From IMG/VR virus record IMGVR_UViG_3300009370_000003: 64,000 nucleotides of DNA. One strand, given 5' to 3'. The translations under genes were made by a program, and so were the position numbers. This stretch comes from a virus. Positions within the stretch are counted from its first letter, which is position 1; the number at the start of each line of letters is the position of its first letter. This document shows, one piece after another, positions 1-64,000 of this stretch. The notes beneath the pieces are model-generated. The model was not told the origin of the DNA and did no database searches. It was given only the letters and a program-made list of their open reading frames with translations.

Positions 1-685
1 CTACTGGAACTGTCTCGGTAGATACAGAAGTTGTTATTGGTTCCAACTCATCTTGCATTTGTTCTGAAACAGAAGGTTCAGGATTTACTGCTCTTGCTCT
101 CTCCCAAGCTTTACTTGGTGTAGATACAGTAGTTACAGCTGCAGCTGCCTTAGACTCGTCTAGTAATTCTTTAAGACTCTTCTGTTGTTCTGCATCTAAT
201 GGTTCTGCAGTCTCACCTTCTTGTAAACCAATCTGTCCGTCACCGTCTAGGTCGATATTAATACCATGTGATGCAAGGACAGCTTCTAATTGTCTTGCTC
301 TCTCTTCTGCATCTTTCCTTCGTTTCCTTTCTACATTACGAGCGTCTTGAAGGTCTTGTTGAACCCTTGCAATTTCCATTTGCTTTTGTTGATTATGCTC
401 TTCGGTTAACTGCACCATTCTGTTCTGTGCATTAGTTAACTGTACTTGATACTCATCTAACCCTTCCTTAAGTTCATTCCTTATTGTAATGAATGCGTCT
501 AGGTCTTCAATCTTAGTGGGTTTCTCTAAGGCTTGTTGCATTAATATCTGTGAAAACTGAGCGACAGCAGGGGTCACATTAACTCTAAAGTTTTTAATGC
601 GTTCTTGCAACCGTTCAAGTTCTGTGGGTTCGGGGGCAGCGAAAGTAGAGGTTCCTACTTCACTATTCAATTCATCTGTTGCCAT
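1..685 (-). CDS. partial acidic coiled-coil protein (3' end runs off the window; not in the ORF track)
   Basis: ATG at 685 with a GGAG SD and an upstream TAAATA late promoter; open to base 1 (MATDELNSEVGTSTFAAPEP...); contains a DLDGDG loop. Confidence 0.8.
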   Translation of the reverse strand, partial: MATDELNSEVGTSTFAAPEPTELERLQERIKNFRVNVTPAVAQFSQILMQQALEKPTKIEDLDAFITIRNELKEGLDEYQVQLTNAQNRMVQLTEEHNQQKQMEIARVQQDLQDARNVERKRRKDAEERARQLEAVLASHGINIDLDGDGQIGLQEGETAEPLDAEQQKSLKELLDESKAAAAVTTVSTPSKAWERARAVNPEPSVSEQMQDELEPITTSVSTETVPV

Positions 686-782
686 AATAATCTCCATGGA
701 GTCCTACACGACTATTATCGTTGATAAGCTTCTTTACAAGAAAGCTGTGCATTCTATGTATAGTCTCGGAGGACATAAGTAT

Positions 783-1292
783 TTAGTTAATAGTAAGGTC
801 TGGAAAGGCTTTTTCTACAACATCTTTTGTGATATTTTTGAATGGCCATTTACCGTCTTTTACCAACTCCATTAGTTCGGCTTCCTTGGTGGGGATACCT
901 TCTAATAATTCTATCCACATAGACTCTCTACGAGCTTGTGGGACTTGTTCTGTCACAAAATATTTAAACATTTTATGCTCGAACCGTAGACTTGTTTCAG
1001 TTAAATCTGAAGCAGGTGCTTCGTTCTTTCTATAAGGGGTCTCACCTTCGGGTAATGTGCTATTGATATTAGAATCAAAGTACCATTGCAATACTCTTTG
1101 CACTGCACCGTTCCTATCATTATACACTCTAATACCATGTGCAGCCTTATCAGGGTCTTCAACTAAGTTTGCTTGACATAGTATCTCATACACATCTGCG
1201 TCATTAGGAAGTCTAGTTCGTTCTGTGACTAACTCCATTAACGGCTTATTGGGTGAACCCTTTGGTCTACCTCTTCCTCTTTTTTCATTCAT
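783..1292 (-). CDS. conserved T4-like phage hypothetical protein with an N-terminal AT-hook-like motif
   Basis: KRGRGRPKGS start; LPEGETPY motif; ATGA overlap with rnh. Confidence 0.7.
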   Translation of the reverse strand: MNEKRGRGRPKGSPNKPLMELVTERTRLPNDADVYEILCQANLVEDPDKAAHGIRVYNDRNGAVQRVLQWYFDSNINSTLPEGETPYRKNEAPASDLTETSLRFEHKMFKYFVTEQVPQARRESMWIELLEGIPTKEAELMELVKDGKWPFKNITKDVVEKAFPDLTIN

Positions 1293-2140
1293 AATGTAAA
1301 ATCCTCTACATGATTTAATAACACATCTAATCTATGTGTTCTTAAGTAATCAAATACTTTACCTTTAACTGGTTCAACATTTGAATACTCATTTAATATT
1401 CTATCTGCCACCTCTTGTGGAATGAAATCAAAATCTATTAAAGTTTGATTTCTTAAATAGTTCCTATAGTATTTATCGTCATTTTTAATAGTGATTCTCA
1501 TATACTTTTCTAGTATAGGTTTCCTCATAGGGGTCTGCCTTATACCTTCGTCTAAACAATTATCATTAGATAATATGTTTGGTATACCGTCAGCTTTATC
1601 TCCCTTAAGTATATGTTCTTTTAAAAACTCTCCTGCGTCTAATGGTTCAACAAACTTATTAAGGTTAGGTGACCATTGTTTCACACTCTCATACCTTTGT
1701 AATTGTTGGAAGTCTTTATCTCCACTAACAATTAGTAAAGGGTTACCATTATCTATTATGTAATGGTGTTGTGTTAAGACTGCTATTATATCGTCTGCTT
1801 CACACCCTTCCACATACATATATTTATAGGGGAAATTTTCCTTGATTTCCATTTTAACTGTATGCAATGTATCAAAGATTAACTTCCAATCCCTATCGTC
1901 TTTGTCTCTAGCTTTCTTTCTGTTTGCTTTATATAATGGAAAGAAATCTCTTCTCCATGGATTCGGAGCGTCTGTGCATAGAACTATTTGACCATAGTCT
2001 GCTGAATATCGTTTTTGATAGTTCCTAACGGAATTCAGAATCATGTGTCTTAACAAGTCTTCTGATATTTCGCCTTCTGTTAGTTTTAATTGTGCCATGA
2101 GACCAGCAATGATGGTCTGCGTAAAATCTATTAGTATCAT
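1289..2140 (-). CDS. rnh: T4-type RNase H (5'-3' exonuclease/flap endonuclease)
   Basis: ILIDF, WRRDFFPLYKANR, EADDIIA, SGDKDFQQL and GDKADGIPN motifs. Confidence 0.95.
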   Translation of the reverse strand: MILIDFTQTIIAGLMAQLKLTEGEISEDLLRHMILNSVRNYQKRYSADYGQIVLCTDAPNPWRRDFFPLYKANRKKARDKDDRDWKLIFDTLHTVKMEIKENFPYKYMYVEGCEADDIIAVLTQHHYIIDNGNPLLIVSGDKDFQQLQRYESVKQWSPNLNKFVEPLDAGEFLKEHILKGDKADGIPNILSNDNCLDEGIRQTPMRKPILEKYMRITIKNDDKYYRNYLRNQTLIDFDFIPQEVADRILNEYSNVEPVKGKVFDYLRTHRLDVLLNHVEDFTL

Positions 2141-2856
2141 TTAATCACTTTTATTAATAATGTATTCTTGGTAATTAAGTCGTTTCCTTCTTTTGCTTTA
2201 GACCTAGGTATCTCGTCCATAAACCTTTGAGCAATAATATTACCACCTTCTATTAGTCTATCAAGTAAAGTCAAATCTGTCAAGGTCTTTTCTGTAATTT
2301 TATGGTATCCTGTTATACGACTTCTATTTACAGATAAATGACCAATAAACTCTGTTAGCTTCTTACTTGAAGTGTTGTAGGTGAATAGGTGTCTTGCCCT
2401 AGGTATCTCTACTGGGTCTATTGATTTATATTTGTCTTCCCATGTTTCTAGGTAAGGAAGTTTCTTTACTATCTGAGCTGGAGTTTTAATTCTAGGTTTA
2501 CGAACTGGTTTGTATTCTTCACAATACTTCTCTATGTCTGACTCTAATCCAGCTAGGAACTTAAGAACTTTCTTCTTGTGTGCCTTACTCATAAAACTAT
2601 ATGCTTCTTCTAACTGGTCACACTTTTCGTCATTCCTTATCTCGTCTGCCATTCCATTAGTAAACCCTTCCATGTATTTAACGACACGACTGCTATAGTC
2701 TAATTGACGGAGATACTTATACATGGAAAATGAATTCTTTTGGTTATCTATTACTTTATCAATCTCCATCTCAACTGGGTCTAGAGCGTCCAACGCCTTC
2801 AACCTCATTCTTTCTTGGATTGATACTTTAGGCTTTGTCTTCGTCTGTGTCGTCAT
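2137..2856 (-). CDS. conserved T4-like phage hypothetical protein
   Basis: 239-aa ORF tightly coupled to rnh; 'QLEEAYS' and 'YNTSSKKL' segments recur in marine T4-likes. Confidence 0.65.
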   Translation of the reverse strand: MTTQTKTKPKVSIQERMRLKALDALDPVEMEIDKVIDNQKNSFSMYKYLRQLDYSSRVVKYMEGFTNGMADEIRNDEKCDQLEEAYSFMSKAHKKKVLKFLAGLESDIEKYCEEYKPVRKPRIKTPAQIVKKLPYLETWEDKYKSIDPVEIPRARHLFTYNTSSKKLTEFIGHLSVNRSRITGYHKITEKTLTDLTLLDRLIEGGNIIAQRFMDEIPRSKAKEGNDLITKNTLLIKVIK

Positions 2857-4261
2857 GTTTATTAGTCAATAAGAACTTCCTAGTAGGATTAATCATTAGA
2901 TTAGCTCTTCCCATAAAATCTCTATTCGCTAAAAAAGGAATCTTCCCTCTTTGGTCTAGACTTACTTCTTGTTCATATATAGTATTTAAGAAGTTTAATT
3001 CACACTTGACTATTGGTCTTTCTTCTGCTGGTTTTAATAGAGTTACCATTCTAACTAAAGGTTTCTTATATGTTTTACCATTCCGTTTGTAGTGAACAAC
3101 CTTGCCTTTGACCTCATGAGAGTCCGCGTGTAATGCACAAACACTCGTGTTGTTACCTGTGTCCAGTTTAACTGTCATAGCTTCTCCATCGACTTCTATG
3201 GTCTCTAGAACACCACATTCAGTTGCACTCTTTCTCCATGTCTCTCTGTCAAAGAAATCTTCTATAATTGTTTCACAAACTTCATCACCTAACACTTCGG
3301 ATATTCCTTGGGTGCCCGGCGAATGGTTTACCTCTAGCATGAACGGGTCTTCCTTCTCTCTGTTTCCAGCTGGGATAAAATCTACTCCTACCCATTGACC
3401 ACCTACAGCTTTTGCAGCTCGTAGACATGCTTCTTGTTCGATATCGGTTAGTTCAATCTCTTCGGCGTCTGCACCTTGAGATATGTTTGAACGAAAATCG
3501 TCAATGATTTTTTTCCTCTTCATTGCACCAATGACTTTCTTATTGTTAATCATGACACGGACATCATATTCCATATCAATATACTCTTGCAAAAGAATAT
3601 CACAAGTCGGGTCAATCTTATAGACAAGACTAACGGTAGACTGTAATGACCTTTCGGTTTCTACTAATAGAACTCCAACTCCTTTTGCACCCTGTAATGT
3701 TTTTAACACCATAGGGAATTCATTATCTAATGTTTCAGCTGCACGCTGAACTGTCTCATTCTCTTCATTAGGTATCAACACTGTTCTCGGTTGATTCATT
3801 CCTATCTCTTGAAGTCTTAAGTAAGTTCTAAACTTATCTGAACATACCTCAATACATTCTCTTGAGTTTACAACTGGGAATCCATATCTTTCTAATTGGG
3901 ATATTAAATCAAGATAAGAATCTTTAGATACTACTGCACCTCTAACTATAACCAAAGTATCAGCGTCCATAACAAATCCTTTTTCATCGTCCTCGTTGTG
4001 GATTGTTATAACACCGTCATCGGTTCGCTCCAAGTATGCACCATTAATCTTACACGAGTAAACCTCAATCTTATTTTCTTTTGCAATGTTATATAACTTA
4101 CTGGAAGTGGATAAAGGTTTCTTAACTACGGGTTTGTCTGAGTTCTTCTTTTTCTTCTTGACCATGCGTCGTTCAGCAATGACAACTAACCTATACGGTT
4201 TGTCATTACCTTTCGCCTCTGTTAGGAGTTCGTTAAACGACTTCATTTTATTGTTCCTCAT
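2828..4261 (-). CDS. RimK-family ATP-grasp ligase fused to a C-terminal aspartic/RimB-like protease domain (probable start MKSF at ~4246)
   Basis: DKFRTY, PMVLKTLQGAKGVGV, QEYI, FRSNISQG, GVDFI and LEVNHSPG; C-terminal KLDTGN. Confidence 0.85.
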   Translation of the reverse strand: MRNNKMKSFNELLTEAKGNDKPYRLVVIAERRMVKKKKKNSDKPVVKKPLSTSSKLYNIAKENKIEVYSCKINGAYLERTDDGVITIHNEDDEKGFVMDADTLVIVRGAVVSKDSYLDLISQLERYGFPVVNSRECIEVCSDKFRTYLRLQEIGMNQPRTVLIPNEENETVQRAAETLDNEFPMVLKTLQGAKGVGVLLVETERSLQSTVSLVYKIDPTCDILLQEYIDMEYDVRVMINNKKVIGAMKRKKIIDDFRSNISQGADAEEIELTDIEQEACLRAAKAVGGQWVGVDFIPAGNREKEDPFMLEVNHSPGTQGISEVLGDEVCETIIEDFFDRETWRKSATECGVLETIEVDGEAMTVKLDTGNNTSVCALHADSHEVKGKVVHYKRNGKTYKKPLVRMVTLLKPAEERPIVKCELNFLNTIYEQEVSLDQRGKIPFLANRDFMGRANLMINPTRKFLLTNKHDDTDEDKA

Positions 4262-4878
4262 TCGGAGTTGCCCACTGGAATTATATTTCCTGCGACACTT
4301 ATTCTTTCTTTATCTGTCTCATAGTGTGGAAAGACAAAGTGTTGAAGCCATGAAGGGAACATTATTATTTGTCCTCTTTCTGGCCAGTGATTAAATTGAC
4401 TCCAATTCATGTATTGTTCTTCACCATATCTTAATTGTAAGTGACCTGCTAGTTCCGTGTTTCTTGCATTGTCGAACTTATTATTTATGGTTTCTGCCCT
4501 GCTTAATTCATTTTTAATATAAATTACAAATGAGAACATACCAGTATGAGCATGTGCTGGATTGAATTCCATATACCTTTGTATGTTAACCCACAATGCA
4601 TCTATCTCAACTCTATCTGTTTCAGTCGGTCGCGCACCAGTGTCATAATAGAGTTGATTAACATGCTGAAGGATATGTCCTTTACATGCATCACTGGTTA
4701 AAGGAAGAATTTGATATTGGTCATCTATCCTTCCAGCAAGACCTTCTCTCATTGAGAATGACTCGTCATTGGTTGCAGTCTCAATGGACTGTTCCATTTC
4801 TTCAATATACTTGGGGTCTATCTGACTAATATAAACGGGTGGGCCGAAAGGGAATAGGGTGCTGAGTTCTTGATTCAT
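4258..4878 (-). CDS. 2OG-Fe(II) oxygenase-like protein
   Basis: WVNIQ..EFNPAHAH...FPSWLQHFV...RISVAGN. Confidence 0.85.
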   Translation of the reverse strand: MNQELSTLFPFGPPVYISQIDPKYIEEMEQSIETATNDESFSMREGLAGRIDDQYQILPLTSDACKGHILQHVNQLYYDTGARPTETDRVEIDALWVNIQRYMEFNPAHAHTGMFSFVIYIKNELSRAETINNKFDNARNTELAGHLQLRYGEEQYMNWSQFNHWPERGQIIMFPSWLQHFVFPHYETDKERISVAGNIIPVGNSE

Positions 4879-5204
4879 TTAACTAACTTAACAAATGCTT
4901 CTGCGTCTACTACGACTAATGGTTTACTTCTGTTTCTTTTAATCACTACCACTGGTTCATAACCTTTACAGTTCTGTTCTGCTTGTTCATAGGCTGCCCA
5001 TACATTAACCTTCTCTTGGTTCTTACATTCTACACTATACGGGAATATCTGTCTAGACTGTTTCCCTAAGATAATGTCTTCACCTTGGGAACCCATAGGT
5101 CGGGATTCTAAATCTTCTTCGTCTAAGCCTAGTTGTTCTACCAGCAACTTAGCAAACCACTGTTGTAGTTTTCTTCCTTTAGCCTTTGCTGATGAGGTTT
5201 TCAT
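4875..5204 (-). CDS. PD-(D/E)XK endonuclease / Holliday-junction resolvase-like protein
   Basis: KAKGR..QQW, GEDI and SVECKNQE motifs. Confidence 0.75.
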   Translation of the reverse strand: MKTSSAKAKGRKLQQWFAKLLVEQLGLDEEDLESRPMGSQGEDIILGKQSRQIFPYSVECKNQEKVNVWAAYEQAEQNCKGYEPVVVIKRNRSKPLVVVDAEAFVKLVK

Positions 5205-5547
5205 AATTATTCACTGCATTCATATCAAAATTTATACTCACTCCACAACCACAAGAACTTTCTTCTTTGGGGTTAATGAATTTAAAAAACTCGTTAAGTC
5301 CTTCTTTAACCCAATCGATTGTCATTCCACTTATGTAAGGAACGGACTGTGGGTCTACTGCAAATTTAATCTTACCGTAGTCTACTACTAACTCGTCGCT
5401 AGATATGTCAGTAGCAGAATCAAACACATACTCAAGCCCAGCGCAACCGCCCCCCGTGACTCCGAGCTTAATGTATTCAAACTTCTCTGCACTTCTCTTC
5501 TCCAAGAGTTTATTAATTGCTTCATCGGTTATCTCTATTGTTAACAT
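5179..5547 (-). CDS. iscA: A-type iron-sulfur cluster carrier (IscA/HesB family)
   Basis: GGGCAGLEY and SSCGCGVS motifs. Confidence 0.9.
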   Translation of the reverse strand: MLTIEITDEAINKLLEKRSAEKFEYIKLGVTGGGCAGLEYVFDSATDISSDELVVDYGKIKFAVDPQSVPYISGMTIDWVKEGLNEFFKFINPKEESSCGCGVSINFDMNAVNNYENLISKG

Positions 5548-5555
5548 ACCTATAT

Positions 5556-6194
5556 TTATATTAAGTCTCTGTTACTCTCGGCATTATCTACCTTAACTGT
5601 CTTGCAGTTAATCAGGCCCCAAGGGATTTCTATCTCTTGGTCTTCGGGAATATAAAGTTGATTGATTTCTGAATTGTTGCATGTATGGATTGCGTCATAG
5701 ATTGTTTCTACGATAGGTTCTCCATGCAAATTAAAAGAAGTATTAAAGACAATAGGAGTTCCATTCCTTTCTCCTAATGCTTTGATAAGGTCATAATAGT
5801 TTTTGTTTTGTTCTCTGTTAACTGTCTGTATCCTACAGGTGTTATCGGTATGAACTAATGAGGGTATCTCCTCTAATGCTTTCTCGGTGCATTGTAAAGC
5901 AAATGACATATAAGGACTAGACTTTAATTGTCCTAGGTGAACATACTCATGTGCATGTTCTTCTAAGATAGTGCAAGCAAACGGTCTGTAGTATTCTCTC
6001 TTCTTAACTTCATTAACTATATCCTTTGCATCAGAATTAGTTGGGTCAAAGAGTATAGACCTATTCCCTAATGCACGAGGGCCCCATTCAGATTCCCCTT
6101 GGAACATTCCAAAGATTTGTTGCTTGTCTACTAGCAAATCTATAACTGTATCTAAGTCTCGGTGAATGTCTGTTGATATGTATTGACCACTCAT
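5556..6194 (-). CDS. carbamoyltransferase C-terminal (YrdC-like) domain
   Basis: GPRALGNRSIL, KREYYRPFA, HTDNTCRIQTV and NTSFN motifs. Confidence 0.92.
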   Translation of the reverse strand: MSGQYISTDIHRDLDTVIDLLVDKQQIFGMFQGESEWGPRALGNRSILFDPTNSDAKDIVNEVKKREYYRPFACTILEEHAHEYVHLGQLKSSPYMSFALQCTEKALEEIPSLVHTDNTCRIQTVNREQNKNYYDLIKALGERNGTPIVFNTSFNLHGEPIVETIYDAIHTCNNSEINQLYIPEDQEIEIPWGLINCKTVKVDNAESNRDLI

Positions 6195-7399
6195 AGCTCT
6201 TCTCCTAAATTCAATGAACGAGCTAATCTAATTGCAGAACCTATTGCTGTTCCAGCGTCATTTGCAACTGGGTCAACAAAGAATTGATAGTCAGGGAAAG
6301 CGTCTAGATACTTTGCATTGTTCGTGCAGTTCAACGCATACCCACCACTCAACAAAATGTTTTTGCAGTCGGGGTTATTATCTATTCCTTTCTGTATTAA
6401 CTTACAAGTTAAATCATATGAATTCTGTTCTATAAGATTGCACATGGAATGTATTGAGATATCAGGATAGTCACTATCCTTTTGGTATTCGTGTATTGCA
6501 GCTGCACCCATAACTTTACCTGCGGAGCGACCTAACTTATCAAATCCAAAATACATAGAAGCAGCTGAGAAGTTCATACCATTACTTGGTGCAGAACTAA
6601 TCACTATCTCTGCGTCTAATCCTTCTAAAGTAAGTTCGGGTGTATAGGTTAAAGCATGCTTCATTTCATTAGGGAAACACCTGTTAGTCAGCTGATCTAG
6701 TGACCTCATATTACTTAGTCGCTGGTATTGCAACTTGGGGTGTTTAAAAGGACTGCACAAATAGATACTCTCTACTTCTTGATAGTTCGGATAATCTTTA
6801 TGGAATCGACATGCACCACCACCGTCTTGAACGATACAGATAGCTTCCTCTTCTTCCTCAAAGTATTCACTAAAGTAATACCCACACTCTGCATGATAGA
6901 TATGGTGTTCTATCTCATAGTGGAATTCCTCTAGACCTAATTGCTTTGCAACAGTTGCGTGCATGTCATCGTCGCGAGGCGAATCGGTATAGGAGTGTTC
7001 AACCCCGTTATACTTAAAGACTGGTTTGCTCTCAATGTTCTCACCCCACTCCCCGAAGTGTTCTTTATACTTCTCTTTGATTGCTTGTATGCGCTCATAG
7101 CTGAGTTGTTCTTCTTTACAGAACTCTAGGATTTCTCTTTGTAGCTTTCTATTCTTTTGAGAGAGATTTTCAAATCCCCAATCATATATCCTGCGGTCAA
7201 ACGAAGCACCAATGAAATGGTCGGGTTGTTCAATGTTTTTACTCTCTATGATATGAGAGTGCATGTGACTGTCGTCAGGACTGTAATGCTTTGCTCTACG
7301 AAATCTATCTTCGTAGTATAAGAAATCTACTTCCCACTTGTCAGTATCAAACTGTGCAAGGGAAGTGTCATGACTCGAATTGTATCCAATGATTTTCAT
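6191..7399 (-). CDS. carbamoyltransferase N-terminal (Kae1-like) domain
   Basis: HDTS, EDRF.R.KH, HHIYHA, DGGG, GKVMG, SGGYALNC and DAGTAIG motifs. Confidence 0.88.
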   Translation of the reverse strand: MKIIGYNSSHDTSLAQFDTDKWEVDFLYYEDRFRRAKHYSPDDSHMHSHIIESKNIEQPDHFIGASFDRRIYDWGFENLSQKNRKLQREILEFCKEEQLSYERIQAIKEKYKEHFGEWGENIESKPVFKYNGVEHSYTDSPRDDDMHATVAKQLGLEEFHYEIEHHIYHAECGYYFSEYFEEEEEAICIVQDGGGACRFHKDYPNYQEVESIYLCSPFKHPKLQYQRLSNMRSLDQLTNRCFPNEMKHALTYTPELTLEGLDAEIVISSAPSNGMNFSAASMYFGFDKLGRSAGKVMGAAAIHEYQKDSDYPDISIHSMCNLIEQNSYDLTCKLIQKGIDNNPDCKNILLSGGYALNCTNNAKYLDAFPDYQFFVDPVANDAGTAIGSAIRLARSLNLGEEL

Positions 7400-7485
7400 A
7401 ATATAATTTATCTGATTGTCTTATCTTTTTATTTGATAATCGTTTGTTTGCTTTCTTCTCTTTCCTTGAGAGACTATGTATGGTT

Positions 7486-7692
7486 TTAACTTTTGTCTTT
7501 TGGCTCATTTCTTTTATCAAAGGACGACTTTATTTTATACACCTGTTCAAGTTTGTCTTGCGTGATTAAATCACGGTCAAGGAAATCTTCAACCATTTGT
7601 CGTCTCCCATTCTTCTCACCGCTACGGAATACGAAGTAAACCAAGCCAATGACATATGCAATGTGTATCCATATTAAGTTCTCTTCCATCAT
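7486..7692 (-). CDS. small membrane protein
   Basis: one N-terminal TM segment; TATAAATA at 7694-7701 upstream. Confidence 0.6.
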   Translation of the reverse strand: MMEENLIWIHIAYVIGLVYFVFRSGEKNGRRQMVEDFLDRDLITQDKLEQVYKIKSSFDKRNEPKDKS

Positions 7693-7696
7693 GTAT

Positions 7697-8338
7697 TTAT
7701 ACTTTTCTAATTGCTCTCATTCTTTGCAAGGGCATAGGCTCACCTGAAATTCTATGAAAGAACATAACCAATGTTAATCTATCCTCTTCATCTTCTCTTT
7801 CAAAGCTGTTCGCACTATGATGAATATTTCCATTAAACAATAGGAATCTATTATATATTCCCTTTACATCTAATTCTTTTTGAAATGAGCTGTTGAATTC
7901 TTCTTGGACTTTCTTGTCTTGCTCAGTCAGATACCCTCTAAGATTAGCTTTCATTTTTATCTCGAAGGGGTCGGGGTCTCGATTAAATTCATGAGTTCTT
8001 TTATATAATGAAGTGCCCGCATTATCATTTAAGTAGAGTATGCCCGTGGCGAAGCAGTTGTCGTGGTGAACCCAACCATGGTGCAACTTCGATGGAACTC
8101 TTTGAACTTGCATAGAGCAGTCAACCTCTCCATCTAGGACATCATGAATAGAATGAAAGAGTGCCATAATTCTTGTGGCAATATTATCATACAGTGGAAA
8201 TGCAACCTCATGAAGCTTATCACTTCTTCTGCCGGGCCACAATCCTTTTGGGCAAGGACGATAATCTAATCTATTAGCGAACTCCACAAAGTGCTGTGGC
8301 TCATCTAAAAAATTATCTACTATCGTTATCGGTATCAC
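7697..8338 (-). CDS. 2OG-Fe(II) oxygenase-like protein
   Basis: IVDNFLD, WPGRRS, GWVHHD, ILYLN, YNRFLLF...HSA and RLTLVMF. Confidence 0.8.
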   Translation of the reverse strand: MIPITIVDNFLDEPQHFVEFANRLDYRPCPKGLWPGRRSDKLHEVAFPLYDNIATRIMALFHSIHDVLDGEVDCSMQVQRVPSKLHHGWVHHDNCFATGILYLNDNAGTSLYKRTHEFNRDPDPFEIKMKANLRGYLTEQDKKVQEEFNSSFQKELDVKGIYNRFLLFNGNIHHSANSFEREDEEDRLTLVMFFHRISGEPMPLQRMRAIRKV

Positions 8339-8535
8339 TGTTTGTGTTTGTATGTGCGGGTCTTTTTAATTGGGCTTCTTATGCTATACCCAAAGTCAAA
8401 GAGCCTATCCCATTCCTGTATGGCCTTGTATATAATATACCCAAGGAGATACCAAGCACCCAAAGAGATTACCCACTTAAAGGCAAACCCAAGAACGGTG
8501 TAAGGGAATAAGATTATTGATTCAATTAATTCCAT
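8335..8535 (-). CDS. small membrane protein
   Basis: hydrophobic 66-aa ORF coupled to the next gene. Confidence 0.5.
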   Translation of the reverse strand: MELIESIILFPYTVLGFAFKWVISLGAWYLLGYIIYKAIQEWDRLFDFGYSIRSPIKKTRTYKHKQ

Positions 8536-8810
8536 GATTCTACTATTGCTTCGACTTGTGATTGCTTATACCATACACCTGAAAATATCCAAGTCGACTG
8601 AGACTTATCAGGCAGTAGAGGTTCAACTACGAACCTCGGTGTTCCAGCAGGACTTCTGTCCTTGCATATTCTGTAATTATTTATTGCAGTGAGGAATACT
8701 CTCATATTAAAACGGCCAGTCCTTAAATCCCGTAGTCGCCCAATAGACTAATACGGAAACGGTAGCCGTGAATAAGACTGCTCCTAGCACTGCAAAGATA
8801 TAGACTAAAT

Positions 8811-9071
8811 CTAATTCCATTGTGCTTCCTTTATTTCTTGTAAATACTTTTCGACATTATCCCATGTTAAATGCCCAATGACATCTTGAGTAATCGGCGT
8901 ATGATAAGTTATCTCGTCTTCTGTATCTAGAACTGCCAACTCCCATAGGCCGTCTGTCCCACCGTAACTATACTCGTGCTTGATTACACTTGCACCATAA
9001 CCATTGGGAAACTTATAGGTGTGCTGAACCCCGCCGTGGTAATAATTGGTTTCCTTCAAAAACTCTCTCAC
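8811..9071 (-). CDS. conserved phage hypothetical protein
   Basis: [10 protein letters not shown]...[12 protein letters not shown]...DVIG motif common in phages. Confidence 0.75.
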
Positions 9072-9208
9072 TATCTTAACCTCTCTTCTAGAATTTTAAT
9101 ATCCTTTAGCTCTCTCTTGTTCGGTTCTTTAATTGTTTTTAATCGGTCAAGAGCTCTCTGTCTTCTAGACCTAATGTTTTTATTTCTCCACGCTCTTACA
9201 CCCATATT

Positions 9209-9370
9209 TTAACTCCATTGACCTGAATGGTCTTCTCGTTCACCACAATGTGGACAATATAACTTATACGGTTTCCATTCGTCCATAACTGCAATGCTCC
9301 AAAACCCATTGCACTCTGAGCAAGTGAAATGCCAGATGATTTCTTTATTGGGCTGAGGTTTATTAATCAT
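9209..9370 (-). CDS. small zinc-ribbon protein (53 aa, not in the track)
   Basis: manual translation: ...HFTCSECNGFWS...YCPHCGE. Confidence 0.6.
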   Translation of the reverse strand: MINKPQPNKEIIWHFTCSECNGFWSIAVMDEWKPYKLYCPHCGEREDHSGQWS

Positions 9371-9572
9371 GGATAGGTAAACTTATATATTCGCAATAAA
9401 CATTCTTGTCGTCACAAATTAAAACATTCGTCATTAGTTTGCAATCCTCAAGTGTCCCGCTCTGGTCGCACCTGAGTTTAACTAGGTTGTCTCGTGGATA
9501 GACTGTAAGACCAGCACAACTCTGTAGTAGTAGCAGTAGAGTGAAGATTATCATTATCGCTGGGTATTTCAT
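9363..9572 (-). CDS. putative lipoprotein
   Basis: LLQSC lipobox after a hydrophobic stretch; GGAGG SD. Confidence 0.55.
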   Translation of the reverse strand: MKYPAIMIIFTLLLLLQSCAGLTVYPRDNLVKLRCDQSGTLEDCKLMTNVLICDDKNVYCEYISLPIHD

Positions 9573-9821
9573 ACGGAGCCTCCGTCATTATCATTATTAT
9601 TTAGATAGATTATAACCATCATTACTATTACCAACAGTGCTATTAAAGTATTCATACTCGTTGCGACCAATCCTCACTGAATAAACATAACCTTTCTTGA
9701 CCGTCACATGTCTCATAGACAAACTGACTGGATAATATTTGTGTCACCTTTCCCGTGTGTTCTCTGTCAAAGTAAGGTTCTCTGTGAATTATCTTATCAC
9801 CTACGCTCGGGAACTTTGGCT

Positions 9822-10070
9822 TCACTGTGCAATATATCCTGCTAGGGTTCTCAATAAAAACATTAACCCCATAGCATTCAGCATAATCAACGCACGGTCT
9901 TTCCATAGTATAGAGACCACCAACCACAAGGACACCCCTATGGTAGACGCTACAAGGTCAAAGACAGTAAACCCATCTACCCCTCTAACCGACATAGCAG
10001 ATAGAATAAAGATACTTGCTACCCACTTAAGATACCAATCAGCAGTAAACTTTTTATGCTTCTCTTTCAT
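9822..10070 (-). CDS. small multi-pass membrane protein
   Basis: DWYLKWVAS...W.DRALI.LN; three TM segments. Confidence 0.7.
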   Translation of the reverse strand: MKEKHKKFTADWYLKWVASIFILSAMSVRGVDGFTVFDLVASTIGVSLWLVVSILWKDRALIMLNAMGLMFLLRTLAGYIAQ

Positions 10071-10218
10071 ATTAGGAAAACAATCCCGCTATTAAAAGAT
10101 AAGGCAAACCTAAAAAGAATATCATGATAGCATACAAGCCGTAGATAAGAAGTTCCAACCGTCTAAAACGATAGTCTCTTTCGTCAAATAACTTATCAAT
10201 TTTCTTTGTCATGACACC

Positions 10219-10256
10219 ATTATACCATATACATACCCACACTGACTAGAGGGTTT
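10219..10256 (-). promoter_or_regulatory. promoter with AAACCCTCTAGTCA upstream element
   Basis: TAGTCA-N18-TATAAT; the identical 14-mer also occurs at 47329 and 54219. Confidence 0.7.
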
Positions 10257-10680
10257 ATTGAGAAAACCGTTCCATGACTAGGTCAAAAAGAAAGTCCTCG
10301 TGCTTCCGTGCTGGATTCTCATACATGTATTCACCTCGTGCAGCCTGACGAACATGTATCATTTCGTGTGAAAGAGTCTCCAAGAGCGGCACTCGTACAC
10401 CATACATGTCCTTGCGGGCTAGTTCAACTACAATATCCTTACAATTATTTTCGGTATCTATGTCATTACACGGATAACAACACCCCACGGCGTCTCTGAA
10501 CTCGTCTAAGAACTGATTATGCACAATAATATCCAGTCGTATGTTATCGTGTTTATCCAGTCCTAGTATAGGAATAGAGTGCAGAATAAACTCTTCTATC
10601 TTATCATGCTCTCTCACTTCTCCCCCGCGAGGGCCAGATATATCAATTTTAATACTCATATTTTTCCTTTCACGGGTCAT
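10255..10680 (-). CDS. HExxH zinc-metallopeptidase-like protein
   Basis: LETLSHEMIHVRQ. Confidence 0.65.
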   Translation of the reverse strand: MTRERKNMSIKIDISGPRGGEVREHDKIEEFILHSIPILGLDKHDNIRLDIIVHNQFLDEFRDAVGCCYPCNDIDTENNCKDIVVELARKDMYGVRVPLLETLSHEMIHVRQAARGEYMYENPARKHEDFLFDLVMERFSQ

Positions 10681-10973
10681 TTTTTCCCGAGAATTTTTTT
10701 TGGGACTGGGTTTATTAGCCGGTCAAAGATATTCACTAGGGGGCTTGAGGCCTCTCTCAGATTTTATAGGAGTCCCAAAACACTGTTTAAAGGCCCTCAG
10801 GCTGAGTCTAAGAGACCTTGCGGTACTCTACTATATGACCTTTCGCGCCGTATTTAATTGCAACAGCGGCCGCGTCTGCGAGCTTCAGCGGTGTTTTTGA
10901 CCGTAGTTCTAACTCGTAGGAGCCATCTATTGTTATAATCTTAGGATTTATAGTATAAATTTCGAATAAAGAT

Positions 10974-11150
10974 TCACTCATCTTTTGATTTATTATCCTT
11001 GTAATGGGCGCTGATACGGGCCGGCAATACTAATACATCATTGCAGAATTCACAGCAGCGGCCGTTGGTGAATAGGGGATAGGGATTGTGACCCATATCC
11101 AAGAGGTTGTCATCACATATGACACATTGTTTCATTTCATCTAATATCAT
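10974..11150 (-). CDS. small Cys-rich zinc-binding protein (58 aa, not in the track)
   Basis: CVIC...GHNPYP...RCCEFCN; lies directly downstream of a sigma70-type promoter. Confidence 0.65.
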   Translation of the reverse strand: MILDEMKQCVICDDNLLDMGHNPYPLFTNGRCCEFCNDVLVLPARISAHYKDNKSKDE

Positions 11151-11157
11151 AGTCTGT

Positions 11158-11187
11158 ATAGTAGCACATATAGCGAGGCGCTGTCAA
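11158..11187 (-). promoter_or_regulatory. sigma70-type early promoter
   Basis: TTGACA-N18-TACTAT with a TG extension. Confidence 0.75.
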
Positions 11188-11319
11188 GGCCTATTATGTG
11201 ACCCTCTGAGACCCTTTGTTTATAGGGGTTTCAGAGGTATGCACTGTTTTGGTGCATAAATTGGTCTTGAGAACCACCCTATCCAATCCTTAGATGGCTC
11301 TCAAGATAACATAATATGT

Positions 11320-11456
11320 GGGAATCTCTCTCATGTTCCCGCGACCTTCTCGGTAGATAACCCCAGTGACTTCATTTATAGTGAGAGATTGTCACGATAG
11401 GAGTCTCTCACAGGCGCAATCCACGGTCATATCCACTGGTCAATACCGTTTCATAT
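11320..11456 (-). ncRNA. candidate structured non-coding RNA
   Basis: follows a TAGTAT-N17-TATAAT promoter (11463-11491); first ATG stops after 4 codons; three nested helices plus a 3' hairpin. Confidence 0.4.
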
Positions 11457-11505
11457 ACTAATATTATACCACAATCGTCCATTCTATACTAGGCCCTTTC
11501 CTATA

Positions 11506-11706
11506 TTAGTAGGGGCAATCAGGAAGATTGTCGTATCGAAGCTTTATTAGAGTGTCGATCAGGGTGTCCGTATCTAGCTTATTAGGGATTTTATCGATAC
11601 CATAGTCGGCAATGTCTTTGATTACCAGCCATATATCCTTATCCGCCAATGCACATACAGCATCAGTGATCGCATCTATGTTGTTGTCATTTACTATATT
11701 ACTCAT
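11506..11706 (-). CDS. small hypothetical early protein
   Basis: follows the promoter at 11716-11745. Confidence 0.6.
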   Translation of the reverse strand: MSNIVNDNNIDAITDAVCALADKDIWLVIKDIADYGIDKIPNKLDTDTLIDTLIKLRYDNLPDCPY

Positions 11707-11715
11707 TATGTATAC

Positions 11716-11745
11716 AGTATATCAAATATGCGGAGGCATTGTCAA
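11716..11745 (-). promoter_or_regulatory. sigma70-type early promoter
   Basis: TTGACA-N18-TATACT with a TG extension. Confidence 0.75.
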
Positions 11746-11905
11746 GTATTTCGTAACCTCTGAGACCCTTATAGGGCGGGCTATAGGAGAGAGCGCCTCT
11801 TATAAAGCACTCTTTTTATCTACGGGGAGTAGTTTCGACCTTTTCCGTTTCCCCATCTCTGGCCGTTACATTCAATTCATTTCATAATTTCCCATTTACT
11901 AAGAC

Positions 11906-11935
11906 ATTATATCAGAATAGCGGGGTCATAGTCAA
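11906..11935 (-). promoter_or_regulatory. sigma70-type early promoter
   Basis: TTGACT-N18-TATAAT with a TG extension. Confidence 0.7.
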
Positions 11936-12159
11936 GGCTTTTTTACCTGTCGTAGCCGTATTACAGGGAGGCAGAAGAAGCGCGCAGAGCTCTGAAGCTT
12001 CTCAAAATCCCTCCGAAATGCCTTGACTCCTAACTAAATATGTGCTTAGCCTCCCCAAACAACACGCCCTGTAAGCAGAATTTCACCATTATCACCATTA
12101 ACCATTCTGCGTATTATTTTCCATTATCCTCTGTATACTGGGGAGAATAAATATTCATT

Positions 12160-12753
12160 ATGGACTTCTTGCCCTTCGAAATATATTCTGCACCCTTTCC
12201 ACGGGGAAAATATGGGCGCATATGGGAGATTCCGAACTATCTCAGTGACGAAGAATTGTGGAAAATCACTGATAATATTACTTTGAATCATACTCCTATA
12301 TCCTCTGACATCTATCCGAATAACTCTCATTATGTAGACCACACTAATAAATCTCTATCCATTCTCGCCGCAGCTACTGAGATATTCCGTTACCACTTAG
12401 AGAATAATGATATAAACGCTTCTTATGCCTTTGGAGGTCTTGAGGGCCTTGAGTCTCGTAAGTTTATGCTAGATGAGCGGGTTCAGGGTAGTCCTAAAGG
12501 CATGAGGGAGTATCCGCCTCATACAGATGCTGGTAAATTCCTGACTTGTTTAGTACCGCTGAGTCCTGTGAAGTCTGTTCCGACTTCGTTCTTTGGCTTA
12601 GATAATAGAGAGAAGGTTGTGTCTATACCATGGAAGGTTAACCATGCTTATTTGTTTTGTTCTAGTCGGGAGTATTCATGGCACGGATATGCTGGAGATA
12701 AGAAGCACGACAGATGGGTTCTTAATGTGAATTTATTTCAAGATGATTCTTAA
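12160..12753 (+). CDS. 2OG-Fe(II) oxygenase-like protein (only credible plus-strand gene)
   Basis: YPPHTDAGKFLT...WKVNHAYLF...SWHGY...RWVLNVN; ATAAATA just upstream. Confidence 0.75.
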   Translation: MDFLPFEIYSAPFPRGKYGRIWEIPNYLSDEELWKITDNITLNHTPISSDIYPNNSHYVDHTNKSLSILAAATEIFRYHLENNDINASYAFGGLEGLESRKFMLDERVQGSPKGMREYPPHTDAGKFLTCLVPLSPVKSVPTSFFGLDNREKVVSIPWKVNHAYLFCSSREYSWHGYAGDKKHDRWVLNVNLFQDDS

Positions 12754-13327
12754 CAGTTTTAAATCGTATGGTGTTTATTTCTAGGTTGTTATCCCATTCG
12801 AAATATATGTCTATGGCCATTGAATATCGCGGGTCTTGTCCAGTGTTTTCATAAACGGCATGGTCTAAGTCGCAGGTGAATATATGAATATCACCCACCT
12901 CATTCTCATGCATTCCATAATCCTCATACCATGTTAGATTATATTCACCGCCGAGGAATATATTTGCATTGTAGAACATATGGCGTCTCATGAATTCATG
13001 CTGTACCGTTCTGCCATGATAGTGGAGTAGGAGTTCTTCTCCTACTGATAGCTTATTGCCCCAGCACTGGAGTATCATATATTTCCATTCCCTGAATTCA
13101 GGTAGATTAAATAATCGTTGTTCTATATTGAGGTGTTCGAGTGATTCGTTATATAGCCAGTTGTATACGGGATAGGTTGCAGTGAGCCCTTCGTATCCAG
13201 TGTTCTCACCGCGAGGCACATTGTCCTTATCCTTTTCGAATACGGATATGATATGCTCGCATTCTTCGGGTGTTAAAAATTGTGGATAAGACTTGTGATA
13301 TCGTTTATTAGCTGGTGGTCTCGGCAT
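12722..13327 (-). CDS. 2OG-Fe(II) oxygenase-like protein
   Basis: FLTPEEC, WGN, HYH, LDHAV and RYSMAID. Confidence 0.65.
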   Translation of the reverse strand: MPRPPANKRYHKSYPQFLTPEECEHIISVFEKDKDNVPRGENTGYEGLTATYPVYNWLYNESLEHLNIEQRLFNLPEFREWKYMILQCWGNKLSVGEELLLHYHGRTVQHEFMRRHMFYNANIFLGGEYNLTWYEDYGMHENEVGDIHIFTCDLDHAVYENTGQDPRYSMAIDIYFEWDNNLEINTIRFKTVKNHLEINSH

Positions 13328-13565
13328 CTTCCCATTCTATATCTGCTTCAAATGCACCGCTATAATCCATTTCTGTATCTACAGTGTATTTCTCATACCC
13401 ATGTTGATTATAGTTCCTAGCATTCTGCCTATTCTCTAATGCAGCCAGCCTATCTTCAATTTGCTCTAGTCTTTCTATAAGGTGTGGAAATCGTGTTGCT
13501 TGCTTCTGCTCAATCTTTTTAATCTTAGTCAATAAGACTCTATTGCTTAATACTGGTGTAGTCAT
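13308..13565 (-). CDS. hypothetical coiled-coil protein
   Basis: ORF in the operon with a leucine heptad. Confidence 0.55.
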   Translation of the reverse strand: MTTPVLSNRVLLTKIKKIEQKQATRFPHLIERLEQIEDRLAALENRQNARNYNQHGYEKYTVDTEMDYSGAFEADIEWEDAETTS

Positions 13566-13647
13566 AGATTTATTTTAAATACTCCTATCATGCTCACTAA
13601 AAATAAGATAACACTTAATCCAAAGATTATCTTAACTGCTGTGTTCA

Positions 13648-14544
13648 TTATAATACCCACCATCGGAGATATTCGTCTTCTTCAAGATTATCTGTATCTC
13701 CTTCAAAGGTTATCCAACTTGCTTGCCTAGAGATATCTCTATACTCATGTTCCTTGTGAAACAATGCAGATTCTTCGTCACCACCTAGTCCTCTCCAACC
13801 ATAGCCATCTACTGGTGGATTGAAGTGTGGTCTGACATTCTCTTCCCATAGTATATTGCGCTGTTCTTGTTTTTCCCAATCGTTAGGTGCATATGGGATA
13901 TTGACACCGTGTGCATGAGCAAGATAAAAGAATTTGGGTTCTAATTCACATTCAAACCATTGCTGAGCACCATATGGTGTGGCGTCATAGTCCTCTATTA
14001 TTTGTTCATAGTTATCTTCAAACTCATTATATATCATTCCAGCGGTTGAGGAGGCAACACCAATATAGAAAGGTGACATATCTGATTCTTCATTCCACCA
14101 ATTATCAAACTGCTGAATTGGGTAGAGGTCATTCTCTAATATTAATATTTTATCTTCAGCTGGAATAGATTTAGCAGCGTTTTCTGTTTTTCCTTGTTCA
14201 GGGACGGATTCCATGGAGGGCATTGCCATCAAGTCTCGTCCTACTGTGGGTGCATTCAAGACAACCACTTTATTATCTCCATGTAATTGTCGTTTTGCTG
14301 CTTTAAAGCAGTTCATATATGACCAAAACCCTTCAAACTTATCTGCATCATATTCAATGACACGACAATGCCTTTCGAACATGGATTTATCTATGTTGGT
14401 TAATACGAACAAGTCGACTAACTTAACCCCGTCATGGGTATACCATGTTCTCTGAACGGAGAATGAATCGGATAGTCGATTTACATCATCTACCGACCAA
14501 CCACCTTCTCCACAATATACATAAAAACTAACTACTGCATTCAT
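13648..14544 (-). CDS. divergent GT-A glycosyltransferase-like protein
   Basis: N-terminus resembles the phage GT pattern (G..[WY]S...VNRL...F..LT[DN]...GFW....F); the DxD position reads NAP. Confidence 0.4.
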   Translation of the reverse strand: MNAVVSFYVYCGEGGWSVDDVNRLSDSFSVQRTWYTHDGVKLVDLFVLTNIDKSMFERHCRVIEYDADKFEGFWSYMNCFKAAKRQLHGDNKVVVLNAPTVGRDLMAMPSMESVPEQGKTENAAKSIPAEDKILILENDLYPIQQFDNWWNEESDMSPFYIGVASSTAGMIYNEFEDNYEQIIEDYDATPYGAQQWFECELEPKFFYLAHAHGVNIPYAPNDWEKQEQRNILWEENVRPHFNPPVDGYGWRGLGGDEESALFHKEHEYRDISRQASWITFEGDTDNLEEDEYLRWWVL

Positions 14545-14592
14545 TTTATATTTTCACTCCTAATAATATATTCATTCATTTATTTAGTTTGT

Positions 14593-15084
14593 CTAAAGAG
14601 CACCCTTTAGAATAATATTGTCACTTCCGTCAGCATTCTTATCGTTTAGCACACAAACTTCTTCAAAGTTATTCTTCCCTTGTGCTGCGCCTCTTGCTAC
14701 AGCATTATTGAGCTTCGTCCCTATAAGACAATAGCCACCCATATCTTTTGCCCATTGCAGAAGTAAAGGAATGGGTCTTTTATGTTCTCCGCCCCAATTA
14801 TCTTTGCTGGTTTTTCTATATTCAGGTATCACTAGCATTTGCCTTATCCATATATTGTTTTCAATACGACAATTAATAGAATATCCAAACCAACACTCCT
14901 CTACATTATCCCACATGCCGAATGCATATTCATAGGTATTGATTCTATATAACCATTCCTCTTCTGATAATGACGATAAGAATATTCCCGTGCCTCCTTT
15001 AAGCTTTGGGCCTTCAATTAATTCCATTTCCATTAACCATGGAATATCTTTCTCTTGGAGCTTAATTAAATTGTATCTATCCAT
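14593..15084 (-). CDS. GNAT-like acetyltransferase
   Basis: WIRQMLVIPEYRK (motif A-like) and N..A (motif B-like). Confidence 0.55.
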   Translation of the reverse strand: MDRYNLIKLQEKDIPWLMEMELIEGPKLKGGTGIFLSSLSEEEWLYRINTYEYAFGMWDNVEECWFGYSINCRIENNIWIRQMLVIPEYRKTSKDNWGGEHKRPIPLLLQWAKDMGGYCLIGTKLNNAVARGAAQGKNNFEEVCVLNDKNADGSDNIILKGAL

Positions 15085-15692
15085 CCTGTGTATATGTATT
15101 TCACTCCTTTTAATGGTGGGTTTCCTCTATGCTGGTGAGTGAATCCACTGGGCCAGAGTAATAAATCTCCTTGTGCTGGTTTAATTCTTAAAGATTGATA
15201 TAGAAATTCCAGTTCACCACCCTCTTCAACATCATTTAAAAAGACTGCCCATGCAAGTATTGACCTGTAGCTGTCTAACTGATTAGAATGTTCCATATGC
15301 CAGTTATGATATCCTTCGGTCATTTTGGTCTTTTGCATTTTTGCACCACCTACACCTATCCAACTATATTGTCCTTGTATTGGATACTTTCTAAGGAATT
15401 CAGGCATGACCTCATTGTTAACAATATCCACTATTGGTCTAACTACTGGTAATGAACTAGGTGGTATTGTTTGGTGAACAATAGCTTCGTCCTGAATATT
15501 CAATGCACTTGCTCCCATATTGTCAAGTCTGTCTACTGTCATTCCAGCTTCTGAGGCTTCTTCAAATATTCTAATTGCGTCTTCACATAGTTCTCTAGGG
15601 ACACAATTCTCAAAACGATATATGTGTTCACCTAAATCATGTATTTCCTTTTGGTCTTCAGCCCTTTCAAAATTTACTGGTCTTGGATTCAT
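15066..15692 (-). CDS. 2OG-Fe(II) oxygenase (prolyl-hydroxylase-like)
   Basis: GYHNWHME, FLNDVEEGGELEF, WPSGFTHQHRG and KYIYTGW. Confidence 0.9.
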   Translation of the reverse strand: MNPRPVNFERAEDQKEIHDLGEHIYRFENCVPRELCEDAIRIFEEASEAGMTVDRLDNMGASALNIQDEAIVHQTIPPSSLPVVRPIVDIVNNEVMPEFLRKYPIQGQYSWIGVGGAKMQKTKMTEGYHNWHMEHSNQLDSYRSILAWAVFLNDVEEGGELEFLYQSLRIKPAQGDLLLWPSGFTHQHRGNPPLKGVKYIYTGWIDTI

Positions 15693-15931
15693 CGTAGAGG
15701 CTCCCTTTGTTCAAACCACCGCAAGAGAATATACACTCTGATATATGCAATAATGGTCATAAAGAATGTGACCATAGTTCCTGCTATAAATGTGCTCTCT
15801 ACTAACATAAAGTCTATAAAAAACCACAACAATAAGAGATTGAGTGGGTAGTTAATAATCAACCCAGTGAATACTGTTGCAGAAACCTGCTTATGGGTTT
15901 TCTTGTGTTCTTCTATCATACTAAAATTCAT
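15689..15931 (-). CDS. small membrane protein
   Basis: two TM segments, ending R.Y.LLRWF. Confidence 0.65.
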   Translation of the reverse strand: MNFSMIEEHKKTHKQVSATVFTGLIINYPLNLLLLWFFIDFMLVESTFIAGTMVTFFMTIIAYIRVYILLRWFEQREPLR

Positions 15932-15943
15932 TTCCTTTCCTTT

Positions 15944-16019
15944 TGGTGGAGCTGATAGGAATCGAACCTACGACCTACTGGATGCAAACCAGTCGCTCTC
16001 CCTACTGAGCTACAGCCCC
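15944..16019 (-). tRNA. tRNA-Ala(UGC) with encoded CCA
   Basis: GGGGCTG acceptor stem with G3:U70, TAGCTCAG D-arm, anticodon TGC, GTTCGATTC T-loop and ACCA end; 76 nt. Confidence 0.97.
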
Positions 16020-16663
16020 ATATCATAACCAAATGTTTCATAATCTTCTCTGTAATATTCTTGCACGAGTTTCAAACTCTCTTCTGTCCAGTCTATTGGT
16101 GTACGGGGTATCGCATATCTTAGTTGTGGTTCTATGTCTAATGCTTTCCATATTGTTTTGTCTTCTAACCTATGCCATTGTACTGTTGGGAAATAGTTTT
16201 TGTTTAAACCAAGCATTTCTACCTGTGTATATCTAAACATGGTATTATCAATCATTGTTGTTGGTCTCATATAATTACCATGAACTATGAACTCTTTAAC
16301 AAATTGATTAAACTCTGTATTGACCCAAGGGATACCATTTTCACTTGAATAAGTTAATATCCTATGCAGACTTTCCATTCTATCCTCGGGGTGTCTCACT
16401 GTTGCATAATATTTGTAGTGAGGTCTCAACTTTTTTAACTCTTCAAAAGTTGCATGTTTCTTATGAAACTCAACTGTGCCTCTCATGCGTTTACTATCTA
16501 ATGTGTTAACACTTCTTAATGTCCATATTGCATCAGGAATCGACTGCACCATCAGCTGTCCTTTAAACCCATGCTTTTTTATAAGTGCATGTTCTACACT
16601 GGTTCCGCCTGTTCTAGGTATGTGAACATATCCTATAAGTGCTTCGTCTAATATCATTTGCAA
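16010..16663 (-). CDS. sulfotransferase (Sulfotransfer_2-like)
   Basis: HIPRTGGTS (5'-PSB), VRHPEDRMES (3'-PB) and C-terminal Y.EDY..FGY. Confidence 0.85.
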   Translation of the reverse strand: MQMILDEALIGYVHIPRTGGTSVEHALIKKHGFKGQLMVQSIPDAIWTLRSVNTLDSKRMRGTVEFHKKHATFEELKKLRPHYKYYATVRHPEDRMESLHRILTYSSENGIPWVNTEFNQFVKEFIVHGNYMRPTTMIDNTMFRYTQVEMLGLNKNYFPTVQWHRLEDKTIWKALDIEPQLRYAIPRTPIDWTEESLKLVQEYYREDYETFGYDMGL

Positions 16664-16715
16664 ATCTCATGTATATAATATAGTCCAATGTGATACCAAA
16701 ATGTACTTAAATAAC

Positions 16716-16931
16716 TCATTTGAATACTATCTTTGCCAGTCCCAGTTTGTTTCTTCGGTCTATCTCTACTCTAACCTTCGCTCTGAGCTTAGGTTTGATG
16801 CCCTCTTTGTTATATGCTTCAATTAAATCTGCATTTGATTTACATTTCATATAATCGTGGACAACACTTGTTTTGCCTGTCACACGGTCATATTGATTTG
16901 ATGATTTACTAAATTTAATCGGTGGCATCAC
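16716..16931 (-). CDS. small basic hypothetical protein
   Basis: KPKLRAKVRVEIDRR motif. Confidence 0.65.
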   Translation of the reverse strand: MMPPIKFSKSSNQYDRVTGKTSVVHDYMKCKSNADLIEAYNKEGIKPKLRAKVRVEIDRRNKLGLAKIVFK

Positions 16932-17589
16932 TCTCCTCTAGTTTAATGTCTATTGGTAATCGAATAGCGTTCTCTATATATAAATCGTTTAACTCCTCAT
17001 TAGGGATTGGCTCACCGAACCATATTGCAAGACAATACCTTTCTCCATACTGTATGGGTTCAACAGTGTGCCAAACTTCTGTTGAATTATTAAATGCAAC
17101 TATGGTTCCTCTTTTAGTTAAGAATCTATGGCCACCGACATTGAGTTGACCACCTATGAAATGGTCGTTTAAGAATACTATTGCTGTCCCAGTGTCATTA
17201 TCATCAGCAATGTCCATATGCCAAGGGAAATGACTGCCCTCTTCATACTTTATTATCTGCATGTAATTGATTCTTCCAAATGCCCACCCTTTGGGTAATG
17301 CCCATTCAATTCTTTCTAGGATATAATCTCGCTCTGGGCCGGCATATACATTGCAATGTATTTTACCACCGTGTTCATAAGCGTGGTTTTGACCGTCAAA
17401 CTCTTTATCTACTGGTGTAAATTTACTATCGGCGATTGACTCTACTTCAACGAATGGTATTTCATTAAACACATTTATTATTTCATCACATATCCACCCT
17501 TGTAATACTTCGTCATGAATAACCATAAAGTTACCACTATTCTGTTTTGGTTGATCGGTCTGTGTGCCTGTTACGGTTTGTTTGGGCAT
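16915..17589 (-). CDS. 2OG-Fe(II) oxygenase
   Basis: KYEEGSHFPWHMD, FLNDHFIGG, WHTVEPI and GERYCL. Confidence 0.9.
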   Translation of the reverse strand: MPKQTVTGTQTDQPKQNSGNFMVIHDEVLQGWICDEIINVFNEIPFVEVESIADSKFTPVDKEFDGQNHAYEHGGKIHCNVYAGPERDYILERIEWALPKGWAFGRINYMQIIKYEEGSHFPWHMDIADDNDTGTAIVFLNDHFIGGQLNVGGHRFLTKRGTIVAFNNSTEVWHTVEPIQYGERYCLAIWFGEPIPNEELNDLYIENAIRLPIDIKLEESDATD

Positions 17590-18278
17590 TATTTTATCCT
17601 CGGGTAATAGAACATAACTTGTGAGTATCTATAGTTGTCTTTGTATACATTATAATCTGTTATATATGCACCATGCATTTTATTGCCTGTGAATAGAGCT
17701 GCACGATTAAATTTAGCTGGTATGATATGTTTTAAATCCATCATTTCTTCTACTGGTTGTAGTAATCCCTCTTGTTCCATATTTGGAACCCAACCCGCTT
17801 CATATACTGCAGTTCCACCATTCTCTTGTTTATCAAGATAGACTAACATATTAATAACTGCTTGATTGTCGGGGTCTTCAAAGTTTCCGTCTATGTGTGG
17901 GTAGTGTTGCAAGTGAGGGTCAAAGACATTAATAGTCTTGAAACAATTAACCTCTATATCATCTCGGTATTCATAGTCTCCTTTCCACCATTTCTCTCTA
18001 CATATTTCAAGGATTCTCTCATTTGCGTTTCTCCATAGTCTTGTAGGGTGTCCTACCTTATCAACTATCCTTGCATCAATATAATCTATTCCATTAGGTG
18101 ATTGTCTTTCTTCATTGTATTTCCATAATGGAATATCTCTTTTGGAGATATGAGCATAGACAGCTTCAGGGTCTTCATAATAATTGTCTATTGTGAAACA
18201 CTGTAAATCTTCATGCCATTCAATATCCCATTCCTCTGAAGCTTGCTTGTATAAACTGTCGATACTATAGAAACTCAT
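17589..18278 (-). CDS. 2OG-Fe(II) oxygenase-like protein
   Basis: IDNYYEDP, PHID, LVYL..GGTAVY, FNRAALF..MHGA and RYSQ. Confidence 0.8.
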   Translation of the reverse strand: MSFYSIDSLYKQASEEWDIEWHEDLQCFTIDNYYEDPEAVYAHISKRDIPLWKYNEERQSPNGIDYIDARIVDKVGHPTRLWRNANERILEICREKWWKGDYEYRDDIEVNCFKTINVFDPHLQHYPHIDGNFEDPDNQAVINMLVYLDKQENGGTAVYEAGWVPNMEQEGLLQPVEEMMDLKHIIPAKFNRAALFTGNKMHGAYITDYNVYKDNYRYSQVMFYYPRIK

Positions 18279-19002
18279 ATGACAACTCCGTCCCTTCTTC
18301 GTTATTGTTTATAGGGCTGTTATGTTTTAAGTTAAATGATATTGCAACTCGTCTAAAGTCACCTTCCTCTCGATTGATAGAATGAAATACATTACTCGGC
18401 CACATAAAACATTCTCCTTGAGTCGGAGTGATTTGTATATCTTGGTGATTGCCCGTTTGTCCTATAGCCACTGTGTTCGGCATATGTTCTTGTTTCATTT
18501 CGTCTCTTTTATGTCCCCAACTAAATTGTGATTGAATATTTGGACTGTGGAAATTTATGGGTTGGCCACCGTCATTCACTGGATAGTATGTTCCACTGAC
18601 CATTGAGTCTTGGTGATTATGTGGTAGGTGGTCGAGGTCTGCTTGCCAAACACTAACCCATGAGAATAGGTGAATATCATGTCTGCTTAAATTAGAGACT
18701 TCCATATGCCATTGGGATTGAATGAAAGATATGTAAGTATCTTTAACTTGATTTGCAAAATCTTCATACCAAGGAAACTCACACATTTCTTGTCTTTGTT
18801 CTTCAAAGAAATAGGTTGTGTAATATCGTCTTGGGTCGTCTTCGAATTGTTTGATTTTATCAATCAGTGATTCACAATCTTTTGCCACACCTTCATGTGG
18901 TAAAAGAAGACCACCTCTTAAAAAAGGTGTGGGGAATATGTAGTCAACTACATATGAGAATGGTTGAAAACTATTCTCGTTATTGATTATCGGGGGCTTC
19001 AT
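18265..19002 (-). CDS. 2OG-Fe(II) oxygenase-like protein
   Basis: IFPTP, PHNH..VSGTYY, WPSNVFHS and RVAISFN. Confidence 0.85.
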   Translation of the reverse strand: MKPPIINNENSFQPFSYVVDYIFPTPFLRGGLLLPHEGVAKDCESLIDKIKQFEDDPRRYYTTYFFEEQRQEMCEFPWYEDFANQVKDTYISFIQSQWHMEVSNLSRHDIHLFSWVSVWQADLDHLPHNHQDSMVSGTYYPVNDGGQPINFHSPNIQSQFSWGHKRDEMKQEHMPNTVAIGQTGNHQDIQITPTQGECFMWPSNVFHSINREEGDFRRVAISFNLKHNSPINNNEEGTELSYEFL

Positions 19003-19048
19003 TCTTTATCACTTTTTTCATGTTATAACATTATTTAGTCGTCAAAGT

Positions 19049-19255
19049 TCAGTCTTCAAATGAAACTACTATCTCACATATATGGTCTGTATCATTACAA
19101 AATTCTTTTACGAAATCTGAAGCAAAGAGTAATTCCTCTCTGCTTCTGACTTCTAATCTGACAACATTTCTGTTATCAATTTCGGTTGAATTGCTTTTGA
19201 CCAATTCATCGGTGAGCTCATTACGATTTCTGAATTGTCGTAAGAGGCTTACTCT
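19049..19255 (-). CDS. 68-codon -1-frame extension of the upstream lipoprotein (putative programmed frameshift product)
   Basis: open frame RVSLLRQFRNRNELTDE...IVVSFED*; no ATG; begins at the slippery site CCCAAAA (19255-19261). Confidence 0.55.
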   Translation of the reverse strand, partial: RVSLLRQFRNRNELTDELVKSNSTEIDNRNVVRLEVRSREELLFASDFVKEFCNDTDHICEIVVSFED

Positions 19256-19527
19256 TTTGGGCTTTCTGTCGCTTCTTCACCTTGTATCGCATTAGTTTCT
19301 TCATCGATGTAATCGGCAGCTTCCGCTACAACACCTGCTGTGGTATCACCCACAAATGCAGCTGCATCAACAACATCTTCTGTTACTGCTGAAACAATTT
19401 GAGAAGTACCAGTTACAACTGAATCAACAGTGCCTGTGACAACAGTTTTACCTGCTTCCCAAACTCCGCCGACTGTTGAACAACCAGCAATTAAGACTAG
19501 AAAACTTATAGCTATTAAGTTTTTCAT
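19249..19527 (-). CDS. late lipoprotein with amphipathic V/T/A-rich repeats
   Basis: LIAG-C lipobox followed by CSTV; late promoter at 19612-19617. Confidence 0.8.
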   Translation of the reverse strand: MKNLIAISFLVLIAGCSTVGGVWEAGKTVVTGTVDSVVTGTSQIVSAVTEDVVDAAAFVGDTTAGVVAEAADYIDEETNAIQGEEATESPKE

Positions 19528-19752
19528 ATCTGTTCTTCCTTATTATTATTATTATTATTACTGCTCAAACTGAGCCAGTAGATTATTTGCACTCCATGTG
19601 CAACAATATAGTATTTAGGTGTTAATGGTTCTCCAAAAGCTCATTTAAATGGGCTGTGTGATACCAAATGTCATACATTATCTCCAGTGCATGAAGCACT
19701 AGCATAATAGACAATAGCAATGCACATATCTTTAACCACTTTATCTGATGTT

Positions 19753-20301
19753 TCACTCTTTATCTTTATCTCGTGGGAATAGACCGACACTTGGTCTTCT
19801 TGATTCATCCTCTAATTTCACTCCAACACCGACTGCTGGTTCATCTTTAATGGTGACATTCCTATAATATATAATGACTTCACCCATCTGTTTGATGTAT
19901 CGTCTTAATTCTTGCATATTTGCAGACATGGCTTCATAGTCACCAATCGTAGTTGCAACAAATACGACGCTTCCACCATTCTTATCTTTAATGTCATCTA
20001 AGAATCTATCAAGATAAGTATAACCTTCTGGCCAATCAGGATTCTCTTTACCCAGTTTACAAGATTTGTCTTCATTTCTTTCTCTTATACCTTCCTCATT
20101 CTTGAGACAAGGATTGGCAATCTTTGCTTCAGATACAACATACCATTGTGGTTCAATCAAATTGATTTCCCTTGGTAATTGAGGTTGCATGATTTCAATC
20201 TCTATGGGTTTGGAAACTATCTCCACCTCTTTGGTTCCCATTAGGGAACACGAACTAAGGAGTGTTACCGCTATTAAGGCTGCTAAGCTCTTTGCTATCA
20301 T
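19753..20301 (-). CDS. outer-membrane spanin (o-spanin)-like lipoprotein
   Basis: LSSC lipobox, Pro-rich segment, C-terminal N..EL.RYI.Q...I.YY; overlaps the i-spanin gene. Confidence 0.7.
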   Translation of the reverse strand: MIAKSLAALIAVTLLSSCSLMGTKEVEIVSKPIEIEIMQPQLPREINLIEPQWYVVSEAKIANPCLKNEEGIRERNEDKSCKLGKENPDWPEGYTYLDRFLDDIKDKNGGSVVFVATTIGDYEAMSANMQELRRYIKQMGEVIIYYRNVTIKDEPAVGVGVKLEDESRRPSVGLFPRDKDKE

Positions 20302-20635
20302 CTTCTATACTCTTAAATACATCAGCTGTTCCTTTGTTTATTCGGATTTCAATTAAGCCCGGCCTTGCCTCTGCCAACTGATTTAAATTATGCCTACGAA
20401 ATATATCTAAGTATTCGTTCTTCTCCTGCTCAATCTGAGCATTACGAGCTGTCATTTGCATTAAGGATTGACCTTGCTTCTCATATGACTCTTTCATCAC
20501 TGCCATTGCAGCTGTCTGTTCTTCGATTGCAACTTCGAGCTTATAGTTATTTGCTTTCAGTGTTTGATTATCACTGTATAAGAAATAACTAAAAAGACCA
20601 AGTGCAACCAGTAAACCTATTAATACTTGTTGCAT
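20255..20635 (-). CDS. inner-membrane spanin (i-spanin)-like protein
   Basis: N-terminal TM, coiled coil and L...A.PGLIE.RIN. Confidence 0.7.
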   Translation of the reverse strand: MQQVLIGLLVALGLFSYFLYSDNQTLKANNYKLEVAIEEQTAAMAVMKESYEKQGQSLMQMTARNAQIEQEKNEYLDIFRRHNLNQLAEARPGLIEIRINKGTADVFKSIEDDSKELSSLNSGNTP

Positions 20636-20907
20636 TATACTTCCTCTATTCGATAATTTAATCCAGCTGCTGATCGAATCACTACTGGACTTTTATCGTT
20701 ATCTATGAACTTGAGTTCATTTGTTGTTTGTTTTGTGATTTTTCGGACATCTTCAAAGTATTGGTCATCACTATCACCCCATTCACTATTGTAAGATACA
20801 TGTATATTATATCTCGTAACAAAAAGAGACCGAACCCACTCATATAGGGTTCTCATTATTTTCTTAAATTTAAGATAAAACTTTCTCTTTCTTGTCATTT
20901 TGCCCAT
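20635..20907 (-). CDS. conserved hypothetical late protein
   Basis: TATAAATA at 20913-20920; ends GLNYRIEE. Confidence 0.65.
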   Translation of the reverse strand: MGKMTRKRKFYLKFKKIMRTLYEWVRSLFVTRYNIHVSYNSEWGDSDDQYFEDVRKITKQTTNELKFIDNDKSPVVIRSAAGLNYRIEEV

Positions 20908-20925
20908 ACTGTTATTTATAGCATA

Positions 20926-20949
20926 AGAAAAACCACCCGAAGGTGGTCT
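20926..20949 (-). terminator. rho-independent terminator after the ligase gene
   Basis: AGACCACC-TTCG-GGTGGTTT followed by TTCTT. Confidence 0.8.
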
Positions 20950-21007
20950 TCCCTAGAAAGGGCGGTTGGGTAATGAACCCAACTCTTATACTAGACTCAT
21001 GTAGCCC

Positions 21008-22090
21008 TTAATCCTCTCTTTTTCCAACACCCCAATCAATTACGACTGGAAATCTTGGAATGTTATCTACTGACCTTTCGAAAAATCGACAAGTCACCCA
21101 TGTTGGTTTCACTTCTTGTTCTAGAAGTTCTTTCAAGGTTTCTTGATTACCTCTAACACCACTATTAAATGTTTCTGTTCCGTCTGTAAGAATAAAGTGT
21201 TTAGCATATCCAGCCCAGTTACCTGAACCTTCTAATACTTCTACAACATCAAACTCTTCTGTGATAAACTCTTTTCTTTTAAGAAGATTCTTACTTCTCT
21301 TGTTGTCATATGGTGTGTCGTTACGAACCATTTGTCCTTCGTAACCAGCTTCTGTGTATTCTGAATACAGTTCGTCTAACTGTTCTTGGTCATTACAAAC
21401 AGAAGTTTCAACAGTAACTATTGGAAGTTCAAACATTTGGTCTTCTATAAACATCATTCTATCTAGAAAATTATCTGTTCCCGCCATATCATATACATGA
21501 TATTGAACTTTATCAAATGTTTCAATCTGTTCTTCTTCTGTTGGTTTTACTTTCCTAACAAGACTTACAATCTTTTGGAAGTCTGACTTTAATTCGTGAT
21601 TGTAAAGCTCACCGTCTAAAATAACATCAGGGTACTCTTTAAAAAACGGTTCAAGTGCTACGAATATATGTTCACAAGTTGTAATCTCTTTACCAGCTCT
21701 TGTGTAAAGTCCGTCTTTCCTTGCAATGCACCTAATACCATCTAACTTAGGTTGACTAATACCACTTGATTGTGGTCTTTTTGTGTAGTCATGTGCAAGT
21801 TGTGGTTTAAACTTATCGTAGGTATCAATCTTTTTAATATCTTCAAAGTATTCTTTTTCTACTTTTTTATCCCAATCTGCATTAGCTTCTTTGACTGCTT
21901 GTTCAAAAGCAGTAGTAGCATTAGCTTTACCTTCATTCTTAGGGGTGGCTTCTTTCCAACCACTCTTAACTAAGTTACCTTCATGAATTCCAGCAATCGT
22001 TCTAGTTGCAGCATCTTTATATTGGATAGTCCATTCACGAACCTTTCCAGTTGTATCTCTTTTATAGAGGGTTGGTAAACTATTAATCAT
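21008..22090 (-). CDS. ATP-dependent DNA ligase (probable start MINSLPT at 22090)
   Basis: QPKLDGIR, LDGELY, YHVYD, EGQMVR, LLKRK and PRFPV. Confidence 0.93.
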   Translation of the reverse strand: MINSLPTLYKRDTTGKVREWTIQYKDAATRTIAGIHEGNLVKSGWKEATPKNEGKANATTAFEQAVKEANADWDKKVEKEYFEDIKKIDTYDKFKPQLAHDYTKRPQSSGISQPKLDGIRCIARKDGLYTRAGKEITTCEHIFVALEPFFKEYPDVILDGELYNHELKSDFQKIVSLVRKVKPTEEEQIETFDKVQYHVYDMAGTDNFLDRMMFIEDQMFELPIVTVETSVCNDQEQLDELYSEYTEAGYEGQMVRNDTPYDNKRSKNLLKRKEFITEEFDVVEVLEGSGNWAGYAKHFILTDGTETFNSGVRGNQETLKELLEQEVKPTWVTCRFFERSVDNIPRFPVVIDWGVGKRED

Positions 22091-22590
22091 TTGTTTCTTA
22101 ATTCCTTTAATGCATTGATTGTATCTCTTGCACAAGTGTGAACAATTCCAATACCACCAGCATCTTCCCAAGCTTTAATGTTCTTTGGTCTGTCGTCTAT
22201 CAATACATTGCCCGGCAATGCATATGCAGCCTTCTGTGTTCCAGTAAATGTGCAGTTGACTACAACACTCGGGTCAACCCATTTAGCAGTCCAAGCTTTC
22301 TTGTCATAAACTACTAACTCTCTGTTTACTAAACCAGCAGCAGTCAAAATCTCCCATGGCAATCCAGTGTGCTTGATATATGCAACCAAGTCATACATGT
22401 CAATCATAGGTGGAAGATTTGCAAACATTCTTTTGTTCGTTAATTCTTCCTTTCTCTTGTCATAGTCGGAGTGACCTTTGTCGTCATTAGTCATAGGGTG
22501 ACCAATATATTCCTCACAACCCTTCAAAAAGTCGGTAAGAACACCGTCCATGTCCACAAAAATATAATTTATCTTTGTATTTTCTACCAT
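22087..22590 (-). CDS. HAD-family 5'(3')-deoxyribonucleotidase-like protein
   Basis: DMDGVLTDF, ILTA, LIDDR and W..AGG.GI. Confidence 0.88.
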   Translation of the reverse strand: MVENTKINYIFVDMDGVLTDFLKGCEEYIGHPMTNDDKGHSDYDKRKEELTNKRMFANLPPMIDMYDLVAYIKHTGLPWEILTAAGLVNRELVVYDKKAWTAKWVDPSVVVNCTFTGTQKAAYALPGNVLIDDRPKNIKAWEDAGGIGIVHTCARDTINALKELRNK

Positions 22591-22811
22591 TCTTTGTAGA
22601 ACCCTTCTTTTTCGTTATCGTTATAACCTTTCATGTAAATCTTTATTTCATATGGAGTTAATTCTGTCACCCTAGGGCCGTTATAGGTTCCAAGGGGAAA
22701 GTAGTGAGGATTTATACCTCGTCTATAATAAGAGTCGCAAGTACCTCTATCGTAAAGACCACCATTGACTGTATGTTTTTCTGCAATTCCTTCTGTATTA
22801 TATGGACTCAT
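22584..22811 (-). CDS. conserved phage hypothetical protein
   Basis: GGLYDRG..DSYYRR...PHY motif; start after the GGAG SD and the promoter at 22842-22871. Confidence 0.7.
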   Translation of the reverse strand: MSPYNTEGIAEKHTVNGGLYDRGTCDSYYRRGINPHYFPLGTYNGPRVTELTPYEIKIYMKGYNDNEKEGFYKEW

Positions 22812-22841
22812 AATTACTCCTTTTTTCCCATTTCTACATAC

Positions 22842-22871
22842 ATTATACTTAAAAATGGAAGGCATTGTCAA
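22842..22871 (-). promoter_or_regulatory. sigma70-type promoter
   Basis: TTGACA-N18-TATAAT. Confidence 0.8.
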
Positions 22872-23182
22872 GGCAAAAAGGGCTGTTTTTCGTAAATATA
22901 TGCCTCATTTTCGTCTATTTTTCCGTCAATTAGCACCTGTTTTAGGTGCATCATCTCATGAGCAAGGGTTATTTCCTTCTCATCGTCCATTTTGATATAA
23001 ATGTCAATATAAGTCCTTTTTCCTAGGACTCTAGGGTACTCTATAAGGCCCTTTTGGGACATAGATGGGGGTAACCTCTTGATATGGACTATAGCGTCCT
23101 TAGAATCGACGCTAAGTGCCTTAGAATGCATTACTGCAAGGTCAAGTAATCTGTCTTGTTTACAGTAAATCTCCATTATCAT
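22868..23182 (-). CDS. HExxH metallopeptidase-like protein
   Basis: TLAHEMMHLKQ...E.EAY. Confidence 0.65.
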   Translation of the reverse strand: MIMEIYCKQDRLLDLAVMHSKALSVDSKDAIVHIKRLPPSMSQKGLIEYPRVLGKRTYIDIYIKMDDEKEITLAHEMMHLKQVLIDGKIDENEAYIYEKQPFLP

Positions 23183-23333
23183 ACTCTAGTTCTTCGACTT
23201 GGTCAGGGTCGACTTCACAACCACAAAATGGACAATGACATACAACATAATGGTGGATATCCATTTCATGTTCTATATCACACTCTGATTTGCAATTTGA
23301 ACAATAACACTTAATTATTTGAGATTCAGTCAT
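23160..23333 (-). CDS. small zinc-ribbon protein (57 aa, not in the track)
   Basis: CSNC...CPFCG. Confidence 0.6.
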   Translation of the reverse strand: MTESQIIKCYCSNCKSECDIEHEMDIHHYVVCHCPFCGCEVDPDQVEELEYDNGDLL

Positions 23334-23575
23334 GATAGTTTCTTTTCTCCTATCGCTTCAGTGAATAAATTTTCCATACTTTTCTTCTTGCCGTTGATAG
23401 TCGCGTATGGAAGTGGGTGTGGACTATCACTTAAATAAAAATCTAGACCCTCTATATAGACACGAACTTCTGCACTTGTATTGTCTATGCGAATGCTTCT
23501 AAAGATATGCTGATACCTCATACATTCTACATCCCAATCCTTTTCTTTGGGAAGATATAATTTAAATTTCTTCAC
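23330..23575 (-). CDS. hypothetical protein
   Basis: ORF within the operon. Confidence 0.5.
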   Translation of the reverse strand: MKKFKLYLPKEKDWDVECMRYQHIFRSIRIDNTSAEVRVYIEGLDFYLSDSPHPLPYATINGKKKSMENLFTEAIGEKKLS

Positions 23576-23852
23576 CTACATATCTCTCTTTAAGATACTT
23601 TTGCCATAACCAATCAGTATATTTAGCAACATAGGCTTCTCTATCTAATCTATTTGGTGCTGATAATGGGTCGTTGTGTTCGTCACAATAGTCTAACCAC
23701 ATTCTTGTGCAGAATGATCTAAACGGTGCTTCTGTTCTATCCACCATGACTTTCGTGACTTGGCCAGATATTTTTGGGTCTACTGCTTGAAACATTACCC
23801 CTCTTCTCATGCCATTTTCTAAATTCATCATATCCGCCAATGGCTTCACCAT
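23562..23852 (-). CDS. hypothetical protein (true start probably downstream, near MVDRTE)
   Basis: F..FC.RMWLDYCDE motif. Confidence 0.55.
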   Translation of the reverse strand: MVKPLADMMNLENGMRRGVMFQAVDPKISGQVTKVMVDRTEAPFRSFCTRMWLDYCDEHNDPLSAPNRLDREAYVAKYTDWLWQKYLKERYVGEEI

Positions 23853-24051
23853 TAACTCTTATTTGTGGGAATGTTCTTGCATTAGGGAACTGTTCAAGTA
23901 ATTCCTCTCGTGTAAAATCTTCGTCTAATTGCTTGTATATAAATTGATACCGTTGTGTCTGACACAAGAACTTTGCTTTCTCACAAAATGGACATTGTGG
24001 TTTACCAAATATTTCAATCATATTCCCTCCAAAAATCATTTTCGAAGGCAA
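23737..24051 (-). CDS. glutaredoxin (NrdC-like; probable start MIEIFGK at ~24020)
   Basis: CPFC, RTFPQI and IGGY. Confidence 0.93.
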   Translation of the reverse strand: MPSKMIFGGNMIEIFGKPQCPFCEKAKFLCQTQRYQFIYKQLDEDFTREELLEQFPNARTFPQIRVNGEAIGGYDEFRKWHEKRGNVSSSRPKNIWPSHESHGG

Positions 24052-24117
24052 CTTGAATTCCTACATGTATTGCACTATCAACAAGTATTAATACTCCAAA
24101 CATAATCCAACCTGATA

Positions 24118-24276
24118 TCATCTTCCTTGTCCTCTGTATGCTTTGTGTGATTTCTTTTTTGATTTGTTCATCGTTGACATTGATATCTTAGTTTTTCTAC
24201 CTCTACCACCTTGTCCAATAGAAGATGCTTTTGGTGTAGTATCTCTTACATGTCTGAATAGTCCTGATTTTCTCAT
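24118..24276 (-). CDS. small highly basic protein (52 aa, not in the track)
   Basis: MRKSGLF...SSIGQGG...STMNK.KKKS.K.YRGQGR; AGGAG SD. Confidence 0.7.
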   Translation of the reverse strand: MRKSGLFRHVRDTTPKASSIGQGGRGRKTKISMSTMNKSKKKSHKAYRGQGR

Positions 24277-24288
24277 TGCTCTCCTGTG

Positions 24289-24555
24289 TTAAAGTTTAAT
24301 TGCTAATAGTATGAATATCCCAAGTAGTGTGATTTCAACTAAAAACATTAGGCCTGCAAGAATGGTATGATACCATATCCACCTAGTCGCATATGCATTT
24401 TCTATTGATACTTCATCAGGGTCAGGTGAATATCTGTAAGACGGTTCATCTGTTATATCTCCCATGCCATGTAGTTTCTCTTCTACTTCTTGAATTCTTG
24501 TAACGAGCTCATCTTCCTCTTTGCTTCCCCATAATATGTGATACCATTTTTTCAT
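24289..24555 (-). CDS. hypothetical protein with a C-terminal TM segment
   Basis: SIENAY.TRWIWYHTIL motif. Confidence 0.65.
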   Translation of the reverse strand: MKKWYHILWGSKEEDELVTRIQEVEEKLHGMGDITDEPSYRYSPDPDEVSIENAYATRWIWYHTILAGLMFLVEITLLGIFILLAIKL

Positions 24556-25649
24556 AACTTAAAGTCCGTAAATGTGTCGTCATCGACATCTTGTTTAATT
24601 CCACCAATGACATACGATTCTATTTCGGTCTCTTGTGGTGCGTTCTGTAATCCTCTACTCGTAAACCAATGTTGTGTCCATGGTAAAGGGTTATTAACAC
24701 TGGATATATCATAAAGTGGTGATAATCCTAGCATTCTTAGTCTTTTATTTGCAATGTATTCTATATAGTTTCCCAGTAATGGAACTGATAGTCCAATCAT
24801 TGAACCGTCTTTGAATAGGAACTCTGCCCATTCTTTCTCTTGTGTTACTGCGTCCTCATACATTTGATAAACTTCTTTCTCACAATCCTTCATAACCTTT
24901 GTCATGAGTTTATCCTTTTCGGTATTTTTATATGCTTTCAGGATATGCTGTGTTATGCCCAAATGTTGGCTCTCGTCTCTCGCTATCAACGAGATAATCT
25001 TTGCACTTCCTTCCATGAGTTTTAACTCACCAAATGCAAATGAACATGCAAAGGATACAAAGAATCTAATACCTTCTAAGATATTAACTGATATCAATGC
25101 AAGGTAAAGTGCCTTATATAAATCATAATCGTCTACTTTAAGGTTCAGTAATTTCCTTCTACCTAGAGCTATGAAATGGTCATACTTTGCAGTCACCATT
25201 TCTGCTCTCTTAACGATTGCCTCTTCTTGTAATATTGTATCAAAGATATCACTTGGGTCTGAATACACATTCTTGATAATGTGTGTATAAGACCTACTGT
25301 GTATCGTCTCCATAAAGTCCCAAGTGATAATACAAGATTCCAGTTCAGGGAGAGTCACAAAAGGTAGAAATGCTATGCTTGGAGCTCTACCCTGAACGGA
25401 ATCCAGTAAGGTTTGATACCTCAAGTTTGAGGTAAATATATGTTTCTGTGCTTTGTTTAATGTCGTATAATCAGCACGGTCTTTCTGTAAGGACACCTCT
25501 TCGGGTCTCCAAAAGAATCCTAATTGTTTCTGTGTTAGTTTATCAAACACTGGATATTTGAATTCATCAAATCGTTGGGTGTTAAGTGGTTCTCCAAAAA
25601 ACATTTTCTGTTTCGTGAAGTCTACTTGATTTTTATTAAATACTGTCAT
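24552..25649 (-). CDS. nrdB: ribonucleotide reductase class Ia beta subunit
   Basis: FFWRPEEV, LDSVQGR, ETIHSRSY, EGIRFFVSF, RDESQH and APQETE. Confidence 0.97.
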   Translation of the reverse strand: MTVFNKNQVDFTKQKMFFGEPLNTQRFDEFKYPVFDKLTQKQLGFFWRPEEVSLQKDRADYTTLNKAQKHIFTSNLRYQTLLDSVQGRAPSIAFLPFVTLPELESCIITWDFMETIHSRSYTHIIKNVYSDPSDIFDTILQEEAIVKRAEMVTAKYDHFIALGRRKLLNLKVDDYDLYKALYLALISVNILEGIRFFVSFACSFAFGELKLMEGSAKIISLIARDESQHLGITQHILKAYKNTEKDKLMTKVMKDCEKEVYQMYEDAVTQEKEWAEFLFKDGSMIGLSVPLLGNYIEYIANKRLRMLGLSPLYDISSVNNPLPWTQHWFTSRGLQNAPQETEIESYVIGGIKQDVDDDTFTDFKL

Positions 25650-26746
25650 TATGCTGGTGTCTGTCTCGGGGTTTTAACTATTTCAGCGTTCTTGTGTTGT
25701 GTCTCAAAGATATTAGGATCGTTTTCTACAACCTTTCCGTCCACTATTTGTTTAAATTCTTGATATCTATTAACGAAATCTGACTTTTGATGCACAGCCC
25801 ATATTTCTTTATTGTGCCATACATCTGACATTAATTTCTCGTGTGATTTGAATTCCCAACTGTCTACATCTTGAGGGTGATATCTAGACCGTCTTCCATC
25901 AAATCTACAAGGGAAAACTGGGTCATTTTGTGCTCTAATATGCTGGGGTTGAGTGTCTGCTACTCGGTCTGCGCCAGGCATTGAAAGCATGTTAGTGGTT
26001 TTGTTATAAAAATGTAAAAACATATGATAACTTTCATTACCTAAAAGATACTCTCTCCAGTGTGCAACATTTGGGCCTTGATACATTAATACATCACCAA
26101 CCTCTAAATCTATTCTCTTTGCATTCTTTCTTTGTCTAATAGGAACTGCTTGAGTATTTTCCCAAATTTCATTTGGAGTATTAATCCAGTCTTTACTATT
26201 ATCAACCCATATTGGCCATGGTCTATTGTCGTCTGTCTTATAATCTAGACAAATTGTTGCACTGACTTCACATGAAGGTCTATCAGCATGTGCTTTAAGA
26301 TATGCACCTCTTTGATACTTTCTTGTGTACGAATATGTTTCTTGAAGGTTAAGGTCAATTACATCTTTTAATGCTTCCCATAACCACCTATGTAATGCAA
26401 CACCCATAGGTGAACACCACATACCATTTGATTTGTAAAATGAATCCTCGGGAGCTTTTTTATCAATGATTAACTCTTCTAACTCTAAATGTTGTGACAT
26501 GTCAGGGTCGAGTTCCATTCTCTTCCATGCGTCCAAAGCCATGTTGATAATGTCTTTAGGAATGAAATCTCTTAATATGACATACCCCTCTTTCATGAAT
26601 TTCCATGTTTCGGGATTAGTTGAACCAGCTAATACAGTCCCACCCTTACCTTTCTTAATGTCTTCTGAGATTGCGCCTTCTACAATATACTGTATCGTTC
26701 TGTCTTCAAATTGAACAGGCATCGCAGTCTTCCTCACTTTCTTCAT
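25649..26746 (-). CDS. 2OG-Fe(II) oxygenase-like protein between nrdA and nrdB
   Basis: TYSYTRKY..G..L..HADRPSCEVSAT, GD..MY.G....HWRE and FLHF. Confidence 0.8.
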   Translation of the reverse strand: MKKVRKTAMPVQFEDRTIQYIVEGAISEDIKKGKGGTVLAGSTNPETWKFMKEGYVILRDFIPKDIINMALDAWKRMELDPDMSQHLELEELIIDKKAPEDSFYKSNGMWCSPMGVALHRWLWEALKDVIDLNLQETYSYTRKYQRGAYLKAHADRPSCEVSATICLDYKTDDNRPWPIWVDNSKDWINTPNEIWENTQAVPIRQRKNAKRIDLEVGDVLMYQGPNVAHWREYLLGNESYHMFLHFYNKTTNMLSMPGADRVADTQPQHIRAQNDPVFPCRFDGRRSRYHPQDVDSWEFKSHEKLMSDVWHNKEIWAVHQKSDFVNRYQEFKQIVDGKVVENDPNIFETQHKNAEIVKTPRQTPA

Positions 26747-29009
26747 TGAATGGGTCTCTAGGTAAATCTTCTAGAACCACATCTTCTACTTTACCGTCCA
26801 TGGTGTTTTGGTAATAAGATGTTTTCCACCCATACTTATATGTAGTCAATAAATCTTTTGCCATAATAGATATTGGCACTTCATGATTATCATAGTTTTC
26901 GGGATTATATGACCAGTTTCCGCTGATTGCTTGGTCAAAGAACTTTTGCATGATTGCAACTACTTTTATATAACCATCATTATCTTCCATGTCCCACAAC
27001 AATGTATAAAAGTTTTTTAACATTGAATACTGAGGGACAACTTGTTTAAGGGTTCCTTTTTTACTCTTCTTAACAGACAAGTGGTCTCTAGGTGGTTCTA
27101 CACCATTCGTTGCATTAGAAACGACGCTAGAACTCTCTGACGGCATTTGTGCAGTCAAGGTTGAGTGTCTTACACCATGTTCTTTTATGTCTTTTCTTAA
27201 GGTTTCCCAGTCCATATTGTATACTGGTTTAACTAACTCGTCTACCTCTTGTTTGTATGTGTCTATTGGTAATAGACTGTCTGCATACTTGGTTCTATGG
27301 AAGTATTCACATGCACCTTTCTCTTGTGCAAGTTGATTGCTTGCTTTTAGAAGATAGAATTGGAACCGCTCTGTTAGTTCATGCACCAGTTTTAATGCTT
27401 CGGGGTCGTTATATTTAACCTTGTTTTTTGCAAGGTAATGTGCCAGTCCAATGTATCCTATACCAAGACTTCGTCTTGCTTTAGTAGATACTTCTGCAGC
27501 TATAACTGGATACTCTTGAAAGTCTATCAGTTCTTCAAGTCCTCTCACTGCTAAGTCACAAAGAGATTCCAGTTCTTCTTCTTTAACAATACCCACATTA
27601 ATTGCACTTAATATACACAATGCAATTTCACCTTCTCCTTCTATATTTTGGATAGGGTCTGTGGGTAATGTTATCTCTTGACAAAGATTACTCATGTTTA
27701 CTTTGTCTTTAAAACTACTGTGTGTATTACAGTGGTCTATATTCATAATGTAAATACGGCCAGTCTCTGCTCGTTCTTTTAATAAATCTGTTATGAGTTC
27801 TCTTGCACTAACCTTTTTCTGTGGGATAGAATATGCTCTCTCATACTTTTCATACAATTTGTCAAACTCTTCTGTCCCAAATGCTTCGTATAAGCCGGGC
27901 ACTTCATGAGGTGAGAATAAAGTAATGTCTTCATTCTTTAAGAACCTTTCATAGAAGAGCTTACTGAATTGAATCGAGTAATCAAGTTTCCTAACACGGT
28001 TGTCTTCCGTGCCTTTGTTGTTCTTAAGGACAATAATGTCTTCAATCTCTTGGTGCCAGATTGGGAAGTGGACAGTTGCCGATCCACCTCTAACACCATT
28101 CTGTGTGCAACATCTAACTGTGCTCTCAAATTTTTTAAGGAAAGGGATAAGTCCTGTATGTTGGACTTCTCCACCTCTAATTTTGCTACCAATTCCTCGA
28201 ATTCTTCCTGCGTTAATTCCGATACCCGCTCTCTGCGCAACATATTTTCCAATGGCATGGTCACTTGAGAAGATACTGTCGAGAGTATCGTCTGAATCGA
28301 CAAGTACGCAGCTCGCAAATTGTCTAAGTGGTGTTCTAACTCCTGCCATAATTGGCGTCGGTATGTTAATTTTGAATTGACTGATCGCATCATAGTATCT
28401 TTTGACATAATCTAATCTTACCTCTTTGTCATAATTTTGAAATAGAGTCATTGCAATTAGCATATACATAAACTGTGGAGTCTCATAAACTTCTGCAGTT
28501 GACCTATCTTGAACCAAATACTTGTCTACTATCTGTTGAAGACCAGCATATGTAAAAGTTAAATCTCGTGCATGTTTAATATATGTGTTGCACTTCTCTA
28601 TCTCTTCTTTTGTGTATTGATCTAATATATCTTTATCATATACACCCCATTCTATATTTCTCTGTATTATTTCATACAGTGGTGGATAGATTGTATTATC
28701 TTTCCACTTCGTATTAAACACCTGCTTTTGTATTGCAAACAATAAGAGTCTTGCAGCTACAAATTGATAGTTAGGATTGTCTAATGTTATTAAGTCATGT
28801 GCTGACTTAATTAAAATCTGTTGAATTTCTTTTGTGGTTATTCCTTCATAGAATTGAAGACCACTATTCATTTCTATCATTGACTCACTGACACCTGTGA
28901 TGTGTCTACATGATTTTTCCACCATTACATGAATTTTATCTAAATTTATTGATACTTTTGACCCGTCTGCTTTGACAACCTTTATTCCACCATTCCCGTT
29001 ATAACTCAT
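26706..29009 (-). CDS. nrdA: ribonucleotide reductase class Ia alpha subunit
   Basis: ATP cone, TPIMAG, QFASC, SNLCQEI, MPSESSS and C-terminal CDAC. Confidence 0.98.
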   Translation of the reverse strand: MSYNGNGGIKVVKADGSKVSINLDKIHVMVEKSCRHITGVSESMIEMNSGLQFYEGITTKEIQQILIKSAHDLITLDNPNYQFVAARLLLFAIQKQVFNTKWKDNTIYPPLYEIIQRNIEWGVYDKDILDQYTKEEIEKCNTYIKHARDLTFTYAGLQQIVDKYLVQDRSTAEVYETPQFMYMLIAMTLFQNYDKEVRLDYVKRYYDAISQFKINIPTPIMAGVRTPLRQFASCVLVDSDDTLDSIFSSDHAIGKYVAQRAGIGINAGRIRGIGSKIRGGEVQHTGLIPFLKKFESTVRCCTQNGVRGGSATVHFPIWHQEIEDIIVLKNNKGTEDNRVRKLDYSIQFSKLFYERFLKNEDITLFSPHEVPGLYEAFGTEEFDKLYEKYERAYSIPQKKVSARELITDLLKERAETGRIYIMNIDHCNTHSSFKDKVNMSNLCQEITLPTDPIQNIEGEGEIALCILSAINVGIVKEEELESLCDLAVRGLEELIDFQEYPVIAAEVSTKARRSLGIGYIGLAHYLAKNKVKYNDPEALKLVHELTERFQFYLLKASNQLAQEKGACEYFHRTKYADSLLPIDTYKQEVDELVKPVYNMDWETLRKDIKEHGVRHSTLTAQMPSESSSVVSNATNGVEPPRDHLSVKKSKKGTLKQVVPQYSMLKNFYTLLWDMEDNDGYIKVVAIMQKFFDQAISGNWSYNPENYDNHEVPISIMAKDLLTTYKYGWKTSYYQNTMDGKVEDVVLEDLPRDPFNEESEEDCDACSI

Positions 29010-30031
29010 GTTTTCTTATACTCCGTAAGTTTTGCTTTTGCTGAGAGGCCGTTGTAAGTATTCGAAGTAATTATTTCAACTACATCATCTGTTGTCAATC
29101 CACCTTGAATCATGTCATTGATATCTTTAAATTCAGATACCCGTCTATCATTCCAAATACAGACATTCCAACCGAGGTTAATAACTTCCTCTAGTTTTTT
29201 AATTATCTCTGTATTTCTTGGTTCGTTATCATAAATGATTATTGCGTTGTCTTTAAATTTAATATCTAATTTCTTAAAGTCACTACCACCAACTGCAATA
29301 CTGTTGGGAAGGAATAAACTATCTATTGGCCCCTCTGTTACAAAGATAGTTTTTGAGTTGTCCACATTATTAATGTTATAGATGAGTGGAACATCATCTA
29401 CGAATCTCATGGTTAAGTATCGTAATGGCGAGTCATTAATAGCACGACCACTTACACCAATCAAATCACCTTTAGTATCATAGAAAGGTATGACTATGCG
29501 TGGGTCGTTTCCTAAAACTCTATCTTTATACTTTTCAGATAAGTTTCCAAGAGTTTGAGCTTGTCTAACGAACCACAATTTTTTGATTTCTTCCGTAGGA
29601 ATTTTCCTAGATTCAAGGTATTCCCTAGACTCGTGGTTTTCGATTGCACGAAAACACAATGCGGTTAAATCAACTTCCTTCATATTTAGAAGTTCTTTTC
29701 GCGGAGTAAACTTGAAATCGTTAGAACTTCTTGTCTTTTTTGCTCTTGGAGTTTTACCACTTTCTTTTAACCATTCTTTAATGTATTCTTTGTGAATAAC
29801 GGGAAAATGGTCTTTGAGAAAGTTCACACTTGAGGTAGATTTACCACAATTATGACACTTGTATATGAAGTTTTGTTCCACGGTAAAGTGGAATCCCCGA
29901 GCCTTGTATTGATTCTTCTGTGAATCTCCACAATAAGGACAACGGTGATTTAATGTGTTCTCATTCTTCCACTTCGCCTGATCCAGTGAGGATAGGACTT
30001 GGGAAAGATACTTTCTTTCCAACCATAGCAT
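29006..30031 (-). CDS. DNA primase (T4 gp61)
   Basis: RCPYCGDS, KCHNC, EGPIDSLF, DNEPRN and KDIND. Confidence 0.95.
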   Translation of the reverse strand: MLWLERKYLSQVLSSLDQAKWKNENTLNHRCPYCGDSQKNQYKARGFHFTVEQNFIYKCHNCGKSTSSVNFLKDHFPVIHKEYIKEWLKESGKTPRAKKTRSSNDFKFTPRKELLNMKEVDLTALCFRAIENHESREYLESRKIPTEEIKKLWFVRQAQTLGNLSEKYKDRVLGNDPRIVIPFYDTKGDLIGVSGRAINDSPLRYLTMRFVDDVPLIYNINNVDNSKTIFVTEGPIDSLFLPNSIAVGGSDFKKLDIKFKDNAIIIYDNEPRNTEIIKKLEEVINLGWNVCIWNDRRVSEFKDINDMIQGGLTTDDVVEIITSNTYNGLSAKAKLTEYKKT

Positions 30032-30038
30032 ATATAAT

Positions 30039-30067
30039 ATTATACTATAAAAGGGTGGTTTCTACAA
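30039..30067 (-). promoter_or_regulatory. promoter of the primase-nrd operon
   Basis: TTGTAG-N17-TATAAT, preceded by AAAACCACC. Confidence 0.6.
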
Positions 30068-31246
30068 GGTGGTTTTCCTGATATCGTCCATTTTCTTTTT
30101 CGGCACCTGTAGTATATATCGTTGTTCTACTACCTTGGGCTTTTCCTCTTCTACCCTACGAGCAATTAACCCAACAGAAGTGATTAGAAGAAGTATTGCC
30201 AGTGGGTCAAATACGAATATCAGAGCAAAAATGACAGCCCTAATGGCATTGTCAAGATACTTGACACTCTCGTCTTGACCGTATATTACTTCTGCAATAT
30301 ACTTGATTGGGCCTACTTCCCTTTCAAATCCTAGTATTTCTTGGTCAAATACAAACTTTTCTTCCTTTAATTCTTCTATTGTATCATATATCTCATCGAT
30401 TTGTCCAGTGTATTCTTCTGTGTCTGCAATTATATTATCTTGTGAATCTGTATTTTGTGTCTGCAGTCTTCTAATTTCTGCATTTGCTTCGTTGATAATC
30501 GTCTGTGCTTGAGCTCTATAATTATCAATGTTATCCTGTTGTTTGCTTATATCACTTGCAATTCGTTCTCGTTGGTCTCTTTGTTGTTCAAACAATTCGT
30601 TTGCCTGTGCAATATAATCAATCTTCTCTACCTCTCCAGCATCGAATATAGTAGCTTCCTCTAGTCTTATTATTTCAACACCTTTGTTTCTTAATTCATT
30701 TACGGCAGCGTCTAAGATAGTCAGCTGACTTCTAATACTTGTTATGTTTCCTTCTGCATACTCAATATCACCCTGAACTCTCTCCCATGCACCATCTCTT
30801 ATGGCTATTTGAGCATTAACTGCGTCTGTTATATCATATTGTCCTGTCCCTAGAGATTCTATCCTGTTCTCTAGCGTGAGAATCTTATTTTCTTCTCGCT
30901 GAATAATGTTTTCTATTCGGGTAATCTCTGACTGTGCAACACCAGTTGCATATGAAGTGTCTGAACTAGCTTTGGCAAGGTATCCAAAAATACCTAATGA
31001 GGTGATTAACATGAGAACAAACACGGAGAGTGCAAGGTAGTATTTCATGAAACCTAACCTGTCCCATACTAAGTGTAAGTATGCAGCGGTGACTATCTTT
31101 CCAAATTCTAGAACAGATGCCATGACTACGACACCAAGATATGCTCCAGCAAATATGGTTGCGAGACCAAGAATACTAAAGTATGCAGCGATGCCTGCAA
31201 TGCTTAGGCTTGTGAATAGTGCTAACAGATTCAATAATTTCATCAT
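30062..31246 (-). CDS. membrane protein with a long coiled coil
   Basis: N-terminal TMs (AAYFS..GL..IF, LE.GK, ITSLGIFGYL); C-terminal EVGPIKYIA and FDPLA. Confidence 0.8.
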   Translation of the reverse strand: MMKLLNLLALFTSLSIAGIAAYFSILGLATIFAGAYLGVVVMASVLEFGKIVTAAYLHLVWDRLGFMKYYLALSVFVLMLITSLGIFGYLAKASSDTSYATGVAQSEITRIENIIQREENKILTLENRIESLGTGQYDITDAVNAQIAIRDGAWERVQGDIEYAEGNITSIRSQLTILDAAVNELRNKGVEIIRLEEATIFDAGEVEKIDYIAQANELFEQQRDQRERIASDISKQQDNIDNYRAQAQTIINEANAEIRRLQTQNTDSQDNIIADTEEYTGQIDEIYDTIEELKEEKFVFDQEILGFEREVGPIKYIAEVIYGQDESVKYLDNAIRAVIFALIFVFDPLAILLLITSVGLIARRVEEEKPKVVEQRYILQVPKKKMDDIRKTTL

Positions 31247-31280
31247 AAATTATGTTAGTTCTATGACATAGAGTTTCTCA

Positions 31281-31853
31281 TTAATATACATCTTCTGCAC
31301 TCACAAAGACTCTGTTTGTTCCAACAAACCCTTCGTAAACAGAAATACCAAATACTTTAGTGACTTCACCTTTAATTTCTACTGCTGTTTTAGGTTTGTA
31401 TAATGTTTCATCAAATTCATTCTTGAAACGGAGTCTATATGTCCCCTTGTGTAGGTTAGGTAAATCTAATGTCTCTGTAATAAGTTCAGGATTAAAGTTA
31501 TCACTCTCCTTTAAATATCTGTAGAACTTTTCATAAAGTTCTTCAGCTTGTTCGTCAGAAAGTTCACAATGTTCCTTAAGTAATGCAAGTGCTACAGCGT
31601 ATGAAGCAAACTGTGTTTTACCGAATGGAACTTTGTTGATAATCCTTTTTAAATTGAAAACTAATCTATGCAACATAGTAAGAGAGCTCTTTTCTATCTT
31701 AGTCTTTGGAACATTCTTTGTCCCGTCTGCAAGTGTCTTAATTCTCTTTCCTTTTGCGTCAATAAACCCAAGTTGGTATGCCTTTTGTTTATTCCAAGGT
31801 GTTACCAATAATTTGAGTATGCGAAAGACTATTAGTGTATCTATAATTCTCAT
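31281..31853 (-). CDS. conserved T4-like late hypothetical protein
   Basis: AYQLGFID..G and HRLVFNLKR motifs; late promoter upstream. Confidence 0.75.
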   Translation of the reverse strand: MRIIDTLIVFRILKLLVTPWNKQKAYQLGFIDAKGKRIKTLADGTKNVPKTKIEKSSLTMLHRLVFNLKRIINKVPFGKTQFASYAVALALLKEHCELSDEQAEELYEKFYRYLKESDNFNPELITETLDLPNLHKGTYRLRFKNEFDETLYKPKTAVEIKGEVTKVFGISVYEGFVGTNRVFVSAEDVY

Positions 31854-31871
31854 ACAACTATTTAGGTATTT

Positions 31872-32243
31872 TTAGAGTTCTCTTAATCGAGATGCTAGAG
31901 GTTCGTCTATTTTTATATCAGTTTTCCATGATTCATCTATATACCCTAGGTATAATAACATGGTCTTTATTGAAGTCCAATATTTGTCGTCTTTGATTTT
32001 AAAGTCTAGCATTCTCATGCATGGATCATAGCCAAATACATTAAAGAGACAAATAAGGTGGTTTAACATGAGTCTTTCTCTCATTTCACCATTAGTATGA
32101 TAACGGTGTAGTAATCGTTTGAGATATCTGAACCTTCTTAAGTCTTCTTGGAAGTCCTCAACCGACTCACATTGTGGGTCGTCATAATGCTTCATTGCAT
32201 ATGCTTGAAAGTTCTTTGCAGTGATTTTGTCAAATAGACTCAT
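31872..32243 (-). CDS. conserved T4-like hypothetical protein
   Basis: A.KHYD.PQC...F.EDL.RF.YLKRL...RL.LNH. Confidence 0.8.
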   Translation of the reverse strand: MSLFDKITAKNFQAYAMKHYDDPQCESVEDFQEDLRRFRYLKRLLHRYHTNGEMRERLMLNHLICLFNVFGYDPCMRMLDFKIKDDKYWTSIKTMLLYLGYIDESWKTDIKIDEPLASRLREL

Positions 32244-32259
32244 AATATATTAATATTTA

Positions 32260-32402
32260 GACACCCCGAAGGGATAAGATATACGACCTCTGACTTGGCC
32301 TTCACTATTAAGAAGTAGGGCCGTATCTCTACGGGACTCCTCTCTTCCCTAATTATCTCTTGGTATTAGTCTCACCCTTTCTTCAAAGTGGGTTTAGACT
32401 AA
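32260..32402 (-). ncRNA. candidate structured intergenic RNA
   Basis: GC-richer gap with CCGTA-GAGA-TACGG and CCC-TTCG-GGG tetraloop hairpins and TTAGTCT/AGACTAA pairing. Confidence 0.35.
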
Positions 32403-32816
32403 TGAGCCGTATACCTTATAGCAACCATTTTCTAGTTGCTCGTATCTCACATGAAGTGAGACAACCTTCTCTTCCTTTTCGATTTCATCGATTTCTGAGT
32501 CAACAGTTTTACCGATAATCTCTCCATATCTAGAGAAGTTTAAATCGAACTCACCTGATTCGGTGAATTCTAACTCGGCATCTGCAGACTGCCGATTTAA
32601 ACCTAATTGACTAAGTTTTGCAGCCATTTGTTCAACTGCTGCTTGTGGGTTCATGTATTCTGATACTGCAGTATGTCCCAATATTGCATTAACCTTAGCC
32701 TTGACATCTGCATCATCGATGTCGTGAGGAATTTGCTCTGAACTTAGTCCAGCTGTGTCATGGTAATCCGAAGAACCATGCATTTCACTAATAAATGTTT
32801 TAAATGATTTTGTCAT
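32394..32816 (-). CDS. putative virion/internal head protein
   Basis: MTKSFKTFISE N-terminus. Confidence 0.6.
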   Translation of the reverse strand: MTKSFKTFISEMHGSSDYHDTAGLSSEQIPHDIDDADVKAKVNAILGHTAVSEYMNPQAAVEQMAAKLSQLGLNRQSADAELEFTESGEFDLNFSRYGEIIGKTVDSEIDEIEKEEKVVSLHVRYEQLENGCYKVYGSLV

Positions 32817-32820
32817 AACC

Positions 32821-33084
32821 TTACTCTATGTTTGCGACACCTACTCCTAAAACTTCTGCGTTAGCTGCAAAGATTTCATCTGATTGGGTTTTCCCAACAA
32901 TCTCAACAGCACCACTCTTTAGAGTAAATGTTCCGATTAATACACCTGCTGAGGTTTCTACTGATATTAATCTATCAGTTGTTCCACTGTTGCACAGCCT
33001 AACCGCGGTAGATTTACCGAAGTTTGAGCCGTTCGTTGTGGAAGTTCCACATGCAGCTTCTGTGCCTAAAACTTTAACTTTCAT
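32821..33084 (-). CDS. small putative virion protein
   Basis: beta-rich and small-residue-rich; in a late operon. Confidence 0.55.
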   Translation of the reverse strand: MKVKVLGTEAACGTSTTNGSNFGKSTAVRLCNSGTTDRLISVETSAGVLIGTFTLKSGAVEIVGKTQSDEIFAANAEVLGVGVANIE

Positions 33085-33098
33085 GATTTAACTTCCTA

Positions 33099-33677
33099 TT
33101 ATGCTACTACTGTAATTGTTCCAGCAGTTGTTCCGATTCCAGCAGAAGAAGTAATGGTTGCGTTTCCACCACCAACTGTATCTACTATTGTTGAACCACC
33201 TGCGTGAGCTACAGCATTTGCACCAAAACTCAATACATCATCAGCATTAGTCGCAGCGTTTGCAGCTCCGATTGCTAATGAGAAAGTGAGTTGGTTAGTT
33301 GTTGAACCTGAAGCGTATACTAATACATGTGGGCCTCTACCTGATCCACTACCTTGGTTTCCGTTAGTAACGGATAAAGTAGGTGAACCTGTAACGGTAA
33401 CAGCTTCGTTATAACTTACTGTTGCAGATAATGTTCCACCAGCACTCTTATCGAATTCTGTTGATACCCAATCTATAGCAGTAATGTCTGCTTGGCCAAT
33501 ATCTGTTGCAAGACCAGTATTACTTCCGACTGCTACTAAAAGTTCCTCTTGGGTTCTAGACCCTACAACTTTTCTTAGCACCCAACCGGCTGCACTTGCA
33601 AATGTATTAGATTTATCTGTTGCTGATAAGTATTTTGGTTTTGCTTCATCAGCGTCTGATACTCCCCATAATGCCAT
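33099..33677 (-). CDS. putative virion structural protein (Ig-like C-terminus)
   Basis: MALWG..D..KPKYL...GWV...E.LVA; YNEAVTVTGSPTL...YASGS.T..LTF. Confidence 0.7.
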   Translation of the reverse strand: MALWGVSDADEAKPKYLSATDKSNTFASAAGWVLRKVVGSRTQEELLVAVGSNTGLATDIGQADITAIDWVSTEFDKSAGGTLSATVSYNEAVTVTGSPTLSVTNGNQGSGSGRGPHVLVYASGSTTNQLTFSLAIGAANAATNADDVLSFGANAVAHAGGSTIVDTVGGGNATITSSAGIGTTAGTITVVA

Positions 33678-33692
33678 TTTATTTTCCTCTCT

Positions 33693-34268
33693 TTATGATG
33701 CGACTTTTAAAATATCTTTAAAAGTCTTTTTAAATGATTTTGCGTCTTTTTGCAATAGTCTAGTGTATTTATCACGAATGGGAGCCTTAAGAGTCATTAA
33801 AGCGTCATGAACTTTGATTGCATCTTTATATTTGACTTTAATCTTTTTCATGTCGTCTGTTCTGACTTCATCATTCCTTTTCGTGTCAGTAAACTTCCTT
33901 AATTGCATTAACATGTTTGCATCAGGTCTTAATTGCATTCCCTGTGCTTTACTGTTAAATGCATCGATAGCTCTATCTATTACTTCGTCTTCTTGAGCTT
34001 CAGAATATTTATTTCCTCCACCCATATTAGCAATTTTATCTATCTTTGCAAGAAGGTCTTTCTCGTTCTTTGCCTTTGCAACTGCTCGGGCAATCTTCTT
34101 ATTACCAGCATCGGACATCATTCCGAAGTCTGCAGTCTTTTCCATAACTGCATTGACTAACTTAGCGTCCTTTACATAACCTAACTTCTTTAACTTTTCC
34201 TTAAAGAGCTTAGTTCTAGCGTCTGTAGTAAGAATTTTTTGAACTTCTGCTGCCGTCAACTTATCCAT
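33693..34268 (-). CDS. K/D/E-rich putative internal head protein
   Basis: composition; N.LMQLRK motif; late cluster. Confidence 0.55.
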   Translation of the reverse strand: MDKLTAAEVQKILTTDARTKLFKEKLKKLGYVKDAKLVNAVMEKTADFGMMSDAGNKKIARAVAKAKNEKDLLAKIDKIANMGGGNKYSEAQEDEVIDRAIDAFNSKAQGMQLRPDANMLMQLRKFTDTKRNDEVRTDDMKKIKVKYKDAIKVHDALMTLKAPIRDKYTRLLQKDAKSFKKTFKDILKVAS

Positions 34269-34277
34269 GGTAGTTCC

Positions 34278-36071
34278 CTACTTGTATAAGTGTCCACCGT
34301 GATATGCACGAGGATATTTAGCAACATAGTCTATGTATCTTTGGTCTGTGACATTACCTCTTGCCCCTTTTGCTGGTGCTTTCCAGCCGGCTGGTTTAAA
34401 TATGTCACCTGTTTCTATTTCTATAAATGCATGGATAGAACCTGCTCTGCCCATTTCATGTTCTTCAACACGGTAATATTTACTAGCCTTTCTGGCTACT
34501 ATTTTGGTTCCTCTTTCTTTATGCATCTTTGCAAACTCACCACTGTTGATCTGTTTGTTAATGGCATCTTCATACTTCTTAACACCATCTTCAATAGAAT
34601 GGTCAGATTGCACTCCACCAGTCATTGTTGATGGTAATACTGGTGCTTCTTGGATACTCTGTATGGGTTTTTCCTCCCCAGCTTTCCAACTCTCTTCCTG
34701 TAAACTCATATTTCTGAAAGAATCCATAACATTTAACTGTTCTTGGTAAGGATAGCCCTTTTTCTTAAGTGGATTTTGGAATTTCTTTGCACCTAATGAA
34801 TCGTCGCCTTCACTAATTGATTCTTCTTTAAATAAAGCACCGATATCTCCGCCTGAAACATAATCTGGCAACATTTTTTCTAAATCATTATGAGTGACTT
34901 TTTTCATCTTCTTAACTTTAGAAGCAAACCCTTTCATTGTTTTGGACTTCATCATCTTCTTAGCAATGTCTTGGCCATTATGAGGTGTGTCCATAGGGTC
35001 TTTCTTCTCAACGACTTTTCTTTGGTCTTTTTCTGCAACTCTTCGTCTTGCACCGTCTTTAGATATCCACTCGTTTTGTTCGTCTTCCTCTTTCATGCCC
35101 ATAACTTTATGTGCAAGTTTAACTAGAGTTTCTAGAGGTGCCTTTTCGATTTTCTTTTTGTTTGAATCGTTGACTTTATCGTATGCTTTTACTACAACAC
35201 TTGCAGTAAACATGTCAACCATGGTTCCTTTAATCTTTTGTGCTTGTTTGTTTTTAACTATGTCTTGCATTACTGCAAATGCAGAAGCTTCCATTAAAGT
35301 TTTTCCGTCACCATAATCAAAACTGTTGTATTGAATCAATGATAACTTAGGCATATTCATTAGTCTTCTTCCAGTAGACATTATCTTTCTCATACTATTG
35401 AGAACTTTATCAACATCTTTTTCTTTACCAACTACTATGAATGAGTCATTACCAACTATTCCACCATGTTTCATTGGGCCATTATATCCTAATAGTCCTT
35501 TCTTTGCAGCTGCCTTTAACATTTTCTCTGCTTTTTCAGGGTCAGAAGAATTGAATTGAATCTTAACTAATTGGTCTAGGAAAGGTTCTGCTCCTTCGGG
35601 AAGGGTATTATCTAACCACTGGTCAAATTCATCAGGGTCGTCTGTTTTGATTTCACCATTTTTGATTGCCCAGTATGCAAATGCCATTGCAGCGTCTTGT
35701 GATAGACCTTTATTGTTGTTGTAATTCTTAATATCCTTTTTAAACATTTGGAATAATTGTTTGAGGGATTTTCCTTCATTGATTTCATAAGATTCGTTTG
35801 CATACTTCAATGCAAATTTAACTTCTTTGGAGTTTCTTACCTTTTTTCCGTAGAACTTTTGAATTTCTTTTCCAGCGACATCCATTGCTCCACCAAGGTC
35901 TAATGCAACCTCGACAGCCTTTCTAATTTCAGGGTCTTTAACTTTGTATTTACGGAAATATGCAGAAACTTCTTTACCCGAGAGTTTTGATTTACCCATA
36001 GGCCCTAGAGCATCGACTTTACCGTCTTTGTCTAGAATTTTTCTTTCTTTTAGGTCTTGCCAGATATTCAT
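34278..36071 (-). CDS. modular putative internal head (poly)protein
   Basis: short domains separated by xxE linkers; VDMFTAS module and HAFI...GDIFKPAGWKAPAKGARGN module. Confidence 0.6.
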   Translation of the reverse strand: MNIWQDLKERKILDKDGKVDALGPMGKSKLSGKEVSAYFRKYKVKDPEIRKAVEVALDLGGAMDVAGKEIQKFYGKKVRNSKEVKFALKYANESYEINEGKSLKQLFQMFKKDIKNYNNNKGLSQDAAMAFAYWAIKNGEIKTDDPDEFDQWLDNTLPEGAEPFLDQLVKIQFNSSDPEKAEKMLKAAAKKGLLGYNGPMKHGGIVGNDSFIVVGKEKDVDKVLNSMRKIMSTGRRLMNMPKLSLIQYNSFDYGDGKTLMEASAFAVMQDIVKNKQAQKIKGTMVDMFTASVVVKAYDKVNDSNKKKIEKAPLETLVKLAHKVMGMKEEDEQNEWISKDGARRRVAEKDQRKVVEKKDPMDTPHNGQDIAKKMMKSKTMKGFASKVKKMKKVTHNDLEKMLPDYVSGGDIGALFKEESISEGDDSLGAKKFQNPLKKKGYPYQEQLNVMDSFRNMSLQEESWKAGEEKPIQSIQEAPVLPSTMTGGVQSDHSIEDGVKKYEDAINKQINSGEFAKMHKERGTKIVARKASKYYRVEEHEMGRAGSIHAFIEIETGDIFKPAGWKAPAKGARGNVTDQRYIDYVAKYPRAYHGGHLYK

Positions 36072-36080
36072 AGGGGTCTC

Positions 36081-36740
36081 CTAGTATCCGAACATCATAT
36101 CGAATAGTTCAGGGTCATGTTTGTCTATGATTTGACCAATTTCTTCTCTAGGCATTGTTTCCATACCCATGAATAATTTGTCCATCAATTTGATAGACCT
36201 CTTACTAAGGATTTCCATGTCATCATACATTTCTGTCTCGATGCCTTTCTTGAATTCCTTAATAAATTGTTCGATCTCTTTAGTATCAAACCCTTCTTTC
36301 TTCTCTCTCTTTAAGATTTTGGTAGTATCTTGAACTATTTTATTTGCTTTCGGGGATTTGTATTTGCCTTTCTTAGCTTCATCTAAAGACTCGTCTTTTG
36401 TCCAATTCTTTTCAATGTAGTTATAGAATTCTTTTTCTTTATCACCTTTAAGTTCTGATGGAGAACTAACACCAAACTTTTTCAGTGCAGCTTTAAAGAA
36501 CTTTTGATATGCAGACTGGTCATCTTCTTCGATGCCCAATTTCTTCATTTCTTTTCCGATTTTCTTATCGATTTTTAGGACTGATGCAGAAGTAGGTTTT
36601 TGACCATCTCCTATTAGTCTAGCTTTTTGTAGTAATAGGTCTGAATATTTAAGGTATTTACCTTCATTCATTTCTTCTTGATATAGTAAGAGCTCCTTAA
36701 CGGAATCAACTAATCCAGCTGGTAAATCTTTTATACTCAT
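36081..36740 (-). CDS. putative internal head protein
   Basis: YQKFFKAALKKFGVSSPSEL...KEFYNYI module (gp68-like core motif); K/E-rich. Confidence 0.6.
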   Translation of the reverse strand: MSIKDLPAGLVDSVKELLLYQEEMNEGKYLKYSDLLLQKARLIGDGQKPTSASVLKIDKKIGKEMKKLGIEEDDQSAYQKFFKAALKKFGVSSPSELKGDKEKEFYNYIEKNWTKDESLDEAKKGKYKSPKANKIVQDTTKILKREKKEGFDTKEIEQFIKEFKKGIETEMYDDMEILSKRSIKLMDKLFMGMETMPREEIGQIIDKHDPELFDMMFGY

Positions 36741-37165
36741 TGTTGGAGTTCTCCTTTCTCAAAGTAGTTAAACATTTTCTGTTTACCTTCTTCATTGAGC
36801 TTTAATTGCTTTGCAAGACGGCCTAACATGTTTCTTTCTGTTAGTTTTTCGATAGTCTTTTCAACTGAAACTTTTTCTTCTTTTACTTGTTTATCAACAC
36901 CGTCTGAATCAGGGTCAATACCGTCTGAATCTTTGTCGATTTCTTCTTCAACAGACTCTTCTTGTGCTTCTGCAACGATTTCCTGACCACATGACTCACA
37001 TGTTTCGGGTTTTTCAGCTGCTTCAGCAAATGCAGTCTTTAACTCTTCTTCGATTTGATCGTTTAAAATATCGTCTGCACTTTTCTCTACTGAACCTTCT
37101 TTTAGTGCGACATGATTTCTAACTTGTGCTAGTTTATCTTTCCAGTTTTCTGATTTGAATGTCAT
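36737..37165 (-). CDS. acidic putative head core/internal protein
   Basis: TATAAATA at 37174-37181; E-rich; CESC. Confidence 0.55.
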   Translation of the reverse strand: MTFKSENWKDKLAQVRNHVALKEGSVEKSADDILNDQIEEELKTAFAEAAEKPETCESCGQEIVAEAQEESVEEEIDKDSDGIDPDSDGVDKQVKEEKVSVEKTIEKLTERNMLGRLAKQLKLNEEGKQKMFNYFEKGELQQ

Positions 37166-37176
37166 AACAGTATTAT

Positions 37177-37455
37177 TTATATAATCTCCAACCTAACGAC
37201 AAGATTTCCTTGACCTTTAAGGACACGGTAAAACTTGTTTTTAGGAATATTATATTGTTTTCCTATCTCCATGATTACTGGTTGGTCTTCACCTATCTGT
37301 AATTCCCAACCGTTGCTTGTAAATACTCTAACTCTTTTAGTGTCCTTTTCTTTAAACCATAAGTCATCACATTCGTTTTCGAAAGTTCTAATTGTATAGG
37401 ACTGGTTTGTCCCATGTTTTATAAAGCTCTCTTCTGTATATGGTTTCATGGTCAC
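37177..37455 (-). CDS. small cupin-like protein
   Basis: PY.E...IRTF...GW.LQ....P...IPK..YRV.KG. Confidence 0.55.
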   Translation of the reverse strand: MTMKPYTEESFIKHGTNQSYTIRTFENECDDLWFKEKDTKRVRVFTSNGWELQIGEDQPVIMEIGKQYNIPKNKFYRVLKGQGNLVVRLEII

Positions 37456-37473
37456 TAAAGTATTTAGTGTGGT

Positions 37474-38082
37474 CTATTTTACCTCTATATCCTCATTGTA
37501 TGGATAGTCCTTTAAAGGATTGCCAAATACTTGAGAAAAATGTTTCTTAACCTTGTTCTTTTGTTCTTGAAAGAATTTTGTTTGCACTTCTATATACTCG
37601 TCCATGTCTTGGCCGGGCGTATCTTCTTGATAGGCTTTTCTTATCTCGTCTGTTCCCATCTCATGGACTCCGTTATCGTGTTTATTACCGTATGATTCCC
37701 ACCTCTTTCTAAGACCTTCGTCCTTCTTTTTCTTTTTCATTGTGGGAGGCATTGATATACTTGGCCCTGTGGAATTCATTGGTGCTTCTTCTACCATATC
37801 ACCTTCTTTACTTGAGGTGACCCATACCCTAGACCCTTTGGTCTCGTTATGTAGTTTCAGCATGTCTTCTTTAGACCCTGTTTTAACTACTTTGTTATCT
37901 ACAACTAATGCATAGGTTATCTCATCAGAAGTTTTACCTATTGCGTCTTCACCTACTTTGATAGTTTTTGACTCTTTTTTAAATTGTTTCCAAAAGGCAG
38001 CTCTTACTTTTTTAGATATCCTTGCTCTACCTTCCCAATCAGAAGACCTCTGTTTCAATCTATTTTCTCCAAATGACTTCAT
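37474..38082 (-). CDS. putative internal head protein
   Basis: MKSF start; EEAPMN and E.GTD....Y...TPGQ motifs. Confidence 0.55.
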   Translation of the reverse strand: MKSFGENRLKQRSSDWEGRARISKKVRAAFWKQFKKESKTIKVGEDAIGKTSDEITYALVVDNKVVKTGSKEDMLKLHNETKGSRVWVTSSKEGDMVEEAPMNSTGPSISMPPTMKKKKKDEGLRKRWESYGNKHDNGVHEMGTDEIRKAYQEDTPGQDMDEYIEVQTKFFQEQKNKVKKHFSQVFGNPLKDYPYNEDIEVK

Positions 38083-38423
38083 TCTATTTCCTCATGTTCG
38101 TCCACATGATCATCAAATTCTTCTTGTAATTTCTTAACATCGTCTTGTAGATATTCAATATTTAAATCTTGAACGGCATCATCAGGTAAAGCTCCCAGCT
38201 CACCTCTTGGCCATTTGATTCTAAATTCTTCATTCATTTCCACTGCATCTTGCATACGAATTACATCTAACTGTAACTGAGCTATTTGACCTGTTAATGT
38301 GAAATAGACTCCAGCTATAGATAATATTACAGCAAGTATTCCTATTAGACTTTTTACATCTATAGTTACTTGACTATTTTCTGTTATCGGTTTTACCTTG
38401 GGGCTCATTGTGCGTCCTTCCAT
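38079..38423 (-). CDS. membrane protein with coiled coil
   Basis: single TM; EFRIKWPRGE.G.LP.D motif. Confidence 0.65.
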   Translation of the reverse strand: MEGRTMSPKVKPITENSQVTIDVKSLIGILAVILSIAGVYFTLTGQIAQLQLDVIRMQDAVEMNEEFRIKWPRGELGALPDDAVQDLNIEYLQDDVKKLQEEFDDHVDEHEEIE

Positions 38424-39154
38424 GCAGCGAATGCCATTTGTCTAATCTTCTTATCAGACTTACCTTTGAATTGTGGTGCGTCTGATTTCCTAAAATCTTT
38501 TATGTAATCTCCAACATCTGCATCTGCACCTAATGCCTCTGTTACTTTAAGTCCCAATTTCTTTTGATACTTATTAATCTGTTTTAATATTTTCTTTTTC
38601 TCGTTCTTATTCTTTGTATTAAGATACTTCTGCATAAGGTCAATCATTGCATCAGAATCGATACCTTCATTAACTTCTTCGTTCTGTGCAGCTTTTCTAG
38701 CGGATTCTCTCTCTGCTTCTATTGCCTTATTCTGTGCTTCTTTTTCTTTATCTAATGCAATCTTCTCGTTTTCTCTTTCATGTCTCTCTTTCATAGCATC
38801 CATTTCTTCCACTTGTTTTCTCTTAAGTGCTTCCATTTCCTCTACTTGTTGTGCTTTTAACTTTGCAGCTCTAACAGCAGCGTCTTCTTCGTTAAGTATT
38901 TCTTCGGTAAGGTTATCACCAAACTTAAGGAATAGTTTTCCTTGCTCTTGTTTCTTGTCTGTGACTTTGAAGTTAATCATTGCACCAATAGTATTAATAT
39001 CTGCAATACCCCTCTCTCTATTCTTTTGAAAACTTTTCGTGAGTTTCTTTCCAAGGGTCTCCAAAAGAAACTTAAGAATCTTATTCCATTCCATAACAAG
39101 CTTACCCTCGTCTAAAGGGTTTTTGAACTCTTCTCTGTATCTTTTAGTAGCCAT
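38405..39154 (-). CDS. putative internal head protein
   Basis: K/E-rich; YI.DF.KSDAPQFKGKS..K..QMA module. Confidence 0.6.
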   Translation of the reverse strand: MATKRYREEFKNPLDEGKLVMEWNKILKFLLETLGKKLTKSFQKNRERGIADINTIGAMINFKVTDKKQEQGKLFLKFGDNLTEEILNEEDAAVRAAKLKAQQVEEMEALKRKQVEEMDAMKERHERENEKIALDKEKEAQNKAIEAERESARKAAQNEEVNEGIDSDAMIDLMQKYLNTKNKNEKKKILKQINKYQKKLGLKVTEALGADADVGDYIKDFRKSDAPQFKGKSDKKIRQMAFAAWKDAQ

Positions 39155-39158
39155 AATA

Positions 39159-40448
39159 CTATTTATCCCCTTTCTTCCTTAATAACATGCGTTCACGCCA
39201 TTTCAGTGCAAGTTTGTTTGAGGGAAACTTAGAAGTCCATGTCATTAATTTACCATATAATGTGTTTGCTTTCTTATCTAAAGAAGCTAGGTCATCGTCA
39301 TTCTTAATCTCTATGAAATCCTTTTTGAATATAGATTTATATTCGGCTGCATTCTTTTGTGCAGCGTCCCAGTCACCTTTAACAATTTCGGGTGGGAGTT
39401 TTCTTGCACGAAGTTGATTTCTTTTCTGTGCATTGTCGAGACTTGCATTTACAAATACCATTTTGTATTCGTATCCTAACTTATCTAATAGTTTCTTATA
39501 TCCTTTAATTTTAGATGATCTTGCACTGGTAGTATCAAAGATTAATCCTAACCTTCCACCAATATAACTTTCTAAACTTTTCTTTGTAATTGCTTTTGCC
39601 TTTGCACGAATTGGGTCACGAAGGGCAGCGTCCATATCTCTTAAATCGAGACTAAGTCCAGCCTTCTTAAGTCCATTCTCAAATGCTTTATCAGTGTTGA
39701 CCATTCTTAGTCCTAGTGCTTTCAGAGCTAACTTCTTAACAACTGCAGATTTACCACTGCCCGGCCCACCTGATAGGAATACTGCTTTGAATATACCTTG
39801 GTCATATACTCCTTCTTTAACTAAGTCTTCTAGGATATATGTGGGTAGGACTCCTTCATTGATTCCCATACCCTTTCTAATTGCTTTGTATAGTGCCTCT
39901 TGGTCTCTCTTATTCTTAGAAGGGACTCCTTGTTTAAAGTTATCAAAGTCATCGTCTTCTGCATATGCTCTCATTTTACTTGCAGACATTCCTGATACAT
40001 CATCTGCGTCAGGGTCACGCTCTCCAGCTGATACAATGTTAATTGATTTGAAGTTATAAAACCCGTGTCTTGCTTTTACATTATTGTATTTTGTTATAAG
40101 GTTCTGAAATTCTTTTACTCTATCTGAACCGACAACCATGTTAATTGAACTATATCCTTTTTCATGTAAGAAATTACAAATGTCAAATACAGTTCTTATA
40201 GCTGAATCATTAATCATAACTTTCTTACCAAAGAACTTCTTAAGATATTTTATCTTGTCTTTGTGTGTAAGAGGATTCTTTTTCTTATCATTAGAATGAG
40301 AAGTAAATAACATAATGTCATCTGCTCTAACCTTTCTTAGTTTCTCTACTAATTTTGCGTGTCCTGTGGTGGGTGGATTAAAGCGACCAAAAGTGAATGT
40401 CACACTTTTATCTTTTGCTTCTGTTAGCCATTTACCAAATTGTTTCAT
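39159..40448 (-). CDS. cytidyltransferase-like nucleotidyltransferase fused to a P-loop (zeta-toxin/AAA_33-like) kinase
   Basis: FGRFNPPTTGH, VGSDR, SAGERDPD and SASKMR; then KAVFLSGGPGSGKS. Confidence 0.85.
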   Translation of the reverse strand: MKQFGKWLTEAKDKSVTFTFGRFNPPTTGHAKLVEKLRKVRADDIMLFTSHSNDKKKNPLTHKDKIKYLKKFFGKKVMINDSAIRTVFDICNFLHEKGYSSINMVVGSDRVKEFQNLITKYNNVKARHGFYNFKSINIVSAGERDPDADDVSGMSASKMRAYAEDDDFDNFKQGVPSKNKRDQEALYKAIRKGMGINEGVLPTYILEDLVKEGVYDQGIFKAVFLSGGPGSGKSAVVKKLALKALGLRMVNTDKAFENGLKKAGLSLDLRDMDAALRDPIRAKAKAITKKSLESYIGGRLGLIFDTTSARSSKIKGYKKLLDKLGYEYKMVFVNASLDNAQKRNQLRARKLPPEIVKGDWDAAQKNAAEYKSIFKKDFIEIKNDDDLASLDKKANTLYGKLMTWTSKFPSNKLALKWRERMLLRKKGDK

Positions 40449-41188
40449 ACGCCCTCCATGATTAATGTAGGGTGAAAATCTTGTTTAAAAAACATGTTAT
40501 ATTTTCTAAAATTTGCTCTGACTATTCCTCTTTTATGAAAAAAGAATGCAAAAATACTTTTAAAGGTTTTCCCTTTCCATAGTTGTTTATCGTGTTTTAA
40601 CATCATAAGTGAAATAACAAATGCAGTATAAAAGAGACCTAAACTTTTCCTTAACATGATTCTCTTTCTTGATTTTGAATCTCCTGACACCTGATTATAA
40701 ACATCAAATGCAACTGACTTGTGTTCGATTTCTTCTGTAGCATGCCATTCCCAAAGTTTTGCTACGGGATTTTTATTATAACGGGAAAGGTTTAAATAAT
40801 AATAACTCTGTAATGCAGTTAAGTGTTCCATGCCTACAGTGGTTGCTAACTTAGTAAGTTTATCTTCATTTGCAAAGAGTCTTTGATATTTCTTTTCAAA
40901 TTTTTCTTGGTCATATCCTCTAAGGTCACATAATAGTTTATTATACTTTGTATGTTCTCGAATATGCATGGCTTCTTGTTTGCAAAAGAGGTCTATATCT
41001 TTTAATAATTTTTTGTCTGTAATATCATTTCTGTATGCTCTTACTGACGCAATAAATGATTTCTCACCTTCGGGAAAACTAAGACTTATTGCATTATAGA
41101 ATGCAGTGAAAAATTTATTATTAAAATTCCAATCCTTTAATAACCAATCTTCTAAATCAAACTTCATGTCTCTAACTACCATTGTCAT
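40445..41188 (-). CDS. ferritin-like 'metal-dependent hydrolase' family protein
   Basis: FPEGE..FI.SV, QEAMH..EH, EHLTA and WHATEEIEHKSVAFDV. Confidence 0.85.
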   Translation of the reverse strand: MTMVVRDMKFDLEDWLLKDWNFNNKFFTAFYNAISLSFPEGEKSFIASVRAYRNDITDKKLLKDIDLFCKQEAMHIREHTKYNKLLCDLRGYDQEKFEKKYQRLFANEDKLTKLATTVGMEHLTALQSYYYLNLSRYNKNPVAKLWEWHATEEIEHKSVAFDVYNQVSGDSKSRKRIMLRKSLGLFYTAFVISLMMLKHDKQLWKGKTFKSIFAFFFHKRGIVRANFRKYNMFFKQDFHPTLIMEGV

Positions 41189-42397
41189 TTACTTGTCCCA
41201 ACTCTTGATTGCAGTAAAGTTATTATAGGCAAACTCCATTCTGTCAACGAGTTTAACTGCTTTGCCTTTCCTATCGATTGCAACATAACCTTCGGGGTTG
41301 ACAACTTCAAACCCAGTTGCAGTCTTTTTAAAGGTTCCTATGCTCTTTACTCTATTTAGGGCAACGATAATAATCTGCTTTGCTATAACCAACTGTTCCA
41401 TGAACTTGGTAAGGTTGGTTATGAATTTTTTAAGTGAAAGTAGTTCGCTGAATATTTGTTCACCAATTTCTCTTTTAATTTCTTTTGTCTTTTCCATTTT
41501 AACTTTACCAACTACTTTATCTCTCCAGTAGTTTTCAAAATGTTTTAAATACCCGTCAGCTGTGGGTTTATAATTACCAGCACGGATTAATGAATTTGTG
41601 TATGTTTTATATGAAGCACCAGCAGCTCCCTTTGCACCCATAGCAGTTTGTAATTCCTGAAACTTTTTCAAGTCATTCTTCTTGATACCATGAAATGCTT
41701 TACCTACTAGAGATAATGTTTTACTTAATTTAACACTCTCCTTTGCAGTCATAGTAGAATTACCACTCACATCTTTATAGGTTGCATCGTCAACCCACAC
41801 ATCATTATTGTGTCCTAGTTTAGATATATTTGCACCAAAAGAAGCACCAAGGTCTTCTATGGTTGAACCTGTATATGAGGTATGAAATACTATGCCTAGT
41901 TTTGCATTTGCAATCTTAGCTCCTAGGTCTGACTCTATGTCTACTGCATAAAGAATAGTATTGGGTTGGAATGTAACATAAGATTTACCGTCTATTGTCT
42001 GCATTTTCTTATCAGAAGAGGTAAACATTAGGTCACCTTGTAGTATCTTGTCAAATGATAACTTTGAAAGATACTTAAAGGATTGTAGGAACTTATCTTG
42101 TAGGTCACCCGAGAGTTCAGGTGCGTCTTTTATTGCTTTTTCAGAAGTGTAATGTAGTTGTTGTTTGGTGAATAATGATTTCTTTGCAACAAAGAATTGT
42201 CCAGTCTCGGGGTGTTTGCCTGCCCAAATTGCTGGAGCTCCGTCCCATTTTACAGTCATGTTGACTTTACTATTGGAATTCCCTTTCATCATGTCTCTAA
42301 GACCTTGAAGAAAGTTTATTGCACCACGACCACCATCAATACCTTGATTGATAATTTCGTCTTCTAAATGCTCTAAATGTAGATTTTTCGCTGCCAT
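41189..42397 (-). CDS. conserved T4-like protein with an RNA-ligase-like KxDG motif
   Basis: HLEHLED, TVKWDGAPA, QGDLMF, PEGYVA and KLVDR.EF. Confidence 0.75.
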   Translation of the reverse strand: MAAKNLHLEHLEDEIINQGIDGGRGAINFLQGLRDMMKGNSNSKVNMTVKWDGAPAIWAGKHPETGQFFVAKKSLFTKQQLHYTSEKAIKDAPELSGDLQDKFLQSFKYLSKLSFDKILQGDLMFTSSDKKMQTIDGKSYVTFQPNTILYAVDIESDLGAKIANAKLGIVFHTSYTGSTIEDLGASFGANISKLGHNNDVWVDDATYKDVSGNSTMTAKESVKLSKTLSLVGKAFHGIKKNDLKKFQELQTAMGAKGAAGASYKTYTNSLIRAGNYKPTADGYLKHFENYWRDKVVGKVKMEKTKEIKREIGEQIFSELLSLKKFITNLTKFMEQLVIAKQIIIVALNRVKSIGTFKKTATGFEVVNPEGYVAIDRKGKAVKLVDRMEFAYNNFTAIKSWDK

Positions 42398-42455
42398 AAT
42401 AGTATTCTATCACAAATGTTGTGGAATACTACTATTTATGCTTTTTTATAATTTA

Positions 42456-42872
42456 CTAAAGTGCGATATCGGGTGCATCGTTATCGATGTTATCTTGTAG
42501 ATTATCAGAATCCGCTTGGTAAACTGCCAAGTCTGCCTTTAGTTTGGTCAGAGCAGCTGCACCTTCTTGAGCTGCGACATCTTCACCATTGTCACTCCAA
42601 TTTTTCCACACCTTATAGACTCCCCTAACTAAGGAAGTTGCTCTAGTGCTACCACCAGTTGTGGTTTCATCAGCTGTCGGAAATTGAGTTCTCCACCATG
42701 CAAAATACGCATCACCACCACCCGTTGTTGTAGTTGTGTGTGCTAATGCCTCCGCATCAGTATCTCCATTTGGGCCAAAGGTATTTGAATTAACACCTTC
42801 TATCCAGTCAATGGCTCTTTGGATTCCTAAAATTTTTTCATCTACACTTGCTTTTTCATCTGCATATGCCAT
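42456..42872 (-). CDS. hypothetical late protein
   Basis: late promoter plus an AGGAGG SD. Confidence 0.65.
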   Translation of the reverse strand: MAYADEKASVDEKILGIQRAIDWIEGVNSNTFGPNGDTDAEALAHTTTTTGGGDAYFAWWRTQFPTADETTTGGSTRATSLVRGVYKVWKNWSDNGEDVAAQEGAAALTKLKADLAVYQADSDNLQDNIDNDAPDIAL

Positions 42873-42898
42873 ATGCTTCCTCCTAAATATAGAACTAT

Positions 42899-43096
42899 TT
42901 AGGTTTTCGAAAGGGGTGAGGAGTGAAGTTTATCTTCTAATTGATCTATTTTTAGCTGAATAAGTTGAACCTTGCGTTCTTCCCCATTAGTCTTAGCTTC
43001 TTTCAATTTTTTCTTGAGCGCAATTTTATGTGTTATCGTTTCAATAACTTCGTCTGATTTTAAAGTCTTTCTTATCATCACGCCACCATTATGCAC
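42899..43096 (-). CDS. small basic coiled-coil protein
   Basis: ORF in the operon. Confidence 0.5.
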   Translation of the reverse strand: MHNGGVMIRKTLKSDEVIETITHKIALKKKLKEAKTNGEERKVQLIQLKIDQLEDKLHSSPLSKT

Positions 43097-43332
43097 GATT
43101 CTAATTGCTCTTCTAAAGACTCTAATGGATTACATAGTGGTTCCTCAATAGGCTCTTGAATTGGTATCTCTTCTAGTTCAGGTGGACATAGAAATGTCCC
43201 TTCTCTGTCATTATAACAAAGTCCGTCCAATACTTCCATAGAACCACATGCAAATAACGATGCTGTCAGAAATAATATAGTCAAAATTCTCATAATACTA
43301 TTTAGGGTTACTTTAGAAGTCTCCATCTGCAA
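43078..43332 (-). CDS. putative lipoprotein (start probably MRIL)
   Basis: LFAC lipobox. Confidence 0.5.
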   Translation of the reverse strand: MQMETSKVTLNSIMRILTILFLTASLFACGSMEVLDGLCYNDREGTFLCPPELEEIPIQEPIEEPLCNPLESLEEQLESCIMVA

Positions 43333-43756
43333 CTTGAACTACAGTGGTTCCTCTTGCTCTCCACATATCAACGACTTTGTTCCTATCGTCAAATACAAGG
43401 TCAATTTTACCACCAATTTCTTCAAACTTGTCAGCAAGTTCTGCTTTGAATACTTCATCAGGGTCATATGAACCATCAGGTCTAAGAAAAAGACCTTGAT
43501 GACCATCACCAATCCACTCATGAATTTGTGATTCGGTAACAGCTCTTTCTGACTCATTCCTTGCTGAAAAGAATGCAACTTGGTCACCAGCTGCAATGAA
43601 TCTTTTTGCAATGTTACAAACCCATTCAACTGGTGTATCGAAGGCTGTTTGCCTCCTAAATTCATTCCAATCTTTAGGCTGAGAACCGTCTACCAAATGT
43701 CTCCTATGTTCACAATCGGCAATAGTTCCGTCTACATCAAAAATTACTGTTTTCAT
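43313..43756 (-). CDS. HAD phosphatase (PseT 3'-phosphatase-like)
   Basis: FDVDGT, SAR, LFLRP...D...K and FDDR..V..MWR. Confidence 0.88.
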   Translation of the reverse strand: MKTVIFDVDGTIADCEHRRHLVDGSQPKDWNEFRRQTAFDTPVEWVCNIAKRFIAAGDQVAFFSARNESERAVTESQIHEWIGDGHQGLFLRPDGSYDPDEVFKAELADKFEEIGGKIDLVFDDRNKVVDMWRARGTTVVQVADGDF

Positions 43757-43762
43757 ACCTAT

Positions 43763-43792
43763 ATATTATCAAAAAATGACACCCATTGTCAA
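43763..43792 (-). promoter_or_regulatory. sigma70-type promoter
   Basis: TTGACA-N18-TAATAT with a TG extension. Confidence 0.7.
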
Positions 43793-43794
43793 GG

Positions 43795-45177
43795 CTAAAT
43801 CTTAAAATCGGAGTATCTATCTCGTCCTCTATCTGCTACTGGAACTGAATCGTCAAAATCTTCTTCAGCTGAATCTATCAACTCTTCTTGTGCTTCTTGT
43901 TCACAATCATAAAGTTTCATGCGACTTCTATCTACACCTATAACAAATCGTTTAAATATTGTAGGGTCATTGTATCTGTTCTTTAATTGTTTGACTACTA
44001 ACTGGTCTAAATCTTCTAGTTCGTCACTGGTAATCAGTGCAAACATTAAATCTGCAGTTGCAGGCAGTCCAAAAGATTCCGAAGTGTCTTCGAGTCCAAT
44101 ATCTGTGGAACCATAGCCACTTCGGGTTGTCTGTGTTGCACTCACAATAGGAACATCATATTCCACTGCAAGTCCTCTTAATTCTTCTGCGATACTCTTA
44201 ACTAATGTGTAAGAGTTTGCACCAGCTCCCGGCCGAATTCTATGTGATGCACATATATTTAGATAATCAATGAAGATAATGTCGGGCTGAAAGTCTTTTT
44301 TAATATTCAACTCTTGTAATAAATGTCTGAAATGACCAGCGTGAGCAGCTGCAGTAGGATATTCTTTTACAATAAGTTTACCCTTGGTTTTGTTTTTAAG
44401 TTTATCAATCTTCTTATCAAACATTTTCTTTGATAAGTCAGGCAATTCCTTCATGGGAATATTCAAGGTATTTGCGTCAATCCTTTCTGCAATTCTTTCT
44501 TCACTCATTTCAAGTGTGATATACAATACATTCTTATTCATCATAAGATTTGCAGCTGCACAATGACACATGAATAATGATTTACCAACACCAGTTCCAG
44601 CAAGACAAATGTTTAATGTCTTGTTAGGTAATCCACCCTTGGTAATCTTATTAAAATACTCTAAGTCAAATGGAATCTTCTCTTCTTCCGTATGATAGAA
44701 TTCAAATCTATCGTCTGAATCCTCTATCACATCATGACCAATATGGGTATCAAAGGACACGGAGAGTGCATCTTTAAGAAGTTCAGGTATTTCACCAGTG
44801 GAGCGTTGGGACTTCTTGTCTATGACTTCGATAGAATCCATGACTGCAATATAGATTGCTCTATCTTTGCACCATTTCTCTGTCTCGTCTACCAACCACT
44901 CTTGTGGAGTGTCATCTCCACCGAAACCTTTAACAATAGTTTTTGCGTCCTTGAGAGTCTTCTCATTAAGGGAAGTGCTATTCTCAAGATTTATGAGAAG
45001 TGCTTCTACTGTTGGTGGTTTAGTATATTTCTGAAAGTAATCGTATGAGAATTCATAGATTGTTTTTTCAGATATATCTGTGAAATACTCTGGCTTCAGA
45101 AAAGGTATGCACTTCCGTGTAAACTCTTCATTCTGAATCAGATTCTTGAGTATCGTCTGTTCTAGTCTCGTTTCCAT
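43795..45177 (-). CDS. replicative DNA helicase (T4 gp41)
   Basis: [26 protein letters not shown] and [11 protein letters not shown]. Confidence 0.97.
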
Positions 45178-46186
45178 ATTTAAAATAATCTCTCACTACT
45201 ACCTCAAGCCTTTCCATTACATCAGGTGTAAAGAACTTCTCGGGGTTATTATTAATCGTTTTTGCAAATTCAGTTTTACCGTTTGGTAATTCCACTCGTG
45301 TTGAGGACTTCTTGAATATTTCACTTGCAAGAGCAAGGTCAAGTAATCCGTAGTATCTATCCAAACCAGTTTCATAGTTTAGTCGGACATCAACCATTCG
45401 GTTTTCCACTGTAAGTCTTGACTTTGCATTTTTACAGTGAATAATATTTCCGATAACTGTTGTCCCTTCCTTCTCTTTTTTCTTGGACAGATAGATAATA
45501 GTTGAAGCTGCATACTTCAATCCACTACCACCACCCATTTCTTTTTGAGGGAACATAGAACCAATAACATCATAAGTGTGATTCGTAACTATTAATGGGA
45601 CGCCTGTCCTTCCTAGTTTGAGAGTCAATACTCTGAATGTGCCTTTAACAATTTGAGCACGAGTCATGTCTCGGGTTTCTTTACCCTCTGCAGTGTCCTC
45701 GATTTCTTTTGTAGTAGATAACATACCCAAAGAGTCAAGACACATCATCATTGGTGGTCTTTTATCTTTTGGGGTTTCTAGATATTTGTCTAATATAGAA
45801 ATTGCCTGTTGTCTGAATTCTTGAACGGTCACTACAGGCACAATGATCATTCTCTTTGAATCAATACCTCTATCTTCAATCATTTCTCTGCTGATTGCAG
45901 ATTCAGATTCAAAAAAGATTACAGCTGCGTCTTTATTATCCTCAAGGAATTGTCTAACCATTCCAAGTGCAAAATAAGTTTTACCAGTTGCTGATTCTCC
46001 TGCGATTGCAGTAATTTTGTTTGTTGGTAGTCCACCATATAATGAACCACTCAATAATGCATTGAAAACATAACTACCCGTATCAACGAATGAGTCAACA
46101 TCTCCAGCACTTACACCGTCAGAAACGACACTTGCATATTCGTTTCCTGATGATTTAACTAAGTCTTTAATAAATGACATAAACAC
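45128..46186 (-). CDS. uvsX: RecA-like recombinase
   Basis: [20 protein letters not shown] and [11 protein letters not shown]. Confidence 0.96.
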
Positions 46187-46207
46187 TCCTCATAAATGTA
46201 TACTACT

Positions 46208-46236
46208 ATTATACTATTTATGTGGAGTGTTGTAAA
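46208..46236 (-). promoter_or_regulatory. uvsX-41 promoter with an embedded TAAATA
   Basis: TTTACA-N17-TATAAT, preceded by AAAAACCACC. Confidence 0.7.
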
Positions 46237-46245
46237 GGTGGTTTT

Positions 46246-47244
46246 TTAACTTTCTTCTAAGCTTTCTTCGTCATCGTCTGTTATGCCAATGGCTCTGATA
46301 AGTGAATGAACTTCATCACCACCATCATTGTATAGTTTTTGAAGTCCTCGTCTCAATAGGTTTCTAGCTACTGATTCGATTTTCTTACCAGCAATCAAAG
46401 GTTTGATAAAGTCTGCTTGTGGTGTATTACCACCGTTTGTCATTTCTGCAAATGTGTTTTTGATTTCAGTGATAGACGCAGTGTTAACTGTCACCTCATT
46501 TTCATTTGCACTTAAGAGTGCAGCCATACCTAATAATAGATTTACTGACATAGTTTTCACATTTGGATATGCTTTCCTGATAACTTCGGAAGCTTCAACC
46601 ATAAACCTTGAATCTACAGATTCCCAGTTTTTGTCGAACATTCCAAAACCACCTAGGTCATATGCATCTGTATCAAGGTTGGTATTACCGACATTCAATT
46701 TACATCTTTTTAGTAATGCAAGTTGATCCATTGCAGTTGAGTCTCTAAAGACAACCTTTGCTCTAAAGATTTCATCAGGTGCCATTGAGGTTTGATCTGC
46801 ATTACGAGTTTTAAACATTTTTGCTTCGATTCTTTGACACTTAGCTTCTGAATGAGTAATGTCATGTGTAAATATAGAAGTTTTAATACCTAAAAGACCA
46901 ACGATTGCAGCCATGATACTTCTGTGGAATCCGTCCCATACGAACTTTCTTCCATCAGGTCTGACTGCAAGGTCAACATGACCTGCTACTGCTTTATCAA
47001 AACCACCGCTGTCAATCAAACGATTGATTAGTCTTTGGATTTTGAGTTTTCTTTGGTAAGTCAAATCAACATAGATATCAGACAAAGGAATTAAATCCTC
47101 ACCTGTATATGGTGATGCTGGTTTGAGTTTTTTAAGAGTGTCAAATTTGAAATTATCTATTTGCAAGATAATCATTATGATATCCGAAAGTTTGACGACT
47201 TCCGACATTGCACCGATTTGTGCAAACGCTTGTGACTTCTTCAT
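46246..47244 (-). CDS. ParB/Srx-like (DGxHR) domain protein
   Basis: VDLTYQR...V.DGFHR...EAKMF...N. Confidence 0.7.
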   Translation of the reverse strand: MKKSQAFAQIGAMSEVVKLSDIIMIILQIDNFKFDTLKKLKPASPYTGEDLIPLSDIYVDLTYQRKLKIQRLINRLIDSGGFDKAVAGHVDLAVRPDGRKFVWDGFHRSIMAAIVGLLGIKTSIFTHDITHSEAKCQRIEAKMFKTRNADQTSMAPDEIFRAKVVFRDSTAMDQLALLKRCKLNVGNTNLDTDAYDLGGFGMFDKNWESVDSRFMVEASEVIRKAYPNVKTMSVNLLLGMAALLSANENEVTVNTASITEIKNTFAEMTNGGNTPQADFIKPLIAGKKIESVARNLLRRGLQKLYNDGGDEVHSLIRAIGITDDDEESLEES

Positions 47245-47305
47245 AAGTCTTTCTCCTTGTTGTTTCCAACAGTTGTTATTAACATATTCCGCTAGGAATA
47301 CTACT

Positions 47306-47342
47306 ATTATATAGTGTGCTTGGGAGTTTGACTAGAGGGTTT
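47306..47342 (-). promoter_or_regulatory. promoter with AAACCCTCTAGTCA element
   Basis: TAGTCA-N17-TATAAT. Confidence 0.7.
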
Positions 47343-47520
47343 TTCTCTTTTCTTTTCTTTCTTTTCTTTCTTGTCTGATGTCTTTAATAGTGTCGTTTCT
47401 TGCTAAAGACTTCTCTATCATAGTTTTGATTAGATAGATTTGACATTCCAAATGAATAATAAAACCAAAGATAACCGCTATCATGGCAATGTAGAAACAG
47501 TCTAGAAATTCAATAACCAT
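47332..47520 (-). CDS. small membrane protein
   Basis: TM segment with a basic tail. Confidence 0.55.
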   Translation of the reverse strand: MVIEFLDCFYIAMIAVIFGFIIHLECQIYLIKTMIEKSLARNDTIKDIRQERKERKEKRKTL

Positions 47521-47984
47521 TATGATACCTCGTCAATTTGTTCTTGGGTGACTGTTCCTTTTTCTATAAGAAGCTTGCGGTGGATTAAATGTTGTTCTTG
47601 GATTTCTTCTTTATTACCACCAGCATAATCAACTGCATGGTGGTCTGCAATCATTTGTTGATTTATACTAACTTTACCTTTCACATGACCATCTCTTAAA
47701 TTTGCTTCATGTTTAACAAATAACTCACCAAGAATTCTACCAAACTTCCCTTTATCATGAGAGATAAGGGTGACATCTTGTTCTTCTAACAAGTGTTGTA
47801 AGTGGTATTTTGATGCCTTGCCAAAGAGCTTTTCGACTTTATCTCGTGTGCGAGATTCAGGGGTATCTATACCCTTTAGCCTCACTCTTTGTTTCTTATA
47901 AACCATTCCGAATCCTAAATCGATATCTACATCAACTGTGTCACCATCAACCACGCGGGTAACATTTACATTATATTCGTACAT
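47520..47984 (-). CDS. thermonuclease (SNase-like)
   Basis: VVDGDT, RVRL.GIDTPE and KFGRILG. Confidence 0.92.
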   Translation of the reverse strand: MYEYNVNVTRVVDGDTVDVDIDLGFGMVYKKQRVRLKGIDTPESRTRDKVEKLFGKASKYHLQHLLEEQDVTLISHDKGKFGRILGELFVKHEANLRDGHVKGKVSINQQMIADHHAVDYAGGNKEEIQEQHLIHRKLLIEKGTVTQEQIDEVS

Positions 47985-48008
47985 ACCCTTATTTAGGATA
48001 TTCTTGAA

Positions 48009-48437
48009 TTATAGGTTACTTTTATTGTGGTTTCTATGTTCGATTTTTGATTCCCAGTCCTTTACTGCTTGTGAAATTGAATCTTCTGCAAGAACTGAAC
48101 AGTGAAGTTTAATTGGTGGGAGCTCTAGTTTTTCTGCAATGTCCTTATCTTCGATAAGTTTTGCTTGTTCTATTGTTAATCCCATTAACATATCAACAAA
48201 TAATGAAGAGGAAGCGATTGCACTACCACAACCATAAGTTTTAAACTTAACATCTTCTATAACATCTGTTTCGGGATTAATTTTTAAATCAAGTTTCATG
48301 ACATCGCCACAAGCTGGTGCTCCAGTCATTCCTGTTGCAACATTTGGGTCTTTGGGGTCGAATCTACCTACACCGTGTTTATCGGGGTTGTTGAGGACAT
48401 TGTTGAATCTATCTACAACCTTTTTACTGTATGCCAT
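48009..48437 (-). CDS. iscU: Fe-S cluster scaffold protein
   Basis: GAPACGDVM, KTYGCGSAIASS and LPPIKLHCS. Confidence 0.95.
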   Translation of the reverse strand: MAYSKKVVDRFNNVLNNPDKHGVGRFDPKDPNVATGMTGAPACGDVMKLDLKINPETDVIEDVKFKTYGCGSAIASSSLFVDMLMGLTIEQAKLIEDKDIAEKLELPPIKLHCSVLAEDSISQAVKDWESKIEHRNHNKSNL

Positions 48438-48454
48438 ACTCTATATAGGTAAAC

Positions 48455-50959
48455 TTATCCAAAAAATGAGTCAAGACTAGCAACTGGTTCAACATTCCAG
48501 CCAATTAAACTAATAACAACCTTCAAAGGGTCTACGAATGCTTTATCAAATTGCATATCGTAATCTATAAATCTATGTAAATCTAATTCTCTAGGTAATA
48601 CATTAAGGAATGCAATGACATTCTCATTAATAGGATTAGGGGTTGACAAATAACTGAAATGTATCTTCTCACCATTCTTAACCATTTCATATCTTCTATC
48701 GATATTCTTCTTCTTAAGGTGGTGGTTATATAACAAGGAACCTCTTACATGAATCGGAGTTCCTTTTGAATAGATATGTGTTGGGTCTGCATACTGAACT
48801 AATCCTTTACACCCTCTAGGAAATGCAACTTCCTCGGGTGGTAAATTCCTAAACTCTTTTCGGGCATTCTCAACAAACTCCCACAAGTCTGTTTCTTCAC
48901 CATTCATAACAACTTGAAAAGCCTCTGTGAGTTTTCCTCTAACCCATTGTGGTGTTGAACTCTTTGCAGTTTCAATACCCATCATTTTAAGTTTAGGAGT
49001 TTTTAATCTGACCCCTTCGTTATCATGCACATTAAGAATATATCGTTTCTTTGCAGTCCAAATACCACGGTCTGCAATAATCTCTCTGCCCATTTCCATT
49101 TTGTTTTGATATGCATTTGTATATTCTGCAAGTTCGTCAAACCCTTCAGCAAGAACTTTCTCAATCAAACCTTCGGAGCTGTTTAAGAAGTCTACAATCT
49201 TACCCTTGTTTGTTTCTTCGGGAAGAACTCTTTGAACTAATTTATCCATAGTAATATAAAGTGAATCAGTATCCATTGCAATTACATAATCTTCATTATC
49301 AGTTTCAAGAGTTTTGTTTAAGAATTCGTTTATGGTTTTCTCAGCCCACTGAATGATTAGTTGCCCGCTAGTGGTGATTGCTTCTGCAAGGTCGACACTA
49401 AAGAAAGCAAAGTATTGATTTGCAAGAGCTCCGTATGCTGAATTGAGTGCAATCTTTCGAACCATTTGATTGTTATTAGCTCTCTTAATTAAAGTATCGA
49501 GTTCTTTTCGTCTTGGTTTATCTGCACTCTGATATTCAATTTGATAGTCAATCATTTTCCTCTTCCAAGCCTTTCTCTCGTCATAGAACTTCTCCATGAG
49601 TTCGGGAAGAAAACCTTGTCGGTTTCGTGTAAACTTTGCACCGTTAGGACAAACAGTATTATTCTCTTTCTTTAAATGACTAAGGTCAACTTCTCTATTG
49701 AGTAAAGACTTAATAGAAACCTCTTCCTTTGCAGACTTAACCATTTTCTCGGGTGAGATATTATGTTGCATAATGATATGTGGGTATAGAGAATTTAAAT
49801 CAAAACTCACAACCCAATCATGTCCACCAACTAATGGTTCTTTAACATATGCACCTATGATACGACTTGTCTTCTCACGAGACATTTTTTGTGGTGGTGT
49901 TTGGATATTCTGTTCTTTTAAGAAGTTATAGATTATGGTTTCCCAATACTTAACCATACCAAATGTATCATTATAATTACACTTTGCATTATAAGACATT
50001 GTTTGAACCAACTCAATCAGTCCAAGTTTCTCTTCTAGTTCTTCAACTAATACAGCGTCAACAACATTATACTCTAAAAACTTTTCATAATCTTGTCGAT
50101 AAAGTGTGTGTAAGTTTCCATACTCTGAATAATCTAACTTACCTTTACCAAGTTCAATGTGTGAAATATGGTTTAATGAATAGGATTCTTGATTTACAAA
50201 AGTATGTTTCCTATAGAGCTCGAGATAATCAAGAACATTAATCCCATAAAGATTGAATACTTGTTGTTTTTGATATCCTTGTGAAACGAATTCTCTAACA
50301 TCTGACATTCCCCATGGAGATAATTTCTTATGTTCGTCTTCTCCAATAATTTTATCAATACGATTACAAAGATAAGTTATATCAAAAGAGTTTACATTCC
50401 AACCAGTGATAATATCGAATGATTCCTTTCTCCAGTATTTGATAAACTGCATTAAAAGGTCTGCTTCATTTGTGCAAGGACGATAATCATAATTCTTACC
50501 ATGATTCCATTCACCAAGACCGAATACTACTGGAGGTTTACCAAATGGTTTCATAGTGATTGCATTAACCTTCTCGCCTGCAATCATAGGCTCAGGAAAT
50601 CCGTCTTCACACTCACACTCAATATCGAGTGAAGCTGTCTTAATTAATTTTGGATTGAATTCTATATCACCTTGAAACTTATCTGCAATATAGGTGTAGA
50701 TATATTTGTCGTATCCGTGGATTTCAAATCCGTCAACGGCATTATATCTTTCTCGAAACTTTCTTGCACCACCCATGGAGTTAAGATTAACTGCCTCAAG
50801 GGGTCTTCCGTCTAATGCACGGAATGCTGTTTCTCCTTTTTTTGAGGGTATGTAATGGTTGGGACGATATGCAACGGAAAGTTTTAATTGTTTCTTTCCT
50901 TTGTATCCCTTGACTAAAATTTTATCTCGTGTGCGACAAACATTTGTATAAAAATCCAT
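48455..50959 (-). CDS. family B DNA polymerase (T4 gp43), uninterrupted
   Basis: DIE, GWN..FD, FDLNSLYP, KIALNSAYG, DTDS and KKRY. Confidence 0.98.
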   Translation of the reverse strand: MDFYTNVCRTRDKILVKGYKGKKQLKLSVAYRPNHYIPSKKGETAFRALDGRPLEAVNLNSMGGARKFRERYNAVDGFEIHGYDKYIYTYIADKFQGDIEFNPKLIKTASLDIECECEDGFPEPMIAGEKVNAITMKPFGKPPVVFGLGEWNHGKNYDYRPCTNEADLLMQFIKYWRKESFDIITGWNVNSFDITYLCNRIDKIIGEDEHKKLSPWGMSDVREFVSQGYQKQQVFNLYGINVLDYLELYRKHTFVNQESYSLNHISHIELGKGKLDYSEYGNLHTLYRQDYEKFLEYNVVDAVLVEELEEKLGLIELVQTMSYNAKCNYNDTFGMVKYWETIIYNFLKEQNIQTPPQKMSREKTSRIIGAYVKEPLVGGHDWVVSFDLNSLYPHIIMQHNISPEKMVKSAKEEVSIKSLLNREVDLSHLKKENNTVCPNGAKFTRNRQGFLPELMEKFYDERKAWKRKMIDYQIEYQSADKPRRKELDTLIKRANNNQMVRKIALNSAYGALANQYFAFFSVDLAEAITTSGQLIIQWAEKTINEFLNKTLETDNEDYVIAMDTDSLYITMDKLVQRVLPEETNKGKIVDFLNSSEGLIEKVLAEGFDELAEYTNAYQNKMEMGREIIADRGIWTAKKRYILNVHDNEGVRLKTPKLKMMGIETAKSSTPQWVRGKLTEAFQVVMNGEETDLWEFVENARKEFRNLPPEEVAFPRGCKGLVQYADPTHIYSKGTPIHVRGSLLYNHHLKKKNIDRRYEMVKNGEKIHFSYLSTPNPINENVIAFLNVLPRELDLHRFIDYDMQFDKAFVDPLKVVISLIGWNVEPVASLDSFFG

Positions 50960-50965
50960 TATATA

Positions 50966-50994
50966 ATTATACTACGGAAGGTCTATTCTGTCAA
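50966..50994 (-). promoter_or_regulatory. gp43 promoter
   Basis: TTGACA-N17-TATAAT, perfect consensus. Confidence 0.85.
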
Positions 50995-51204
50995 TGTAGT
51001 TCTTGTTGGGTGTAAGAGGTTTTTTACTGTTTCTAGTTTATCTTCTGCGTCAGCAAGTTTTGTAACTTCCATATCCATTGCAGCGACAACATCAGGGTGT
51101 TCTCCAATTCCTACTGGGTTTGATTGATAAACTTCAATATTTGCAGTTGCAGCTGCAATATCACCTTCGTATCTCTTCACTAATGCTCTTAATAAATCAG
51201 TCAT
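50983..51204 (-). CDS. conserved small T4-like protein
   Basis: NIEVY..NPVGIGEHPD motif. Confidence 0.75.
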   Translation of the reverse strand: MTDLLRALVKRYEGDIAAATANIEVYQSNPVGIGEHPDVVAAMDMEVTKLADAEDKLETVKNLLHPTRTTLTE

Positions 51205-51645
51205 TTATACTCCTAAAACTTGTTCTTGTAATTCTTTAGACCTACGGCCTACTTGTCTAAACCAACGGCTATCTTCCATTTGAGCTGCCATTTCTTTCCA
51301 GTCTCTAATCTCAACTGCATGAAGCATATTTTTAAATTTACCTAATCTGTTTGCACCAAGATTAAAACACATATTCACTAATACATGTTGTATGTTTTCG
51401 GGTAAAGTATCAAAATCTGATACTAAGTGTTTTGCTTCAATTACATGTTTGTCAAAGTCGTCATCATAATATATGTCAACTACTTCTTGACTAACTGGGG
51501 TTCCTGCTGGTTTTCCGTATTCGGGGTCAGACTTCTGTATCAAATGTCCAACACCAAGTGTAAGGTATCCAAGGGAGTCTTCATATATTTCTAAGACCTC
51601 GCCTTCGTGTCTCTTAATCTGTTCCTTCAATACTTCTCTGTTCAT
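51205..51645 (-). CDS. lysozyme (GH24/T4L-like endolysin)
   Basis: HEG....Y.DSLG..T.G.GH, NMCFNLG and DSRW..QV..R. Confidence 0.92.
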   Translation of the reverse strand: MNREVLKEQIKRHEGEVLEIYEDSLGYLTLGVGHLIQKSDPEYGKPAGTPVSQEVVDIYYDDDFDKHVIEAKHLVSDFDTLPENIQHVLVNMCFNLGANRLGKFKNMLHAVEIRDWKEMAAQMEDSRWFRQVGRRSKELQEQVLGV

Positions 51646-51928
51646 TTTTGTCCCTCTCGACTTGTTCCTCTAGGAGTTCCACTAGGATATCTCCCATAAG
51701 CTTTTCTAATGTATCATTATTTAGTAGTTCGTCCATTGTCAAATTTTCATCGTTAGGAAGTCTACGAATTGTTCGTTGAAAATTTAAATGTGGTTTACCT
51801 TCAACAAACTCCACATTACCATACTGATACACTAACCCTTCAAATTCTCCACTGACTATTTCTATGCCAGCATCTTTCTCATGTGGATTTTCTACCACTT
51901 GAAATACATTTTTAAATAATTTTGACAT
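51614..51928 (-). CDS. conserved hypothetical protein
   Basis: G.F.G.VYQYG.V...GDILVELL. Confidence 0.65.
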   Translation of the reverse strand: MSKLFKNVFQVVENPHEKDAGIEIVSGEFEGLVYQYGNVEFVEGKPHLNFQRTIRRLPNDENLTMDELLNNDTLEKLMGDILVELLEEQVERDKNEQRSIEGTD

Positions 51929-52944
51929 TAGTCTCCTAAGAAACTATCTAAGCTACCATGTTTGTCTCTATGATGGTGTCCGATAGGATTCTCTGTTTTA
52001 CCTCTTACACCTTTTGTTGCAACATCACTTCCACAATATGCAACACATGTATGTCTGACACCTTCACCTTTAATTTGAGTCACACCATGCAATTCATTTG
52101 AATCTGCAATAATAACATCACCATCATCTGCATCGATACCAATTCCATATCTTGGGAATGATAGATATGCGCCTTCAAAATCTCCACAACGAAATACACA
52201 CATTGTTGTCATTCCAAAATCTAAATCGTCACCGTCAATATGTGCAGACATTTTTCCAGCACCTTCAACATATGAATATTTGTTTGCAGATATAGAAGTG
52301 AACGGAGCTCCTTGCAACCAGTATTTTTCTTCAACACACTCATCACAAAAATCTCTTTGTTTTTTCCAAACTTCGGGGGCCCCTATTTTTAATGCTTGTT
52401 CATTTAGAACTGCTATCTCTTGCATGCTTTCCCACTTCTCTTGGTTTCTTTTTAGTTTTGCCCAACCACTTAAACCAATCATTCCCGTAAATCTTCCTCT
52501 CTTATGTCCCATAAAAATAGAATGAATAGGGTTTGCTTCTGCAATTCGATTGAACTCACCATTTTTCTTTAGTGGATAGTATGAGTTTGCAGTTCTTAAT
52601 TTATAATGAACTCCCTCTATCATACCTTTCTTTGCCATTTCATCTTTATCAATAGGGCCAGCTGCATTTGCACGAAGTGTAGATACATCTTCAATAGATT
52701 GAACTGTTGACCTTAATTCTTCTAACTTCTCACCTTCGTATACGCCTTTAACAATACATGCAAGTAGAGGTGGTTCCTCTCCAAGTGTAGATACTGGTTT
52801 ATAAATCTTGGTTAACTCGTGGTCTGTTCCCACGGTAGATACTAGGTCTGTGACTTCACTTCCGTCTAACCACTGACCGTTATACTTCTCCATAGTTTCT
52901 TTAAAACCATGGTCAACTGTTGGTGTGTGTGTTCTAATTGACAT
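51928..52944 (-). CDS. TET/JBP-like 2OG-Fe(II) dioxygenase
   Basis: PFTSISAN, SAHIDGDD, GAYLSFPRY, GDVII.D..ELHGVT and RHTCVAY; coupled to the C5-MTase. Confidence 0.8.
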   Translation of the reverse strand: MSIRTHTPTVDHGFKETMEKYNGQWLDGSEVTDLVSTVGTDHELTKIYKPVSTLGEEPPLLACIVKGVYEGEKLEELRSTVQSIEDVSTLRANAAGPIDKDEMAKKGMIEGVHYKLRTANSYYPLKKNGEFNRIAEANPIHSIFMGHKRGRFTGMIGLSGWAKLKRNQEKWESMQEIAVLNEQALKIGAPEVWKKQRDFCDECVEEKYWLQGAPFTSISANKYSYVEGAGKMSAHIDGDDLDFGMTTMCVFRCGDFEGAYLSFPRYGIGIDADDGDVIIADSNELHGVTQIKGEGVRHTCVAYCGSDVATKGVRGKTENPIGHHHRDKHGSLDSFLGD

Positions 52945-54175
52945 TATACTTCTCCAAAATATTTTCTAAGACACTTTCAACTAATGCCTTAAGACAAAGT
53001 GGTGCGACCATTAATCCTATTCTTGCACCCTTGTCGTTATAATCTCCCGTACTCCTATAGTCATCGGGAAGAGTCATAATCCTTTGTAATTCCTTTGGAG
53101 TATATATCCTTTCTCCACTGGGGTGAAAATGATTACCACCCATAAACTTTGGTTGACACCCTTGTTCAGTTAATGAATGTGCAGCTTGAGTCCAAGGTAC
53201 AATCCTTGACATGTAATAAGAATGTTTTTCATCTTCGGGGTCAATGATACCCCTTGCAATTTGTTCTTTGAACCACGGGCCAACGATATCGTCTCCAATA
53301 CTAACAACCCTTTCCATATTATTTATGCCCCTCATACCTAAGCATGGGCCCGAGTTGGGATAGTCAGGGTGAGTATCAAATCCAAATACCCAATGAGCCT
53401 TTGAAGAATGTCTCAAAGATTCTTCTAGGTATTTTGCATCGGTTATGTTTTGTTCGTCATCTTGTAAGTCTTCTATTGCATCTCTTACAGTCCATTCTTT
53501 TTGAGAAGGTTCAGGAAATACACTTCCTAAAACCATCCATGGCATTCCAATTTTATCTAATACATCATTACGAACTGCAAGTATAAATGTTCTTTCTCTT
53601 TTTTGTGGAACTCCATGTTGGGCTGCATTCATAACTTTATAAACTGCAGAATATCCTTGTGCTTCAAAGTCTGTAATCATTCTATTCAAATGGTCTCTTG
53701 CATAGTCCATTGTAAGACCTTTTACATTTTCACAAATAACAATCTTGGGTTGGAGTTCACCAGTAATTCTAATTACTTCCCAAGTTAAATCTTCAATGTT
53801 TTCTTGCTTCATTCCATATGCAATCTTCTCTTTGTTCCAACCTTCTCGTTTTGATCCAGCCATTGAAAATGGCGGACAAGGTGGACTTGCATCTAGAATA
53901 TCTATTTCACCAACTCCTAGTCCACTAAGTTCCATGATATCTTTACCAGTAACTTTTTTAATGTCTTTACATTCGTGAACTGTGTTTGGGAAATTTAAAA
54001 GGTAGGTATCAACATGAAGTTGTTGAAATTCATTCATGTATTTACAATCTCCACCTAAGAGTTTGTATGCACATGAAGAACCGCCTCCGCCAGCAAAGAA
54101 AGTTATATAATTAAACTTCTTTGTTGAAGCACCTTCTTCAAGGTCTGATAATCTATATCTAAAATATTCGTTCAT
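52934..54175 (-). CDS. DNA (cytosine-5)-methyltransferase
   Basis: FAGGGG (I), SPPCPPFS (IV), ENVKG (VI), PQKRER (VIII) and motifs IX/X. Confidence 0.93.
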   Translation of the reverse strand: MNEYFRYRLSDLEEGASTKKFNYITFFAGGGGSSCAYKLLGGDCKYMNEFQQLHVDTYLLNFPNTVHECKDIKKVTGKDIMELSGLGVGEIDILDASPPCPPFSMAGSKREGWNKEKIAYGMKQENIEDLTWEVIRITGELQPKIVICENVKGLTMDYARDHLNRMITDFEAQGYSAVYKVMNAAQHGVPQKRERTFILAVRNDVLDKIGMPWMVLGSVFPEPSQKEWTVRDAIEDLQDDEQNITDAKYLEESLRHSSKAHWVFGFDTHPDYPNSGPCLGMRGINNMERVVSIGDDIVGPWFKEQIARGIIDPEDEKHSYYMSRIVPWTQAAHSLTEQGCQPKFMGGNHFHPSGERIYTPKELQRIMTLPDDYRSTGDYNDKGARIGLMVAPLCLKALVESVLENILEKYNVN

Positions 54176-54195
54176 AAAAAAATCCCACTAAACAT

Positions 54196-54232
54196 ATTAT
54201 ATTATATTTAGCGAGATTTGACTAGAGGGTTT
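54196..54232 (-). promoter_or_regulatory. promoter with AAACCCTCTAGTCA element driving MTase-TET
   Basis: TAGTCA-N17-TATAAT; TAAATA inside the spacer. Confidence 0.7.
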
Positions 54233-54234
54233 TA

Positions 54235-54768
54235 CTATCCAACGAAGTCCTCGCCTTCGTTCCATGCACAACCAGTTAGTCCACCAGCTTGTAGTGCCCT
54301 TACAGTTCTTAGAACTTCTTGTGGGTTTCTACCAGTGTCTAATGCATTGCTTGATGCATGTTGGATTACTCCATCAGGGTCGATAATAAATGTTGCTCTA
54401 TAGCATACACCATTTTCTATATCTACCACACCAAGGTCGCTTGATAATCTAAGTCCAGTGTCAGCTGCAAGCGTATGTTGAATATTACCTATCAACTCAT
54501 TATCTTGTTTCCATGCTAATTTACAAAACTCGTTATCACCACTGATACCGATAACTGATACACCCGCGTCTACCAATGCATCAAATCCAGCAATCTCTGT
54601 TGGACAGATAAAAGTAAAGTCTTTTGGATAAAAGTAAACCACTGACCAACCTTGAAGCCAGTCATTGTCTGCTGTCACAAATTCATTAAACTTATTAATC
54701 CCCTCTAATGAGAAGTCGGGGAATTGTTCACCTACTGTTTTCATAACATCTCCCTTAAAGGATTCCAA
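54235..54768 (-). CDS. ahpC: 2-Cys peroxiredoxin (probable start MKTVG at ~54743)
   Basis: FYPKDFTFICPTE, RATFIIDP and GRN..E. Confidence 0.93.
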   Translation of the reverse strand: MESFKGDVMKTVGEQFPDFSLEGINKFNEFVTADNDWLQGWSVVYFYPKDFTFICPTEIAGFDALVDAGVSVIGISGDNEFCKLAWKQDNELIGNIQHTLAADTGLRLSSDLGVVDIENGVCYRATFIIDPDGVIQHASSNALDTGRNPQEVLRTVRALQAGGLTGCAWNEGEDFVG

Positions 54769-54965
54769 CTATAATCGTAAGTGGAGAGTGTTCTAGTCCC
54801 ACCTTGACTTGCTATAGTATTACATAACTTAATCATTTCTCTATCTGTCAAATCATTAAGATATTTGTTTAGGTCTGCTTCTATTGCGACTCTGTCATTT
54901 TTTGCACACTCTTGTATGCCCTCTTCTTTTTTCATAATTACTCCATAATAAAATGATACCACCAT
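54741..54965 (-). CDS. hypothetical protein
   Basis: ORF after a TATACA-N18-TATAAT promoter; probable start MKKEE. Confidence 0.5.
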   Translation of the reverse strand: MVVSFYYGVIMKKEEGIQECAKNDRVAIEADLNKYLNDLTDREMIKLCNTIASQGGTRTLSTYDYSWNPLREML

Positions 54966-55001
54966 TATATCACATAACAGTGGTATCTGTATAGTGGGTT
55001 T

Positions 55002-55412
55002 CTATGAAATTTTGATAGAAACTGGTTTGTCTTCTTCGGGAATGACTCTCTCTAAGTTGACACTCAATATACCGTTTTTATACACTGCACTGGCGATTTC
55101 TACATCGTCTGCAAGTGTAAATCTACGGTTGAATGCTCTAGAAGCTAATCCTTTATGGACAAAGTCCTTCTCAGAATCTTCTGAACTACCCTCGATAACA
55201 AGAATGTTTTTCTCTTTAGTAACAGAAATTTCCTTCTTATCGAATCCAGCAACAGCAAGTTCAACGGTGAAATTTTCATCGTCTACTTTTACCACATTGT
55301 ATGGTGGATAGTTTGATTGTGAGATTGTAGACATTCTTTCGAGGTCTTCGAAATATCTATCAAATCCTATTGCGAACGGTCTGAATTGACCAAATATATC
55401 TAAATGCGTCAT
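55002..55412 (-). CDS. small heat-shock protein (Hsp20/IbpA family)
   Basis: IGFDR, YPPYN, ELAVAGF, HKGLA.R.F and NGIL. Confidence 0.96.
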   Translation of the reverse strand: MTHLDIFGQFRPFAIGFDRYFEDLERMSTISQSNYPPYNVVKVDDENFTVELAVAGFDKKEISVTKEKNILVIEGSSEDSEKDFVHKGLASRAFNRRFTLADDVEIASAVYKNGILSVNLERVIPEEDKPVSIKIS

Positions 55413-55473
55413 ATTTTTCTCCTTTAATTAAGCAAGTTAATATATGTAATCCTCTATTGAGCAATTACTAAAG

Positions 55474-55530
55474 TATTTATAATACTTATATACCTATTAT
55501 ATGGGTTTTTTCAAAAATTTCAAGAGGGTT
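55474..55530 (-). promoter_or_regulatory. stacked hsp20 promoters (sigma32-like/sigma70-like plus T4 late)
   Basis: CTTGAAA...CCCATATAAT, then TATAAATA at 55474-55481. Confidence 0.6.
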
Positions 55531-57427
55531 TTTGTAATTTTCTTAATTTCCTATCAATTAAAGGTGCATATATCTTAACTGGAATTTCCTTTCCTTTAAC
55601 ATTTATTTCGTCAAGATACTGCCATTCACAATCAACTTGTTTCTTTGTGAACTCTGACATTATAATTGGAGTGTCATATTGCCTTGTTTGGACTTCGAGT
55701 CTAGCTGCAAGGTTAACAGCGTCACCGACAACTGAATAATCGAATCGTGCTTCACTTCCCATGTTTCCGACAATGCATGGGCCTGTATTAATTCCCGTGC
55801 CAATGACTACTGGTGGTAAATCTAATCCTTCCCTTTCTATATCTATATTCATTTGTTCTGTTAATAGTTCTATTTCTATTGCAGATTTCAAAGCCATTTG
55901 TGCATGGTCAGGGCAATCAAGAGGAGCTCCCCAAAATGCCATCAAGCAGTCACCCATATATTTGTCGATGGTTCCACCATTTGCTAGGACAATTTTAGAC
56001 ATACCGTCTAGGAATCTATTAATTAGTTCCACTAATCCTTCGGGGTCGTCATTCTTCATGTATGCTTCTGATATTGGAGTGAACCCAACTATGTCTGCGA
56101 AGAGGAATGAAAGTTCTCTTCTATCTCCACCAAGTTTCAATAATTCAGGGTTTTTTTGGAGTTCTTCAACCATGTCAGGAGATAAATATTTTTGAAACTG
56201 CTTCTTAATAAGTTCTTTGAGTTGATAAGTTGTATAGTATTTGTTGAAGGAAGCATGTCCGAAAACTATAATGGAGGCAATCGATGAGTAGAAAGTATCG
56301 AAAAGAACGAGAGATGAAGACCACCAATAGAGAGACCCACCCACCTGAAATCCAACGAAGACTAGAGAAGCTATCCCCGCAACGGCTGTGGGAAGTGTGT
56401 AGACCATTACCAATATTCCTAGAAGGACTGTCAGCAGAAGAGCGAGAGATAAGAATTCAAGATAGTAGGATTGTTGTATTCGAACATCTTGCAAAACGGT
56501 TTGGAGAAGTGAGGCTTGAACTTTATGAGGATACATTACACCCACTGGGGTTGAAACTGGATTATTAAGTCCCTCTGCAGTTAATCCCCAAATCAGTATC
56601 TTACCTTCAAGGTCTGAGTTGGGTAAATCCATTGCAGATATTCTCTCAAAATCGAACCAGTATCCAATTTGAACATCTGCAGTTGAGGTTGTTTCTATGG
56701 GAGGGCTCCTACCCATTCGAATCCACTCGATTCCAGCTTCTTCCGTGACTCGTGTTTGATAATTCTTATGGTCACCAAATGCACGAAGAACCTCTAGTGC
56801 AACCGAAGGATATACAACATCATTTGCAGATACTATTAATGGTGCTGAACGGATTGTCCCGTCAAAGTTTGGTGTTCCTGAAATACTAGGTGTTGTGACT
56901 GTCACTCCTGAACCATACGAATTCTGTTTCAGGATATCAACTGGTGAAGCAATGCCAGAGAAGCTCCAAATATGGTCTTTTATCTCGCCGTCACCGAACA
57001 CCGAAGTCTTAACAAATGGTGCAGACCCAGTATCTAATTGAGTTGTGGGTGCAGCTGATAAAATCGATAGCCGATTAACTAATCCTTCTGCAAAAGCTTC
57101 GTCCCCTGAAAACCTATCAGGGTTTTTAAACAACTGGGTAAATACATGAGTGTTGGTATAATGTGATTCCAACATTATATCTGCATAGATATTTCTCGGC
57201 CATGGGTATTGACCATACTTCTGTAGTGACTTCTCGTCTATGTCTACTAGAACTATGTTATCGGTTTGTTCTATTTCTTTTGATTGGTGTAGGAAGTCAA
57301 ACCAAGACCATGTAACATTCTCAATAAGATATGGATTCCATACCTTAAGTCCGAATAATAACGAGACAGTTATTAATACTGTCTTCCACGAGTACATTAT
57401 GTTATCCAACAAACTGGATATACACAC
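55520..57427 (-). CDS. CHASE2-domain membrane adenylate cyclase (class III; probable start MYSW at 57397)
   Basis: IVLVDIDE.SL..YG.YPWPR (CHASE2), TMs, FADIVGFT, DKYMGD, GINTG and YSVVGDAVNLAARLE. Confidence 0.93.
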   Translation of the reverse strand: MCISSLLDNIMYSWKTVLITVSLLFGLKVWNPYLIENVTWSWFDFLHQSKEIEQTDNIVLVDIDEKSLQKYGQYPWPRNIYADIMLESHYTNTHVFTQLFKNPDRFSGDEAFAEGLVNRLSILSAAPTTQLDTGSAPFVKTSVFGDGEIKDHIWSFSGIASPVDILKQNSYGSGVTVTTPSISGTPNFDGTIRSAPLIVSANDVVYPSVALEVLRAFGDHKNYQTRVTEEAGIEWIRMGRSPPIETTSTADVQIGYWFDFERISAMDLPNSDLEGKILIWGLTAEGLNNPVSTPVGVMYPHKVQASLLQTVLQDVRIQQSYYLEFLSLALLLTVLLGILVMVYTLPTAVAGIASLVFVGFQVGGSLYWWSSSLVLFDTFYSSIASIIVFGHASFNKYYTTYQLKELIKKQFQKYLSPDMVEELQKNPELLKLGGDRRELSFLFADIVGFTPISEAYMKNDDPEGLVELINRFLDGMSKIVLANGGTIDKYMGDCLMAFWGAPLDCPDHAQMALKSAIEIELLTEQMNIDIEREGLDLPPVVIGTGINTGPCIVGNMGSEARFDYSVVGDAVNLAARLEVQTRQYDTPIIMSEFTKKQVDCEWQYLDEINVKGKEIPVKIYAPLIDRKLRKLQKPS

Positions 57428-57630
57428 CAGTAAGGATTAGCTACTCCTAAAAGCCACAATATAAAAATCCATAAGGGAATCTGTATCCAAGTTTTTCCTT
57501 TAGACCATTCCCTGAACCTGATGGCGTGCGGAACCATCTTATTAAACAACCATTGTTTCATTAGGAGACCAGTCGATAAAACGACAGTGCTAATCCAACC
57601 AATAAGGTTCCTAATACTATAAAAACCCAT
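57397..57630 (-). CDS. small Trp-rich membrane protein (start probably MKQW at ~57561)
   Basis: NPYWCVYPVCWI C-terminus; TM segment. Confidence 0.5.
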   Translation of the reverse strand: MGFYSIRNLIGWISTVVLSTGLLMKQWLFNKMVPHAIRFREWSKGKTWIQIPLWIFILWLLGVANPYWCVYPVCWIT

Positions 57631-57671
57631 TTGATATGAAATTTATAATTTATTATTTTATCCCACATAAT

Positions 57672-58547
57672 TTAATCTTGTGTTACTGTAATTGTGCAAC
57701 CGCCGACTGTATAACAAGCTTGAGACAAAGTATATGACTGAGCTGAGCCTGCGTGTTGCGTTAAATCTAAAGTAGTTCCATAAGTACCATTCAAAGTAAT
57801 ATTTGCAGTATGTTGAGCATTACCGTCTTGAAGATAGTCAACAATATTAGAGTCATTATGAACTGTTAAGTTTAATGTCTTTGAACTGTCTCCTTTCTGT
57901 TTTCCAAACACATCATTGTCATCTCCATAGAGATAGATTCTTGCTGAATGTCCGTCACAATTATTGTTTGCACAATTCCTTTGCTGTCCTTTTATTGAAT
58001 TATCACTACCATGGATATCTATGGTGACAGTATGATTACCGCCGTCATTATTATCTATTGACCATGTAGTGTCGTTACGGTTTGAGAATTCATATCCTTG
58101 GGCCCACCAAAGTGTATTGTCATCTCCATATGCTATGTGGAACTGAATGTCGTTTTTACCGCAGGACGAATTTTTCGTGCAGTTTTGGTAGAGTTTAAGT
58201 GATTGTCTTTCTCCGTCAATATCGCCACCCCAACCATAACCTGAGCCCCAGCTGGGGGAATCATTTGCGTATCCAATTTCATTATTGTTTCCTTTTTGTA
58301 AGATTTCTATATCGTAATCGTCTCCGTCTCCAAGTGAGAAAAAGATATTGTTGTTGAATCCTTCTTGGTCGATAGTTAGGTCGAGATTATCTCCACCCGC
58401 TGTGACCTGATTAATATTGATACGGTTATCATCATCAGCAAATGCTTTAATTGCTGAAAATAACACCATGAGTGTAAAACACCCTATGAATAATTTTGCT
58501 GACCAGTCCAATTTTCCCTCAGTTTGTTTCACCCACAAATCCACCAA
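57672..58547 (-). CDS. secreted curlin-like repeat protein
   Basis: AFA signal-peptide cleavage; I.Q.G..N repeats (DQEGFNN, LQKGNNN, LYGDDN, LQDGN). Confidence 0.7.
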   Translation of the reverse strand: MVDLWVKQTEGKLDWSAKLFIGCFTLMVLFSAIKAFADDDNRININQVTAGGDNLDLTIDQEGFNNNIFFSLGDGDDYDIEILQKGNNNEIGYANDSPSWGSGYGWGGDIDGERQSLKLYQNCTKNSSCGKNDIQFHIAYGDDNTLWWAQGYEFSNRNDTTWSIDNNDGGNHTVTIDIHGSDNSIKGQQRNCANNNCDGHSARIYLYGDDNDVFGKQKGDSSKTLNLTVHNDSNIVDYLQDGNAQHTANITLNGTYGTTLDLTQHAGSAQSYTLSQACYTVGGCTITVTQD

Positions 58548-58700
58548 ACAAGTAAAACAAGAATTACACCTTCAGCCCATGCTATCCAAAGTGCTTGGTA
58601 ATCTGTAAGGTTGAATCTATCGATAAACTTCCAACAAAGTCTTTCGTGCCATTCTAAAAAGTCCTTTAAATATTTCATATTTACTCCTAATGTCTTTTAT

Positions 58701-59849
58701 TTAGTTAGTTTGCCTGATTACAATTTCAATATTGGTGTCTCCTTGACCGAAATCAATAATCCCTTCATACCCGTCTAAAGTTAAATCTAAGTATCCTAAA
58801 CCTCCAGCTGCAATGATTATCTCAATCTTTCCATTCACATCTCTATAGAGATATAGGTCTCCGTCTTGGACAAATACATTAAACTGTGAGTCTTTATTGA
58901 ATCCTTGGACTGCACCTTTAATATTGAATTGTCCTAGGGTTGCTCCACCACCAGTTGAGCCTGACCCTTTAATCTTTTTATCTAGTGCTTCTACCACATC
59001 TAATAAATCTGTCAAGAAGTCAACTCCAAGCATATCTATATCAAGCTCAGTGAAATCATCTTCCATGGTATCTTCGAGTTCGTCTGACTCTAAATCATTG
59101 AACTCTAAAAAGTCTACATCTAGTATTCCAGTATCGTCATTTTGGTCGTCAGCGACAGCGTCTTCTATTGCTTGTTTAACTTCCGCAGGTGGAGAAACAA
59201 TAAACATGTTATCAATCATTGAAGGTGTTATGTTTTGAATAATAACATTTTGTGTTGGAGGAGATTCCAAAGTAGAAACCATAGTTGCCTGATATGGAAG
59301 ATTGAGTAAGGTTTCTCCACCCTCATTAAATACTTTTATCTCACCACTAGAACCACCTGTTTCATCAGGTAGCAGAATCACGAGTGTTCTCCCGAGCTCG
59401 TCAATAGTAGTTGTAAAATCTGTGCCGTTGATTGCTATTTGAGCTGTCGGCGTTGAAATATCTATGTTTGCTTTCTTTATTTTTTTCCCTTTCCCTGAAG
59501 CAAACCTTGCTGTTCCTTGAACCATTCTCAAGGACATTTTTGATAATGAGGGATTAGGGTCATAGTATACTTCGTCTATGTATACTACTGTGTGTTCGAT
59601 TAAATCAAGTTCCTCTTCGTCTAAGAACTCAATCTTCATTCTGCCGTTTACTGTTTCGGCTTCGTCATACAAAAAAATGTCACCACCGACATTATTCTGT
59701 TGCACTTCATTGTTTCTAACTATCTGGCCTATACCAGTAGACTCAACAATGTCTCCAATGGGGTCTGCAAATGCGACCCCACTGAATAACAATATATTAA
59801 GAATCGTTAGCTGCGTCTTTCTGATTGATTTGAATAACTGCATTATCAC
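58701..59849 (-). CDS. FecR-domain periplasmic protein with an acidic tail
   Basis: IG.I....G, I.FLD, G..RF.SG and I.TPTA.IAINGTDF. Confidence 0.85.
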   Translation of the reverse strand: MIMQLFKSIRKTQLTILNILLFSGVAFADPIGDIVESTGIGQIVRNNEVQQNNVGGDIFLYDEAETVNGRMKIEFLDEEELDLIEHTVVYIDEVYYDPNPSLSKMSLRMVQGTARFASGKGKKIKKANIDISTPTAQIAINGTDFTTTIDELGRTLVILLPDETGGSSGEIKVFNEGGETLLNLPYQATMVSTLESPPTQNVIIQNITPSMIDNMFIVSPPAEVKQAIEDAVADDQNDDTGILDVDFLEFNDLESDELEDTMEDDFTELDIDMLGVDFLTDLLDVVEALDKKIKGSGSTGGGATLGQFNIKGAVQGFNKDSQFNVFVQDGDLYLYRDVNGKIEIIIAAGGLGYLDLTLDGYEGIIDFGQGDTNIEIVIRQTN

Positions 59850-60576
59850 TTGTTATATCTAATGTAATTAAAGCATTTGGAGTTGCACAACTGTTTCCAG
59901 CTCCACTTACACATGTTCCTGATATCTGATTGATATCCACATCTGCACTATCTCCTGTTAATTCAACCGTCATTTCGTTTGCACCATCTTTCTGTAATGT
60001 ATTAACATTATTTGAGTCACCAGTTATATCCCAGTTCCAAACAACATCATCGGATTCAAAATCCAAATCAAATACATTCGAAGAACCCACTAAGACTAAA
60101 TCTGCATTTAATCTTTCTGCTCCTAAACCATATCCTTGGTCAATGTCAAAGATGTTTGAATCTCCTTGAACAGTGAAAAGATAATCAGTAGCATCTGCTG
60201 ACCCTACATTACCAATGTTCCAGTCTATCTTGTTCGAATCACCTGTGAAGGTTAATGTATATTTCGAACTGTCTGCAACAACGGGCCCGAATAAGACATT
60301 CTGATTACCAGTAAAGTCTAAATCGAACTCCAAAGTTTGTCCTGTAATAAGCATGGCGGTTATGCTTCCGCTGGAACCATCGTTACCACCTATCTTATTA
60401 CCAAAACCTATTTGGTCAATGTATATTTTTAATGTATCACCCGTTTGGGTAATCTTAATTTCATTGTCATCAGTGGCTGCTCCGAAAACGATAGGCGAAG
60501 CCAATAATAATATTGCTCCTAATAAACTAATTAGTTTCTTCATTTTCGTTATACCCCTCGGGGAACTTTTCGTCAT
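59797..60576 (-). CDS. secreted curlin-like beta-solenoid protein (probable start MKKLIS at 60543)
   Basis: signal peptide; periodic QIGFGN, FTGNQN, FTGDSN, VQGDSN, LVGSSN and ITGDSN. Confidence 0.7.
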   Translation of the reverse strand: MTKSSPRGITKMKKLISLLGAILLLASPIVFGAATDDNEIKITQTGDTLKIYIDQIGFGNKIGGNDGSSGSITAMLITGQTLEFDLDFTGNQNVLFGPVVADSSKYTLTFTGDSNKIDWNIGNVGSADATDYLFTVQGDSNIFDIDQGYGLGAERLNADLVLVGSSNVFDLDFESDDVVWNWDITGDSNNVNTLQKDGANEMTVELTGDSADVDINQISGTCVSGAGNSCATPNALITLDITSDNAVIQINQKDAANDS

Positions 60577-61456
60577 ACCCCGTTATGTTCCAAAAACCTC
60601 TTTCGTGTCCTTGGTATACTAATTCCAGCACTCCAGCTTCAATAGCTGTTCGCACTGCGTAAGTCACTGACTCATTATTTCCAATGCCATCCTCTATCTC
60701 TATTAATTGAGTTCCTTGTTCTACGAAACGGAAAACATCGCCTCCCGTTCCATAACTCAATATAGTCTTTCGAGTTTGGACATTTAATAAAACCTCTCCA
60801 GTAAGAACTGATACAGCTCTTATTGAAATGGTCACGACATCTTGACGATATCGTTTACTATAACCAATACCTAGTGTCCGTGCGCCTCGTCCACCTGTTC
60901 TTATATTGGTATCATAACCAATTACTCCACCCTCTATTATCATACCCGCAAAGAGTAGTGGTTGTATTCCTTCGGCTTCGTCTTTACCTTCAGCCTTAGC
61001 AAATTCTGTTCTTGCAGACCTAATAATCTGCCTTTCTCTAACTAAGTGGTCTATACCACTTCGTTCTACTACCCTAAACCAAGTACCATTTCCAGCCGTT
61101 TTAAGAGCGTCTATGACCATTTCTTGTCCACCTTGGGTCACTGCAGTAGAGAAGCTTGCAATGTTGTCTACGGACTTCCTCTGTCCAGTCTTATCTAAGA
61201 ACTGATAAACTGCAACTACTGGCATCTCTTCTGCTGGTGGTAATCTTAATAGTTCAAGAAATGAGGGTAGTCTTACTACTTCGGGGTCTTCCACACAAAT
61301 ATATTTTCGTGCAAACTGTTTCTTTACCCCAGTGTATACATCTTTCTTAAACCCTTCGTCCCAGCGACCACAATTTTGTGGGTCGTCTGTCCACTTAGGA
61401 ATTGAAGCACAGCTACTCAATACTAAAAGTAATGCTAATGAAAGAACCTTAATCAT
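60527..61456 (-). CDS. csgG: curli secretion channel lipoprotein
   Basis: LSSC lipobox, VAVYQFLDKTGQRK, FSTAVTQG, WFRVVER, ERQIIR and EGGVIGYD. Confidence 0.95.
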   Translation of the reverse strand: MIKVLSLALLLVLSSCASIPKWTDDPQNCGRWDEGFKKDVYTGVKKQFARKYICVEDPEVVRLPSFLELLRLPPAEEMPVVAVYQFLDKTGQRKSVDNIASFSTAVTQGGQEMVIDALKTAGNGTWFRVVERSGIDHLVRERQIIRSARTEFAKAEGKDEAEGIQPLLFAGMIIEGGVIGYDTNIRTGGRGARTLGIGYSKRYRQDVVTISIRAVSVLTGEVLLNVQTRKTILSYGTGGDVFRFVEQGTQLIEIEDGIGNNESVTYAVRTAIEAGVLELVYQGHERGFWNITGYDEKFPEGYNENEETN

Positions 61457-61992
61457 TAGGTTCCTCCGTCGCCACCCCCGCCATCGACAGGAATCGCGTC
61501 AGGGTCTTGTGCAAAATTACCAGTTCCTATAGGTATTTCAATAATGGTTGATGTTCCGTCTTCACCTATAATGGTCATTCGTATGAACTCAACCCCTGCT
61601 TCATCTGTTAATACTTCCCAAGTAATAGTGTTTCCTTCTAGAATAAATGAACCAAATGAACTTGAATTATCATTTGAGAACATAGATTCAACTAACTGTT
61701 TTGCAAGTGTAGCATAAATTCTGCTTTCTAAGTTTCTAATAAATTTTGCAAGAACCGTATTGTCTGCTTCTCTTTCTGCAGCTTTCCTAGCTGACTCCAA
61801 AGCATCTTCGATTTGTTTCTTCCGAGAAAATTCCTGATTCTCGATAGTTAAATAATGAGCACCCTGACCCTGTTTACTAAACGATGGATTTCCAAATTTA
61901 TGAACAATCTCATCTGCGTAAACATTCGTTGCATGTAGAAATAAAACCCCTACAATGATAATGCTACTTACGACTTTTTTTATTACTGACAT
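61456..61992 (-). CDS. csgF: curli assembly factor
   Basis: signal peptide, then EIVHKFGNPSF; F..NLESRIY..L. Confidence 0.85.
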   Translation of the reverse strand: MSVIKKVVSSIIIVGVLFLHATNVYADEIVHKFGNPSFSKQGQGAHYLTIENQEFSRKKQIEDALESARKAAEREADNTVLAKFIRNLESRIYATLAKQLVESMFSNDNSSSFGSFILEGNTITWEVLTDEAGVEFIRMTIIGEDGTSTIIEIPIGTGNFAQDPDAIPVDGGGGDGGT

Positions 61993-62242
61993 TCTTTTCC
62001 TCTTGTTCTTGCTGTTCCTTATATTCTAGCACTGTGTTAACCTTCTGCTGTAAACGAATCAAGTCGTTATCTAACATTCTAATTTGGTCAAGAAGTCTTA
62101 TAAGGATTGTATTAGATTTTCCTAGAGCAGGTTTTAGTTCTTGTGTGACAAATTTCCACACAAAAAATATAAAATACCCCATGCCCAGTGCGAGAACCAC
62201 GGGAAAACCGAATTCTGCAATCATCTGAGCTATGGTATTCAT
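61964..62242 (-). CDS. single-TM coiled-coil protein
   Basis: EFGFP...FIFF...IRMLDNDLIR. Confidence 0.75.
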   Translation of the reverse strand: MNTIAQMIAEFGFPVVLALGMGYFIFFVWKFVTQELKPALGKSNTILIRLLDQIRMLDNDLIRLQQKVNTVLEYKEQQEQEEKNVSNKKSRK

Positions 62243-62535
62243 TAGTCCCTACGAGAATCTATCTTCTCATCTTCTATAAAATTCTCTGCACGAGCAATTC
62301 TATCAATGTCTGGCTTTAAATCTAAAGCCGAAGAAACCAATAAGTCAATCTTAATCATATCATTGTTCATCATTCGAACACGATTCTCTAAAGATTCCAT
62401 AATACCAGCCAATCCTTTTACTTGTCCTACCACTGACTCTAAAATATACTTCAAAGTCAGGAATATAAAGAAGGCCATAATCACTGCACTTCCTATAGGA
62501 ATGCCCACTTCACTCAAAAATGTTAATATATCCAT
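62242..62535 (-). CDS. single-TM coiled-coil protein (paralog of the downstream gene)
   Basis: EVGIP...FIFL...VRMMNNDMIK. Confidence 0.75.
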   Translation of the reverse strand: MDILTFLSEVGIPIGSAVIMAFFIFLTLKYILESVVGQVKGLAGIMESLENRVRMMNNDMIKIDLLVSSALDLKPDIDRIARAENFIEDEKIDSRRD

Positions 62536-62589
62536 ACCATTATTTATGAAAATGAGCTCTGCTTTGGAACAAATATTCCAAAATTGAAC

Positions 62590-62618
62590 AAAAAAAAGGA
62601 GACCGAAGCCTCCTTTTT
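62590..62618 (-). terminator. rho-independent terminator upstream of the curli-like operon
   Basis: AAAAAGGAGGC-TTCG-GTCTCC followed by T8. Confidence 0.85.
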
Positions 62619-62636
62619 AGTTCTTGTAAATAAGAT

Positions 62637-62900
62637 TTATTTCAGTTGTGAATGTATTTCACTAATGACAGCAGCTTTATTACCTGACTTTTTAACCTTT
62701 AGAGAGCGTTTCTCTGCGAAATCAAAAAGTTGACCCTTAGTTAGTTTTCCAAGTTCTGCTTTAGAGACAACACCATTGTTGTTCCTGTCAGCAGTCACTA
62801 CTGGTTTGGAAGTTTGGGTCTTCTTAGAACCCTGTTCCTTCCATACTAGAAAAGCAACTACGGCTACGATAATTAAAACTACGATACTTGAAGTTTCCAT
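62637..62900 (-). CDS. membrane-anchored protein with an EF-hand-like loop and a small helical (HeH/Rho_N-like) domain
   Basis: TM; DRNNNGVVSKAE; L.KLTK.QL...A......K...I. Confidence 0.6.
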   Translation of the reverse strand: METSSIVVLIIVAVVAFLVWKEQGSKKTQTSKPVVTADRNNNGVVSKAELGKLTKGQLFDFAEKRSLKVKKSGNKAAVISEIHSQLK

Positions 62901-62938
62901 AATCTATTTCCTCATAATTAATTAATTAATACTCTTAT

Positions 62939-63112
62939 TTAGTCCTTAGCTTTACCAACATTTATTGCTACCCAGTCTATTACTTTATAGCACTTTTTAA
63001 CGATGCCGTCATCTACTGGTGTTGGAGTTAAAGCTGCAACTAATGAAGCACCCATAACTAACCAAGGTATCACTTGAATCCATGCTATAATCCATTGTAG
63101 GAATTCTAACAT
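62939..63112 (-). CDS. small membrane (holin-like) protein (57 aa, not in the track)
   Basis: AS.VAALTPTP.DD...YK.ID..A.NVGKAK; AAGGAG SD. Confidence 0.65.
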   Translation of the reverse strand: MLEFLQWIIAWIQVIPWLVMGASLVAALTPTPVDDGIVKKCYKVIDWVAINVGKAKD

Positions 63113-63154
63113 ATTTTCTCCTTCGAAAGAAATAAAAGTCTTTCGTAGGTATAT

Positions 63155-63580
63155 TTAGGAGTTATTACTACCTATTGAGTATTTAGTAGTTAACTTCCAA
63201 TTAGATTTTTCCTTGAACGGAATGATTTTTATCTGTGAAAGTGGAGCTCTTGGTTCTGCTATTTGTTGTGTATTCACGACAGAAACTAACTTCCATTGTT
63301 CTAATAAAGAAACAATAGTGTTCCTTCGTCCTATATCGGACTCATCAATGTTGGTAGGTTTACCATCTAATTTGAATAGTTCTTTGAAATGGGTAATGTA
63401 ATACTTACCGCGTTTGTGTAATATATGACACGACTGGAAAAGTTCTTGCTCTCTTCTAGAGGCAACACCTATGCGTGAGAGAGTCTCTCTTATCTTGAGA
63501 AAGTCGTCTTTTTCAGGGAATGTGACCTCGACTAGGTCTTTGACTATAGCTTCTTGGCTATCCATTATCCTTACCACCAA
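63155..63580 (-). CDS. regA: translational repressor RegA
   Basis: DDFLKIRETL.RIG, QSCHILHK.G.YYI.HFKELF.LDG and RRN.I..LL..W. Confidence 0.96.
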   Translation of the reverse strand: MVVRIMDSQEAIVKDLVEVTFPEKDDFLKIRETLSRIGVASRREQELFQSCHILHKRGKYYITHFKELFKLDGKPTNIDESDIGRRNTIVSLLEQWKLVSVVNTQQIAEPRAPLSQIKIIPFKEKSNWKLTTKYSIGSNNS

Positions 63581-63950
63581 TATTCATTCTGTTTTTCAAT
63601 TCTCGAATCTGTTTATCAGACAATAGATTAACATACTCTTTAGCCTCTTTTGTTGATATCTGATAATATTGTTTTACAGTATCGATTTTCTTACTAATAT
63701 ATGGTTTAGACCACTGTGAAAATCTTTGTCTTTTCCTAAGAGTATTTAGGAAAAAGACATATTGGAGGCGGGTATCGACTCCGTGTCTCACATTCATTTC
63801 GTTAGTAAGGAAAACAGAATCTTGGTGATAAGATAATGCTTTGTTGATTAAAAATGGTTGATATGCTTTTTCTTCGACCTCATCAACCATGAGGTCTTTT
63901 TTTGTATACGAAACTGACTTAACAAAGTCAAATGGATTTCGTTTGGTCAT
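63558..63950 (-). CDS. clamp-loader small subunit (T4 gp62)
   Basis: Y.PFLINKALS...D....NEMN, LRKRQRFSQW; upstream of regA. Confidence 0.92.
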   Translation of the reverse strand: MTKRNPFDFVKSVSYTKKDLMVDEVEEKAYQPFLINKALSYHQDSVFLTNEMNVRHGVDTRLQYVFFLNTLRKRQRFSQWSKPYISKKIDTVKQYYQISTKEAKEYVNLLSDKQIRELKNRMNIGGKDNG

Positions 63951-64000
63951 TACTGGGTATTGGGTGAACCATGGCGAATCCACTCGCTTAAGAGTTCGTC

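What the first reader, a model, noticed from the sequence alone, without database searches (positions are those of the whole stretch)
19049..19527. Hidden programmed -1 frameshift producing short and long forms of a lipoprotein
Seen: the 92-aa lipoprotein ends AGC CCA AAA GAG TAA. C CCA AAA (19261-19255) is an in-register X XXY YYZ heptamer. Eight nt later a stem can form (CTCTTACGA at 19246-19238 with TCGTAATGAG at 19226-19217). The -1 frame is closed by a TGA six codons before the slip site, has no ATG, and stays open for 68 codons to a TGA at 19051-19049. It fills the otherwise empty gap up to the next late promoter. The predicted product is 159 aa, ending ...SPK-RVSLLRQFRNRNELTDE...FCNDTDHICEIVVSFED with a Cys pair suited to the periplasm. 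CCCAAAA is a known phage slippery site in capsid and tail genes; its use in an envelope lipoprotein beside the spanins is unusual.
Basis: partly seen in the sequence, partly recalled or inferred. Interest (0 to 1): 0.78.

Follow-up and report, generated by a model that had tools for sequence, protein, structure and literature searches.

The report
Frameshift-extended lipoprotein of marine phages
A small lipoprotein gene of an uncultured marine T4-like phage ends in a ribosome slip site and RNA hairpin kept in about 80 different relatives, so it very probably makes a 92-residue protein and a 159-residue one with a two-cysteine tail; the mechanism is classical, but I found no published case in this kind of gene.

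Summary

**In the window (minus strand)**
- The lipoprotein gene 19527..19249 ends AGC CCA AAA GAG TAA.
- C CCA AAA (19261-19255) is in register.
- The -1 frame runs open to the TGA at 19051-19049.

**In relatives**
- I fetched 103 related loci, 81 of them distinct.
- 74 carry a perfect in-register X XXY YYZ heptamer in the last four codons: CCCAAAA/C, GGGAAAG/C or AAAAAAG.
- 5 carry G GAA AAG.
- The first base of the heptamer is kept even when the codon that supplies it encodes a different amino acid.
- The same heptamer position occurs at 1 of 68 other window genes.
- A hairpin starts 5-6 nt after the heptamer, and its arms covary.
- The -1 product is conserved from the slip site to an invariant Cys-x6-7-Cys. 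It usually has no start codon and is almost never called as a gene.
- One relative lacks the extension, and it also lacks the heptamer.

**Mechanism and function**
The mechanism is a canonical -1 ribosomal frameshift, inferred and not shown experimentally. Function is unknown. The gene always follows a conserved small membrane protein and sits beside spanin, endolysin or curli-type genes.

**Prior work**
This scan reached the same conclusion earlier on other genomes. I found no publication.

The parts
19249..19527 (-). Lipoprotein gene in the 0 frame, 92 aa (short form). The signal peptide with lipobox IAGC ends at the Cys16 codon, 19482-19480.
   Evidence: There are 106 homologs in marine metagenomes, and Cys16 is invariant. 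There is no Pfam or PHROG family. AlphaFold2 models it as one long helix at low confidence, mean pLDDT 62.
19255..19261 (-). Slippery heptamer C CCA AAA, in register with the 0 frame. It ends one codon before the stop.
   Evidence: A perfect in-register heptamer is present in 74 of 81 distinct relatives, and its type changes between clades. The rate among control genes is 1/68 and 5/259.
19249..19251 (-). 0-frame stop codon TAA. It lies inside the spacer between the heptamer and the hairpin.
   Evidence: In all relatives the stop lies 0 or 3 nt after the last heptamer.
19215..19249 (-). RNA hairpin: core stem 19246-19238 with 19226-19217, one bulged U, 11-nt loop, plus two outer pairs. It is the putative frameshift stimulator.
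   Evidence: One search gives -7.7 kcal/mol, z -1.46. In 29 clade members, 77.5% of cells are paired against 29-42% with slid partners, and 0 of 500 shuffles reach the observed covariation. Across 59 distinct sequences the mean z is -1.8 against -0.6 for controls, p = 7e-7.
19049..19255 (-). -1 frame extension: 68 new codons after the slip, plus the stop TGA at 19051-19049. The long form is 159 aa.
   Evidence: It is open in all relatives but two. It is conserved from the slip site onward. In the C-terminal domain pN/pS is 0.46 with an excess of third-position changes.
19052..19159 (-). Conserved C-terminal domain of the extension: a strand-like segment, a helix, and two invariant cysteines (codons 19099-19097 and 19078-19076).
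   Evidence: Both Cys are invariant in 68 distinct sequences. AlphaFold2 gives pLDDT 76-84 for residues 31-70 of the extension, with a helix at 41-55.
19622..19756 (-). Neighbouring gene for a 44-aa single-pass membrane protein, N-terminus MKHQIKWLKI. Its GTG start overlaps the o-spanin stop (GTGA). It is part of the conserved module, not of the frameshift.
   Evidence: A homolog lies directly upstream of the lipoprotein gene in most loci that hold enough upstream DNA, whatever the wider context.

Best explanation
The gene makes two proteins from one mRNA by a canonical programmed -1 ribosomal frameshift.

1. Most ribosomes read the 0 frame to TAA and release a 92-aa lipoprotein precursor.
2. 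A fraction pauses with CCA in the P site and AAA in the A site, held by a hairpin that begins 6-8 nt downstream.
3. On those ribosomes both tRNAs slip back one base to CCC and AAA.
4. Translation then continues in the -1 frame for 68 more codons.
5. This gives a 159-aa lipoprotein with the same lipid anchor and helical body, a basic linker, and a small domain closed by a Cys-x6-Cys pair. That pair probably forms a disulfide in the periplasm.

**Shown here:** the sequence anatomy and its conservation.

**Inferred:** the slippage itself and its efficiency. Also inferred is the role I think most likely: a fixed short-to-long ratio in an envelope-anchored assembly that works with the upstream small membrane protein in the phage's lysis or curli-type envelope functions.
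For: **Slip site**
- The heptamer is in register at 19261-19255.
- Among 81 distinct relatives, 74 have a perfect X XXY YYZ in the last four codons and 5 have G GAA AAG.
- The type changed at least about 19 times on the protein tree while slipperiness was kept. This tree is poorly resolved.
- The first base is kept while the codon that holds it changes amino acid. Examples are AGC/AAC/GAC/TCC before CCA AAA, GAG/GCG/CCG/CAG before GGA AAG, and GCA/CCA/GAA before AAA AAG.
- The rate among control genes is 1/68 and 5/259.

**The -1 ORF**
- At least 15 distinct relatives have no ATG, GTG or TTG anywhere in it.
- Its product aligns from the slip site to two invariant Cys.
- In the C-terminal domain pN/pS is 0.46, with differences at codon positions 1, 2 and 3 of 1177, 766 and 1736.
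- A profile of the extension finds only 10 proteins among 1.84 billion representatives, mostly fragments. The lipoprotein itself has more than 100 clusters.

**Hairpin**
- It starts 5-6 nt after the heptamer, and different clades use different arm sequences.

**Natural control**
- L076 lacks the extension and also lacks any heptamer.

**Transcript**
- No terminator-like site lies between the stop and the extension.
Against: - There is no experimental evidence. No cultured phage in GenBank carries the gene: tblastn found nothing, and an HMM search of HTVC008M and Melnitz found nothing.
- In the window alone the hairpin is not significant (z -1.46).
- Selection on the linker is weak (pN/pS 0.77). 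Conservation just after the slip site could partly reflect the RNA stem rather than the protein.
- A few short contigs break the pattern:
  - L072 has the extension in the +1 frame.
  - L062 has a TGA in the linker, followed directly by TTG.
  - L113 has an interrupted linker.
  - L112 joins the domain to unrelated upstream DNA with its own ATG.
- No in-frame fused version was found among the 106 lipoprotein homologs.
Confidence: 0.87

Rival explanations
1. The downstream ORF is a separate small gene that starts on its own, at the TTG at 19204 or at a non-canonical codon. On this view the heptamer is incidental.
For: A TTG exists at 19204. Gene callers named a 56-aa TTG-started product in L062, where a TGA lies just upstream. 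L112 has an ATG-started copy of the domain in another context.
Against: - No Shine-Dalgarno-like motif precedes the TTG, and the TTG is not conserved.
- At least 15 distinct relatives have no ATG, GTG or TTG in the ORF.
- Similarity between relatives begins upstream of the TTG, at the slip site.
- This reading does not explain a phase-locked heptamer in 79 of 81 sequences.
Confidence: 0.05
2. The extension is reached by termination and reinitiation, or some other coupling at the stop codon. The hairpin would then serve mRNA stability or pausing rather than slippage.
For: The stop lies 0-3 nt after the heptamer, inside the spacer. L062 shows a TGA-TTG junction.
Against: Most relatives have no restart codon near the stop. 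A reinitiation site would not require X XXY YYZ in the 0-frame register, with the first base kept against amino-acid change.
Confidence: 0.04
3. The apparent split is an assembly or sequencing indel, or a decaying gene. The real gene would be a single in-frame ORF, or the tail would be dead.
For: Homopolymer runs such as CCC and AAAA are prone to indel errors. L072, a short contig, has the tail in a different frame next to a CCCC run.
Against: 81 distinct sequences come from independent samples and assemblers. They have different heptamers and all show the same -1 offset. None of them is in frame. The tail keeps its ORF and two invariant Cys.
Confidence: 0.01
4. The frame change is made by RNA polymerase slipping on the A run, not by the ribosome.
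For: Some relatives have AAAAAAG or longer A runs.
Against: The window has only four A's. GGGAAAG and CCCAAAC relatives have three. A downstream hairpin at 5-6 nt is the layout of ribosomal frameshifting. That last point rests on established knowledge of dnaX and IS3-family sites.
Confidence: 0.02

Closest known systems
Phage lambda G/GT tail assembly chaperone -1 frameshift and its analogues in tailed phages (Xu, Hendrix and Duda 2004, as cited in PMC3556154 and PMC10885494)
   Same: - The slip site sits in the last few codons of a short upstream ORF.
- G GGA AAG, the heptamer I recall for lambda G/GT (not checked here), is the commonest one in this family.
- The outcome is a short form plus a C-terminally extended form in a fixed ratio.
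- The frameshift is conserved while sequences diverge.
   Different: - The protein is unrelated: an exported lipoprotein, not a cytoplasmic chaperone.
- The gene context is different: lysis, envelope or curli-type genes, not tail genes.
- A conserved hairpin follows the site here. From memory, lambda G/GT needs no such structure.
E. coli dnaX tau/gamma and IS3/IS911-type transposase frameshift cassettes
   Same: A heptamer ending in A AAG or A AAA, followed by a stem-loop about 5-8 nt downstream. A AAA AAG itself is used by several clades of this family.
   Different: - In dnaX the shift gives a shorter product.
- In IS elements it fuses two enzyme domains.
- No upstream Shine-Dalgarno-like stimulator was examined here.
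- Here the shift extends a structural envelope protein.
Phage T7 gene 10A/10B and phage A2 major head protein frameshifts (A2: reference 41 of PMC10885494)
   Same: A late phage gene with a -1 shift near its end adds a short C-terminal extension to a fraction of the molecules.
   Different: Those are virion proteins. This one carries a lipoprotein signal peptide and is expected to be anchored in the host envelope.
Curli-type CsgG/CsgF gene cluster of pelagimyophages and phage Melnitz (PMC7029224, PMC9004378)
   Same: The window carries this cluster. In many relatives the frameshifting lipoprotein gene lies at the edge of the cluster.
   Different: Those papers do not mention this lipoprotein or any frameshift. 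HTVC008M and Melnitz lack the gene. In the window the two loci are 36 kb apart.

Membership tests
Canonical -1 programmed ribosomal frameshift cassette | Slippery heptamer X XXY YYZ in the register of the upstream frame | tested here: met
   C CCA AAA lies at 19261-19255. A perfect in-register heptamer is present in 74 of 81 distinct relatives and a near-heptamer in 5.
Canonical -1 programmed ribosomal frameshift cassette | The slip site is conserved at the nucleotide level beyond what the protein requires | tested here: met
   The first base is kept while its codon encodes S, N or D; E, A, P or Q; or A, P or E. The heptamer type is replaced many times on the tree. The rate among control genes is about 2%.
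Canonical -1 programmed ribosomal frameshift cassette | Stimulatory RNA structure about 5-9 nt downstream | tested here: met
   The first paired base is 5-6 nt after the heptamer. Mean z is -1.8 against -0.6 in controls. The arms covary. The window's own stem is weak, at -7.7 kcal/mol and z -1.46.
Canonical -1 programmed ribosomal frameshift cassette | The -1 ORF is coding, conserved, and lacks its own initiation signal | tested here: met
   There are a few exceptions on short contigs.
Canonical -1 programmed ribosomal frameshift cassette | Both products are detected, and the long one depends on the heptamer | not testable with these tools
   This needs reporter assays, mass spectrometry or ribosome profiling.
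Bacterial lipoprotein (signal peptidase II substrate) | A basic N-terminus and hydrophobic core, then a lipobox [LVI][ASTVI][GAS]C | tested here: met
   The protein starts MKNLIAISFLVLIAGC. The Cys is invariant in 32 aligned homologs. Lipid modification itself was not tested.
Lambda-type tail assembly chaperone G/GT | Homology to the chaperone family and a position upstream of the tape measure gene | tested here: not met
   There is no Pfam or PHROG hit. The neighbours are spanins and 2OG-Fe(II) oxygenases.
Outer-membrane spanin (Rz1 type) | Similarity to spanin families, and pairing with an inner-membrane spanin that has a long periplasmic domain | tested here: not met
   There is no spanin hit, while a separate i-spanin and o-spanin pair lies just upstream. 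The partner membrane protein is only 44 aa.
Curli / type VIII secretion accessory protein | Homology to a Csg protein, or constant linkage to csgG and csgF | tested here: inconclusive
   There is no homology. The gene is adjacent to curlin-repeat or CsgF/CsgG genes in more than 30 loci. It is 36 kb away in the window and absent from HTVC008M and Melnitz.

The most novel reading that the evidence does not exclude
The frameshift would set a fixed ratio of short to long subunits in a helical, envelope-anchored lipoprotein assembly. That assembly, together with the conserved KWLK membrane protein, would be a so far unrecognised component of the lysis or curli-type (CsgG/CsgF) envelope machinery of marine myophages. 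The disulfide-closed tail would be the part that contacts the partner.
Probability: 0.2. Interest if true: 0.8.

Novelty: new member of a known kind. Interest (0 to 1): 0.68.

Why it matters
Few conserved -1 frameshift gene families are known in bacteria and phages. From memory and from PMC10885494 they are dnaX, insertion sequences, tail chaperones, some capsid genes and a handful of others.

This one lies in an exported lipoprotein. Its comparative evidence is unusually clear: three interchangeable heptamers, covarying hairpins, and a natural loss of both tail and heptamer together.

- **Annotation:** it corrects the annotation of a widespread family of marine phage genes, whose tails are now invisible to gene callers.
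- **Function:** it gives a handle on the unexplained envelope and curli-type modules of pelagimyophage-like phages.
- **Experiment:** it offers a compact natural cassette for testing frameshift efficiency.

Tried and rejected
- **GenBank phages:** DNA and protein searches with the locus and with two distant homologs found nothing. An HMM search of the whole HTVC008M and Melnitz genomes gave only a spurious hit inside a tape measure gene. There is therefore no cultured carrier.
- **Whole genome:** none is held for this window.
- **Pfam and PHROGs:** nothing for the lipoprotein, the tail, or the KWLK protein.
- **RNAalifold:** on the MAFFT alignment it predicted no structure, because the alignment is not structure-aware. 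I counted pairs on a hand-written structure instead.
- **AlphaFold2:** confidence was low to moderate, so I ran no fold search.
- **Whole-tail dN/dS:** only 0.56-0.58, so it is weak evidence on its own.
- **ESM Atlas:** only unnamed viral lipoprotein clusters.
- **Long form:** the full 159-aa protein could not be folded, because a joined sequence is not accepted by the tools.
- **Literature:** searches found no description.

Full report
**1. What is in the window**

On the minus strand, the ORF 19527..19249 encodes a 92-aa protein. It begins MKNLIAISFLVLIAGC, a typical lipoprotein signal peptide with lipobox. It ends AGC CCA AAA GAG TAA.

C CCA AAA occupies 19261-19255, in the register of that frame. 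The -1 frame carries a TGA six codons upstream and is then open to the TGA at 19051-19049. It has no ATG and a single TTG, at 19204, with no Shine-Dalgarno-like motif.

A slip would give an 89 + 70 = 159-aa protein. On its own it is unremarkable, at -7.7 kcal/mol and z -1.46. No terminator-like site separates the two frames.

**2. What kind of genome this is**

- Nearly all genes lie on the minus strand.
- The DNA polymerase is a T4 gp43 type, 47% identical to those of cyanomyoviruses.
- An inner and outer spanin pair lies just upstream of the lipoprotein gene.
- Three 2OG-Fe(II) oxygenase genes lie downstream.
- The window also carries CsgG- and CsgF-type genes and a curlin-repeat gene at about 57.7-62.5 kb. 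This is the curli-type cluster described for pelagimyophages and phage Melnitz (PMC7029224, PMC9004378).

The phage is therefore an uncultured relative of that group. HTVC008M and Melnitz themselves lack the lipoprotein gene, and no GenBank phage matched it.

**3. Comparative test of the slip site**

The lipoprotein has 106 homolog clusters in marine metagenomes. All are 60-122 aa long, and none carries the tail in frame.

I fetched 61 loci from viral contigs and 46 from metagenomes. Of these, 103 contain the stop codon and 81 are distinct.

| Slip site at the end of the gene | Distinct sequences |
|---|---|
| Perfect in-register X XXY YYZ in the last four codons (CCCAAAA, CCCAAAC, GGGAAAG, GGGAAAC, AAAAAAG, sometimes two in tandem) | 74 |
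| G GAA AAG | 5 |
| Tail in the +1 frame (L072) | 1 |
| No tail and no heptamer (L076) | 1 |

- The 0-frame stop follows the last heptamer by 0 or 3 nt.
- The base that completes the heptamer is kept although its codon changes meaning. AGC, AAC, GAC or TCC precede CCA AAA. GAG, GCG, CCG or CAG precede GGA AAG. GCA, CCA or GAA precede AAA AAG.
- On a tree of 71 lipoproteins the heptamer type changes about 19 times. The tree is poorly resolved because the protein is short.
- Among other genes, such a heptamer occurs at the end of 1 of 68 window genes and 5 of 259 ORFs of the related loci. One of those five is the lipoprotein itself.

**4. The -1 frame is coding and has no start of its own**

- In every locus but two, the -1 frame stays open for 35-69 codons past the stop, while the +1 frame closes quickly.
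- At least 15 of the first 47 distinct sequences contain no ATG, GTG or TTG in that ORF. Where such codons occur they are scattered, and most lack a ribosome-binding motif.
- The products align from the slip site: K, then (R)V, then a Ser/Phe/Leu-rich stretch. A variable basic linker follows, then a strand-like segment and a helix. Two cysteines spaced 6-7 residues apart are invariant in 68 distinct sequences.
- In the C-terminal domain pN/pS is 0.46, and differences fall 1177, 766 and 1736 on codon positions 1, 2 and 3 of the -1 frame. The linker is looser, at 0.77.
- A profile of the tail finds only ten proteins in 1.84 billion representatives, and most are contig-end fragments. This fits an ORF that gene callers cannot start.

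**5. The hairpin**

In 59 distinct sequences, the 48 nt that begin 3 nt after the heptamer fold with mean z -1.8. The same stretch after 68 control stops gives -0.6 (Mann-Whitney p = 7e-7). The first paired base is 5-6 nt from the heptamer.

Distant clades have strong stems of quite different sequence, for example L047 at z -5.7, L050 at -5.4 and L012 at -4.4.

In the window's clade an outer GCUC/GAGC stem is kept and the inner stem covaries. Inner-stem variants include CGA/UCG, CUCGG/CCGAG, CUGGC/GCCAG, UCGUCG/CGACGA and AUCAAC/GUUGAU.

On a fixed column structure:
- 77.5% of cells pair, against 29-42% when the partners are slid.
- 27 cells show changes on both sides, against 11 expected.
- 0 of 500 shuffles reach the observed covariation score.

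RNAalifold on the same alignment found nothing, because several sequences place the inner stem in other columns.

**6. Exceptions**

- **L076** has no tail and no heptamer. A promoter-like stretch and a primase-like gene follow its stop directly. This is the informative natural control.
- **L072**, a 1161-nt contig, has an intact tail in the +1 frame beside a CCCC run.
- **L062**, an 893-nt contig, has a TGA in the linker immediately followed by the TTG that a gene caller used. Only 13 nt upstream are available.
- **L113** has an interrupted linker.
- **L112** joins the domain to unrelated AT-rich DNA with an ATG.

All five are short, low-coverage contigs. They show that the domain might sometimes stand alone, but they do not explain the general pattern.

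**7. Mechanism**

The layout is that of a canonical -1 ribosomal frameshift. The tRNAs reading CCA and AAA re-pair with CCC and AAA while the ribosome is held by the hairpin. The 0-frame stop lies inside the spacer.

Transcriptional slippage is unlikely with runs of only three or four identical bases.

The anatomy and its conservation are shown. Slippage, its efficiency and the existence of both proteins are inferred. I put the probability of a real programmed frameshift at about 0.87.

**8. What the protein may do**

There is no Pfam or PHROG match. The ESM Atlas places the protein among unnamed viral lipoprotein clusters.

AlphaFold2 models the short form as a single long helix (pLDDT 62). 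It models the tail domain as a helix flanked by extended segments (pLDDT 76-84 for that part). Both are too uncertain for fold searches.

Context is more telling. A gene for a small single-pass membrane protein with the N-terminus MKH(M/Q)IKWLKI precedes the lipoprotein gene in nearly all loci. Sometimes one or two proteins of about 100 aa with two membrane segments lie between them.

The module sits in three kinds of place:
- after the spanins, in the window's clade;
- after a T4-lysozyme-type endolysin and about 1 kb before csgF and csgG, in L050-L059;
- directly after a curlin-repeat secreted protein, in 26 loci.

My best guess is an envelope-anchored assembly whose short-to-long ratio is fixed by the frameshift, acting in lysis or in the curli-type system. 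This is inference only.

**9. Novelty**

I found no paper describing this. The two papers on the curli cluster mention neither the lipoprotein nor a frameshift. General searches gave nothing relevant.

Earlier reports of this same scan reached the same conclusion on homologous genes of other genomes. My tests were made independently on this window and on newly fetched loci.

The mechanism is classical and the gene family is new for it, so I class this as a new member of a known kind.

Noticed in passing
window 19622-19756 (-): A 44-aa single-pass membrane protein begins MKHQIKWLKI. Its GTG start overlaps the o-spanin stop (GTGA). A homolog with an almost invariant N-terminus lies directly upstream of the lipoprotein gene in nearly all related loci. 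It has no Pfam or PHROG match. It could be a holin-like or partner protein.
   Followed up: partly
window 57672-62535 (-): This is a curli-type cluster: a curlin-repeat protein (58547..57672), a CsgG-like gene (61456..60527), a CsgF-like gene (61992..61456) and two small genes (62242..61964 and 62535..62242). It matches the cluster published for pelagimyophages and Melnitz. In many relatives the frameshifting lipoprotein gene lies at its edge.
   Followed up: partly
L026, L036-L038, L041, L043-L049, L051, L058-L060 (between the KWLK gene and the lipoprotein gene): One or two paralogous proteins of about 83-112 aa with two membrane segments are inserted in the module in many clades. They are absent from the window. 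They have no family match.
   Followed up: no
L076:157-700: This relative's lipoprotein ends KEEKK with no heptamer and no tail. A promoter-like stretch and a primase-like zinc-finger gene follow directly. The slip site and the tail are lost together.
   Followed up: yes
L072:590-860; L062:1-190: L072 carries an intact tail in the +1 frame next to a CCCC run. L062 has a TGA in the linker followed at once by TTG. These are either assembly errors on short contigs or alternative ways of reaching the tail.
   Followed up: partly
window 19540-19560 (-): Seven perfect TAA repeats run into the AAGGA ribosome-binding site of the lipoprotein gene. Another first-stage note describes hairpins in the same leader.
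   Followed up: no
window 16915-19002 (-): Three consecutive 2OG-Fe(II) oxygenase-type genes (245, 229 and 224 aa) follow the tail. The same arrangement follows it in L001, L013 and L062.
   Followed up: no
L008:82-816, L009:278-2074; L109, L110: In L008 and L009 an adenylate/guanylate cyclase-type gene directly precedes the KWLK-lipoprotein module. I recognised it only by eye, from its motif. In HTVC008M and Melnitz a cyclase closes the curli cluster, but the module is missing there.
   Followed up: no

Follow-up and report, generated by a model that had tools for sequence, protein, structure and literature searches.

Pairs of a phage cytosine C5-methyltransferase (C5-MT) and a TET/JBP-family dioxygenase have already been described and tested, in clusters recovered from marine metaviromes (Burke 2021, PNAS, PMC8256090). 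In that work, clade I/A combines 5mYOX clade A dioxygenases with clade I C5-MTs. The clade I and II C5-MTs made 5mC in E. coli, the dioxygenases of clades A and B oxidise 5mC, and clade I/A members in E. coli gave Gp5mC and then only Gp5hmC. Genes for a heat-shock protein and a redoxin mark the clade I/A neighbourhood, together with one for either a P-loop kinase or a glycosyltransferase; a C5-MT gene in parallel orientation, at most five genes away, identifies clades A and B. Phage thymine dioxygenases (5mYOX clades C1/C2) have no neighbouring C5-MT and often a ParB activator or a glycosyltransferase adjacent (PMC13229309). Synechococcus phage S-B43 encodes the CmoA-CmoX-CmoY carboxymethylcytosine system (PMC12783734; PDB 8YF3), in which Arg350 of CmoX binds the carboxylate of carboxy-SAM and CmoX needs the carboxy-SAM synthase CmoA (PMC12783734). 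A literature search found nothing specific on a methyltransferase and dioxygenase of pelagimyophages. With such pairs tested in 2021, the enzyme pair itself adds little; what is new here is the relation of the methyltransferase to CmoX with its Leu388, a kinase-less sub-lineage and a protection footprint.

The window, by which we mean the whole 64-kb stretch of DNA that was analysed, derives from an uncultured, marine, T4-like phage that is kin of the pelagimyophage HTVC008M and the methylophage Melnitz. Amid its replication genes lies a module of two minus-strand genes, a DNA cytosine C5-methyltransferase of 413 aa (MTase, 52934..54175) followed by a TET/JBP-family Fe(II)/2OG dioxygenase (5-methylpyrimidine dioxygenase) of 338 aa (51928..52944). 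As the initial annotation had noted, the two genes overlap, sharing 11 nt (ATGTCAATTAG) on the same strand, and a GGAG stands 7 nt before the ATG of the dioxygenase. Directly upstream of the MTase is an AhpC/TSA peroxiredoxin gene (54235..54768, minus strand; PF00578, E 2.3e-26), preceded by the gene for an HSP20 small heat-shock protein (55002..55412, minus strand; PF00011, E 1.9e-19), the synteny of which is kept in IMG/VR loci. The gene order is HSP20-AhpC-MT-TET, then a 104-aa protein and a lysozyme (51205-51645), with a DNA polymerase nearby. The locus has in common with clade I/A the co-directional C5-MTase and then Tet_JBP gene (HxD...H...R), HSP20 and AhpC upstream, the nearby lysozyme and DNA polymerase, and its setting in a marine T4-like phage; the C5-MT gene by which clades A and B are recognised lies directly upstream of TET. 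It differs in that the window is without a kinase or glycosyltransferase and in that the 104-aa gene comes directly after TET. Neighbourhood and family resemblance would place the module in clade I/A, the enzymes tested by Burke being TET43 and TET14. A kinase or glycosyltransferase is typical of the clade I/A neighbourhood without being required by the enzyme pair, and the absence of this usual downstream kinase or sugar-transferase gene is the only unusual point of the locus.

Among cultured phages, close homologues of the pair were found only in the Methylophilales phage Melnitz (MZ577097) group of four isolates (50,697 records). Like the window, Melnitz carries an adjacent, co-directional pair, its methyltransferase ('hhaIM') and TET protein being 56% and 47% identical, respectively; unlike the window, it has the order polB, MT, TET, a 427-aa unknown and a P-loop kinase, which is Burke's clade II/B layout. 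The Melnitz TET is annotated merely as "hypothetical protein". In IMG/VR 333 relatives were found, the best 80 of which gave the 69 distinct loci used for the counts below, while none was found in 185,579 prokaryote genomes (GTDB). Megablast of the region against the 50,697 phage records gave no match, nor did an exact 38-mer from the TET gene against IMG/VR. Near-identical genes occur on 145-kb ENA contigs.

The MTase matches positions 1-322 of the 324 in the PF00145 profile (Pfam, E 1.1e-49) and carries the expected motifs in order (I, FAGGGG 27-32; IV, SPPC 97-100; VI, ENV 149-151; VIII, QKRER 191-195; X, RIGLMVAP 385-392), with Cys100 of SPPC as the catalytic residue by motif. In motif X, Leu388 is found where Asn is canonical. 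The nearest solved structure is 8YF3 (SpCmoX; E 3.7e-67, ~35% identity over the full length), and one may ask whether the MTase is itself a CmoX-type carboxymethyltransferase making 5-carboxymethylcytosine, with the dioxygenase acting on that base or on something else. The two enzymes are homologous and have the SPPC motif in common, CmoX recognises and acts at GC, and the corresponding genome region of S-CRM01, a T4-like marine cyanophage, encodes a CmoX homologue along with a CmoA-like methyltransferase. However, Leu388 aligns with Arg350 of CmoX, motif X reading GLMVAP against GRMVPP in S-B43 and S-CRM01, both of which have the Arg; Leu is present at this position in all 120 of the 120 closest homologues reaching motif X, as well as in the Melnitz and L016 enzymes. 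Furthermore, no homologue of CmoA or CmoY was found in the 64-kb window (tblastn; best E-values 0.2 and 0.38), and the MTase has a TET partner instead. Since Leu388 replaces Arg350 and the window is without CmoA, carboxymethylation by this MTase appears unlikely from its sequence, and with the 5mC made by Burke's clade I and II enzymes (PMC8256090) also against it, we hold the carboxymethylcytosine reading as a whole to be extremely improbable. The predicted target of the MTase is GpC, which is also the target in Burke's clades I and II, and probably takes the form GpC[C/T/G]. The initial annotation had proposed that a sequence-specific subset of cytosines is modified; a subset it would be (~16% of cytosines), but a long motif is less likely than the GpC dinucleotide.

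Residues 171-303 of the dioxygenase match positions 34-161 of the 164 in PF12851, and in the profile search against Tet_JBP that had been suggested for it the protein reached 44.4 bits, the gathering score being 34.9. The motifs quoted previously are indeed present (HIDGDD 235-240, ELHG 284-287 and RHTCVAY 297-303), and by motif they provide the iron ligands H235, D237 and H286 and the 2OG arginine R297. These four residues and Y303 are invariant in 31 homologues (41-93% identical), as is KRGRFTG at 148-154, in which R149/R151 is the candidate second Arg; the equivalent residue in hTET2 (R1261) and NgTET1 (R224) binds C1 of 2OG, and a second Arg is a trait of phage clade A/B enzymes (Burke 2021, PMC8256090). 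Seven other ORFs of the window match a generic 2OG-oxygenase family (2OG-FeII_Oxy_3, 2OG-FeII_Oxy_5 or DUF6445), and all fall under the Tet_JBP cut-off (best score 17.6 bits), which agrees with the earlier remark that this dioxygenase is unlike the other oxygenases of the window.

The AlphaFold model of the dioxygenase (pLDDT 88.7, pTM 0.87) gave TET2 (E 3.4e-13), NgTET1, CcTet and CMD1 as its best Foldseek matches, and fold comparison with VIA-align gave a Z of 23.0 with TET2 over 275 residues (3.8 A), then 18.9 with NgTET1, 17.8 with CMD1, 16.0 with CcTet and ~14 with AlkB/FTO. The top fold matches are thus all 5mC dioxygenases. Eukaryotic TETs (human TET2, 4NM6/7NE6; NgTET1, 4LT5) and the phage protein are alike in fold, in the iron/2OG pattern and in R-x-[ST]-x-V-x-Y; unlike them, the phage protein is without a Cys-rich or CXXC domain and has no detectable sequence similarity to them outside the Pfam profile. 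Searches of the PDB by sequence (phmmer; a 31-sequence profile) retrieved no TET, and only the Pfam profile and the fold tie the dioxygenase to the TETs. By homology, the phage enzyme would act in a GpC context, in a single oxidation step and for protection of phage DNA, whereas eukaryotic TETs act at CpG in epigenetic erasure.

The fold is uninformative as to whether T or 5mC is the substrate, and its matches included no structure of a JBP catalytic domain. Thymine is the presumed substrate of most phage 5mYOX enzymes, and TET89 accepts both T and 5mC, so that the dioxygenase might instead convert thymine to 5hmU, like clades C1/C2 and JBP, with the methylase being independent of it. We consider this very improbable, since thymine dioxygenases are without a neighbouring C5-MT (PMC13229309) whereas here the C5-MT gene overlaps that of the dioxygenase and lies directly upstream of TET in 57 of the 58 loci with room for it (among the 69 loci from the best 80 of 333 relatives), and since the clade A/B enzymes oxidise 5mC (PMC8256090). 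The ParB-associated homologue of the pelagiphage HTVC112P is only 26% identical to the window protein, compared with the 47% of the MT-linked Melnitz protein. Unlike in clades C1/C2, the dioxygenase gene has no ParB neighbour; a weak match to the ParB-like DUF6551 lies 5 kb from TET (46246-47244), and homology between it and the ParB-N-like family found between TET and kinase in relatives is unsupported (hhalign probability 0.4%). The predicted reaction is the conversion of Gp5mC to Gp5hmC, which we infer by analogy with the relatives tested by Burke.

In most relatives the module continues beyond TET. A P-loop kinase comes after TET in 46 of the 69 loci and other genes, glycosyltransferases among them, in 11 of the 69 (best 80 of 333 relatives). 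These post-TET genes include TAGT (PF20691), DNA alpha-glucosyltransferase (PF11440) and Ploopntkinase3 (PF18751), which are known 5hmC-consuming genes and by analogy link the module to 5hmC chemistry. Nothing is inserted after TET in the window or in its 10 closest relatives, virome loci with 87-94% identity in TET. Neither a P-loop kinase nor a glycosyltransferase was found in the window (Pfam scans; tblastn), and what the initial annotation had said of the adjacent genes, that no glycosyltransferase is among them, holds for all scanned ORFs of at least ~140 aa in the 64 kb (Pfam). Its term "hypermodification", however, is unsupported for this phage: the kinase/glycosyltransferase arm of most relatives is absent from the window, so that the product may end at 5hmC. 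An NTase and P-loop protein at 39159-40448 was rejected as the missing kinase: it has no similarity to the TET-linked kinases, and the gene is conserved and occurs in loci without TET as well.

Since most relatives elaborate 5hmC, as the above counts indicate, a distal transferase outside the cassette could turn Gp5hmC into a bulkier base, which would be true hypermodification by genes lying apart. One candidate would be the split carbamoyltransferase of TobZ type (5556-7399), whose enzyme family has one characterised 5hmC carbamoyltransferase (PMC8670742). However, this gene was present in one of five long MT+TET records and also occurs in HTVC008M, which gave no TET match; it is therefore unlinked to the module and was rejected as a linked consumer of 5hmC. 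In addition, the post-TET gene families of relatives have no homologue in the 64-kb window except one 70-aa ORF, and according to published work hypermodification genes are usually clustered. We regard a distal transferase as possible but doubtful.

A further proposal, which we put forward tentatively and rate somewhat below even, is that the kinase arm was lost in the sub-lineage formed by the window and the 10 similar loci, that plain Gp5hmC would there be terminal and sufficient for protection, and that the slot which holds the module would be a cassette-swapping hot spot. The locus L003, with a TET 95% identical to that of the window, has a kinase, and the L003-type kinase has diverged from sister-lineage kinases about as far as TET did. 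The syntenic slot in related phages also holds N6/N4 methylase, DruA-like or radical-SAM genes, or nothing.

Motif depletion, which had been put forward as a check, is evident in the 64-kb window. ACGT is absent (0 sites against 110 expected), as is GGWCC (0 sites), and the sites GATC (0.13), GTAC (0.16) and CCGG (0.24) are scarce; the GpC palindromes GGCC (1.57), AGCT (1.18), GCGC (0.89) and CGCG (1.14) are unavoided. All 13 of the 13 CCGG sites present have GpC at the outer C on at least one strand (background chance ~0.22 per site), and 8 of the 9 CCNGG sites are GCCNGGC. Across 33 MT+TET loci, the combined observed/expected ratio of GGCC, AGCT, GCGC and CGCG had a median of 1.53 (0.76-2.28), compared with 0.54 (0.07-0.79) where the slot has no methylase (11 syntenic loci); the difference gave p = 1e-6 in a Mann-Whitney test, which takes no account of phylogenetic relatedness or of the hosts. 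HTVC008M, in which no TET was matched, avoids GpC palindromes (GGCC 0.28, CGCG 0.04). Avoidance is likewise lacking where the slot holds an N6/N4 methylase; the footprint thus shows that methylation protects sites containing GpC, but not that hydroxylation follows. TGCA is unavoided too; since GpCA is reportedly left unmethylated by clade I enzymes, the pattern may partly reflect the restriction enzymes of the hosts. Taken as a trace in the sequence, the footprint suggests that GpC modification protects DNA from restriction, and it lends indirect support to the predicted GpC target. Burke et al. (PMC8256090) also raised the possibility that the modification serves mainly gene regulation, replication or packaging and not restriction evasion, with which the position of the module amid replication genes and its possible early expression would agree. 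The footprint, however, tracks sites that GpC modification can cover versus sites that it cannot, as selection by restriction predicts and regulation does not, and we therefore find a mainly regulatory role improbable.

The initial annotation had assigned the two genes to one promoter. The 59-nt gap before the MTase contains TAGTCA-17-TATAAT within a long hairpin that has a T run after it (54180..54224, minus strand; consensus scan), which makes a putative single promoter plausible; promoter-like matches in the region, however, are at the level of shuffled sequence (26 vs 23, no enrichment). Four close relatives (L003, L005, L006 and L007) retain the promoter-hairpin element, in which one base pair has changed in a compensatory way from C:G to T:A. 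The element is similar to the PeSL (promoter-early stem-loop) elements known from T4-type phages, and early expression of the module may be predicted. The gene of the acidic 104-aa protein (51614..51928, minus strand; phrog_3998) begins on a base that it shares with the TET stop codon and overlaps the lysozyme gene by 32 nt, and it is probably co-transcribed with the module. In clade-A loci this gene comes after TET, or after the kinase, but since it is also present in syntenic loci without MT and TET it is not module-specific. The protein gave weak matches only, to hypothetical proteins of Vibrio and Ralstonia phages.

Taken together, the Pfam matches, the fold, the conserved pairing, the neighbourhood and the footprint make the reading of the initial annotation, a C5-MTase and TET/JBP pair taking C to 5mC to 5hmC against restriction, the best supported one. 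We consider it very likely that the locus is a two-enzyme, post-replicative GpC 5hmC module of clade I/A that protects the phage against restriction. In this model, the C5-MTase would use SAM to methylate cytosine after G (GpC, probably GpC[C/T/G]), and the translationally coupled TET would then hydroxylate the new methyl group to 5hmC on the DNA polymer. The modified GpC would stop host restriction enzymes from cutting at sites that include or overlap it, and the phage would have purged those sites that lie beyond the reach of GpC modification. With no kinase in this lineage, 5hmC would be the final product or would be processed by genes outside the cassette.

A Leu in motif X marks the TET-linked methylases and an Arg their carboxymethyltransferase sisters, which offers a simple annotation rule. 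The footprint would provide independent, sequence-only evidence of GpC modification protecting phages in nature, and can be scored on any contig. If the slot with its N6/N4 methylase, DruA-like, radical-SAM or empty versions is what we propose, it would be a hot spot at which DNA-protection cassettes are swapped. The kinase-less lineage offers a natural experiment on whether 5hmC is by itself enough to protect DNA; if kinase loss is true, the module would represent a naturally occurring 5hmC writer of two enzymes that acts after replication, and the kinase-less pair could serve as a compact two-gene, GpC-specific 5hmC writer for epigenetic sequencing.

The initial annotation described a C5 cytosine methyltransferase (MTase; 52934-54175, minus strand, 413 aa) and a TET/JBP-like dioxygenase (TET; 51928-52944, minus strand, 338 aa) encoded by overlapping genes, and both were found as described, with an overlap of 11 nt, a GGAG ahead of the TET start and all of the quoted motifs present. 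The MTase matched nearly the whole of the Pfam profile PF00145 (E 1.1e-49), and TET scored 44.4 bits in the proposed profile search against Tet_JBP, for which the gathering score is 34.9. Since none of the seven other ORFs in the window that match generic 2OG-oxygenase families reached the Tet_JBP cut-off, the annotation was correct in setting this protein apart from the other oxygenases. Across 31 aligned homologues with identities of 41-93%, H235, D237, H286, R297, Y303 and most of KRGRFTG were invariant. The R-x-T-x-V-x-Y spacing is that of human TET2. The corresponding Arg, Val and Tyr are reported to be conserved in phage TETs (Burke et al. 2021, PMC8256090). The AlphaFold model of TET was confident (pLDDT 88.7, pTM 0.87), and its top Foldseek ranks were occupied by TET-family structures only, namely TET2 (E 3.4e-13) followed by NgTET1, CcTet and CMD1, with FTO and AlkB about seven orders of magnitude lower. 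VIA-align gave Z scores of 23.0 for TET2 (over 275 residues), 18.9 for NgTET1, 17.8 for CMD1 and 16 for CcTet, compared with about 14 for AlkB and FTO. By fold, therefore, the protein lies nearest to the TET family and does not cluster with non-nucleic-acid oxygenases.

Marine viromes have been screened for parallel C5-MT/TET pairs, and when expressed in E. coli the methylases of clades I and II produced 5mC at GpC and the TETs of clades A and B converted it to 5hmC (Burke et al. 2021, PMC8256090). According to the same study, clade I/A members are found together with an HSP, a redoxin and one of two further genes, for a P-loop kinase or for a glycosyltransferase. The window shares the clade I/A layout but lacks the kinase or glycosyltransferase arm. 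The MTase-TET pair is thus a further member of this published family, and the missing arm is its only distinctive trait. This family is common in viromes, with 333 stretches recovered from IMG/VR and 120 proteins from a large protein collection; a search of 185,579 prokaryote genomes found none. Among the cultured phages in a collection of 50,697 records, a close homologue occurs only in the four isolates of methylophage Melnitz (TET 47%, MT 56% identical), which have the clade II/B layout and whose TET is labelled a hypothetical protein.

We studied 69 distinct IMG/VR loci, taken from the best 80 of the 333 relatives, with TETs 59-95% identical to that of the window. Of the 58 loci that extend far enough to show the gene before TET, 57 have the MTase directly upstream. 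Downstream, the P-loop kinase PF18751 (Ploopntkinase3) was present in 46 of the 69 loci, preceded in 28 of these by an extra gene of ~190-425 aa, most often ParB-N-like (~330-425 aa). Other genes followed TET in 11 loci, and those scanned were glycosyltransferase-type (TAGT, DNA alpha-glucosyltransferase, Glyco_transf_8 and an epimerase). In 10 loci, which are the closest relatives of the window (TET 87-94% identical), TET directly adjoins the 104-aa ORF. At exactly this junction, locus L003 (TET 95% identical) has a P-loop kinase gene (195 aa, 3277-3864, Walker A GIPCSGKST) that overlaps both of its neighbours and so marks a clean boundary of the arm that is absent from the window. Because this kinase is 70-74% identical to the kinases of loci whose TET is only ~63% identical to that of the window, the sequences suggest that the kinase may be ancestral and have been lost in the window's lineage. 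The ParB-N-like family, mostly 330-425 aa, lies between TET and the kinase in many relatives (L063:9098-10234, L061:9090-10079 and 29 others) and shares the motif QPR...DGK..L..GFNR (alignment of 13 members); it had no significant Pfam match and matched Noc only weakly (E 0.27). For phage thymine dioxygenases, ParB homologues serve as activators (PMC13229309). No homologue of the relatives' downstream families was found in the 64 kb, save one 70-aa ORF of unknown function, and no scanned ORF matched a glycosyltransferase family, in agreement with the initial annotation, which saw none adjacent. With the arm absent from the 64 kb, hypermodification, as that annotation had termed it, is therefore not established for this phage; 5hmC may be the end product, or it may be processed further by enzymes encoded outside the window.

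Elsewhere in the window, a 332-aa protein (46246-47244, minus strand) with a weak DUF6551 match and a ParB-like YQRK...RPDGRKFVWDGFHR motif sits between an SNase-like gene and a RecA-family (UvsX-like) recombinase. The 429-aa protein at 39159-40448 (minus strand) joins a cytidylyltransferase-like nucleotidyltransferase to a P-loop (AAA_33/Zeta-toxin-like) kinase; it may be NadR-like, and is conserved in relatives both with and without TET. A TobZ/NodU-type carbamoyltransferase is split over two adjacent minus-strand ORFs (N-terminal domain 6191-7399, C-terminal domain 5556-6194). Carbamoylation of 5hmC has been described for one enzyme of this family (PMC8670742), but the window's enzyme (5556-7399) showed no link to the MT-TET pair and HTVC008M has one too.

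The window resembles a portion of a marine T4-like phage, with nearly all genes on the minus strand and a GC content of ~37%. In transcription order, the region comprises a CHASE2 adenylate cyclase (55520-57427), HSP20 (55002-55412, minus), a 74-aa ORF, AhpC peroxiredoxin (54235-54768, minus), the MTase, TET, the 104-aa ORF (51614-51928, minus), whose start codon shares one base with the TET stop, lysozyme (51205-51645, minus), a 73-aa ORF and family-B DNA polymerase (48455-50959). The 59-nt gap ahead of the MTase contains TAGTCA-17-TATAAT within a hairpin with a T run behind it (54180-54219, minus), and a similar TATAAT-enclosing hairpin and T run lie upstream of the 74-aa ORF (54955-54987, minus). 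Both resemble the promoter-early stem-loops (PeSL promoter/terminator) of T4-type phages, and four close relatives preserve the MTase-proximal one, in which a single compensatory change has occurred. Since promoter-like matches around the pair were no commoner than in shuffled sequence, we can only infer early expression from a single promoter. A perfect sigma-70 consensus, TTGACA-17-TATAAT (12/12), occurs at 50966-50994 (minus) immediately ahead of the DNA polymerase gene, within the end of the 73-aa ORF.

Motif depletion, the other computation proposed, was assessed over the whole 64-kb window against an order-2 Markov model. ACGT was absent where 110 sites were expected (obs/exp 0.00), and GATC (23 sites, 0.13), GTAC (21, 0.16) and CCGG (13, 0.24) were 4- to 8-fold depleted; GGWCC (0 observed, no ratio), CAATTG (18 expected) and GTGCAC (13 expected) were likewise absent. 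These sites point to strong, specific restriction pressure from the host. The five GpC-containing palindromes were not avoided: GGCC (63 sites, 1.57), AGCT (193, 1.18), GCGC (19, 0.89), CGCG (17, 1.14) and TGCA (481, 1.15). The remaining sites of avoided classes were found where GpC overlaps them, with an outer C forming part of a GpC on one or both strands in 13/13 CCGG sites (background chance ~0.22 per site) and a GCCNGGC context in 8/9 CCNGG sites (~0.014 per site), the sole CCWGG site being GCCAGGC. The reading of the pair as a C5-MTase/TET cytosine modification system is thus supported by this footprint together with the clade I/A layout and the TET fold.

Syntenic relatives without MT and TET were obtained from polB-anchored loci (slot variants L109, L113, L118, L119, L122, L136, L137; L126, L128-L130, L139; L153, L156, L162, L163). 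In these, the genes found between HSP20/AhpC and the 104-aa ORF are an N6/N4 DNA methylase (472-506 aa), a DruA-like protein of the Druantia family (373-378 aa), alone or accompanied by a radical-SAM/SPASM enzyme and dehydrogenase, other genes of unknown function, or a 165-179-aa ORF and nothing more. This slot resembles a hot spot at which DNA-protection or counter-defence cassettes are exchanged. For loci of at least 8 kb, the combined obs/exp of GGCC, AGCT, GCGC and CGCG had a median of 1.53 with C5-MT plus TET (n=33, range 0.76-2.28), 1.86 with the N6/N4 methylase (n=5, 1.25-2.00) and 0.54 with no methylase (n=11, 0.07-0.79). The difference between C5-MT plus TET and no methylase gave a Mann-Whitney p of 1e-6, a value that takes no account of the relatedness of the loci or of their hosts. 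HTVC008M, which has no TET match, also avoids GpC palindromes (GGCC 0.28, AGCT 0.51, GCGC 0.46, CGCG 0.04). This comparison shows protective methylation, not hydroxylation. In the pooled MT plus TET loci, GpC palindromes were over-represented, beyond being tolerated (GGCC 1.92, AGCT 1.46, CGCG 1.42).

A rival reading of the MTase is a CmoX-type carboxymethyltransferase. CmoX uses carboxy-SAM to carboxymethylate cytosine at C5 within GC sites and is defined by an SPPC motif, an Arg350 replacing Asn304 of HhaI and an accompanying CmoA (PMC12783734). Among solved structures, the MTase is closest to SpCmoX of cyanophage S-B43 (8YF3, E 3.7e-67), and the SPPC motif is present, but the Arg350 position is occupied by Leu388, a hydrophobic residue which, facing the transferred group, we consider suited to methyl and not to carboxylate. 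Leu is found at this motif X position in all 120 closest homologues that reach motif X and in the Melnitz and L016 (a relative's locus) enzymes, whereas those of S-B43 and S-CRM01 have Arg; moreover, no CmoA or CmoY homologue was found in the 64-kb window. A carboxymethyltransferase is therefore an unlikely reading. In cyanophage S-CRM01 (3303-5140), genes for a CmoA-like methyltransferase and for a CmoX homologue with a GRMVPP motif, both labelled in the record merely as methyltransferases, sit between the clamp loader, regA, small HSP and polymerase, the same region that holds the MT-TET pair in the window. From these genes, S-CRM01 would be predicted to carry 5-carboxymethylcytosine, and the CmoX and MT-TET systems look like sister cassettes.

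Follow-up and report, generated by a model that had tools for sequence, protein, structure and literature searches.

Within the window, a stretch of 64,000 nucleotides of viral DNA, a gene cluster occupies positions 55520-62535 on the minus strand, which is also the strand of every feature given below, and all ORFs lie where an earlier sequence-only reading had placed them. Every gene listed by that reading was present, and Pfam matches above the curated cut-offs were obtained for CsgF, CsgG, two curlin-repeat proteins, a FecR protein and a CHASE2 class III cyclase. As it had also stated, no CsgE, CsgC or CsgD was recognisable by Pfam among the module's ten ORFs.

The upstream unit is closed by an intrinsic-terminator-like hairpin (62593-62618; 11-bp stem with 4 G-C pairs, 4-nt loop, T run), and in several related loci a comparable hairpin with a T run closely precedes the first gene of the module. 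The T4-late-type promoter motif CATAAATA (62541-62548) lies 5 nt before the first ATG. In 20 of 26 distinct loci, ATAAATA is found no more than 40 nt ahead of the first gene; each internal gene is preceded by it in 0-1 of about 30 loci (background 0.011 per interval searched). From the first gene to the cyclase, neighbouring genes overlap or lie no more than 22 nt apart; because of this spacing, and because the motif precedes the first gene and almost never the internal ones, the cluster is best read as one transcription unit. The terminator, late promoter and tight packing noted from the sequence were thus all found, and the genes form a single compact unit preceded by a terminator and by a late-type promoter motif that is conserved. 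Synteny, proposed as a check across marine myophages, was likewise upheld: the same order recurs in about 35 related phage contigs (30-100% protein identity), in every sufficiently long related locus and in the cultured phages HTVC008M and Melnitz.

The unit opens with two small single-pass membrane proteins, A (97 aa, N-terminal TM segment followed by a coiled coil; 62242-62535; phrog_18771, E 8e-27) and B (92 aa; 61964-62242; phrog_18771, E 9e-30), which are paralogues by their common PHROG match and by alignment. The label "HK" (histidine kinase) was considered for these first proteins and rejected as unsupported, since there is no conserved histidine (none in the present copy of A or in 27 of its 31 orthologues, and none in the present copy of B) and a Pfam search detected no kinase domain.

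Secretion pore and curlin-repeat proteins

The CsgF homologue (178 aa; 61456-61992; Pfam CsgF 41.1 bits, cut-off 25.8; phrog_35372, E 3e-37) begins with FGNPSF past its predicted cleavage site, which is similar to the NPxF motif at the N-terminus of E. coli CsgF. The CsgG homologue (309 aa; 60527-61456; Pfam CsgG 172.1 bits, cut-off 20.8) is a lipoprotein with lipobox LSSC, matches E. coli CsgG 4uv3 over residues 61-295 (E 9e-45), aligns its SFSTAV with the NFSTAV constriction loop of that protein, and scores 163.7 bits for CsgG as compared to 26.9 bits for HfaB in NCBIfam. As read from the sequences, signal peptides are present on CsgF, both curlins and the FecR protein.

Curlin-repeat protein 1 (259 aa; 59797-60576; Curlin_rpt 25.8 bits, cut-off 20.7), the conserved partner of CsgG, displays GxxN turns every 22-33 residues among its invariant columns; the ATG at 60543 is its likelier start. 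Its family profile finds E. coli CsgA (8enq, E 1.4e-3) as the best PDB sequence match, and AF2 models it as an all-beta protein with a beta-solenoid (pLDDT 76.6, pTM 0.71). The top second-look match of this model was Pontibacter CsgA 8c50 (Z 17.0, rmsd 9.0, 197 residues aligned at 22% identity); SufD-type beta-helices tie with it statistically and superpose far better (rmsd 3.6-3.9). Curlin-repeat protein 2 (291 aa; 57672-58547; Curlin_rpt 21.0 bits, cut-off 20.7) is a variable but clear paralogue (hhalign against the protein-1 family: probability 99.0%, E 6.5e-18), undetected by tblastn in several divergent loci (L020, L022, L023). In each protein only one Curlin_rpt unit reaches the Pfam threshold, and both have conserved Cys pairs which, if oxidised in the periplasm, could hinder transit through the narrow CsgG channel. 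The curlin-like nature proposed for the two proteins is supported by their Pfam scores, by CsgA as the best PDB match of protein 1 and by their paralogy; structure prediction, suggested as a check, agreed for protein 1, with a solved CsgA on top and the SufD-type folds tied with it.

FecR protein and CHASE2 cyclase

The secreted FecR-domain protein (382 aa; 58701-59849; Pfam FecR 32.5 bits, cut-off 24; phrog_37870, E 1e-58) consists of a signal peptide, a FecR beta domain, an acidic linker and an unmodelled C-terminal part. Residues 30-210 were modelled by AF2 at pLDDT 70-83, and Foldseek retrieved 4m0h (anti-sigma factor) and 6ovk (PupR signalling domain) at E of about 1e-3 and probability 1.0, suggesting that the phage domain has the fold that in PupR binds outer-membrane transducers. 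A 49-aa protein with a C-terminal TM segment (58529-58678) follows; tblastn places it immediately after FecR in at least 12 loci (30-51% identity). From the ORF list and tblastn, two overlapping small TM ORFs of 35 and 77 aa (57397-57668) are uncertain as genes: tblastn of related loci revealed no homologue of the 35-aa ORF, and the 77-aa ORF, whose stop (57397-57399) meets the first ATG codon of the cyclase (57397-57395), has one homologue (80% identity), located between the two first genes of locus L032.

The CHASE2 class III adenylate cyclase (635 aa from a GTG; 55520-57427; CHASE2 100.1 bits, Guanylate_cyc 65.6 bits) has its likelier start at the ATG at 57397, and its best solved relatives are Cya2, CyaB and CyaC-type cyclases. 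By sequence it carries intact, predicted ATP-type catalytic residues: 24 orthologues conserve D445, K489, D493, S565, N572 and R576, and the enzyme has Lys where the Cya2 chains 6fht (Lys) and 2w01 (Glu) differ.

A survey of 121 alphaproteobacterial genomes gave 118 CHASE2 matches, of which at least 25 have FecR within 3.3 kb; by our estimate, chance would account for about 1. None of the 31 CsgG matches in these genomes lies within 10 kb of CHASE2. Full-length homologues of the CHASE2 cyclase (30-32% identity, E 1e-74 to 1e-93) adjoin FecR homologues, and the literature offers precedents for a FecR and CHASE2 unit (PMC5192318, PMC5498481). Gene neighbourhoods thus indicate that FecR and CHASE2 already formed a gene pair in alphaproteobacteria, and that the phage cluster combines this putative sensor pair with a curli secretion set, both of them bacterial modules. 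The bacterial pairs are usually adjacent, whereas the phage has a curlin gene between FecR and the cyclase.

Readings of the module

The cluster corresponds to the curli (type VIII secretion) module of pelagiphages, phages of marine SAR11 bacteria, that Wittmers et al. had described (mSystems 2022, PMC9599517), in the genome of an uncultured HTVC008M-like T4-type myophage. The best explanation, which combines this identity with the mechanism set out below, has in our estimate a probability of about 0.55. Those authors reported the pelagiphage order "HK"-CsgF-CsgG-CsgA/B-FecR-second CsgA/B-adenylate cyclase, and metatranscriptomes show that the module is expressed (PMC9599517); earlier partial notice dates from HTVC008M in 2013 and from Zaragoza-Solas et al. 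2020 (PMC7029224). The module is real and strongly conserved, already published in 2022 and of predicted function. Because the published version includes CsgA/B-like proteins as well as FecR and the cyclase, the premise that CsgA/B is considered missing in marine myophages is out of date. Nor is it original to propose fibres on the infected cell and a cAMP report to the cytoplasm, since the same hypotheses, aggregation and a superinfection shield among them, were put forward for the pelagiphage module by Wittmers et al. (PMC9599517).

Under this explanation, the curlin-like proteins would cross the inner membrane via Sec, exit through the CsgG/CsgF pore and then stack, forming fibres or a coat at the surface, while the periplasmic FecR-domain protein and the CHASE2 domain would sense an envelope or secretion-related cue and set cAMP synthesis. 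We count against it the lack of a CsgE-like gate or specificity factor, the curlin Cys pairs, the single Curlin_rpt unit above threshold in each curlin, the SufD rmsd and the separation of FecR from the cyclase. Two further points weaken the fibre and cAMP model. The first is that Melnitz carries the full module and that cells infected with it were not seen to clump by Buchholz et al. (PMC9004378). The second is the absence of a canonical cAMP receptor domain: searches for a cNMP-binding domain found none in the phages HTVC008M and Melnitz and a 151-kb relative, and none in 39 of 41 SAR11-family genomes. Apart from phage-type or fragmentary contigs, these 41 also contain neither CsgG nor a class III cyclase. 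The cAMP is thus left without an obvious reader; the absence of CsgG from the hosts we count in favour of the explanation.

Unlikely, though the strongest of the alternatives, is that the pore and the beta-solenoid proteins at the surface serve chiefly as the input side of a device that signals across the envelope, in which aggregating fibres are not the point. An outside or envelope cue would pass from CsgG/CsgF and the curlin-like proteins to the FecR-domain protein and on to the CHASE2 cyclase, by analogy with S. meliloti NsrA, whose path to CyaD1/D2/CyaK is an established outer membrane-to-cAMP route (PMC7529298). The bacterial use of FecR-CHASE2 pairs as a sensor module, a FecR fold of the kind that docks on outer-membrane transducers, the unclumped Melnitz infections and the retention of cyclase and FecR with the pore across very divergent phages are all consistent with this idea, and a Slam-like outer-membrane barrel adjoins the CHASE2 gene in two sampled bacteria, with FecR also in one. 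That searches of phage and host revealed no cAMP reader tells against it, however, as do the podovirus versions, which keep pore, curlin and FecR and often lack the cyclase (PMC9599517); with no CsgG near CHASE2 in the 121 bacterial genomes, there is also no cellular precedent for coupling pore to cyclase.

Less probable again is a role in lysis timing, a published hypothesis (Buchholz et al. 2022, PMC9004378) in which the small membrane proteins are holin/antiholin-like, CsgG/CsgF acts as an outer-membrane gate and the module controls cell opening. The late-type promoter would suit such a role, as would the first two proteins, single-pass coiled-coil proteins of about 95 aa: the nearest named ESM Atlas clusters of protein B are YvrJ (0.88) and Holin_BhlA (0.83), both leads only, and weak YvrJ Pfam matches in 5 of 25 family members and a weak Rz-like spanin match in PHROGs were observed. 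Every one of these lysis-protein similarities is below significance, however, a pore of about 1 nm in the outer membrane is insufficient by itself for cell lysis, and two conserved secreted curlin-repeat proteins and a cyclase are left unexplained.

The curlin-repeat proteins are equally unaccounted for in the import alternative of Wittmers et al., which we regard as improbable: without a CsgE gate, which is indeed absent, the pore would stay open and admit cofactors or nutrients, with FecR tied to iron (PMC9599517). The FecR protein is secreted and has no cytoplasmic anti-sigma domain, the module has no sigma factor or TonB-dependent receptor, and the bacterial partner of the FecR protein is CHASE2, not iron uptake. 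That the genes are merely neighbours with no joint function is very unlikely, for although the module sits in a variable genome region (PMC7029224), about 35 loci, some with identity as low as 30-50%, keep its order, as do phages of two host classes, its genes overlap and have a single promoter motif in common, and its gene frequencies at ocean stations are near 1:1 (PMC9599517).

Comparison with known systems

With E. coli curli the module has CsgF and the CsgG lipoprotein pore in common, but it lacks CsgE, CsgC and CsgD, its CsgG has about 45 extra residues after the lipid-anchor Cys, and it is carried by a lytic-type phage into a host without curli genes. The curlins of both are secreted and have curlin-type Q/N/G repeats, with a beta-solenoid model for the phage protein, whereas the phage proteins are about twice as long, with GDSN-type turns, conserved Cys pairs and one Pfam-passing unit each. 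As compared to FecA-FecR-FecI and PupB-PupR, the N-terminal half of the phage FecR protein is modelled with the same periplasmic fold (6ovk, 4m0h), but a cleavable signal peptide replaces the cytoplasmic anti-sigma domain and membrane anchor, and neither an ECF sigma factor nor a TonB-dependent transducer is encoded in the module.

In Sinorhizobium meliloti, we take cyaD1 to be SMc02176, adjoined by the gene for the FecR-domain protein SMc02177. The route from NsrA to CyaD1/CyaD2/CyaK to Clr (PMC7529298, PMC5498481) also employs an inner-membrane CHASE2 adenylate cyclase with input depending on an outer-membrane protein, but that partner is NsrA and not CsgG, SMc02177 is dispensable for signal perception, and the cAMP receptor Clr is known, whereas none was seen for the phage module. 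The Burkholderia 'BiofilmReg' operon and Pseudomonas PA4035/PA4036-type pairs (PMC5192318) similarly encode a periplasmic FecR-domain protein immediately before a CHASE2 sensor; there, the output is a histidine kinase and response regulator with no cyclase, and the FecR protein also has LysM.

To the published pelagiphage module, this analysis adds that the "histidine kinase" label is unsupported, that the cyclase has a CHASE2 sensor domain and that FecR and CHASE2 appear to be an imported bacterial pair, together with the single conserved late-type promoter motif, the conserved 49-aa gene after FecR and the lack of a canonical cAMP reader in 39 of the 41 host-family genomes searched. Genes, order, host group and proposed roles are the same as in the module of Wittmers et al., with one or two small proteins at the start; there is no essential difference, and the present cluster is a further uncultured myophage copy.

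Organisation, transcription and conservation of the module

The gene content proposed in the sequence-only reading, a curli-like secretion system with its own curlin-like cargo and a FecR-CHASE2 cAMP signalling unit, was recovered in full on the minus strand with Pfam support. The module begins with two small proteins that are paralogues of each other, A (62242-62535) and B (61964-62242), both belonging to phrog_18771; each is ~95 aa long and combines a single N-terminal membrane segment with a coiled coil. These are followed by CsgF (61456-61992; Pfam 41.1 bits, cut-off 25.8), CsgG (60527-61456; Pfam 172.1 bits), curlin-repeat protein 1 (curlin 1, 59797-60576; Curlin_rpt 25.8 bits, cut-off 20.7), a FecR-domain protein (58701-59849; Pfam FecR 32.5 bits), a 49-aa membrane protein (58529-58678), curlin-repeat protein 2 (curlin 2, 57672-58547; Curlin_rpt 21.0 bits, cut-off 20.7), two doubtful small ORFs between curlin 2 and the cyclase, and finally a protein with CHASE2 (100.1 bits) and class III cyclase (65.6 bits) domains (55520-57427). 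The tight packing that had been claimed holds from the first gene through to the cyclase, with adjoining genes overlapping or at most 22 nt apart. A 77-aa membrane ORF (57397-57630) has one relative, 80% identical, placed between the module's two first genes in a related locus (L032, 5660-5824), and looks like a small movable ORF.

The motif ATAAATA is the core of the T4 late promoter. A terminator and a late promoter of this type had been proposed ahead of the run, and both were found: a terminator-like hairpin (62618-62593, minus strand) lies upstream of the first gene, and downstream of it CATAAATA ends 5 nt before the first ATG. Of 26 distinct loci, 20 have ATAAATA in the 40 nt ahead of the first gene, and it precedes each internal gene in only 0-1 of ~30 loci (background 0.011 per window searched), a distribution that fits one late transcript. 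Most loci share this spacing of exactly 5 nt between the end of the late-type motif and the first ATG (62533-62548 in the window), L002, L005, L007, L012, L016, L018, L019 and L031 being among the related loci with the motif at the same spot, and no Shine-Dalgarno sequence is visible before the first gene at 62533-62548 or in the matching loci. As the motif lies so close to the ATG, the module transcript may be leaderless or nearly so. A perfect TATAAATA is also present just past the cyclase stop (55474-55481, minus strand), 62 nt upstream of a small heat-shock protein gene (55002-55412), which is probably served by a late promoter of its own.

A CsgG search of viral contigs yielded 23 loci, and a FecR profile search of genome contigs added 13 more, all phage contigs binned into metagenome-assembled genomes (MAGs) of many phyla. 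The synteny check suggested by the sequence-only reading came out in its favour: every sufficiently long locus has the order A, B, CsgF, CsgG, curlin 1, FecR, cyclase, with FecR and the cyclase usually separated by the 49-aa gene and curlin 2, and this order is retained down to ~30-50% protein identity. The arrangement is identical to the window's in the cultured Pelagibacter phage HTVC008M and the cultured OM43 phage Melnitz, the record of the latter being annotated with 'curlin associated repeat protein', 'FecR domain protein' and 'adenylate/guanylate cyclase'. In one related locus, L029, the curlin 1 match falls in three pieces (6511-7259) and the cyclase in two (9775-11392), the split genes being either frameshifts or assembly errors.

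A bacterial source of the whole module was rejected, as the 'bacterial' matches of 40-73% identity were phage contigs binned into MAGs; FecR profile searches for such a source were swamped by phage homologues (4471 matches). The module-bearing phage contigs L025-L037 sit in MAGs labelled Sphingobacteriales, Synechococcus, Planctomycetaceae, Rhodobacterales, Pelagibacter and others, bins that could falsely imply bacterial ownership of the curli-cyclase cluster.

The full cluster was described in podo- and myo-pelagiphages by Wittmers et al. 2022 as 'HK' (one or two), CsgF, CsgG, CsgA/B, FecR, a second CsgA/B and adenylate cyclase (PMC9599517), the order found here in the window, L001-L037 and L041. 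Part of the module had been noted earlier by Zaragoza-Solas et al. 2020 (PMC7029224). Wittmers et al. also found the cluster expressed in metatranscriptomes, with its genes close to a 1:1 ratio throughout the ocean stations; their study estimates the module at ~0.1% of assembled viral proteins in ocean viromes and discusses a superinfection shield, sibling capture and import. The module is thus real, strongly conserved, biologically intriguing and already described; given this publication, the sequence-only interpretation is a rediscovery, and the finding adds little as discovery. No experimental follow-up was found in the literature searched. The useful points here are a corrected label for the first genes, the FecR protein and CHASE2 cyclase as an imported sensor pair, and a defined late promoter. 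Few biological entities in the sea are as abundant as SAR11 and its phages; surface fibres or a sensor on infected cells, if true, would change how infected SAR11 cells deal with other cells, grazers and other phages.

Curlin-repeat proteins and a proposed surface coat

Beyond the Curlin_rpt scores above cut-off in both repeat proteins, several analyses support the claim that they are curlin-like. The curlin 1 family alignment displays invariant G-x-x-N turns at 22-33-residue spacing, with the canonical first unit ITQTGDTLKIYIDQIGFGNKIGG, and the best solved-structure match of its profile is E. coli CsgA (E 1.4e-3). An AlphaFold2 model of curlin 1 is all-beta with paired strands (pLDDT 76.6, pTM 0.71). 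Plain Foldseek returned no match to this model at E <= 0.001, and it was VIA-align searches that proved informative: over PDB representatives these gave SufD-type beta-helices (Z ~16, rmsd 3.5) and Pontibacter CsgA (Z 11.8), and a second look placed Pontibacter CsgA 8c50 at the top (Z 17.0, 197 aligned, 22% identity, rmsd 9.0), tied with SufD-type helices at ~10% identity. Curlin 1 and curlin 2 are clearly paralogous (hhalign probability 99.0%, E 6.5e-18). Both have conserved Cys pairs and signal peptides, read from the sequence. A curlin-repeat subunit with a secretion signal is thus encoded alongside the pore, as in curli/type VIII secretion. Taken together, the repeats, the model and the paralogy support curlin-like beta-solenoids for both proteins, with fibre formation and export predicted at most. 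We favour the published model of a fibre or surface coat, to which a FecR-CHASE2 sensor would be attached, at a probability of roughly 0.55.

The FecR-CHASE2 cyclase pair and its proposed cAMP signal

Cyclase residues D445, D493, K489, S565, N572 and R576 recur in 24 orthologues (N572 in 21). They supply the two Asp that bind metal, the adenine-type Lys together with Ser, and the transition-state Asn and Arg of a class III cyclase; the Lys falls at the position where the 6fht and 2w01 chains differ (Lys/Glu). Given this conservation, the enzyme very probably has adenylate cyclase activity.

The FecR protein begins with a signal peptide, not an anti-sigma domain, and its FecR domain starts at residue 67. 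Residues 30-210 were modelled with the FecR/PupR periplasmic fold (4m0h, 6ovk; E ~1e-3, probability 1.0), and the C-terminal 170 residues gave no confident model. A FecR-type anti-sigma iron regulator is not supported: the anti-sigma domain is missing, and the module contains neither an ECF sigma factor nor a TonB-dependent transducer. When the FecR family profile was compared with those of the two curlin families, no match resulted (probability below 1%).

We compared gene coordinates in 121 alphaproteobacterial genomes, with 118 CHASE2, 208 FecR (150 listed) and 31 CsgG matches. A FecR domain occurs within 3.3 kb of at least 25 of the 118 CHASE2 genes, in many cases ~220 bp upstream and in the same orientation, where chance would give an estimated ~1 such gene; none of the CsgG matches in these genomes comes within 10 kb of CHASE2. 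Five loci (L067, L071-L074) encode full-length CHASE2 cyclases that are 30-32% identical to the phage cyclase (E 1e-74 to 1e-93), adjoined by proteins like the phage FecR. Given this bacterial pairing, with no CsgG near CHASE2, the phage cluster joins two bacterial modules, and the FecR protein is better read as a CHASE2 partner than as an iron regulator; the phage pair itself is split by the 49-aa gene and curlin 2. In S. meliloti, the FecR-domain gene SMc02177 presumably adjoins cyaD1. The CHASE2 cyclases of this species receive input through the outer-membrane protein NsrA (PMC7529298, PMC5498481), and Burkholderia has an operon of LysM-FecR and a CHASE2 kinase (PMC5192318).

In the alphaproteobacterial locus L071 (116-6448), a Slam-like outer-membrane protein (TPR + SlipAM) comes first, next a FecR-domain protein of 909 aa whose C-terminal part weakly matches a TbpB-type barrel, and last a CHASE2 adenylate cyclase; a TPR protein also lies just ahead of FecR in L067, L038 and L040. 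An outer-membrane translocon may thus have FecR-domain proteins as its cargo or as partners. A Slam-like barrel as regular third partner was rejected, with only 2 of 20 SlipAM matches beside a CHASE2 gene, and is kept as a lead. The host lineage has its own CHASE2 protein: a SAR11-family genome (L062, 3049-7919) encodes one in which a SpoIIE/PP2C phosphatase output takes the place of the cyclase. After it come an uncharacterised protein of 435 aa and a FecR-domain protein of 504 aa.

The main gap in the idea that the module reports through cAMP is the missing reader. On the phage side the search covered HTVC008M, Melnitz and a 151-kb relative, and no cNMP-binding domain was found in them. Such a domain was found in only 2 of 41 SAR11-family genomes, many of which are incomplete, so that absences mean not found in those searched. 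Class III cyclase matches occurred in three of the 41; two are on contigs carrying CsgG 3-4 kb away, as in the phage module, one of them phage-like by synteny, and the third match is fragmentary and interrupted by seven in-frame TGA stops. Those same two contigs are the only ones to carry CsgG among these genomes.

A reading of the module as first of all a sensor ranks second and seems unlikely to us. Equally doubtful is a chimeric trans-envelope sensor, whereby a bacterial FecR-CHASE2-cyclase pair, found in some bacteria next to a Slam-like outer-membrane barrel, would have been re-plumbed onto the curli pore and surface beta-solenoids. It would produce a private cAMP signal in a host without class III cyclases or cNMP-binding proteins, and a putative phage-encoded reader would use it to tune late functions, lysis timing for example, to the extracellular conditions. 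We retain the fibre or surface coat with an attached sensor as the preferred reading.

Small first proteins and the CsgG/CsgF pore

The published 'HK' corresponds to the two small first proteins by position only. These are 82-116 aa long; 27 of 31 orthologues of protein A contain no His at all, in protein B no His is invariant and the window's copy contains none, and 25 members gave no Pfam match to HisKA or HATPase at E up to 1. The missing conserved His and kinase domains speak against the histidine kinase label. Pfam weakly matched YvrJ in 5 of the 25 (best E 0.038), and the ESM Atlas gave YvrJ 0.88 and Holin_BhlA 0.83, below the 0.9 level; a YvrJ/BhlA-like identity is a weak lead. T4 holin T had no match in three related phage genomes, where the control likewise matched nowhere. 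A lysis-timing role, akin to the lysis role proposed by Buchholz et al. 2022, who called csgA/B missing and saw no clumping (PMC9004378), ranks third and is improbable.

Both CsgG and CsgF of the curli/type VIII secretion system are present. CsgF gave no direct match by phmmer to solved CsgF chains, and a Caulobacter holdfast HfaA/HfaB/HfaD identity was rejected (NCBIfam CsgG 163.7 bits vs HfaB 26.9 bits). The absence of csgE, csgC and csgD stated in the sequence-only reading stands: the ten module ORFs have no family match to the CsgE gate/specificity factor, the CsgC chaperone or the CsgD regulator, and alphaproteobacterial systems are also without all three (PMC9599517). Phage CsgG aligns with E. 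coli CsgG over 235 residues (E 9e-45) and keeps the constriction-loop Phe (SFSTAV vs NFSTAV) as well as a lipobox, LSSC, at residues 13-16; it differs from the E. coli protein in ~45 extra residues after the lipid-anchor Cys (residues 16-60), which include three Cys.
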